Of a DNA stretch of 32,379 nt, positions 1 through 32,379 are shown in pieces. Numbering within the stretch: the stretch's first letter is position 1; the number at the start of each line of letters is the position of its first letter. Source of the DNA: a virus (Duplodnaviria > Heunggongvirae > Uroviricota > Caudoviricetes); the IMG/VR virus record IMGVR_UViG_3300027861_000012, positions 1 to 32,379 of that record; one strand, 5' to 3'. A program made the position numbers and the translations under genes. A model generated the notes under the pieces. That model saw only the letters and a program-made list of their open reading frames with translations, ran no database searches and was not told the origin of the DNA.

Positions 1-340
1 CGGCTCGGCCGCCACGACGGGTTCCGGTTCGACTACCGGCTCGGGCTCCACGACGGGTTCCGGTTCGACTACCGGCTCGGGCTCCACGACGGGTTCCGGT
101 TCGACTACCGGCTCGGGCTCCGAAACTGGGTCGGGCTCTGAAACTGGGTCAGGCTCAGCAACGGGTTCCGGCTCCATGACCGGTTCAGGCTCCACGACCG
201 GTTCGGGCTCCACGACCGGTTCCGGTTCGACTACCGGTTCGGGCTCGACTACCGGTTCGGGCTCCACGACGGGTTCCGGTTCGACTACCGGCTCAGGCTC
301 CACGACGGGTTCCGGTTCGACTACCGGCTCGGGCTCCACA
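1..340 (-). repeat. Coding tandem repeat, 18-bp unit with 36-bp higher-order unit, encoding (EPEPVV)n
   Basis: Plus-strand unit ccacgacgggttccggttcgactaccggctcgggct is repeated, with degenerate units ([18 protein letters not shown]) near 120-180. Confidence 0.95.
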
Positions 341-1617
341 CCAAGAGTCCAGAGTTCAAAGCCTGTGACATTATCATTGGCACGGAACAGCAATTGGCCA
401 TTCAAGTTGGTCAACGATGTGACACCTGGGCTGGCTGCGCCATCAATGATCTCCCCGACCAGGGACGTTGTGGTGCCATCAGTGGACCACAATTCCAAAC
501 CCGTGTTACCATTGGTGGCCACAAAATACATCGTATTCCCGAGCACCGTAGCATACGGGGCAGCGGCGAGTCCGTGGCCGTCAAGATTGATGTCTTGTAC
601 CACAGTGGTGCCCTCTGCTGTGCCATCCGAGCGCCAGAGTTCGCCACCGATTTCGGGGTCAAGTGCGCCAAAGTAGAGCACACCATTCATGTCGAGCATG
701 TTGATGCCCGCGATAGCTCCGCTACGAATGGCGCTAACCTTGCTTGTGTTGACCCCATCGGACTTCCAAAGGGCATATTGATCAACGCCATCGTTTGCGC
801 GGAAGAACAGGGTGTCACCGGACACGCAGAAACCGGTAGCCCCACCATGGGCACCGCCTGGATTGAAGTCCACAACCAGTTCGGTACCTACTTCGGTTCC
901 GTCCGTGCGCCATAGTTCAACGCCGTGAGTGCGGTCATCAGCATTGAAGTATAGCCGATCTTGGTAGACCACCATGTCAGTATCGCCAAATCCACCCAGG
1001 ATACCAGGTACAATGTCCTTGAGCAGTTCAACAGATCGACCGCTGGCTTTCCAAATCTCATGGCCAGTCTCTTCAGTGCGAGCACGGAAGAACAGGTCAC
1101 CGTTGAAAGCCGTCAAGCTCCGAATATGCTCCGAAGACTCACGCCCGTCATTGATGTTAAGCATCTCGGTGCCCTCAGCAGTGCCGTCAGTCACCCAGAG
1201 TTCGTAGCCGTTGACGTGATCCGTGCCACGGAAGTACAGAAGGTCACCAGCCACAGCGAGTTCACTGGGGTTGACGTTGTTGATCACCTGCTGTGACACC
1301 GCGCCGTCATACTTCCAGAGCGCCCCTGCGCTGGTGAAGTACAACGTGTCCTGGTAACTGGTGAGACAGCTAGGGGACACAATGGACTGTCCGTTGACCC
1401 GCACAGTGCCCTCTGTTGTGCCGTCCGTTTGGTACAACACTGGGCTAACCCCGTCTGCCTCGCGGGCTGCGAAGTAAGCGAGATCCCCGACAGTAATAAT
1501 GTCGTCGGGTCCCTGGTAAAGAGAGTCACCAGCACCCACATTGATGTCGGCAAGAAGGGTGGGCGATACAGAAAGGAGATTACGGCTCTCCAAGGGCTCG
1601 ATGCGTAAACTTCTCAT
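1..1617 (-). CDS. Exported ELWxxDGT-repeat (beta-propeller-like) protein with Planctomycete LEPR-xLL leader and Glu-Pro-Val stalk; 3' end runs off the window (>539 aa)
   Basis: Hand-translated and open from ATG 1617 to base 1. It is absent from the ORF track, presumably because it has no stop in the window. Starts [16 protein letters not shown], then repeats [64 protein letters not shown], then (EPEPVV)n. Confidence 0.9.
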
Positions 1618-1686
1618 AGTTCTGACGTGCCTTTTGTGTAGTAGACGTGCGTGATAGGTAATGAACTATCACAAGCTTAGCACATC

Positions 1687-2217
1687 TCAGGCAGAAGTCA
1701 AACGACAAAGTTCCAGAAGTTCTTCCTTCAGCGCTAAATCAACCGATCCTATGGCTTCTGCCAATAGGCGCGATTCTTCCAGGTACATCCGAATATAGGA
1801 GTTGGGCGGGTCCATTGGCATCTCACGGAGATTGTCAATCCGGTCATACATCTTGATGATCTTCGACTCATTCTCCCCGGCAGCAATCGAATGCCGCATG
1901 ATAGTTTTCCGCTGAGCACGCGGCACATCCTTGAAAGTAGGCCCAATAGCCGGGCATGTCGGATCAGTCAAGTCGATGACCATGTTTGTCACGATTTCAC
2001 CGAAACGATCTTCAAGACCCTGGATAGTCACACCTGTGTCTTCAATGGTGTCATGCAAGAAAGCAGCCGCAACCATCTCCTCGGTTGCGTCAATGTGGAC
2101 AGCTACGCGACCAGCCACACGGGCCGGGTGCGAGATATATTCCACACCCGTGTACTTACGTACCTGACCACGATGGGCTTTACGTGCAAACTGGGCAGCT
2201 TCAAGAATCAGGCTCAT
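1687..2217 (-). CDS. RelA/SpoT-type HD-domain hydrolase (small alarmone hydrolase/MESH1-like)
   Basis: AAQFARKAHRGQVRK, YISHP, AAFLHDTIEDT and KMYDRIDNLR match the (p)ppGpp hydrolase HD motifs. Start refined to MSLILE at 2217. Confidence 0.8.
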   Translation of the reverse strand: MSLILEAAQFARKAHRGQVRKYTGVEYISHPARVAGRVAVHIDATEEMVAAAFLHDTIEDTGVTIQGLEDRFGEIVTNMVIDLTDPTCPAIGPTFKDVPRAQRKTIMRHSIAAGENESKIIKMYDRIDNLREMPMDPPNSYIRMYLEESRLLAEAIGSVDLALKEELLELCRLTSA

Positions 2218-3025
2218 CGTTATCTCCAGTGAAAAGGTCAAACATCCCCGGAACATCCAGGTGGTCTTGTAAAGCGTGGCTGCGGCCTACGGTGGTACTC
2301 AGGTCCCACACCGTACAACTTGTTGCTTGCGTTGGACCATTCAGGCCCATAGCCGGTACGCCTCGTGGTCGAAACATCTGCGGATACAATTGCAAGATTG
2401 GGTCCAGGTGGTTACGTGTCACAGTTGTAGTGGCATGTGTAAGGACACGATCATTTGCACGCCCGCCCTCGAAACTGTGATCATCAATGGCAGCCGCCAG
2501 TAACACTAACCTGCGAATCTGCATGTCCTGGAGTGGGAACTGGCGGCCAGCAATCTCGCCTCCAGCCAGCAATTGAACCGTACCTGTGACAATTCGTGCC
2601 CCAAAGCTATGGCCCACTAAGGTAGTTGGCACATCAGCATCATGCAAATAGGTAGCCAGGTAATAGGCTTGGGTATCACAATGGCGAGCCTTCATTCTGG
2701 CATCATTGCGCGGCCCAGGGATTTTGTCGCTAGGCCATGACCAAATCACAAACTGGAATCGCTCTCGATCCTTGAGTCGCTGGTAGATACCCAATCCTGT
2801 TTGAATGGAGTCCTCACGGCTGGTTCGGTTACCATGGGCGAACACAATCAGAGGGCGTGTGGGGATCACGTCGCTACGTGACACCATCTTCCACTCCCTG
2901 TCATGCACCCAGTACCGCATCTCCGTAGTATCGGTTTGGCGAGTCGGAGCTTCCCGTGTACTAATCAGTACCAAGCGAGCTTGGGCCGACGCCGGGAAAC
3001 ACAACAGCAGCAAGACGTACTTCAT
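2201..3025 (-). CDS. Exported alpha/beta hydrolase (DUF900-like esterase/lipase)
   Basis: Signal-peptide-like MKYVLLLLCFPASAQA, oxyanion region FAHG, WSWPS, nucleophile elbow GHSFG, C-terminal HALQDH. Confidence 0.75.
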   Translation of the reverse strand: MKYVLLLLCFPASAQARLVLISTREAPTRQTDTTEMRYWVHDREWKMVSRSDVIPTRPLIVFAHGNRTSREDSIQTGLGIYQRLKDRERFQFVIWSWPSDKIPGPRNDARMKARHCDTQAYYLATYLHDADVPTTLVGHSFGARIVTGTVQLLAGGEIAGRQFPLQDMQIRRLVLLAAAIDDHSFEGGRANDRVLTHATTTVTRNHLDPILQLYPQMFRPRGVPAMGLNGPTQATSCTVWDLSTTVGRSHALQDHLDVPGMFDLFTGDNDEPDS

Positions 3026-3195
3026 TCTCGATGGCACCACCATGAAAGAATGAATGCACCAAGCGAAACAATAGCGAGCCGATGGACCATAGGAGTTTCA
3101 CCAGCTTCAATGTAAACAAGGGCTCCCCAGCCACCTGCCAGTACAGCAACCAATACCAAGAGTGTGGCCAGTAGGGTACGTATTGTGTCATTCAT
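3022..3195 (-). CDS. Small two-TM membrane protein (57 aa)
   Basis: Hand-translated MNDTIRTLLATLLVLVAVLAGGWGALVY...FILSWWCHRE, with an ATGA overlap onto the next gene. Preferred over track ORF 2961..3191. Confidence 0.65.
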   Translation of the reverse strand: MNDTIRTLLATLLVLVAVLAGGWGALVYIEAGETPMVHRLAIVSLGAFILSWWCHRE

Positions 3196-3258
3196 ACTCG
3201 CCTCGCTCAGCCGCTTTGGCCCACTTGCGAAAACAATTACACAGGGCGGTACCGATTC

Positions 3259-3420
3259 CTAAGACGACCATGACACCCCGGAACGCGCAGCGATATCCCA
3301 GCCACCAGCCATTACTGAAATCGCCGCTACAACCCCCGCAATGCAGGCAATGATAAGACAGATGCCAAACAGAATTTCCCAGATCGCGTTCATGTTAAAC
3401 CCCGCAGGTTCGTTACTCAT
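3259..3420 (-). CDS. Small membrane protein, possibly frameshifted (see findings)
   Basis: MSNEPAGFNMNAIWEILFGICLIIACIAGVVAAISV hydrophobic helix. Confidence 0.5.
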   Translation of the reverse strand: MSNEPAGFNMNAIWEILFGICLIIACIAGVVAAISVMAGGWDIAARSGVSWSS

Positions 3421-3526
3421 CGTCCTTCTCCCCGGCTTTCGCCTTAGCATCTAGTTCACGTTGCTCAATAACACCCATCACCATACACAAGGTGAAGATT
3501 AACAGGATACAAGTTAGCTGTATCAT
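3413..3526 (-). CDS. Small membrane protein (37 aa)
   Basis: AGGAGG RBS, then MIQLTCILLIFTLCMVMGVIEQRELDAKAKAGEKDDE. Fills the gap between neighbours. Confidence 0.6.
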   Translation of the reverse strand: MIQLTCILLIFTLCMVMGVIEQRELDAKAKAGEKDDE

Positions 3527-3527
3527 C

Positions 3528-3914
3528 TCAGCAGCCTCCTTCTTGTTTCACGTCCCTAGTGAGCCAGGCGTTGCGACGTACCGCATCTAGCTCGTCTCGG
3601 GTTTCCTGAAGCTTAACCTTCAAGAACTCCATGTATGCAAAGTCGTGTGCCCGCTCCACACAGAACTCGACCGGCACTTCCTTCAGGTAGAGGTACACAA
3701 AGATAGCCGCAGACTTTCGAGCAACGATCTCGTCATCAAAGCTGCCAAGGTCAATGAAACCATGTTTCCAGACAAGCATCCAGGAATGACCGAAGGGATG
3801 CGGTGATTCGTTCCCATGGCCGTCAGTCACAGCGTCACAATCCTCCACCGCGACATCGTTGTCCTGGAGAACTTGTTCGTACTGCTCATCTAGGTAGAAA
3901 CCCAAATCACTCAT
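3528..3914 (-). CDS. Hypothetical protein
   Basis: 128-aa ORF in the operon. Its start lies inside the direct repeat downstream of rtcB. Confidence 0.75.
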   Translation of the reverse strand: MSDLGFYLDEQYEQVLQDNDVAVEDCDAVTDGHGNESPHPFGHSWMLVWKHGFIDLGSFDDEIVARKSAAIFVYLYLKEVPVEFCVERAHDFAYMEFLKVKLQETRDELDAVRRNAWLTRDVKQEGGC

Positions 3915-3918
3915 CCCT
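3891..3918. repeat. Direct repeat, copy downstream of rtcB (28 bp)
   Basis: taggtagaaacccaaatcactcatccct; identical to 5103..5129 except for one extra A. Confidence 0.95.
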
Positions 3919-5079
3919 TCATCCCTTCACCACTGCGATTGGTTGCAAACGTGTTTTGATGTCCACAAGATCCTGTTGGTTCTGCATCACTACTGTAATG
4001 TCCTTGTAGGCTCCGGGTGCCTCATCCAGATCCTTTTCTCCACGGATACTGTGAAGGATACCTGCCATGCTAGCTTGCTCATCTTCCAATGACAAAACTC
4101 GGCAGGCTTGTTTCCGGCCCATCTTCCGTCCGGCACCATGCGAACACGATTTGAAACTATCCGTGTGGCCCAGCCCCGATGTGATGAACGATGATGTCCC
4201 CTGGCTACCCGGAATGATTCCAATCTCCCCCAGCTTCGCTGACGTTGCACCCTTCCGATGAACCATGACATTCTGCCCAAAGTGATGCTCCATGCGAGCG
4301 TAGTTGTGCGCAATGTTGATGGTGTCAGAAGGTGCCACCAACGTGTCGCTAACTTCCTGCAAGACTTCAAGGACTTGTTCCATCATCTCTAGCCGGTTAT
4401 TCAATGCAAATTCGACACAGTATTCCATCTCGTCAATGTAACATCGACCACTCGGTGAATCCAGCGAGAGAAATGCCAGATCCACTGATGTGGGCACACT
4501 GGAATACCACTCCGCATTCAATTGCTTGGCAACCTTGTTGTAGTGGTCGGCGACCTTGTAGCCCAGGTTGCGTGATCCAGAGTGGATCATCACCCACAGG
4601 TCCCCCTCCTCTACATCCAGTTGAAGTTCGATGAAGTGATTGCCGCCACCGAGGGTGCCTAGCGACTTGCGAGCATTGAAATACTCCCTGTCAACAACCG
4701 GCATGTGCCGACCATTCATGTTTGGCATCAAGGTTTCTGGCCGTGCGGCTCGGTGCTTGTCGAAGCCAACGGGAATCCGCTTGCGTATCAAACCGAGAAT
4801 CTTTTTGAGTGTCCACTCGTCGGGGCGTTTCAGTTCCGTTTGTACGGCACACATTCCGCAACCGATATCGACGCCAACAGCATTAGGGACTACGACACCA
4901 CTGGTTGCCATAACACCGCCGATTGGCATCCCGTAGCCCATGTGGGCGTCCGGCATGAGGGCAATATGGCGAAAGGCAAATGGCAGGTTAGCAAGATTAT
5001 GTGCCTGCGTGAGCGCAACATCTTCAAGGTCCCCGAGCCACATCTTGATTGGCAGTTTTTGTGACGTGTCGATTTTCAT
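3919..5079 (-). CDS. rtcB: RtcB family RNA 3'-phosphate/5'-OH ligase
   Basis: MPDAHMGYGMPIGG, VGVDIGCGM, GTLGGGNHFIE, IHSGSRNLG, IAHNY, HRKGAT, PGSQGT, SCSHGAGR, DEAPGAYK. Start refined to MKIDTS with GGGGA RBS. Confidence 0.97.
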   Translation of the reverse strand: MKIDTSQKLPIKMWLGDLEDVALTQAHNLANLPFAFRHIALMPDAHMGYGMPIGGVMATSGVVVPNAVGVDIGCGMCAVQTELKRPDEWTLKKILGLIRKRIPVGFDKHRAARPETLMPNMNGRHMPVVDREYFNARKSLGTLGGGNHFIELQLDVEEGDLWVMIHSGSRNLGYKVADHYNKVAKQLNAEWYSSVPTSVDLAFLSLDSPSGRCYIDEMEYCVEFALNNRLEMMEQVLEVLQEVSDTLVAPSDTINIAHNYARMEHHFGQNVMVHRKGATSAKLGEIGIIPGSQGTSSFITSGLGHTDSFKSCSHGAGRKMGRKQACRVLSLEDEQASMAGILHSIRGEKDLDEAPGAYKDITVVMQNQQDLVDIKTRLQPIAVVKG

Positions 5080-5102
5080 GCGATCCCCATGGATTAACGG
5101 AA

Positions 5103-5129
5103 TAGGTAGAAACCCAATCACTCATCCCT
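5103..5129. repeat. Direct repeat, copy upstream of rtcB (27 bp)
   Basis: taggtagaaacccaatcactcatccct. Confidence 0.95.
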
Positions 5130-5355
5130 GCATCTCTCTGCTGTAGGTTTTGATCTTCTCGTCGGTGTCCGGGTCAAGCATAAATTGGAGTACCAAACGA
5201 TTCAGGATTACATCACAACTGAGACATATTGGTCGCCAGAGTCCACCGTCAGCGCAGGCCGCCCACTGTTGGGATGCTGGCTTCCCGCAGCGAACGCACT
5301 TCATTCGCTTGATCCCAATCTCAGTGTAGGGTTCTGTGCGGCCAGCCCTATCCAT
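5122..5355 (-). CDS. Small Cys-rich, putative zinc-binding protein
   Basis: CVRC...CA...CLSC; likely start MDRAG. Confidence 0.65.
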   Translation of the reverse strand: MDRAGRTEPYTEIGIKRMKCVRCGKPASQQWAACADGGLWRPICLSCDVILNRLVLQFMLDPDTDEKIKTYSREMQG

Positions 5356-5548
5356 CCAACATCTCCCGTATGACGATGTCAACAAAGTCGGTGTTGATCA
5401 AACCCGTCATAGCAAATTCAGTCAATGCATCGTCTGGGATTGATATCTCCCGCCCGTAATGCATCCAAGTGACTTCCTCAATCGGAACTGCATTGATTCG
5501 ATGCCGCTCTTTGATGGCAGCAAATACCTCTTCTACATTGATGATCAT
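5348..5548 (-). CDS. Hypothetical protein
   Basis: 66-aa ORF with overlapping junctions on both sides. Confidence 0.65.
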   Translation of the reverse strand: MIINVEEVFAAIKERHRINAVPIEEVTWMHYGREISIPDDALTEFAMTGLINTDFVDIVIREMLDG

Positions 5549-6198
5549 CGAATCTGCTTCCCCTGAATTAGTCCGAGAGCCTTGGCTTGGCGGATCAACT
5601 TGATCACGATCTGGGCATCATCCACCGCCTTATGCGGAACCGGGCCAGGGATACCAGCACGCTCCATGCACGTATCCATGCTTGGAAGCCGGTTGCCATC
5701 GTCTTCGGGTCGCCAGTAGTACATCACCGGATCAATGGCACGATGCCGAAAGATCACCTTGTTCTCTTTCAGACTGGGGAACCGCTTCAGGAATTGCATA
5801 TCAAATGACGAAAAGTTCTTCCCAGCCGCTGTCTGATGATCACGAAGATCCATACCGTTATCTGTCAAGAAGGCTGCCAACGGCCTCCCGATAGCATCTG
5901 GATGAACGATAGGTACGTACTCCTCGAAGCCCATCTCCAGAGCTTCTTCTTCGTTCTTGGGTCGCATGGCCAGGTACCTGAAGATTTGGCTGTTCAACCA
6001 CAAGGCGTAGGGTTGACCATAGAAGAACGGCACCCCGTCGTTCTCGTCTTCGGAGTCAACATAGCATCGCCATGTGGGAAGCTCTTCAACAGGCGTCTCC
6101 CAATCTGCGATCACGACTCCGATTTCGAGCACCTGGCAATACTTGTCATTCAGCCCGGTGGTTTCCAAATCAATACTCAGGTAACGATGTTCTTTCAT
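5545..6198 (-). CDS. DEDDh 3'-5' exonuclease (oligoribonuclease/DnaQ-like)
   Basis: IDLETTGL (ExoI), GKNFSSFD (ExoII), HKAVDDA (ExoIII). Confidence 0.88.
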   Translation of the reverse strand: MKEHRYLSIDLETTGLNDKYCQVLEIGVVIADWETPVEELPTWRCYVDSEDENDGVPFFYGQPYALWLNSQIFRYLAMRPKNEEEALEMGFEEYVPIVHPDAIGRPLAAFLTDNGMDLRDHQTAAGKNFSSFDMQFLKRFPSLKENKVIFRHRAIDPVMYYWRPEDDGNRLPSMDTCMERAGIPGPVPHKAVDDAQIVIKLIRQAKALGLIQGKQIR

Positions 6199-6584
6199 GG
6201 CTTGATAACTCCCTTGTAACGGTCAATGGCAATTCGTAAAGCGGTCGTCGCATCTTCGACTCTTCGGCTGGAAATATCAGGATCTCCACCACGGACACCC
6301 AGCGTAACGGCACCATGATGTACCTCTGCGGCCCGCCATTCAAAGGCGGCTTCCATCAGTGGGTCAAGACCATCCTCGCTCACGTTGCAACCACATTCCT
6401 TCACCTGGTCCCATAGCAGCGGTACCCCTTCGACATCATCCCAGTCATTGATACCCAGAAACTCACAGTATCCGCTTTCCTGCTCGGGCCGCGTAGGATC
6501 ATAGCCCCAATAGGGACACAGATGATCCTCGGCTTTGTTGTAGCAGTAAATCCCGCTTGGTATCCTGGCAGCTTTGTTACCCAT
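6195..6584 (-). CDS. Hypothetical protein, Cys-rich N-terminal domain plus short helical C-terminal domain
   Basis: GIYCY..CPYW..GYCEFL..LLWDQVKECGCN; the C-terminus resembles the neighbouring ORF. Confidence 0.7.
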   Translation of the reverse strand: MGNKAARIPSGIYCYNKAEDHLCPYWGYDPTRPEQESGYCEFLGINDWDDVEGVPLLWDQVKECGCNVSEDGLDPLMEAAFEWRAAEVHHGAVTLGVRGGDPDISSRRVEDATTALRIAIDRYKGVIKP

Positions 6585-6787
6585 TATGCCGGGTCCTTTC
6601 GGTATGTGTCAATGGCTGCACGTAAATTCTCCAAACAGTCTGTCCGTTGTTTGTCGGCCACCCCGATAGCCGGGAAACTCACGCGATTCAGTCCATTGAG
6701 AAGATTGAGTTCGGCTTCCCGCCACAATACAGCAGCCTCAATAAGGTCAGAAGGGATTTTGGTAATGGCCATACCATTAGTCCTCAT
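6584..6787 (-). CDS. Hypothetical protein
   Basis: 67-aa ORF; LIEAAVLWREAE...LRAAIDTYR. Confidence 0.65.
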   Translation of the reverse strand: MRTNGMAITKIPSDLIEAAVLWREAELNLLNGLNRVSFPAIGVADKQRTDCLENLRAAIDTYRKDPA

Positions 6788-7202
6788 TCAACAGGGTGAT
6801 CTCTTCTAGGTAATCAGGCATCTTACACTCGTTCGCTTTGAACCATCGCATACAGACACGCCGCTCAATGTACCCGATGCCAAGTTCTTTGAGCAATGCA
6901 ACAGGGACGGAGACCGCCTCGGTGCCAACGAATCGCCCGTCTAGGTACACAACGAATTCGTCTTCGCCAACGTTGACCACAGTGATGCGCTTAGTTGGTT
7001 TCCGAAGCACCAGCTTCGGAAACTTCCAGCAAGTATACCGACACGCTGTGGCTCCGATGTCGCTCAAACGATTCAGAAGTGAAACCAGTACGCGGCTGCC
7101 CACATACAGGCCACCCGCAAAGAACACCATGAACCCCAGCAACAAACAAATCTGCGGGAAGATGTCAACAAAGGTTGTCCAGGTCAGGTAATCAAGGGTC
7201 AT
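6777..7202 (-). CDS. Hypothetical membrane protein
   Basis: N-terminal TM helix ICLLLGFMVFFAGGLYVG. Confidence 0.7.
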   Translation of the reverse strand: MTLDYLTWTTFVDIFPQICLLLGFMVFFAGGLYVGSRVLVSLLNRLSDIGATACRYTCWKFPKLVLRKPTKRITVVNVGEDEFVVYLDGRFVGTEAVSVPVALLKELGIGYIERRVCMRWFKANECKMPDYLEEITLLNED

Positions 7203-7531
7203 GATAGCATTCCTTCCAGTTCTTGTTTGAATTCTTCGACAGACGGAGCCTCGGCGGCTTGGATGTTCAAGACCAGCTTGCCATTGCTAAGGTAGAACAC
7301 GTCTGCCCGATAGTACCGTACCAGCAAGCTTTCTTCTAGGTCATTCTTCATACACACCAGGAGTTTGGCCCAGTAAGCATCGAAGTCAGCATACTCTGCC
7401 TCGGATGGGGCGACCATGATCCACAGTTGCTCTGGGGCCAATTGAGGGTCGATTGGTTCAGTGAGCTTCTCGATATTGCAGGCGGCTACGGAAGCATCCA
7501 GCAACGGGGTGTATACGGTTGTGTCAATCAT
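7199..7531 (-). CDS. Hypothetical protein
   Basis: 110-aa acidic ORF with ATGA overlap. Confidence 0.65.
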   Translation of the reverse strand: MIDTTVYTPLLDASVAACNIEKLTEPIDPQLAPEQLWIMVAPSEAEYADFDAYWAKLLVCMKNDLEESLLVRYYRADVFYLSNGKLVLNIQAAEAPSVEEFKQELEGMLS

Positions 7532-7691
7532 CAGCTTCCTCGATTGTTTCCATGATCAGTTTGTTGATGAAGGCATGATAGGCGGGGCGATCCTCAAATG
7601 GGGTCATCTTGAACGGAGGATAGTCGTCCCGATTACCATAGGCCCCATCGATCTTCCGTCGCAAAGCTTCCAGTGTCTCTTTGTTTGTCAT
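7524..7691 (-). CDS. Hypothetical protein (55 aa)
   Basis: Hand-translated MTNKETLEALRRKIDGAYG...IMETIEEADD; fills the gap between neighbours. Confidence 0.6.
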   Translation of the reverse strand: MTNKETLEALRRKIDGAYGNRDDYPPFKMTPFEDRPAYHAFINKLIMETIEEADD

Positions 7692-7700
7692 AGCGGTTCC

Positions 7701-7985
7701 TTATTCAAACGACTTCGGTGTTGGTACATCGTAATGGTCGCCAATAGACAACCCGTAGGCTGCCCGAAACGCCCCAATCAGTGTAAGGTGGTGCCCACAT
7801 TGTTCCCACAACACCGGGGCTGGTTCCCCACAGTCATCGCATGTTTCTCGTTCGTCCGGCTCGACATGGATAAAGCACGCCCAGTGACCACGTAGCCCAG
7901 CCTGGTGGTGCCCGGTGGCAAACTCGTAGCCACAGGCAACCCTGTTCTGGATCAACTCAAATATCGTGGGCTTTGTGTCACTCAT
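7701..7985 (-). CDS. Hypothetical protein with CxxC
   Basis: Likely start MSDTKP; ETCDDCGE. Confidence 0.65.
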   Translation of the reverse strand: MSDTKPTIFELIQNRVACGYEFATGHHQAGLRGHWACFIHVEPDERETCDDCGEPAPVLWEQCGHHLTLIGAFRAAYGLSIGDHYDVPTPKSFE

Positions 7986-8700
7986 TATCCACCTGTATAC
8001 GGCTTTGTGCCACCTTGAAGTAATCCGTGTCCAATTCAATACCAATACCCTGGCGTCCCAACTTCTTGGCCGCTACCATGGCAGTACCACTACCCATACT
8101 AAAGTCCAATACTGTTTGGCCTTTAATAGTGTAGGTTTGAATGAGGTATTCCATTAGGGCCACGGGTTTCTGTGTGGGATGCACCCGTTTCTTTGGGTCC
8201 ACGGCATTCATACGCAGAATGTTCACTGGGTATCGTGTAGTCTCCCCGCCGGGTGCGTTACGCACATTGGTGCCATGCCATAAACGTCCCTTACTAGACC
8301 CTCTTGCACTTTGAGTAGGGACGTGCCCTGTGGTTTTGATCGGGTAATAGAACGAAGCCTTCTTGAAAAAGACAACAATGTCCTCAGTCTTCCGCAACGG
8401 CTGCCGTTTAGCATGGAGGAAGTTAGTTGAGAAATTCTTTTCCCAGACCCAACAGTATTTGAACATCTTCCTGTTTGAAGCAATCAGTGTGGTGGTAAAT
8501 GGCTGACTGGCTGTCATTACTACACCGCCGGTGTGTGAAAGTACACGTTTCAAATGTTCCCACAGCGGTTCCAATGGAATCACGGAATCCCATTTACAAG
8601 CCGTGGACCCGTAGGGTGGGTCAGCCAAGATCATATCAATTGAACCATCTTCGATGTCTGACATCTTCTGAAGACAGTCGCCTTGCATCAATGTGATCAT
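7978..8700 (-). CDS. DNA methyltransferase, N6-adenine/N4-cytosine, beta class
   Basis: GDCL, ILADPPYG (motif IV), HPTQKP, VLDFSMGSGT (motif I), IGIELD. Confidence 0.93.
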   Translation of the reverse strand: MITLMQGDCLQKMSDIEDGSIDMILADPPYGSTACKWDSVIPLEPLWEHLKRVLSHTGGVVMTASQPFTTTLIASNRKMFKYCWVWEKNFSTNFLHAKRQPLRKTEDIVVFFKKASFYYPIKTTGHVPTQSARGSSKGRLWHGTNVRNAPGGETTRYPVNILRMNAVDPKKRVHPTQKPVALMEYLIQTYTIKGQTVLDFSMGSGTAMVAAKKLGRQGIGIELDTDYFKVAQSRIQVDNE

Positions 8701-9260
8701 TTCTTTGCCTTTACCTTGTAGAACTCATGGCCGCAGTCGCACTGGGCCTTCCTGGACCCGACCTTGACTTTGCACTTTGGGCACGCCTTCATGGCTGCCT
8801 TCCGCTTCTTTTTCTTCGCAGGTTTGTCCGAGGGTTTGCCGGTAGAAGTACATGAGGCGCGGGTCTTTCGCTTGAGCGTATGAGTCTGACATCGTTCGGT
8901 TCCTTCAATGGCTTGCTTACGGCAACCCTTCTTCTCGCACCGACCCATGAGAGCCGCCGCTTCTCGCTGGAAGTGTTGTCGAAAGTGAGTCTCACATAAC
9001 CTCTGGGCTGCATTTAGCGTGCGATTCAGTTTGTACTGTGACTGGGATAGTTTATCCCACGTAAGACCGTCATCTGGATTTCCTCTGGTGGTGGGATAGA
9101 ATCCCGCATCAAGGCTGATCTTGTTGTATGTGTTACGCCAAAAGACTCGATACCTACCACAAGTGGTTCGCCACTCTTTGTAATGGCGATCCTTCCCTTG
9201 CTGATAACAATTTGGGACTTGTTTCCCACGGTAGCGTCTCCACTTCAGGAGTTCTCTCAT
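8697..9260 (-). CDS. Basic hypothetical protein with C-terminal zinc ribbon
   Basis: Lys/Arg-rich; CPKC...CDCGHEF. Confidence 0.7.
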   Translation of the reverse strand: MRELLKWRRYRGKQVPNCYQQGKDRHYKEWRTTCGRYRVFWRNTYNKISLDAGFYPTTRGNPDDGLTWDKLSQSQYKLNRTLNAAQRLCETHFRQHFQREAAALMGRCEKKGCRKQAIEGTERCQTHTLKRKTRASCTSTGKPSDKPAKKKKRKAAMKACPKCKVKVGSRKAQCDCGHEFYKVKAKK

Positions 9261-9445
9261 CCACGGCCTCGACCGACCCTGGGGTGCATCGGACTATACC
9301 GCATGTGCAAGGCTGGTGCCGGAAACTTCCGTTTCAGCCTCATCTTATCACATTCCGGGCACTTCTTCTGAGCCTTGGTGTCCTTCTGGAGGGCCTCAAA
9401 CGTGTGGCCACAAGCTTCACATTCGTAGTCGTAAGTTCGGAACAT
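9257..9445 (-). CDS. FmdB-family zinc-ribbon protein
   Basis: YDYECEACGHTFE...CPEC...LKRKF. Confidence 0.85.
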   Translation of the reverse strand: MFRTYDYECEACGHTFEALQKDTKAQKKCPECDKMRLKRKFPAPALHMRYSPMHPRVGRGRG

Positions 9446-9702
9446 TACCAGTCCTCCGGGATGATGACACAGCGGTGGGTTCGGGTGATCTTGACTTTGG
9501 TGCCATCGCTCTCCCGGTTACCCTCCAGAATCTGGGTCTTGCGTTTGTATGGGTCATCGGGGTCCGAGGGGAGTAGGGCAGTGACTCGCATCACTTGCAA
9601 TTCTACTACCCCGTGCCGCACGGCATACAAGACTCGCATTCCAACTTCAATCTTGCGACTGAAATGGTCATACGGTCTGTCTTTTCCCTCATATTGGCTC
9701 AT
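9445..9702 (-). CDS. Small beta-rich (SH3-like) protein, paralogue of 26988..27242
   Basis: DHFSRKIEVGMRVLY...VTA...G.RESDGTKVKIT. Confidence 0.7.
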   Translation of the reverse strand: MSQYEGKDRPYDHFSRKIEVGMRVLYAVRHGVVELQVMRVTALLPSDPDDPYKRKTQILEGNRESDGTKVKITRTHRCVIIPEDW

Positions 9703-9910
9703 GCATCACCTCTTGCATTTGATAGTGTTCGATGACTAAGTCTAACTCACCCTGGCTACGTTTCCTGGCAGCATTCGACGCCCCGATAGGTCCCCGGCGG
9801 TGAGTCCAAATAGATGCTTCACTCTGAGGGACCCACACCGTACCGCCCTTGCCAGAGGTTCGTTTGTAATACAGATCAGTGTCCTTCTTACGTAGCATGT
9901 AGACTATCAT
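9689..9910 (-). CDS. Hypothetical protein
   Basis: 73-aa ORF in the operon. Confidence 0.65.
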   Translation of the reverse strand: MIVYMLRKKDTDLYYKRTSGKGGTVWVPQSEASIWTHRRGPIGASNAARKRSQGELDLVIEHYQMQEVMHEPI

Positions 9911-10160
9911 ATCGCCTTTGCCTTTCCTTCAAGTCAGCTTCTGCTTGCCGCAGTCGGCGGTGCCAATCAGCCATGGCTCGCGCTACATGTCGTTGCTTAG
10001 CCATCTCTGCTTGCTCAATAGTGCATCGACAGTGCCAAATCGTCCCACAAGCGGGGCATCGTAAACGAGCCCGAAGCATCTCACCTGCGTATTCGTCATC
10101 CCGTTTCTCACGAGCTATCTCGGCTTGAAGAAACGCCTTGCATTCAGCGTCGGTTATCAC
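9888..10160 (-). CDS. Hypothetical protein with CxxC..CxC and coiled coil
   Basis: GGAG RBS and GTG start overlapping the MTase stop (GTGA); RCPACGTIWHCRC. Confidence 0.65.
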   Translation of the reverse strand: MITDAECKAFLQAEIAREKRDDEYAGEMLRARLRCPACGTIWHCRCTIEQAEMAKQRHVARAMADWHRRLRQAEADLKERQRRYDSLHAT

Positions 10161-10951
10161 AGTCGCCACTCCTGGTATTGGAGCTTGGTGTCCGGTGTAT
10201 GTTTGTGAAGACCGTTTTCCTTGGCAATCTTGGTACAATAGGTACGGTCGTATTCGATGGTGGTGCAGTTTCGCTTGAGCCGTCTGCATACCCGCAGGGT
10301 GGTACCGGAGCCGCCACATGGATCAATCACTCTGTCACCTTCCTTGGTACACAGCAGGATACATCGTGTGACCAAGTCTTCATGAAGTTGGGTTGGGCAC
10401 CACTTACGCCGCTGCGCGCTGTTCCCAGTCACGCGAGTGAAATCAAACACGTCGCCAGGGACCCTGCCCCGTGGATCGGCGCGCTTGTCACCGTGTAGTT
10501 GCCGCCATGATGGCACCCTAATCTGATCCGGATAGAGGGTAGCATCCTTGCGTGTGAATCGCCATAGCGGACGATGGTTGTTTCCAAGGTCGTGATGGTT
10601 GTGCTGCCCGAACGTAAAGGTCTGCACACATGGCTTCACTGGCAACCAGGGTTCAAAACCCTGGGCACCTACAGCAACACGATTCCACCGGTCGATGATT
10701 TGATTGAATAGTTCACCAAAGTCCAACGTGTACTTGACATTGAAAGACACCCAAAAGACCTGGGTCTGACGCATCAGTTGCCAGGTAACCTTTGACATCC
10801 AGTTCAGGTAAGCTTTATGCTTGGTCTTGTCCTTGTACAATCGGTAAGCAAGCCCGATGTTATCCGGCGGGTCCCAGAATCCCATGACTGCGGGTTTCAA
10901 CGAGGTCAAGACATCTTCGCACTCGGCGTTGATCAAACGGTATCGACTCAT
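10157..10951 (-). CDS. DNA amino-methyltransferase, beta class, atypical DPPD motif IV
   Basis: NAECEDVL, WDPPDNIG, PTQLHEDL, VIDPCGGSGTT, TTIEYD. Confidence 0.85.
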   Translation of the reverse strand: MSRYRLINAECEDVLTSLKPAVMGFWDPPDNIGLAYRLYKDKTKHKAYLNWMSKVTWQLMRQTQVFWVSFNVKYTLDFGELFNQIIDRWNRVAVGAQGFEPWLPVKPCVQTFTFGQHNHHDLGNNHRPLWRFTRKDATLYPDQIRVPSWRQLHGDKRADPRGRVPGDVFDFTRVTGNSAQRRKWCPTQLHEDLVTRCILLCTKEGDRVIDPCGGSGTTLRVCRRLKRNCTTIEYDRTYCTKIAKENGLHKHTPDTKLQYQEWRL

Positions 10952-11026
10952 CGTGACTCCCTACAGGGTCTACAAATCCAAAACTCAAACGGTGGTGATC
11001 CGAATCGCTCCAACTGTCTGCCACAA

Positions 11027-11401
11027 TCAGGGCAGTGGTGTCTCCCCGTCAGGAGATTCCAAAGTTTGCGTATCATCAGCTAGTTCCTCTCCAGAGCTTT
11101 CTTCAAGTATACCATCCATTTCCTCTAATGTCAAATCCGTTTTTCGATCCATGATGGCCTGAACCTTCTGAACCACCAGTGTTAGCTGGGGTATATAGTG
11201 CTCCTTCTCTAGTGGGGGATCATCTTCGTCACACCAAAGCAGATCGGTCATCACTACAGGCTCGTCCATAGTCTCAGCTTGGGCAACGAGCATATCGAAT
11301 AGCGAAGCCAACCGCTCGCCAGTCATGTTGTTGCTGATCATTCGCTTCCGGTGTGCTGGTACCAACAAGCTCTCTGCTGGTTGTTCTGGTTCACTCATCA
11401 A
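11027..11401 (-). CDS. Acidic hypothetical protein
   Basis: 124-aa ORF, D/E-rich. Confidence 0.7.
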   Translation of the reverse strand: MMSEPEQPAESLLVPAHRKRMISNNMTGERLASLFDMLVAQAETMDEPVVMTDLLWCDEDDPPLEKEHYIPQLTLVVQKVQAIMDRKTDLTLEEMDGILEESSGEELADDTQTLESPDGETPLP

Positions 11402-11735
11402 TCACCCTGGCTTTCTCCATGAGAATATCATCTGGTAACCGTTTGTTCTTGGACAATCCCAGGGCCTTCTTGACGGCTGCCCGTGCTTCACCTTTGGTAT
11501 GGGCTTCCACAATACCGCTGCGATGCTTATCTGGGTCCAAGTTGCTCATATCACACCAGTCCCATTTTGTGGGTTGCTTGGGCACCGGGGCGGCGATGAA
11601 ACCCATCTCAATCAATGCGGCCTTCTGGAGCTTCAGGGCGCGTGCTCTAATTTCCAGTGTGGTAAGCGGGCGTTGAACCAACCACTGCTGTGGACCGTGT
11701 TGTGATTTCTTCCTACGACTTGCACTTTGACTCAT
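11391..11735 (-). CDS. Basic hypothetical protein
   Basis: 114-aa ORF with GGAG RBS. Confidence 0.7.
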   Translation of the reverse strand: MSQSASRRKKSQHGPQQWLVQRPLTTLEIRARALKLQKAALIEMGFIAAPVPKQPTKWDWCDMSNLDPDKHRSGIVEAHTKGEARAAVKKALGLSKNKRLPDDILMEKARVIDE

Positions 11736-11745
11736 CTCAATCTCC

Positions 11746-12228
11746 TTATGATGGTCCTGGACCTAGAAAAATGTACGCATCCTCTTTTTGGCCATAACTC
11801 TCGAAGTGGTTGCTTTTTGTACCCACTGCGTGCAGGCTATGTTTCAGTAGCCATTGGCTGACATCATCTTTGTGCCCCGGAAAGCAAAGTCGCTCAGGCA
11901 CCAGTAGCATAAGCTGTGTCAACCCCGCCGTCCTCGCAGCAATCGTCGTGTCCCTGAGCAACATTGTCCCGGCACCCTTACCACGAAATGCTGGTTTCAC
12001 AGCCAGTCGTTCTATTCTCGCCACCGGCTCTTTCTTGTATGCACCGGTCTTCCAAACAACAAAACCAATGGGAACTTGGTGTACAGCGGCTGCCATGGAG
12101 TAGTGTTGCTTATCCTTGATGACCTCACGCCACCATTCAAGACCTCTGACATCTTCGTAGCATTTGATCTCAATGTCAAATAGATAGTTGATGTCTTCTG
12201 GCTCAATTGGGCGAATGGTGATTTCCAT
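11746..12228 (-). CDS. GNAT (RimI-like) acetyltransferase
   Basis: IRPIEPED, LAVKPAFRGKGAGTMLL acetyl-CoA binding motif A. Confidence 0.9.
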   Translation of the reverse strand: MEITIRPIEPEDINYLFDIEIKCYEDVRGLEWWREVIKDKQHYSMAAAVHQVPIGFVVWKTGAYKKEPVARIERLAVKPAFRGKGAGTMLLRDTTIAARTAGLTQLMLLVPERLCFPGHKDDVSQWLLKHSLHAVGTKSNHFESYGQKEDAYIFLGPGPS

Positions 12229-12231
12229 ATC

Positions 12232-13245
12232 TTATCCTCCGAAGTAGTTGTGAGAACGTGTGATCTCATTCATGAAGTTGCCCAGGTTCGTTCCAGCGTG
12301 TGCATTGAGTGCGTCAGCTTGACCTGTGAGCAATTCACAGCGAGCCTTATTTTCTTCTTCCGTAAGTTCTGAGAAGATCAGTCCGCTTTTGATACGATTC
12401 CATGAAGTCTGCAATCGCTGCAAGAGACACTCTTGGTAGACTTTCGAGATACGACCGGCATGGTTTGCAACCCGTATCAGTGGCTTGTTGCCAGGCCCCA
12501 TGGGTTTAGCAACCAGTTGGTCAATGCGGACGATCAGTTTCTCTTCACCAACTTCCTCGCCCATCATCCAGCCGTACATGCAACACTGATCGGCCCAAGA
12601 GGCATAGTTTGCTTCTAGGTAGCCTTCACCGATGCTGACACCATGCCAATGCAGGGCTTTATGGAGCTTGTGCGGTCTGTTACACCCACGGCTGGGCTTC
12701 GCAGTTTCCTTACCCCAGCCGTCTCGCACCATCATGTAACCCTTGGCTGGGCTGGTGCCGCTCTTGGCGCTGCAATACCCGTTGACTTTCCAGTCAAGAA
12801 TCACATGCGCACCAGATTCATGAATGAAACGGCAATCCGGTTTCCCAAAGATCGGTACGCCACCGATGGTGGCATCGGCGTCAAACTCAAACTGCGGATC
12901 TTCTTTAGCCGCTTGCAACAGTGTCAGAAGCTCATCAAACGAACCAGTCTTCTTGTATGCCTGGAATACATAGAATCCATTCTCGAAAGCCCATTCGTGG
13001 TTCTGTGGCTCCACTTGGGTTTCAAACAGCGCGTCGAGTGTGTATTTCGGGTTGCTGTTTGTCCCAAACAATGCAGCATACAATGCGGCCTTGCAGTATG
13101 CATCAAAGGCCGATCCGATGGCCATGTAATGGTTCTGGGGGACCTTTGGCGGACGATTGTCTACCAGGTGCTTGATAGCATACTCTTCTGGATCTTTCTC
13201 GAAAAGAGCAAGCGATGACGGTGACATATACTTAGGTTTTCTCAT
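12232..13245 (-). CDS. PD-(D/E)xK RecB-family exonuclease
   Basis: SPSSL N-terminal motif, GKPD..ILDWK, Q..MY. Start refined to MRKPK. Confidence 0.8.
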   Translation of the reverse strand: MRKPKYMSPSSLALFEKDPEEYAIKHLVDNRPPKVPQNHYMAIGSAFDAYCKAALYAALFGTNSNPKYTLDALFETQVEPQNHEWAFENGFYVFQAYKKTGSFDELLTLLQAAKEDPQFEFDADATIGGVPIFGKPDCRFIHESGAHVILDWKVNGYCSAKSGTSPAKGYMMVRDGWGKETAKPSRGCNRPHKLHKALHWHGVSIGEGYLEANYASWADQCCMYGWMMGEEVGEEKLIVRIDQLVAKPMGPGNKPLIRVANHAGRISKVYQECLLQRLQTSWNRIKSGLIFSELTEEENKARCELLTGQADALNAHAGTNLGNFMNEITRSHNYFGG

Positions 13246-13685
13246 GGTCTCTCCCAAACTGCTATGATGCAAATGTAGTAGATGCCCTTACGACTTCTGG
13301 CCATCCCTACCCCGTACAAATCCGGCTTCCCGTTTGCGACACTCCAGTGTCCTGGGCTAGTTTTCCACTCATCCCAGCAACCGGCGGCTGCTTCTTTCAC
13401 ACTGTCACCAGGCCATGACTCGGCACAAATTTCCCGAGCTTCAACACCTGGCATCTCGATTTGAATGTCCCAGAATCTACCCATTTGACGACCATTGTCC
13501 CAGTCCTTATGATCCTGATGCCGCCGTGTAGCCATACTTCTGGCGTGCTTCTCAGCAAGCATCCTCAGACAGTTATTCGAGATCGCGTGCTTAGGCAAAT
13601 TGTATTCCATACCAGCTTCGATCACTGGGTGAGTATCAAAGATGCTGGTCAGGAGCATCACTGCGGGGAACATGAGTTCTACCAT
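13242..13685 (-). CDS. CAP/SCP-domain protein
   Basis: AEKHARSMA, EICA, WKTSPGHW, GVGMA; hydrophobic N-terminus. Confidence 0.8.
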   Translation of the reverse strand: MVELMFPAVMLLTSIFDTHPVIEAGMEYNLPKHAISNNCLRMLAEKHARSMATRRHQDHKDWDNGRQMGRFWDIQIEMPGVEAREICAESWPGDSVKEAAAGCWDEWKTSPGHWSVANGKPDLYGVGMARSRKGIYYICIIAVWERP

Positions 13686-14707
13686 GCTTCGTTTCCAAAC
13701 ACTTGGTTATGGGTTCGGTTGGCACGTACAAAGGTCGCACACCTTGATAGGTCTTTCAAGCGTTCGGCTCCAACATAGGAACACGCTGATCGAAGCCCGC
13801 CTGTGATCTGTTGGAGAATATCAGCTACCGGTCCAGCATATCCAACATCAACGCACTTACCCTCTGGGGTCGAGTAGTCCTTTGCCGCATCGGAGTAATG
13901 AGTTTCCTGGGCCTTCTTGCTGGCCATCCCATAGAAATGGTCGCCTTGGCTCTCATCAGTTCCGGCTAACATGCCTCCCAGCATCACGAAATCGGCACCG
14001 GCTCCCATAGCCTTAGCTACATCACCTGGATAGACACACCCGCCGTCAGCACAGATATGGCCCTTGAGACCGTGGGCTGCCTCGGCACATTCAATCACGG
14101 CTGAAAGCTGTGGGTAGCCCACACCAGTGACAATCCTAGTCTCACAAACACTACCTGGCCCAATGCCGATCTTCACGATGTCGGCCCCAGCCAGCAGCAA
14201 TTCCTGTGTCATCTCAGGTGTTGCTACGTTACCGGCCATGATGATAGCAAACGGAAACCAGTCACGAAGCTTCTTGACATGCTCAACAAAATACTCGGTG
14301 TAACCATTGGCAGCATCCAAACAGATTCGATCCACCGGAGCCTTTGCGCCAGCCACATCTTCGAGCTTGTCCCAATCAGCAGGTTGTAGACCCAGTGTGA
14401 GAAATGAGAGACTGGCGTCGATCCCCTCATCGCGGAAGAACGTTACCAAATCTAGCACCGACATGAACTTGTGCAGACATGTAGCCATGTTGTAATGCTG
14501 CATGGCACGCGCCATCGAAAGCGTACCGATGGTATCCATGTTGGCAGCAATCACCGGAATGCAGTTCAACGTGAGATTGCTGTGCCTGAACTCAAAGTTG
14601 CGCATCAGATCAATACGCTTGCGACTTGGTACATCCGACCGCTTTGGTCGAAGCAGCACATCACAGTAATCCAGTTTGGTTTCAGTCTCAACTTTGTTCA
14701 TCGGCAT
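13679..14707 (-). CDS. guaC: GMP reductase
   Basis: [86 protein letters not shown]; no CBS domains. Confidence 0.92.
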
Positions 14708-14954
14708 CTTCTTTAGGCATGAGTTGGTGGATTTGTTTCACACATTGGGCATTCGTCCTTATCAGTTCCTGACACATAGCACACATACGGTCAAGCTCGC
14801 GTTTACCGCTAGCTATCTGATCCTTGTGATGGTGTATCTCCCAACGTAGTCGATGGTTGATATCACGAATCTCCAGCAGGTCTTGCATTAGCATTTTGGG
14901 GTCGTTGTAACCTGTCAATGCCACAGTAACACGATCTCTGCCGACTTCGTTCAT
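14688..14954 (-). CDS. Hypothetical coiled-coil protein
   Basis: Start refined to MNEVGR (ATGA overlap). Confidence 0.65.
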   Translation of the reverse strand: MNEVGRDRVTVALTGYNDPKMLMQDLLEIRDINHRLRWEIHHHKDQIASGKRELDRMCAMCQELIRTNAQCVKQIHQLMPKEDADEQS

Positions 14955-15388
14955 TCTTCCTCCCAAGGGAAGACCAACCATGCCATTGGTTTGACTTCGT
15001 TGTAATATGCCTTGGGTGCCCCTGGACTATGATAAAGCACAGCGACCTTGTTTCCTTGTAGCCCGAAATGTTTGTCGAAGAGATCAAGTGTCTTGCCCTC
15101 ATCCACAAGGTCGTCTATAACGAGATTTCCTGTAGCCTGTGTCAATTCCCCTTCAATAATCGGTTCTTCGCGCTTCTGCTCGCCGTCGTACCGACTGATA
15201 CGAACCGACTCATGTGGCACATTGAAGAAGTTAGCGACTGCCTGACCAACGTACTTCCCGCCGTTTGCAATGCTTACGACACGATCAAATTTCCATTCCA
15301 TGAACGCGATCTTGATGCACAAGGAACGAATCTTGGCATCAACTTCTTCCCATGAAAGATGTAGCTTCTCGGGGGCGATGACTTTCAT
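14951..15388 (-). CDS. Type I phosphoribosyltransferase (xanthine/guanine PRT-like)
   Basis: LSWEEV, VSIANGG, PRPP-binding LVIDDLVDEGKT, WLVFPWE. Confidence 0.85.
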   Translation of the reverse strand: MKVIAPEKLHLSWEEVDAKIRSLCIKIAFMEWKFDRVVSIANGGKYVGQAVANFFNVPHESVRISRYDGEQKREEPIIEGELTQATGNLVIDDLVDEGKTLDLFDKHFGLQGNKVAVLYHSPGAPKAYYNEVKPMAWLVFPWEEE

Positions 15389-15397
15389 CTGAGTTCC

Positions 15398-15628
15398 TTA
15401 CAGGGTTATGATCAACCAAATCAAACCAAACACCACGGCCACACACATTGCAGCGATGCGTCCACGCTTTACGTCCTGAGCATCCTGAAGCTCACAAGCC
15501 TGTATGATGCTCTTGCAACCCCACTTCGGATGCCATACAGCTTGAGTAACGGAACTCTTCTCCCAGCCCGCTGCTTCGAGATCGTCCCATCGTTCATCCC
15601 AGCATCGTTGTATGATAGCGGTTTTCAT
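15398..15628 (-). CDS. Small protein with C-terminal TM helix
   Basis: IAAMCVAVVFGLIWLIITL. Confidence 0.65.
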   Translation of the reverse strand: MKTAIIQRCWDERWDDLEAAGWEKSSVTQAVWHPKWGCKSIIQACELQDAQDVKRGRIAAMCVAVVFGLIWLIITL

Positions 15629-16734
15629 TCAACTGGCCTCTTGCGAAAGTATCTGGCTTCCTTCGGGATGCCGTCATCCGAGAGTTCACGATACTTGAAG
15701 GTGATGATGTCACCACGCTTGAAATCTTTTCCGTCAAAGTCTTCAGGCATCAGTTCACCGGGATGCTCGGCGGCATAGTTGGTTTGGGCATCCGTAGAAA
15801 ACAATCGTTCATGGTGCTTGAATCCACCACAACTGACTTTGAATTCCTTATCTCCCCACTGGACAAACATGGCACCAAACTTACCCAACATCTGACCCGT
15901 TTTCCCTTGTTCACCTGAAGTGAATCGGATGATCTTACCCTCAGCGTCATCAAAGGGTTTGTACTTCAAAACTGCTTTGCATCGTTTTGGAATCCAACTT
16001 GCCAGCGGGTCACGAAGAACAATGCCTTCCCCACCGGCATCCAAAATCTTCGTCAGTCTTTCTTCAACTTGAGCTTTGGCTTCATCCTCATCCATACTCA
16101 GACGAATTTGTCGGTGGAGAAAAACAAGCTGACCGTCAGATGAAATGTTCTCACGTAACATCGCCAACTCGTTATCAAAGCTTGCCTGATTGGGCAGATA
16201 CTGATAATCGACTCTCGCCCGTTCCGGTAAGGCTTGAAACCAACCCACAATACGCCGTAACACAATCGTCTCATGCATGTTGCTGTTTTTGATTTCCCCG
16301 TCACGAAATACCGACTCAAATGGTGGCGCGCTGAACACACAGTATTGAATCTGTTCCCAGCGATCATCCGCTGTGTCACCAGCACAGATGGAACGACAAA
16401 GCTGGAAGTTTCCACGACCTGCCCATAGCTCACCGTCCAATGGCATACATGGAAGTTTGTTGAGAAACCAGTCCGGAGCCATAATTGGATTACCGTACCG
16501 TGACCACAGTCCAGTAGCTATGGGTTTGATCTTTGCCTTCATGCCACCCTTCTTTGGGTGCGTAATCCCAGCCCATGGCACATCAATAGTCTTGCAACCA
16601 CGACTCAGACCACCATCCCAAAAGCATCGCGTCCCATCCAGTTTCTCAGACAGATAGTACCCGGCAATCTTGCTTTTTTCGGGGTTGTATTTATGGGCCT
16701 GCGTCAAAAATTCGCGGCGGTTTGAGTTCTTCAC
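15625..16734 (-). CDS. ATP-dependent DNA ligase
   Basis: SEKLDGTR (motif I), LDGELW (III), EGIVLR (IV), LKYKP (V), OB fold ending TFKYRELSDDGIPKEARY. Confidence 0.93.
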   Translation of the reverse strand: MKNSNRREFLTQAHKYNPEKSKIAGYYLSEKLDGTRCFWDGGLSRGCKTIDVPWAGITHPKKGGMKAKIKPIATGLWSRYGNPIMAPDWFLNKLPCMPLDGELWAGRGNFQLCRSICAGDTADDRWEQIQYCVFSAPPFESVFRDGEIKNSNMHETIVLRRIVGWFQALPERARVDYQYLPNQASFDNELAMLRENISSDGQLVFLHRQIRLSMDEDEAKAQVEERLTKILDAGGEGIVLRDPLASWIPKRCKAVLKYKPFDDAEGKIIRFTSGEQGKTGQMLGKFGAMFVQWGDKEFKVSCGGFKHHERLFSTDAQTNYAAEHPGELMPEDFDGKDFKRGDIITFKYRELSDDGIPKEARYFRKRPVE

Positions 16735-17243
16735 AATTCAAGTTCCTTGTCAGTTCTGTATCCTAGTGCTAATTCAACCCATTCACGAGTTTCCGGGTGG
16801 AGATACAATATCTCGCGGTTACGTTTGTACCAGTCTATGACGTTCCCCTTTTGCACCCTAGCCGCCCCCATCCAGTCAGCAGCCATTTCTCGCCGGGCAC
16901 CGTCTGACATCGGGAGTGCTGTCGAGCGACCATTTGGGTGACAGACAGTCCACCATTGCCAATGATGATTGTTACGCCGCTGATGCTTGAGCCAAGCCAT
17001 ATCAAAGGCTGCATCACCGGTCTTGGATGGTTTGCCCTTCTTCGGGTCATAGGTATCTTTGATGATGTAGAAATACCGCACATACGGGAACCACTCGTCA
17101 GGCAGGAACTTGCTCCAATCATGGAACAAGCCCCGGATTGGAATATCCAACCGCACGGACTCAAGAAACACATACCATTTGTGTCTTATGAGGTACCAAG
17201 CATAGTACCAGTGTGCCAGTGGATTCAAGTAACGCCACATCAT
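16731..17243 (-). CDS. HD-like phage protein (DUF5662-like)
   Basis: HDWSKF, AWLKHQRRNNHHWQWW, EMAADW. Confidence 0.75.
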   Translation of the reverse strand: MMWRYLNPLAHWYYAWYLIRHKWYVFLESVRLDIPIRGLFHDWSKFLPDEWFPYVRYFYIIKDTYDPKKGKPSKTGDAAFDMAWLKHQRRNNHHWQWWTVCHPNGRSTALPMSDGARREMAADWMGAARVQKGNVIDWYKRNREILYLHPETREWVELALGYRTDKELEL

Positions 17244-18205
17244 GCAACCTTTTTACCCTGGTTGAAGAACCGACTGGTACGCTTCCGTTGATGATAGCGA
17301 CCAGCGACTTCGTCCATGACATCAATGGTGCTGCCAAGCCAGCTATCAGGACCGAGTTCCCCCAGTCCGTCATCGTCATCACATGGAACAATGATGGTAG
17401 GCACACCCTCAGCATCGGGCGGTGTGGGTGTACTGAGAACGTCATCTACATTCTCGTACAGCCACAAATGGCTAGAGAGCAAATTGATGACAGCCTGAGC
17501 GTCCTCAAGGTCCCACTCCAGATTGGTAATCTTGTCATTGAGCCGATAGACTACACCACGGGCCTCATGCACGGTAGACCACAGGTAATCAATCTCAGCT
17601 TGTTTGTTGCTAATAGCCTCTGTTTGGTCAGAAACAAGCTGCACTTGATTCTCAAACTGGTAGGTCAGACGCTTCACTTCTTCTTTGAGACCCTTAGCTA
17701 GCGTCACCATTTCAGCAAGCGACTTTTCAGCGGCTGTGGCACGTTCCCCCTCGGCAATGGCAAAGGTTCCAAACCGTTCGGCTGCCAAGATGACTTCCTC
17801 ACGATTAAACTGGGCTTCTTCAGCAATACGAAGCTGTTCATCCATTGCCGTCTGGTAATCCGCCATTAGTTGCTCTGATTTCTGTTCATACTGCATCTTG
17901 AGTTCCACCCAGGCAGTTTCCAGTTCAACAGCCCTGGCCTTATTGGAATCAATCACTGCCAGGATGCGTTCCTCATCGAGAGCTTTGACAGCCTCAATAC
18001 GGGCCGTCTCGCGTTGGTTGAAGTTGTAGCCGTCGATCATCTCTTGCTGCCATGTGTCAGCTACATAACGATCATAGCACATCACTGCAAGCAGTGTGAA
18101 CACTAGACCCAACCAGAAAGCATTCCAACCTGATCCACGCAGGGGCCTCGAAATCACGTCACCGCATGTTTTTTTGACCGCAATGTCAACATCACCGATG
18201 TCCAT
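17240..18205 (-). CDS. Membrane-anchored long coiled-coil protein
   Basis: TM AFWLGLVFTLLAVM followed by about 220 aa of heptad-like E/Q/A/L-rich sequence. Confidence 0.75.
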   Translation of the reverse strand: MDIGDVDIAVKKTCGDVISRPLRGSGWNAFWLGLVFTLLAVMCYDRYVADTWQQEMIDGYNFNQRETARIEAVKALDEERILAVIDSNKARAVELETAWVELKMQYEQKSEQLMADYQTAMDEQLRIAEEAQFNREEVILAAERFGTFAIAEGERATAAEKSLAEMVTLAKGLKEEVKRLTYQFENQVQLVSDQTEAISNKQAEIDYLWSTVHEARGVVYRLNDKITNLEWDLEDAQAVINLLSSHLWLYENVDDVLSTPTPPDAEGVPTIIVPCDDDDGLGELGPDSWLGSTIDVMDEVAGRYHQRKRTSRFFNQGKKVA

Positions 18206-18229
18206 AACAAATCTCCTCAAGGGGTACAC

Positions 18230-18895
18230 TTATCGAATACGATGTGATGGCACATCGAGACGGGCTTCAGCTAGCATGAAACGAGAATAAATATCCTGGA
18301 GCAGAAGATAGACTGTAGACGGAGCCATGCTTAACAGTGCTCCAATGTCCTCGTAGGAGCACCCCTCTTCACGCATTCGCATAATGGTGTGCTCTTCGAC
18401 TGTCGCCGGGATGGAGTCCAGAAAATCACGTACTGCCAGCATATCGTTATCAGTCTCAAAGTAAGCACCTTCGGGACACGGTATGCTATGGAATTTTACC
18501 ACACCACTGTCCCCTCCCAGTTGGAATTGTTTCCTCTGTGTCTTTGCTGACCCTAGACTATGTTGCTTTGTGGCCCAATCGCCAATAGCATGAAAAGCAC
18601 AAACTCGGAGAAAAGCCGAGATGTTGTCATGCTTTTGCATAGCGGTACCGGCGGCGATTTCGTGGACTTTCTGTGTAATAATCATGATGCCTTCAGAAAT
18701 CATGTCATCATACAGATATGCTGCTGACCAGGTGGCAGCATAGTAACCTGCGATCTCTTTAGCAAGCGACCAGTGGGCAAGAATCATTTTGTTAATGGCT
18801 GACTTGTCACCCGCCCGTACCAGTGGTAACAAGGTATCAATATCGTCAGGCGACAAACGAGCAGAATCAATTTCTTGTAGTGTGGTATCAAACAT
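18230..18895 (-). CDS. Sigma-70-like RNA polymerase sigma factor
   Basis: RAGDKSAINKMILAHWSLAKEIA and DDMISEG (region 2); EGCSYEDIGALLSMAPSTV (region 4 HTH). Start refined to MFDTT. Confidence 0.82.
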   Translation of the reverse strand: MFDTTLQEIDSARLSPDDIDTLLPLVRAGDKSAINKMILAHWSLAKEIAGYYAATWSAAYLYDDMISEGIMIITQKVHEIAAGTAMQKHDNISAFLRVCAFHAIGDWATKQHSLGSAKTQRKQFQLGGDSGVVKFHSIPCPEGAYFETDNDMLAVRDFLDSIPATVEEHTIMRMREEGCSYEDIGALLSMAPSTVYLLLQDIYSRFMLAEARLDVPSHRIR

Positions 18896-18908
18896 GGTAG
18901 TTACTCCG

Positions 18909-19394
18909 TTAGTTAGCTGGTGTGATCCACCAAAAACAATCCACTCGAAAACCCGATGTCTCCAAATCCTCACCAGAAAACGCTGAGCCCATCAGACCGG
19001 CAGGGTCAAAGAAATACGAACCATTCCAAGCCATGGCATGACCATTACCAACGTGGTTGATTCCAATCACGACACCCCTTTTGCCCTTCATGATATTCAG
19101 AACGCGCTGTCTGCGTTGATCTTCTGTAAGACCCATGGTGACCAGGTAGGATTCGTTATCCGCATTGGTGCTGATGATGTTGACTTCAAACGGTGTGCAT
19201 GTGTAGCCATAGGCGGCTAGAATGATGATGCATTCGTGTGGGTTGAATCCTGCACTCTGGCCGTTCTTAAAAACCATTTCGCTACCGTCATGACGCAATA
19301 TCCCAAATATCTTTCTCACTGGGAGTTCAAGTACCATTGCAAATGCTGCTGCGACACAAGAGTATTTATTCGGACTAGCTTGAAGTTTCATCAT
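18909..19394 (-). CDS. C39-like cysteine peptidase domain protein
   Basis: LQ....SCVAAAFAMV (Gln/Cys), GHAMAW..FFDP (His/Asp). Confidence 0.65.
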   Translation of the reverse strand: MMKLQASPNKYSCVAAAFAMVLELPVRKIFGILRHDGSEMVFKNGQSAGFNPHECIIILAAYGYTCTPFEVNIISTNADNESYLVTMGLTEDQRRQRVLNIMKGKRGVVIGINHVGNGHAMAWNGSYFFDPAGLMGSAFSGEDLETSGFRVDCFWWITPAN

Positions 19395-19804
19395 CAGTCT
19401 TCTACTGTAGGAGTGATCGTCATCTCGTCGATGATTTCGTTCAGTTCGGCCATCTCGTCGTCCCACGCTGGGTTCCAATAGTCCCGCATGTTTGGCGGTT
19501 GAAACAGACGGTCATATTGCTCCACGGTGGCCGCAGTGATGATCCAAATTCCAACACCATGTTTCTCCCAAAGAGGCCACTTACGACGTTGGGCTTTTGT
19601 GAACACATAGTGCCCTTCAACCTTGACATCAATCCAGCGGTCACCATACTTTTTGTGCGCCACATACAAGTCAGGAATACCACGTTGAAACATATTTCCA
19701 ACCATACGTTCAACCAACCACTGGCGTGCCTCAAGGAAGTCAACCAGGTCGCGTTGAATATAGTATTCAGGTCCATGGGAAATATGCTTGCGAGGTTTCT
19801 TCAT
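19394..19804 (-). CDS. VRR-NUC-like PD-(D/E)xK nuclease
   Basis: EYYIQ, GIPDL, WIDVK, KAQ. Confidence 0.8.
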   Translation of the reverse strand: MKKPRKHISHGPEYYIQRDLVDFLEARQWLVERMVGNMFQRGIPDLYVAHKKYGDRWIDVKVEGHYVFTKAQRRKWPLWEKHGVGIWIITAATVEQYDRLFQPPNMRDYWNPAWDDEMAELNEIIDEMTITPTVED

Positions 19805-19974
19805 GCTTGAACTGGTACTTCCACACCTTCAATGACTTCCAAGGCAGAGAATAACCCTTTGATGGATTTTGTCCGCCAGTCTTTGATCTTGCGCTGGCAA
19901 GCCAAAGCACGAATCTGTGGTTCCGTGAGAGTACGGAACCAAATACAACGTCGAGTTGGGGTCTCAAGTGGCAT
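19801..19974 (-). CDS. Hypothetical protein (57 aa)
   Basis: Hand-translated MPLETPTRRCIWFRTLTEPQIRALAC...VQA, with an ATGA overlap onto the next gene. Preferred over track ORF 19767..19967. Confidence 0.55.
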   Translation of the reverse strand: MPLETPTRRCIWFRTLTEPQIRALACQRKIKDWRTKSIKGLFSALEVIEGVEVPVQA

Positions 19975-22654
19975 TAGCAGTCTCCATTGGTGGCGGGACG
20001 TAGTTGTCGGGTTTCATAATGGATCGAAGATGTTTCTCTTCAGCACCAGTCATGTTGATCTTGATTATCGCCAGATGTTTTCCAAGTGTAACCTTCAGGG
20101 CTGTCTCGAAGTCTTGTGACTGTCGATGATAGACTGCCATGACTTCCTCATTATCTTGTTCCTTGGGTTTCTTTGGTTTCTTCACGTCATTCTCGGCGAG
20201 TTCACTCAGGGCAAGTTCCTTGGCTTTGTCTTTCAGATATTCATCATAGGTGGGCATCAACGCTAAGGGTCTAATGAGTTCGGTATCCGAGCCACCCTTC
20301 TTCTCTGCCCAGTTAGCCTGCACTTTGTTCCAAGTCATCCCGATCAATGAGACATGCTTCCGATAGGACTCAGTAACCTGGCGCACCGCAGCCGCCACAG
20401 GGTCTACGTAATCGGGATGGGTGACACACATAACTTCGTCATGGATATTCATCGGAGCCACCATTAGATCATGGATGCCCGTTGGCTGGAGGTCCCAGAT
20501 AGCTCGTTGAACATCCTTAGTGATCATGGCACCAGGGGATTGAATCAAGTGATTGGATGCAGCCCTGGTATTAGCAGCTTGAATCTGGAATGCTGCCCCA
20601 TATAGTGCTGAGGAAGCTGCCCCGCCTGCTGTTTGCACACCACGAGCCTCATTGCGTATCACATTCATTTTGACGTTACGCCATTCCTTTGGTACGCCTT
20701 GTGCCAACTTGAACAGTGCTTTGATGACTTCATTTTCGAGTGAGAAGTATCGACGGAACCCTAAGAATGTCTCACAGTAGTCATCCGGGTCTTTCCAGAC
20801 GACTTGTGTTCCTATACCCTTGGGTTGGGACATGGCGCAAAAAGACTCCTGCACTGCTTCGCGTGCTGTCTTGACACCTGGGAACCGTTTATCAAACCCG
20901 TTGAAAGCCGCTTCCCCGATATCAAGCGGGATGCCGCTGTTCTGATACAATGTGTTATGGTCGCCGCCGTACAGCATAGCAAAAATCGCCGACTTACCGG
21001 GACCATACATGTCCTCTTTGGTTCCATCCGATGCCAGGATGTCTTCATACGAGTTGCCTGGAAAAATCTCCATAGCAAACATCGCGTGAATCTTTCGGCC
21101 TTCTAACAAAACCTGATGCAGTGCCGGGTCCTTGAATACAGCATCGGCAATTGTAACCTCGAATGAATCAAAGTCACCACCGCACAAGACGTTATCGCCC
21201 TCAGTGAGTGGGAACATACAACGTACTGCTTTGTCATGCTTGATACCTTGAGCATTAAGACCATCGCCGCCTGACATACGAGAACTCAATGTACCAATGA
21301 CTTTGAAACTGGCATGGAATCTACCAGCTTTCAAAAGCTTGGCATAAAGTTCGACTTCCTTAGCGGCAATCTTGGCGTCCAGAATCTCTTGAGCACGTAC
21401 CGCTGCTGGATGCAACCCGGCCTTGAGTGTTCCGGCACCGCCGCAGCACTCGCATGGTTGCTGTGTTTCCAGGTTGACACCCATACCCATACACATGAAA
21501 CAAGCTTCGCCCTCATCACATTTCATCTGGGCAACAATTTCTTTGAGTACCTTTTTCTTTGTGCTCTTATCCAACGGCACCGCTTGCACATCAGTCATCA
21601 CCGCACGAATATATTTGCGGACTGCGGAGGGCTTGTTGATATTCACAGGTGAGTGGGAGAGCACATTAGCAGCATTTGCCATCAGCTTACGGATACCTGG
21701 AATGTTGATCTTGAAACCACGCCAACGTACCACGGCCACCATGCACGCCAGTTCGCTGTCGTTATCGCCTGGTTCTGGTGAGTCAAAGTGGTAATAAAGA
21801 TCGCGGGTGTAGACAACATCATCTGTTGCGTATTCACGCGCCATCTCATGGTTGTGCCAATGATCAATGTGCCGTTGAATCAAAGCAGGCCAAGCGTATC
21901 CCTTGAGTGTCCCGTCCGGAGCATGAACTTCCCAACCCTTCTCGGCACTGGAGAGCGCTGATGCGTATGGAGCATAGCCAAGCTCAACGGGGCGGTACTT
22001 CTTATCAAGCTCGATGTCCGAGAAATGAGCCTTGGGTTTCTTCCCCAAGGCATACTCGGCTAGAAACTTCAAACCACCAGCAGGGTTGAACTTGAGAACG
22101 ACATCTTTGAGGCAGGGGTCTACCAGTCCAGACTTTTTGTCCATGACATCAAAGACCTTCCAACGTGGCCCTGATTTGTCCTTGGTCCTGGCAAACATGA
22201 TGTCATCAAACTTGACTCGATTTTCGAGTTCCAAGGCCATGGCATAAGCTAGTGGGGTGGGGACCCGCCGGATACGAATGTCCTTCCTTGACATCAGTTT
22301 TTGGTATGGCCCTCTGCGAGAATGCAAAAGAAGGTCACAGGCTGCTTTAGGCTTCAGGCCCTTTCCAAAGCAACCCTCTGACTCACGGGCAGCAATCTCT
22401 TCGATATGTTCCTCTGGAATCCAATCCTTTGGAAACAGAGAGAAAATGGTGTAGGTCTTGGCCAGTTGGAACCAGTCGAATACGAGATTGAATCCACAAA
22501 TCTCATTGTTGACAATGAATTCAATCAGTGCCAGAGTTTCATGGATGGGCCGCTTCCATACCTCATATAGGTGGATCGGGCCATCATCTTCGGCCCATTG
22601 GAGCAGCACCATTTGACCGTGCAGACCGCACGTCTCAGTATCGAAAAAGATCAT
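19964..22654 (-). CDS. polA: Family A DNA polymerase with 3'-5' exonuclease and zinc-finger insert
   Basis: FFDTETCG (ExoI), GFNLVFD (ExoII), YATDDV (ExoIII), GTLSSRMS, GDFDSFEV (motif A), KSAIFAMLYG (motif B, Phe at the 762-equivalent), NIHDEV (motif C). Confidence 0.95.
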   Translation of the reverse strand: MIFFDTETCGLHGQMVLLQWAEDDGPIHLYEVWKRPIHETLALIEFIVNNEICGFNLVFDWFQLAKTYTIFSLFPKDWIPEEHIEEIAARESEGCFGKGLKPKAACDLLLHSRRGPYQKLMSRKDIRIRRVPTPLAYAMALELENRVKFDDIMFARTKDKSGPRWKVFDVMDKKSGLVDPCLKDVVLKFNPAGGLKFLAEYALGKKPKAHFSDIELDKKYRPVELGYAPYASALSSAEKGWEVHAPDGTLKGYAWPALIQRHIDHWHNHEMAREYATDDVVYTRDLYYHFDSPEPGDNDSELACMVAVVRWRGFKINIPGIRKLMANAANVLSHSPVNINKPSAVRKYIRAVMTDVQAVPLDKSTKKKVLKEIVAQMKCDEGEACFMCMGMGVNLETQQPCECCGGAGTLKAGLHPAAVRAQEILDAKIAAKEVELYAKLLKAGRFHASFKVIGTLSSRMSGGDGLNAQGIKHDKAVRCMFPLTEGDNVLCGGDFDSFEVTIADAVFKDPALHQVLLEGRKIHAMFAMEIFPGNSYEDILASDGTKEDMYGPGKSAIFAMLYGGDHNTLYQNSGIPLDIGEAAFNGFDKRFPGVKTAREAVQESFCAMSQPKGIGTQVVWKDPDDYCETFLGFRRYFSLENEVIKALFKLAQGVPKEWRNVKMNVIRNEARGVQTAGGAASSALYGAAFQIQAANTRAASNHLIQSPGAMITKDVQRAIWDLQPTGIHDLMVAPMNIHDEVMCVTHPDYVDPVAAAVRQVTESYRKHVSLIGMTWNKVQANWAEKKGGSDTELIRPLALMPTYDEYLKDKAKELALSELAENDVKKPKKPKEQDNEEVMAVYHRQSQDFETALKVTLGKHLAIIKINMTGAEEKHLRSIMKPDNYVPPPMETANAT

Positions 22655-22701
22655 TGGGAGCCAGTATAAGGGGATACAACTACTTCAACCGTTATATCTC
22701 T

Positions 22702-22730
22702 ATTATACCAAGCCACCAAAGGGGTGTCAA
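22702..22730 (-). promoter_or_regulatory. Consensus sigma-70 promoter upstream of polA
   Basis: TTGACA-N17-TATAAT, with TGG immediately before the -10. Confidence 0.9.
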
Positions 22731-23551
22731 GGGGCTTTCCCAGAACGTCCAGACATGTCGGCTCGCAGTTCCTCTGTAGGGAGGGACTTAACCACCCATG
22801 CGAGGGCCCTAGCCGCTGTTACAGGGAAGGGGGCCGTCATTACGTCGGCAATCATCTCTTGGATCTCATGTTTACGGCGTAGCCCGAAACCCTGCTCTGC
22901 ACATTGGATAGAATGGACGGTCTCGCCCGCAGCTTTTCGTTCTTGGAGCACCTGAAAGAAATCATCTGGCCGGTTTTGCACGATGAACAATGTAATGTCA
23001 CTATACGTGACGGCACCCGCCGCAGCGGCCTGTTGTATGTCTTCCGGTAGCTTTAGAAGCTCCAGTCGTGCTTCAACCCACCGACGCCCACGATTCAACT
23101 TGGCCCGGATGTATGCTATCGTTTTGCCATTGAAAACCTGCCCGATTGCCAGCGCCTCCTCGTACAGATTCAAATCTTGGCGATCCAAGTTTTCAACGAG
23201 ATTCAACAAACGAGCCGCTTGCTCTGACAGCCCTTCGCGGATAAGGGCAGGAATTGCTCGCCAATGCAGGATATTAGCACAGGCGAGGAATCGACGATGA
23301 CCAGCAATGATGCGCCATCTGAATGGGGGGTCAATTCCCTTAGCCACGTCACATGCTGGTTGGACCACGATAGGTGATTCCAAACGCGAAGTATCGATGC
23401 TGTGAGCAAGATCATTCACAGTATTGAGGGGTATTGCCGACCGACAATTGAAATCGTTGTCCAGGTAGATTTCGTCTATCGGGATTTCGTAGACAGTATA
23501 GCCAAGAGCTTGTTGCATGTTAGGACATCCCGGACATGTTTCCCTGCACAC
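22727..23551 (-). CDS. ParB/Srx-family protein with HTH
   Basis: LAHSI...LESPIVV, IIAGHRRF, NLVENLDRQDLNLYEEA, HTH-like IAYIRAKLNRGRRWV. Start may be 23518. Confidence 0.88.
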   Translation of the reverse strand: MCRETCPGCPNMQQALGYTVYEIPIDEIYLDNDFNCRSAIPLNTVNDLAHSIDTSRLESPIVVQPACDVAKGIDPPFRWRIIAGHRRFLACANILHWRAIPALIREGLSEQAARLLNLVENLDRQDLNLYEEALAIGQVFNGKTIAYIRAKLNRGRRWVEARLELLKLPEDIQQAAAAGAVTYSDITLFIVQNRPDDFFQVLQERKAAGETVHSIQCAEQGFGLRRKHEIQEMIADVMTAPFPVTAARALAWVVKSLPTEELRADMSGRSGKAP

Positions 23552-23789
23552 TATTCCCAGTGCGACGGACCCATTCCACTTTCACCGGATGTGTGGCATC
23601 CAGCGAATTTCGATGGATGCTCAAAAGTACGTTCGGAGCATGGATCATAATTTCCAGGGCGGCATCTGCCAACCATTGCGGGCTACGCCGGAACACCATG
23701 CAACATGCTTTGAACAACGTCGGGGTTCGATATTCCCCAGTTTGACGCACGTATTTCACAACGATCTTCTCTGCTTGTCTCAATCTCAT
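23520..23789 (-). CDS. Hypothetical protein
   Basis: 89-aa ORF in the operon. Confidence 0.65.
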   Translation of the reverse strand: MRLRQAEKIVVKYVRQTGEYRTPTLFKACCMVFRRSPQWLADAALEIMIHAPNVLLSIHRNSLDATHPVKVEWVRRTGNSVQGNMSGMS

Positions 23790-24136
23790 CAGTCATCTCC
23801 CATCTCGTCAAATATCCATTCGTGTAGGTGGTCCTCATTCTCTTCCATCCATACCCAAACAGTATGCAACAAAAGGGCCAACCAGCCTGAGTCCAAATCT
23901 TCACCATCTACATGGTACGCTGTTTCCCCATCCCTGGTGTAACCCTCAATCGACCGGATGAGGACATCCGTGAATTCGATCTCAGGAGGCGATCCGGGGT
24001 AGCCTGACCCATCGGGGTAGTACATGACCATTTCTTCGCCTGGGCTGTAGTCGTACTCGACTTCAACCTCAAGAAGCTTCCAAGCCTTGGTGCCGGTCCC
24101 CAGTTCGATTTCAAATTCGATGCTACCGCTGCTCAT
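23789..24136 (-). CDS. Acidic hypothetical protein
   Basis: 115-aa ORF; YPDGSGYPGSPPEIE. Confidence 0.75.
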   Translation of the reverse strand: MSSGSIEFEIELGTGTKAWKLLEVEVEYDYSPGEEMVMYYPDGSGYPGSPPEIEFTDVLIRSIEGYTRDGETAYHVDGEDLDSGWLALLLHTVWVWMEENEDHLHEWIFDEMGDD

Positions 24137-24417
24137 TCTGGTAGTCCCTCTTCAAGATCGGTCCAAGCCTCAGTGTCATCAACGGGGGTGGCTGGCGGCA
24201 CAGGGATCTCCAGATCATTGCCAGCCGGTACATCATGGATACGAATGGTGACCGGATACTCGGTGCCGTCCCCAAGAGTCAAGAGACCCACTGTCTCTAT
24301 GTCTTGGACCTCTCGTTCAGTGGGGTGAAAACGACTCATGCATCGAGCCCATGCAATCAGTTGCACTCGTTCCTCGAAAATCCTGCGGGCTTCGGCAGGC
24401 GGGTTATCAAATCCCAT
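24133..24417 (-). CDS. Hypothetical protein
   Basis: Start refined to MGFDNP; the upstream part of the track ORF is occupied by another gene and a promoter. Confidence 0.6.
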   Translation of the reverse strand: MGFDNPPAEARRIFEERVQLIAWARCMSRFHPTEREVQDIETVGLLTLGDGTEYPVTIRIHDVPAGNDLEIPVPPATPVDDTEAWTDLEEGLPE

Positions 24418-24547
24418 CTTCTTCAAGCTCCTTGGTAATGAGGGCTTCCAATTCGTCCAGTGTAAACCCCTCGGGGTCACAGAACTCCTCAGCAGCCTCG
24501 TGTGTTTGATCTGGTTCAGCAGCAACAACGCGATACGGATCGACCAT
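24407..24547 (-). CDS. Small acidic protein (46 aa)
   Basis: GGAGG RBS, then MVDPYRVVAAEPDQTHEAAEEFCDPEGFTLDELEALITKELEEDGI. Confidence 0.7.
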   Translation of the reverse strand: MVDPYRVVAAEPDQTHEAAEEFCDPEGFTLDELEALITKELEEDGI

Positions 24548-24566
24548 TGGTTGGTCCTCCTACTAA

Positions 24567-24594
24567 AACATACCACACTTTCAGGTATTGTCAA
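24567..24594 (-). promoter_or_regulatory. Sigma-70-like promoter
   Basis: TTGACA-N16-TATGTT with TGG extension, directly upstream of the GGAGG RBS. Confidence 0.65.
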
Positions 24595-24796
24595 GCCACA
24601 ACCGTTCGATTTCAGGCATAATCTTGTCCCGCTTCGCCCGATCAATAGCTTTAACCCTGGTAACCTCCCCAGGTGGGAAATCATCGGTAAATGCTTCCAA
24701 CCCATCAAGGAGAGTCCGAAAGGTCACTTCCACCGAGACAATTCGCCGTGGGAGCCAGGTTTCGTCTCGCTGAATCTCAATCAAGTAGTATGCCAT
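24581..24796 (-). CDS. Hypothetical protein
   Basis: Likely start MAYYLI. Confidence 0.6.
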   Translation of the reverse strand: MAYYLIEIQRDETWLPRRIVSVEVTFRTLLDGLEAFTDDFPPGEVTRVKAIDRAKRDKIMPEIERLWLDNT

Positions 24797-25160
24797 CAGG
24801 TCCGTCCAAAACAACAATGATTCGTGCCGACACGCCATCTTCTATGGGAATGTAACCCACAGCATGGAGTTGACCGTCTCTACCATGCGTCCAAGTCTGG
24901 ATACGAAATGCCGACCCTAATTGTTGCCGCAGAACCTGTGCTGCATCTGTTGTTCCTGCCCAATACTTCACGACAAACCCCGCACTGGAGGCCGGGAGAA
25001 TATCATGGGGTATGGCAACATCCAATGGCATTGGCCAATACGGCAACACCTCCAAGAAAGATTGCCCCGCCGCTGTCCATTGTGACGCTTGTTTGAAACA
25101 ACTCTTCGCGTGATCTAACATCACTGCAAAGGTATCTTTGTCAAGTGCAGTTTGGCTCAT
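24777..25160 (-). CDS. Hypothetical protein
   Basis: Start MSQTAL after GAGG RBS. Confidence 0.6.
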   Translation of the reverse strand: MSQTALDKDTFAVMLDHAKSCFKQASQWTAAGQSFLEVLPYWPMPLDVAIPHDILPASSAGFVVKYWAGTTDAAQVLRQQLGSAFRIQTWTHGRDGQLHAVGYIPIEDGVSARIIVVLDGPDGILLD

Positions 25161-25485
25161 TGGTATTCCTCTCAAAAACAAGTGTTCGCATGTCTTCCAA
25201 ATGGGCTTTCATCGCCCGTACTGTATCGCTGTGGTCGCGTGACTCAGCGGGGCGTACCCCTGCATCCCATAGTGTGTCCATGAGTACCTGAGCTTCCTGG
25301 TCATCCAAGACAAAGGCTGGCGGTGTGTAGTTCCCCTGGCACTCATCTCTTGGTTTTGTTTCAAGGGTGACATTGGTAACTATCATCTCAGGACAGTCGG
25401 CTTTGCCAGTCAAGATGTAGATGCAAGTCGCCTGCTGTGCCATGTCATACTGGGCATAGAAACGTGTATTCAGTCGGTTAAACAT
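25141..25485 (-). CDS. Hypothetical protein
   Basis: 114-aa ORF with AGGAG RBS. Confidence 0.7.
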   Translation of the reverse strand: MFNRLNTRFYAQYDMAQQATCIYILTGKADCPEMIVTNVTLETKPRDECQGNYTPPAFVLDDQEAQVLMDTLWDAGVRPAESRDHSDTVRAMKAHLEDMRTLVFERNTNEPNCT

Positions 25486-25503
25486 CAGGAAACTCCTGTA
25501 TCA

Positions 25504-25800
25504 TTATTGGGCCACACATAACTCGCTGTACCGGCAATAACGGTCATGGATTTTACACCAGTCTCGTGACATGGGGTCATCAGTTACGGTACGATTTTGA
25601 CAACTGATTTGTCCGCTGTAGTCTGTCTCGAATTCAGTAGCCTTCATGGACTTGGGTATGTATGGTCGGTTCTCTCGGCAACCGTCTTTCCAATTGGCCA
25701 CAGGTTCAATGTTCTCGCCATGTTGACCACAACTGTAACAGATCCATCCGTCTTCAACGATGGTAACCGGTCGATTGCAATGCCAACATAAAAGGATCAT
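25504..25800 (-). CDS. Cys-rich zinc-finger-like protein
   Basis: CWHC..CYSC..C..C..C..C; ATGA overlap with the Thg1-like gene. Confidence 0.65.
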   Translation of the reverse strand: MILLCWHCNRPVTIVEDGWICYSCGQHGENIEPVANWKDGCRENRPYIPKSMKATEFETDYSGQISCQNRTVTDDPMSRDWCKIHDRYCRYSELCVAQ

Positions 25801-26519
25801 AGCGGCATCACCCTTTCCCAACGGTTGCTAATCTCTCCAAAGCCAGGCAGCACAGCTTCATTGATCTCGATCCCAGATTTGCCAATACCCCAGTCTGATT
25901 TTTTCAAAAGGAAAGTACCATTCTTGGCAACATCATCAAGGTGTGCCCAATTGACACCCTCGTTGTGCAACATCTCATGCATATCGGCTTGAGTCTTTTT
26001 GTGTAGCTGCTTGTGGGAGAAGTGGGCTCCGGCAAGCATCTGCACCGAGTTACGCTTCCAGTCGAGTGCCCGAGCCAGGAAGTAGTTGACTACTTCATCC
26101 TCTGGGATATTGAAAGCACGCGCATCAAAGACCGCCGGGGTCGTTATGCCCATGAGACGCATGTTGCGACCGAAATTTGCAGTCATCAGGGCTGCGGAGA
26201 TGCTCTCCACCTTGTTCTGCACATAACCGAACCAAGCATCCGTATCCAGGTTGTCATAGTCTGTGAGAACAAAACTGGCTTCATCGCTCTGAACATAGCC
26301 CATCTTGAAACCCTGCATCTCGTTGGCTACCCCGATGGCTGCACCTTGCATGGATTCAATGAGCTTGTAATCAAACGGCTTCTTGAACCCATGTTGTTTA
26401 GTGAATGTGTGAAACGCTCGGCCATCGACGCGCACAATCACAGGGGTGCGGCGAGTAAGGAACCGGCGAGCCGGTAACTCGTAGTTACGCTTCATGCGGT
26501 CCATGATGGATTCACTCAT
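25797..26519 (-). CDS. thg1: tRNA(His) guanylyltransferase Thg1-like protein (3'-5' nucleotidyltransferase)
   Basis: IVRVDGRAFHTFT, GYVQSDEASF, FDAR, VNYFLAR..D..RNS; GGAGG RBS. Confidence 0.93.
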   Translation of the reverse strand: MSESIMDRMKRNYELPARRFLTRRTPVIVRVDGRAFHTFTKQHGFKKPFDYKLIESMQGAAIGVANEMQGFKMGYVQSDEASFVLTDYDNLDTDAWFGYVQNKVESISAALMTANFGRNMRLMGITTPAVFDARAFNIPEDEVVNYFLARALDWKRNSVQMLAGAHFSHKQLHKKTQADMHEMLHNEGVNWAHLDDVAKNGTFLLKKSDWGIGKSGIEINEAVLPGFGEISNRWERVMPL

Positions 26520-26782
26520 ATCAAGCCTCCCTGTAGGTAAAAACGATTATCACAAGCATGACATACCTGTTGGTCCCCAGGATCAACACCATAATGCAGC
26601 TTGTAAGCAACCCTATGAGCATAGAAAATGGCTGACTGACCACCGATTCCAACCTGCCCGTAACCAACTCCTTGTTTGATAGATGCTGTCCAGTTCCAAC
26701 AATTTCCATTTGATTGCTGATCAACTTTAGCCCAAAACCGTTGAACTTCTTCGTCAGTCATGTTTGGAATTGGTTTACTCAT
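26516..26782 (-). pseudogene. Truncated HNH homing endonuclease
   Basis: RFWAKV..CWNWT..GYG..AHRVAY..VCHACDNR, then an abrupt end FYLQGGLI. The C.NP.HL..N half of the HNH motif is missing. Confidence 0.8.
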
Positions 26783-26794
26783 GCTATCCTCAAG

Positions 26795-26868
26795 CTCCGG
26801 AGGCTGGACTCGAACCAGCAACCCCACGGGTAACAGCCGTGTACTCTACGCAATTGAGCTACTCCGGA
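26795..26868 (-). tRNA. tRNA-Asn(GTT), non-canonical, CCA not encoded
   Basis: TCCGGAG/CTCCGGA acceptor, GCTC/GAGT D-stem, CACGG-CTGTTAC-CCGTG anticodon arm, GCTGG-TTCGAGT-CCAGC T-arm, discriminator G. Confidence 0.9.
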
Positions 26869-26880
26869 ATATGACTCGAC

Positions 26881-26991
26881 TTAAAGAGCCAGCAGGTTAA
26901 AAAACAAATCAACAAGCCCGTAGACTACAGCTACGTACCCAACCACGGCCGCAATGGACCACAACGCAATCAGTTTCCATGATATTCTCAT
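26881..26991 (-). CDS. Small membrane peptide (36 aa)
   Basis: MRISWKLIALWSIAAVVGYVAVVYGLVDLFFNLLAL; AGGAG RBS and ATGA overlap. Confidence 0.6.
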   Translation of the reverse strand: MRISWKLIALWSIAAVVGYVAVVYGLVDLFFNLLAL

Positions 26992-27242
26992 GATTCTCCT
27001 TGTTCAGTGAGTTGGCGCTGCACCACAACAGTGCGGCCAAGCTCGGTGATACTGACTTTCTTGCCACTCTCTTTGATGCCTTTCACCACGGCATAAGGCC
27101 CTCTGCTGCTCCATTCGTCTTCCTGAATGACCACGGCAGTCACCGTCAAGTGACTCATCCAGAGAGATGAGCCCTGGCGGCCGGGGTAAACCAATAGGTC
27201 GCCCACCTTGATCTCTTGTTCAAAGTAATCTCGGGCAACCAC
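26988..27242 (-). CDS. Small beta-rich (SH3-like) protein, paralogue of 9445..9702
   Basis: DYFEQEIKVGDLLVY...VTA...GIKESGKKVSIT. Confidence 0.7.
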   Translation of the reverse strand: MVARDYFEQEIKVGDLLVYPGRQGSSLWMSHLTVTAVVIQEDEWSSRGPYAVVKGIKESGKKVSITELGRTVVVQRQLTEQGES

Positions 27243-27264
27243 AGCCGGGCATCAAGCAAATTGA

Positions 27265-27771
27265 TCATAATGATTCCTTCACAGAAAAGGTAACAGTTCT
27301 TGGGGAGAAACACTCTGTCTCGTTACACAGTGCATATCGGATGGTGCCGCTGATGATCAGCGGGTTCTTACTCAGTCTGGTGATAGGGGCGTTGCAAGTC
27401 ACCTGCCCGGTGTGGTAATAGACCAAGTCTCCACGTATCACAGTCATCAATGGAGGCGGGCCGATAGTCTGAAACTCGCCCACCGTGTATTTCGCTGACC
27501 GGTTTGGGGTGACCTTCAACGGGCTGGCATGGCTGCCCGTTTCCTGCCCAAATGAACACAGCATCATGTTCTCTGGGATCGTGATGCGAATCCACAGGTA
27601 TGGTGGCTGGGAGCCCTCTGCATCCGATATGAATGCTTGAACATCAAATGGGGCTGTGGTTATTTCTGGCTCAGCAGCGTTTGAAAGACCCACAACCATG
27701 GCCATCATAGCCATAACCAATGCGAGCCCAAGACCTACAAAAATGTCGCCACACTGTTGCTTGGTGATCAT
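27265..27771 (-). CDS. Exported protein resembling the DsbD N-terminal (Ig-like) domain
   Basis: Signal/TM IFVGLGLALVMAMMAMVVG; C-terminal ISGTIRYALCNETECFSP matches the Y..C....C..P signature. Start refined (ATGA overlap). Confidence 0.6.
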   Translation of the reverse strand: MITKQQCGDIFVGLGLALVMAMMAMVVGLSNAAEPEITTAPFDVQAFISDAEGSQPPYLWIRITIPENMMLCSFGQETGSHASPLKVTPNRSAKYTVGEFQTIGPPPLMTVIRGDLVYYHTGQVTCNAPITRLSKNPLIISGTIRYALCNETECFSPRTVTFSVKESL

Positions 27772-28601
27772 AGCAGGGTTGCTCCCTTGTGCTGCCAAGA
27801 ATATGCGATCCGTCCGTCTGGGAAATAGATCAACTGCCGTTGTTGATCCGGGTTGGTTGATTCGGTGAGACAGTTGGTAATGGCGATGTTCTGGCCGTGA
27901 TAATCGTACACCCGTGCCCCATGTGGAAGATGCAAGAGTTGGATGGCCCCGTATTGTTGCAAGCAATTCTCTAACTGATCAAGTTTGAGAAAGTTGTCCT
28001 TATTCCATTGCGAATCACCGCCAAGCTCACGTAGCGTGACTTGATGTACCGAGGGTTGCCCCGCACAGGCTGATAACATCCTGAGCATCTGCCTGGTGGA
28101 TTCACCTACCTCTGGTGGATGATCAAAGGCCGTCTTGGTGACAATCACTGAAAGGCGAGTAGAGAAGCCAATGTCCCGAAGCTCGGCACAGAAACTCAAC
28201 GGGTTGGGTACATCGGCCTGCATGATGCTGTTATTGATTGTCCGGTCAGCGTGACATACTGAGAGAGCTACACGCGATAGCCCCGCATCATAGAGTTCCT
28301 TGGCATACCCTGCGTCCTCGGCCAACTTGATACCGTTGGTCTGAAGAGTGATGATTGGAAACCCAGCGGCATAAAGTTGCTTGGTGATCATGCCCAGCCC
28401 GGTGCGATCCAAGGTGGGTTCACCGATTCCGGTGATGATCACTTCATCAAATCCACGCGCAAGCCGGATCGCGGTCTCCAACCTACGATAGTTGTAGGAG
28501 ACCTTCTCCGGTTTGTTGCATGTGATCTTGGAGACACAGAACTTGCAATTTGCATTGCAAGCTCTGTCCCCCACGACTACGCTGAAGGTTTCAAACTTCA
28601 T
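27768..28601 (-). CDS. Radical SAM protein of unknown function
   Basis: CNANCKFC (CxxxCxxC), ITGIGEPTL, LQTNG, VALS. Start refined to MKFETF. Confidence 0.9.
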   Translation of the reverse strand: MKFETFSVVVGDRACNANCKFCVSKITCNKPEKVSYNYRRLETAIRLARGFDEVIITGIGEPTLDRTGLGMITKQLYAAGFPIITLQTNGIKLAEDAGYAKELYDAGLSRVALSVCHADRTINNSIMQADVPNPLSFCAELRDIGFSTRLSVIVTKTAFDHPPEVGESTRQMLRMLSACAGQPSVHQVTLRELGGDSQWNKDNFLKLDQLENCLQQYGAIQLLHLPHGARVYDYHGQNIAITNCLTESTNPDQQRQLIYFPDGRIAYSWQHKGATLL

Positions 28602-29251
28602 CAGCACTTCTCCTCGATACCTTTGACGGCCGCACATGCACCGACTCGGTCCCCACTACGGAGCATCCCGGTAGCTAGGCTGATCCCAGAGAAGGTCTGC
28701 CGAGTACCTCTTTGGGAATCCTTGTAGGTCGCAGCCAAGGCTGTGTCCATGCCGAGTTTCGCACCGGCCAAGCAGGCATCTTGGTTAGCGGCCGTGAACA
28801 CGAATTCCCACTGGTACGCATCCCGTTGGTGTTCCACCATCTCACGTACACGGGGTGGTGAGTATTTTTCGCTATCGTTTTCTTCACCGTCTGTCATGAT
28901 CGCAAAGATGACCTTGCTTGGGCGGTGTGCCGGAAGCATACCAGCCAACCGAATGCCAACCTTGTCGATGGTGCTGCCGATGGCATCTCGCAGGGCTGTC
29001 CAACCACGGATGACATAAGTCCTGGCCGTCAGAGGCTCGATGCTGTTAATGTCACGGTTAGCGAAGATCGTTCGCTGTTGCCCGTGTGTGGAAAACTGGA
29101 TCAGTGTGACAAGGCATTCGCCCGGCAATTTCTTCTGGTCTTCGATCAACATGTTGAAGCCTTCAATGACTTCATCTCTGACTTTGTTCATGGACGTTGA
29201 AGCATCCAAGATAACGATCAGTTCAGTAAGATTAGGATCGGTAGTAAGCAT
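28601..29251 (-). CDS. von Willebrand factor A (MIDAS) domain protein
   Basis: ILDASTSM (DxSxS), GWTALRDA, IMTDGEEN. The real start is MLTTDP after an AGGAG RBS; the extra N-terminus in the track is a tRNA. Confidence 0.92.
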   Translation of the reverse strand: MLTTDPNLTELIVILDASTSMNKVRDEVIEGFNMLIEDQKKLPGECLVTLIQFSTHGQQRTIFANRDINSIEPLTARTYVIRGWTALRDAIGSTIDKVGIRLAGMLPAHRPSKVIFAIMTDGEENDSEKYSPPRVREMVEHQRDAYQWEFVFTAANQDACLAGAKLGMDTALAATYKDSQRGTRQTFSGISLATGMLRSGDRVGACAAVKGIEEKC

Positions 29252-29271
29252 TGGTACTCTCCTGGGTCTAA

Positions 29272-29347
29272 TGGAGCCGCCGGTGGGACTCGAACCCACA
29301 ACCTTCGGATTACAAATCCGACGCTCTGCCAATTGAGCTACAGCGGC
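29272..29347 (-). tRNA. tRNA-Thr(TGT) with encoded CCA
   Basis: GCCGCTG/CGGCGGC acceptor, GCTC/GAGC D-stem, TCGGA-TTTGTAA-TCCGA, GTGGG-TTCGAGT-CCCAC, TCCA end. Confidence 0.96.
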
Positions 29348-29352
29348 GATGA

Positions 29353-29658
29353 TTACATGACGGGCATCCGAACACGGTATTCGTACAAACCGGGGACAAC
29401 CTTGTTACCCAGTGTTACTTTGCGGCGATCCACAATATAGCTGCCAAACTTCTCTTTGCGGAGGTCACGTAGTCGGGCTGACACACTGGGAGTGGTCGCT
29501 GCCCTACCCACTGCATTCAGTCTGTTCTGAATGTCCTCCAGTGTATGCCACATACTGTCATCCATGATCTCAAAGACAGCCAGAAGCTGACCGCGCAAAC
29601 GGGGTTGATCTGCCGTCTGAAGTGTGGCACCATCAAAGGTCGCATCGGGGAGTGACAT
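29353..29658 (-). CDS. Winged-helix DNA-binding protein
   Basis: WHTLEDI...SVSARLRDLRK..GSYIVDRR...YEYR. Confidence 0.75.
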   Translation of the reverse strand: MSLPDATFDGATLQTADQPRLRGQLLAVFEIMDDSMWHTLEDIQNRLNAVGRAATTPSVSARLRDLRKEKFGSYIVDRRKVTLGNKVVPGLYEYRVRMPVM

Positions 29659-29677
29659 AATAGCCTTTCAAAGGGGT

Positions 29678-30139
29678 TCAATTGATACAGGGAGTCTTCT
29701 TGTCTTCGTTTTGGTCTCGCCATATGGCCTGACATTCCGTATCACAGAAATACAGATTTCGCCCAAAGCCAGCCGTGTAGATGACACCTTCGGTCTCAGG
29801 GTATTCTTCGTGGCAGTATTCGCAACACTTAGTGGAACTGTCGTCCCATACATCAAGCGGATGGAGTTCAATCAGTCGGGGTAGATAGTTACCCCACTCG
29901 TCTGTTCCAACCGGGAACGGATTCACTACATGGAACGCATTCCATAGCGCGTCAAGCAAGCAGGGGTGATCATTGCTATCGGCAACACCTTCGTACCCGT
30001 GGCCAGGAATCACGAAGCTCTCGAATGTGAACCAGAAATCCTCGAATGTGAACCAGAAATCCTCGTAATGCGGGGCCTTGTTAGGCGATCCAACATTACG
30101 TCGAACGCACGCTGTGTACCTGTACTGCTGATCGCCCAT
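29678..30139 (-). CDS. Hypothetical protein with internal 7-aa duplication and C-terminal CxxC..C...C
   Basis: EDFWFTF occurs twice; CCEYC...FCDTEC. Confidence 0.7.
   Translation of the reverse strand: MGDQQYRYTACVRRNVGSPNKAPHYEDFWFTFEDFWFTFESFVIPGHGYEGVADSNDHPCLLDALWNAFHVVNPFPVGTDEWGNYLPRLIELHPLDVWDDSSTKCCEYCHEEYPETEGVIYTAGFGRNLYFCDTECQAIWRDQNEDKKTPCIN
30020..30065. repeat. Exact 21-bp in-frame tandem duplication
   Basis: ctcgaatgtgaaccagaaatc x2 plus ctcg. Confidence 0.95.
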
Positions 30140-30158
30140 AGTCTTCCCTTGTAGTAAG

Positions 30159-30505
30159 TGGAGGTGGCCGGAATTGAACCGGCGTCCTGTGATAAATTCT
30201 TCGCTTGCGTCTACATGTTTAGTCGTTTTGCTTTACTCGCCCGTAGTCAAACGACGAACTTGTGGGATCGAGTTTTTACTGGACAATCTTTTCCCGTGAC
30301 AACCCAGCAGAGGTCAGTGGGAGCATCCGGAATGGCGACCCATGAAACATCTCTCCGGAAAAGTGTTACATGGGGACTGCTCACGCAGCCGTTGCAAATA
30401 AAGGTTTGGCAGTTAAGCCTTTTGGACGGCTTTTAACGTAGGCCACCGACCAACTACGACATGCAGCAATACGGGTCCCTTACCCAGTCGAAACCTGTCA
30501 CCCCC
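30159..30505 (-). ncRNA. ssrA: tmRNA; tag ORF 30381..30410 = AKPLFATAA*
   Basis: 5' GGGGGTGACAGGTTTCGAC; 3' GACGCCGGTTCAATTCCGGCCACCTCCA; G3-U70 alanyl determinant; pk1-like stems; TAACT-GCC resume context; tag ends in AA. CCA not fully encoded. Confidence 0.93.
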
Positions 30506-30755
30506 GTGGTTGTGGTACGGTTATTGTTACTTCTGCTCCAGGGTAGAAGCAGAAACGACGTTGTTTCGCAAGCGGGCGTCCTTTTCGCAAGCACGCATTC
30601 CAAATCGGACCTACATGTCCTGGCTCAGCCCACAGGTTGCTAAAGGCACACGAGTCTTGTTCCCTTTGATACTTCAATCCGTGGTGCTCAAATTCCCAGC
30701 CGTCTGGGACGGCCTCAAAAGTCGTGTGGATTCGGCGTCCATGTGGTAGTACCAT
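30498..30755 (-). CDS. Hypothetical protein
   Basis: Likely start MVLPHG; the stop overlaps the tmRNA 5' end. Confidence 0.55.
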   Translation of the reverse strand: MVLPHGRRIHTTFEAVPDGWEFEHHGLKYQREQDSCAFSNLWAEPGHVGPIWNACLRKGRPLAKQRRFCFYPGAEVTITVPQPRG

Positions 30756-31120
30756 CAGTCTGTCTCCCTCACTAAACGAGTAGTCACAGGTGGTTTCTCC
30801 TCCAGTGTCATCAGCCCATTCTCCACCAAAAACTGTGCCACGTCTATCGCCAGGGTGTGTACGAAATCTTCTTCCGACCCTCTGATGCAAGCTTTCAGAG
30901 TCCGATTACGGTTAAGAATAGCATGTATCACCTCGTGTACCAGAGTGTCGATCACTTCCATCGGAGCTTGGTCAGTATGTACTCGAAGCGTATAGGTCAC
31001 GTTGTCACATACACCCGCAAACGATGCTGAATCAAAATCTGTTTGCACCTCGCGTGAGTTTGTTACATACTCAACCGAGTAATGAACACCCCGTATCCAC
31101 AATTCCGATGGGTAGCTCAT
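30755..31120 (-). CDS. Small HExxH zinc-metalloprotease-like protein
   Basis: TLVHEVIHAIL followed by EEDFV. Confidence 0.75.
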   Translation of the reverse strand: MSYPSELWIRGVHYSVEYVTNSREVQTDFDSASFAGVCDNVTYTLRVHTDQAPMEVIDTLVHEVIHAILNRNRTLKACIRGSEEDFVHTLAIDVAQFLVENGLMTLEEKPPVTTRLVRETD

Positions 31121-31359
31121 TCAGTATCCTTCATCATGGACACGTTGGGATGCAAAGCGTGCGGATGTATGTACTCTGGCTCAGGCTCTGGCTCTGGCTC
31201 TGGCTTGGTTATTACCGGAGGCTCAGGCTTGGGCTCAGGCTGCCATGGTTCGTTCATACACTCGTTGACGAACTCGACCGGTTGGCCTGGCATGGCGTCA
31301 ATCGGTTGGAACCACGAGGGGTCGCCGTTCATGGCTGCAATCTCTTCGTTCTTCATCAT
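31117..31359 (-). CDS. Pro/Glu-rich hypothetical protein
   Basis: EPKPEPPVITKPEPEPEPEPE; GGAG RBS. Confidence 0.6.
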   Translation of the reverse strand: MMKNEEIAAMNGDPSWFQPIDAMPGQPVEFVNECMNEPWQPEPKPEPPVITKPEPEPEPEPEYIHPHALHPNVSMMKDTE

Positions 31360-31446
31360 TGTCTCCTGGGAAACAGTTTGAAACCAACCAGCAGCCCTGC
31401 GATCAGGGCTACTGGTGTAAGCATCAGGTCAATCTGGAGCAGTTGC

Positions 31447-32106
31447 TCAATCAATGTCGATGTCCTTGAAGGCTCGATCTGAGATGGCCTGCAACACGCC
31501 GCCAAGCTGATCATAGGCCCAGTTGAAGAACCGTCGAATCGGATCATTGATGAGTGTCCACAAACCACTCCAGGGCCACCAGGTCATCCAACCCGTGATT
31601 CGACTCTTGTTCTCACTAACCATTGGCTTGGCAATCCGACGACCATACCAGCCCTCACGAGCTTTCTTCCATTCGGCCTTGATGTCGTCCGGAATCACAC
31701 CGGTCTTCAGGGCTTGTTGGTATCGCGCGTGTTCGAGATCATCGCCAGTCGCAGTTCTGTCTCGCAGTTTGTCGCACTCACTAGCCAACCATTCCCGCCG
31801 CCTCGCGCGGTGACGGATTGCGACATCGCGCACATACACCCACCATTTGCCGACGCCATACACGACACCGACGCCGAGGTAGCCTGCTATGTACCCCACT
31901 GTGGACCAGGGATTCTCGATGAGCCAAGTCAGCCACCCGGTGTTCCCAAAGAAGAGGATGGCCGCCAGTGTGCCCAGAGTGAGTATGCAGGCCGTGCCCT
32001 CACGTTCATGCTCCAATGAGAGGATGATCAGCAACGAAACAACACCAAGCAGACCCCAAAACCAGAATCCACCAAACGCAAACAAAATGAGCAAAGCTTC
32101 AAACAT
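31447..32106 (-). CDS. Multi-pass membrane protein
   Basis: Three N-terminal hydrophobic helices; WWPWSG motif; AGGAG RBS. Confidence 0.8.
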   Translation of the reverse strand: MFEALLILFAFGGFWFWGLLGVVSLLIILSLEHEREGTACILTLGTLAAILFFGNTGWLTWLIENPWSTVGYIAGYLGVGVVYGVGKWWVYVRDVAIRHRARRREWLASECDKLRDRTATGDDLEHARYQQALKTGVIPDDIKAEWKKAREGWYGRRIAKPMVSENKSRITGWMTWWPWSGLWTLINDPIRRFFNWAYDQLGGVLQAISDRAFKDIDID

Positions 32107-32123
32107 AGTATTCTCCTATGTCA

Positions 32124-32151
32124 AGTATACCATGAATCGTGTTAAAGTCAA
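32124..32151 (-). promoter_or_regulatory. Sigma-70-like promoter
   Basis: TTGACT-N16-TATACT with TGG extension, upstream of the AGGAG RBS. Confidence 0.7.
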
Positions 32152-32372
32152 ATGAAATCGTCCGGTGTGGTCAAATCAGGGATGGGGACCGGAACTGGGT
32201 TCTCCGGAAATGCAAACCCGTCTTCGATCTGAAGATTGATCCCATCAATGAGTCCCTCTAAATAGCTACTCTCATGTAGCCGTTCGGAGTAGTCCATCAA
32301 GTTGATGGTGGTTAGTATGCTCACGAACACAATGTTCAGAGCAAGCATCACAGAGAAGATCCAGATTTTCAT
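32148..32372 (-). CDS. Small protein with N-terminal TM/signal helix
   Basis: MKIWIFSVMLALNIVFVSILTTINL. Confidence 0.65.
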   Translation of the reverse strand: MKIWIFSVMLALNIVFVSILTTINLMDYSERLHESSYLEGLIDGINLQIEDGFAFPENPVPVPIPDLTTPDDFI

Positions 32373-32379
32373 CGGCGTG

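Follow-up and report, generated by a model that had tools for sequence, protein, structure and literature searches.

A phage rtcB gene between two copies of a gene junction: the probable scar of a single-gene insertion

How did the gene for an RNA ligase come to stand between two small genes of a marine phage, with nearly identical short repeats at both of its borders? The gene, rtcB, is located in a window of 32,379 nucleotides, the whole stretch of DNA analysed here, which corresponds to bases 1-32,379 of a 177,656-bp record rated complete by CheckV (IMG/VR; IMGVR_UViG_3300027861_000012); the runs that contain this phage, among them SRR8436405 and SRR8436476 as well as those behind ERZ27250502, ERZ27250245 and ERZ27250271, are from seawater metagenomes. 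The genes near rtcB are all encoded on the minus strand and closely packed, and the region is a variable early/replication part of this uncultured seawater phage genome of ~178 kb. Read along the minus strand, a gene for a DnaQ-like exonuclease (exo, 5545-6198) is followed by a 66-aa ORF (5348-5548), gene X (5122-5355), rtcB (3919-5079) and gene Y (3528-3914), and thereafter by three tiny ORFs, a DUF900 hydrolase and an HD_4 protein, also on the minus strand. Gene X, taken from the ORF list and from a 77-aa gene call on identical contigs, encodes a CxxC...CxxC zinc-ribbon protein of 77 aa whose function is not known; rtcB encodes an RNA ligase of 386 aa, as identified by Pfam and PHROG, and the function of the 128-aa product of Y is likewise not known. 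In translation, X ends with EMQG-stop (..GAG ATG CAG GGA TGA), its TGA at 5122-5124 falling within the upstream repeat, while Y starts at 3914 as MSDLGFYL (ATG AGT GAT TTG GGT TTC TAC CTA), with an ATGA overlap, inside the downstream repeat.

The repeat consists of two direct copies of AGGGATGAGTGATT(T)GGGTTTCTACCTA on the minus strand, which flank rtcB and a leader of 23 nt. The upstream copy, DR-L, is 27 nt long (AGGGATGAGTGATTGGGTTTCTACCTA, 5129..5103, minus strand) and comprises the last two codons and the stop of X together with a duplicate of the Y start. The downstream copy, DR-R, is 28 nt long (AGGGATGAGTGATTTGGGTTTCTACCTA, 3918..3891, minus strand), begins directly 3' of the rtcB stop and holds the functional start region of Y. 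The sole difference between them is one T in a T-run that is absent from DR-L, so that DR-L holds a dead duplicate of the first 7-8 codons of Y, minus one T. The repeat search reported the two halves separately (D1 and D3), the longest perfect block being 15 nt. An identical structure, indel included, was present in three independent assemblies at 99.92-99.95% identity, one from ENA (L003) and two from different Logan runs (L004 and L005), and contigs from two further runs each bridged the X/rtcB and the rtcB/Y borders. The claims of a preliminary description of this DNA, that a 27/28-bp repeat with a 1-nt indel brackets rtcB and that the upstream copy is the one that has lost a T, were thus borne out on the minus strand and in all three assemblies, and its concern that the repeat might be an assembly artefact is excluded by these assemblies and the bridging contigs.

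The repeat is confined to this one site. No additional match to the 27-mer was found in the window when up to 3 mismatches were allowed, nor in 100 shuffles, and a fuzzy search on both strands of the whole 177,656-bp genome yielded two copies only and no third, which, within this genome, answers the earlier worry that the 28-mer might be a widespread motif. A scan for further genes bracketed by junction duplications, also suggested in that description, came out empty: a BLAST search of the genome against itself revealed no second gene bracketed by such a repeat, and the remaining repeat pairs were tandem arrays in large ORFs, tRNA fragments and repeats within coding sequence. The same search assigned an E-value of 0.007 to the repeat pair for a match anywhere in the genome, which by itself would leave some room for a coincidence. 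However, one copy of the pair lies precisely at each border of a single gene, its structure is identical across independent assemblies and runs, and the repeat is orthologous to a gene junction in related phages, as described below. We consider it next to impossible that chance or the assembly process produced the repeat.

Information about the site before the arrival of rtcB comes from one sister clade, the sole clade for comparison, which consists of L022 (Logan ERR10503159) and L023, the end of the 156-kb contig Ga0209926_1000001, whose DNA is 78-80% identical to that of L022. Over about 12 kb, window positions 12,228->367, both are colinear with the window phage, at 46-75% protein identity. 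The identities to L022 are 62% for the exonuclease, 51% for X, 46% for Y and about 65% for the HD_4 protein; over both members of the clade the X orthologs are 51-53% identical and the Y orthologs (about 125 aa, with the start MSGFHL) 44-46% identical to the proteins of the window phage. The gene order is exo-X-Y-HD in L022 and in L023, there is no rtcB at the X/Y junction, and the stop of X overlaps with the start of Y in the sequence GGAATGAGCGG (ATGA), the junction reading ...CCG GAA TGA / ATG AGC GGT TTT CAC... in L022 and ...TTG GAA TGA / ATG AGC GGT TTT CAT... in L023. Since X and Y are directly adjacent with an ATGA overlap in these relatives, the repeat represents a duplication of the ancestral junction. 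The proposals that the repeat copies the X-stop/Y-start junction, and that removal of one copy together with the intervening DNA would give a translationally coupled X-Y pair, are accordingly matched by orthologous junctions and by an empty site with ATGA that exists in the sister clade. Likewise, the suggested comparison with genomes in which the flanking genes adjoin was met by L022 and L023, and the X-Y adjacency in both is what upholds the view of rtcB as a gained module, in the form of a single-gene gain.

Searches for additional relatives were less informative. A distant DNA search with positions 3000-7000 against 50,697 phage records returned short matches to RtcB only and no relatives, and scans of IMG/VR with Y, X, the exonuclease and the DUF900 protein yielded matches of 38-53% identity without synteny and no close relative. 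Intermediate relatives were found neither in IMG/VR nor in the JGI metagenome contigs and protein collections that were searched. Gene Y gave zero matches to Pfam and PHROG and was seen in this phage alone in a word-based protein search; distant homologs were recovered by an exhaustive HMMER search, and the divergence in the resulting alignment of 10 sequences was too high for scanning loci. Homologs of X elsewhere are located in unrelated phage contexts, such as between the terminase and portal genes or before a DNA ligase gene. None of the other blocks that are lineage-specific in comparison with L022 (g66, and g37 through the DUF900 gene) was flanked by a duplication of at least 10 nt.

The divergence levels indicate the direction of the change. 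Past the stop codon of X, DR-L is non-coding, and yet it differs from DR-R by a single indel, whereas the X and Y proteins of the two clades now share only about 45-53% identity. This suggests that the duplication is far younger than the clade split, which in turn argues that rtcB was gained in the lineage of the window phage and not lost in the sister clade; on the evidence of the two repeats, the gene is probably a gain specific to that lineage. The opposite history would be that rtcB and the repeats are ancestral and that the clade of L022 and L023 lost the gene by a deletion between the repeats. Such a deletion would yield exactly the junction seen in these two relatives, and the composition of rtcB is fully native-like, as would be expected for an old resident. 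However, an old duplicate should have decayed past recognition, while 27 of 28 positions of the non-coding copy are identical to DR-R, and an insertion event would be required anyway, just at an earlier time. We therefore regard an ancestral rtcB as very improbable. The term "recent" in the preliminary description holds only relative to the split from the sister clade, which came before the insertion; in composition and codon usage, rtcB cannot be told from the resident genes.

The inserted DNA extends from 5102 to 3919 and is 1,184 bp long, consisting of the 23-nt leader followed by a complete rtcB and ending exactly at its stop codon. The leader (TTCCGTTAATCCATGGGGATCGC, 5080..5102, minus strand) contains a Shine-Dalgarno-like stretch, GGGGA, located 6 nt upstream of the rtcB start codon. 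It is missing from the X/Y junction of both L022 and L023 and would have arrived together with rtcB. The encoded protein matched PF01139 with 362.7 bits (cut-off 27), the match extending to profile position 426 of 426, and PHROG 1075 with an E-value of 8e-123. In an alignment to the RtcB protein of P. horikoshii (1uc2), the motifs MPDxHxGYG, DIxCG, GxGNHF, HxGSR, AHN and HGAGR are all retained; they contain the metal-binding residues and, in HGAGR, the histidine that accepts GMP, and the alignment reaches the C-terminal KG. The start at ATG 5079 (MKIDTSQ) agrees with the N-termini of the homologs. To judge from these comparisons, the gene is apparently full length and the enzyme intact.

No gene other than rtcB was identified between the repeats by Pfam, in agreement with the earlier statement that the cassette contains neither an integrase nor a transposase. 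This absence would fit a non-autonomous element, and we considered whether the repeats could be attL and attR, dif-like or integron-like sites, or else a very long target-site duplication, with a recombinase or transposase acting in trans. The length of 28 bp is that of a dif-type site, and the rtcB stop forms a clean end to the cassette. On the other hand, we found no dyad symmetry in the 28-mer, no terminal inverted repeats at the ends of the cassette, no additional copies across 178 kb and no integrase or transposase among ten neighbouring genes that were scanned. Moreover, the repeat sequence simply equals the orthologous X/Y junction of the relatives, and homologs of rtcB elsewhere do not carry such repeats. 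Site-specific insertion of this kind is highly unlikely, and a dif/Xer-like site of 28 bp in particular was rejected, the 28-mer lacking dyad symmetry. The target-site duplications of transposons and insertion sequences are usually 2-14 bp. The rtcB locus resembles them in the direct duplication of the target around the inserted DNA, and differs in the 28-bp size of the duplication and in the absence of a transposase and of terminal inverted repeats.

Nor does the cassette seem to carry its own expression signals. Promoter-like and terminator-like sites were not more frequent than in shuffled sequences, and the predicted RNA folds of the two repeat regions were not more stable than those of shuffles. 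The single promoter-like site on the minus strand between the repeats (4095-4067) is within the rtcB coding sequence, close to its 3' end, and no such site was found upstream of the rtcB start, leader included. In base composition and codon usage, rtcB (GC 0.523, GC3 0.589, CAI 0.803) is not distinguishable from the resident genes, the mean CAI of the genome being 0.800 +/- 0.023. Because its composition is native-like, rtcB either came from a donor of similar composition or has already spent some time in this genome. The nearest RtcB proteins, at 65-78% identity, are encoded by other phage-like contigs amid unrelated neighbours and without flanking repeats, which suggests that the gene passes from phage to phage as one unit.

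The rtcB stop also lies in a tandem of two 8-bp units (AGGGATGA x2 on the minus strand, TCATCCCT x2 on the plus strand, 3911-3926). The end of rtcB reads ...GTG GTG AAG GGA TGA at 3919, and the first unit of the tandem (3919-3926) corresponds to its codons (A)AG GGA TGA, while the second (3911-3918) consists of the 8 nt with which DR-R begins. The closest RtcB proteins, at 75-78% identity (L017, L019 and L020), all end in ...AVVKG-stop, encoded by GTGAAAGGATAA, GTGAAGGGGTAG and GTGAAAGGGTAA, and the PDB chain of the P. horikoshii protein ends in ...VAKG. Since the homologs terminate in K-G-stop, the first unit is native rtcB sequence. The 8-bp tandem that had been described as marking the rtcB stop is therefore present, but the ends of the homologs indicate that it is no separate signal, only K-G-stop codons adjoining the duplicated junction. 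We estimate the chance that the end of rtcB and the junction are identical over 8 nt, given the K-G-stop constraint, to about 1 in 24. A joint formed by annealing of the two 8-mers was set aside as unproven, since such use of microhomology predicts one copy at the joint and two are present.

Taken together with the orthologous junction, the 28-bp duplication is likely to be the scar left when rtcB was inserted by illegitimate recombination into the overlapping X/Y junction. The small genes X and Y would have been joined in the ancestor by an overlapping stop and start (ATGA). Foreign DNA of 1,184 bp would then have entered 20 nt into Y by non-homologous or microhomology-level recombination, such as a template switch or end joining, and a return joint placed 28 nt upstream of the entry joint would have duplicated the junction. 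As a result, DR-L would have retained the stop of X and DR-R the ribosome site and start of Y, and the redundant Y start in DR-L would later have lost one T. Given that X and Y overlap, only an insertion that duplicates the junction spares both genes, so that selection would keep such products. We infer this mechanism of recombination from the scar alone. Having no promoter or terminator of its own, rtcB would share the transcript of the operon, with translation beginning at its own start codon, the ATG at 5079.

This type of insertion has a well-known parallel in the phage morons of the Hendrix/Juhala concept, which are single-gene indels that arise between adjacent conserved genes by illegitimate recombination. 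A classical moron carries a promoter and a terminator of its own, and its composition often departs from that of the surrounding genes. Like a moron, rtcB is one accessory, non-core and plausibly beneficial gene located between genes that are adjacent in the relatives L022 and L023. Unlike classical morons, its cassette is without a promoter or terminator of its own and is native in composition, and the 28-bp duplicate of the target junction that it retains is unusually clear.

A more dynamic role for the repeats had also been envisaged. The two copies might recombine with each other, so that a 1.2-kb circle is excised and the X-Y pair restored, or so that the segment is amplified in tandem, with RtcB being gained or dropped under the pressure of tRNA nucleases. 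In principle, direct repeats in the same orientation do allow deletion or duplication, and an exchange within the 14 nt that lie on the X side of the indel would give back an intact X/Y junction of the type found in L022 and L023. There is also a precedent in the ORFs of T4-type phages that are flanked by PeSLs and form mini-circles (PMC2839356). However, every conspecific contig that reaches the site carries rtcB, in at least six samples, and these occupied contigs include the short L006 and L007, as well as one from JGI whose 4-nt spacing before Y is of the rtcB type. In four seawater runs, contigs bridge both of the occupied junctions, and none of the Logan contigs from these runs joins across rtcB, although contigs are blind to rare variants. 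The proposed check of reads for an empty-site junction was run on assembled contigs only, where rare variants are invisible, and gave no such joint, and the predicted empty junction had 0 exact matches in IMG/VR.

The sequence of the repeat itself also argues against such exchange. Perfect homology spans just 14-15 bp, Y would be thrown out of frame by a crossover on its own side of the indel, and a motif with two copies only is no dispersed recombination signal. With the site occupied in all contigs, no joint across rtcB, no empty junction in IMG/VR and so short a homology, the suggestion of an excisable or expand-and-collapse module is unsupported, and we think it very doubtful that the copies currently form an active unit. 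Equally little credence is given to the broader option that the locus is either a functioning unit of gain/loss or amplification or the footprint of an undescribed trans-acting process by which "SD + ORF" cassettes lacking promoters enter the junctions of overlapping genes, with duplication of a target of about 28 bp. If either were true, marine phages could exchange RNA-repair genes without integrases.

The comparison with the PeSL-flanked cassettes is instructive in both directions. In T4-type phages, non-essential ORFs in a hyperplastic region are flanked by direct repeats, the PeSLs, which are promoter-plus-stem-loop motifs dispersed over many intergenic sites (Arbiol et al. 2010, PMC2839356; PMC4122927). 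Similar to these cassettes, the rtcB locus holds a non-essential ORF within such a hyperplastic region, its direct repeats are placed where translation starts, no dedicated recombinase takes part, and recombination between its flanks could yield circles. It differs in that a coding junction was duplicated just once, which left two copies in 177,656 bp with neither a promoter nor a stem-loop.

Returning to the insertion by illegitimate recombination, the gained gene is of a type that may assist the phage against its host. The predicted RtcB would, with the GTP/Mn dependence of its family, join broken RNAs that carry a 2',3'-cyclic or 3'-phosphate at one end and a 5'-OH at the other, for example tRNAs cut by an anticodon nuclease of the host. 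Other RNA-related genes of this phage are a Thg1-like gene, two tRNA genes and a tmRNA gene in the window, and an ATP-dependent RNA ligase (PF09414) encoded just past the start of the window. The biological role of RtcB would thus probably be to supplement the other RNA-repair and tRNA genes of the phage. In a survey of jumbo phages, RtcB was found together with the ligases Rnl1 and Rnl2, which was presumed to be an answer to host RNases (PMC7824862). The protein described here resembles other phage RtcB proteins (PHROG 1075) in being full length, in its catalytic motifs and in its occurrence in a large phage with an ATP-dependent RNA ligase and tRNAs; there is no difference in the enzyme itself, and the visible insertion scar alone is unusual.

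Phage RtcB proteins and the gain of genes by illegitimate recombination were both known before, and what is new here is one more phage RtcB with a readable insertion scar, which reveals neither a new mechanism nor a new kind of element. Its value is as a well-preserved record of a phage gaining a gene of the counter-defence type, in which the target, the boundaries of the insert and the ancestral state of the site can be read to the single base. The site also illustrates why, where a stop and a start overlap, an insertion is viable only if the junction is duplicated. At the level of the repertoire, RtcB extends the known set of phage RNA-repair functions, alongside the ATP-dependent RNA ligase, the Thg1-like enzyme, the tRNAs and the tmRNA.

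A minor observation concerns the reading frames around DR-L. The duplicated ATG in this copy (5123-5125) opens a uORF of 33 codons that ends at 5024, inside rtcB; if the missing T is put back, the uORF is, in our reading, 10 codons long and stops before the rtcB start. The loss of the T also places X and rtcB in one frame, split by the TGA at 5122-5124 alone, with a GTG at 5119-5121 directly after the TGA.

Compared with L022, a colinear sister-clade relative lacking rtcB between genes X and Y, the window carries further extra blocks at 5348-5548, 2201-3526 and about 7199-8700. The first is a 66-aa ORF between the exonuclease gene and X, the second comprises three tiny ORFs and a DUF900 hydrolase gene between Y and HD_4, and the third includes a second N6/N4 methyltransferase gene. 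No flanking duplications of at least 10 nt were found at the 66-aa ORF block or at the block with the tiny ORFs and DUF900. The region containing the extra blocks behaves as a hyperplastic zone.

The zinc-ribbon gene X (5122-5355) was found again in unrelated phage contexts at 52-68% identity (L002:2741-2989 and the contigs L011 and L014). One homologue follows a DNA polymerase gene and overlaps an ATP-dependent DNA ligase gene, another is placed between the genes for portal and scaffold, and a third comes after a T7-type terminase gene. X itself seems to be a small gene that wanders. For the domain encoded by Y (3528-3914; conserved motif W..L.W.HG...G), HMMER searches yielded 60 representative relatives, some of which carry the domain within much larger proteins, the largest being 3,333 aa long with 7 matched stretches. 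Comparisons with Pfam and PHROG identified no family, and the domain is a small phage domain, so far undescribed.

A single TGA separates X from rtcB, with a GTG directly after it (5119-5124, minus strand; EMQG*VIGFLPIPLIHGDRMKID...). The two genes share one reading frame because the upstream copy of the repeat that brackets rtcB has lost one T, an agreement expected by chance in one of three cases. Read-through of the TGA or reinitiation would either fuse X to RtcB or lengthen RtcB by 14 residues. The leader imported with rtcB holds a 4-codon mini-ORF, ATG GGG ATC GCA TGA (5076-5090, minus strand), the end of which overlaps the rtcB start as ATGA. This mini-ORF may be the tail of the gene located upstream of rtcB in the donor, in which case rtcB would have been translationally coupled there as well.

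The phage has a broad set of RNA-maintenance genes. These include a Thg1-like tRNA-His guanylyltransferase (25797-26519; PHROG 4717, E=1e-73), two tRNAs (26795-26868 and 29275-29347), a full-length tmRNA (30156-30505, 124 bits) and, just past the window start on an ENA contig of the same phage, a PF09414 RNA ligase gene (L003:11515-12210) adjoining a NifU-like gene.

The start of the genome record (1-340) and the end of the 156-kb contig of a relative (L023:7860-7979) lie inside the same large gene, in both cases at a tandem Pro/Glu-rich repeat array. Since this array is probably where both assemblies break, the 'linear end' of the record is unlikely to be a genuine terminus and more likely reflects a break in the assembly. 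Outside the window, a 260-bp intergenic stretch preceding a 990-aa ORF (G000:C1:67309-67571) contains two direct copies and one inverted copy of a 34-nt unit with a perfect hairpin (GGTGACTTTT...AAAAGTCACC).
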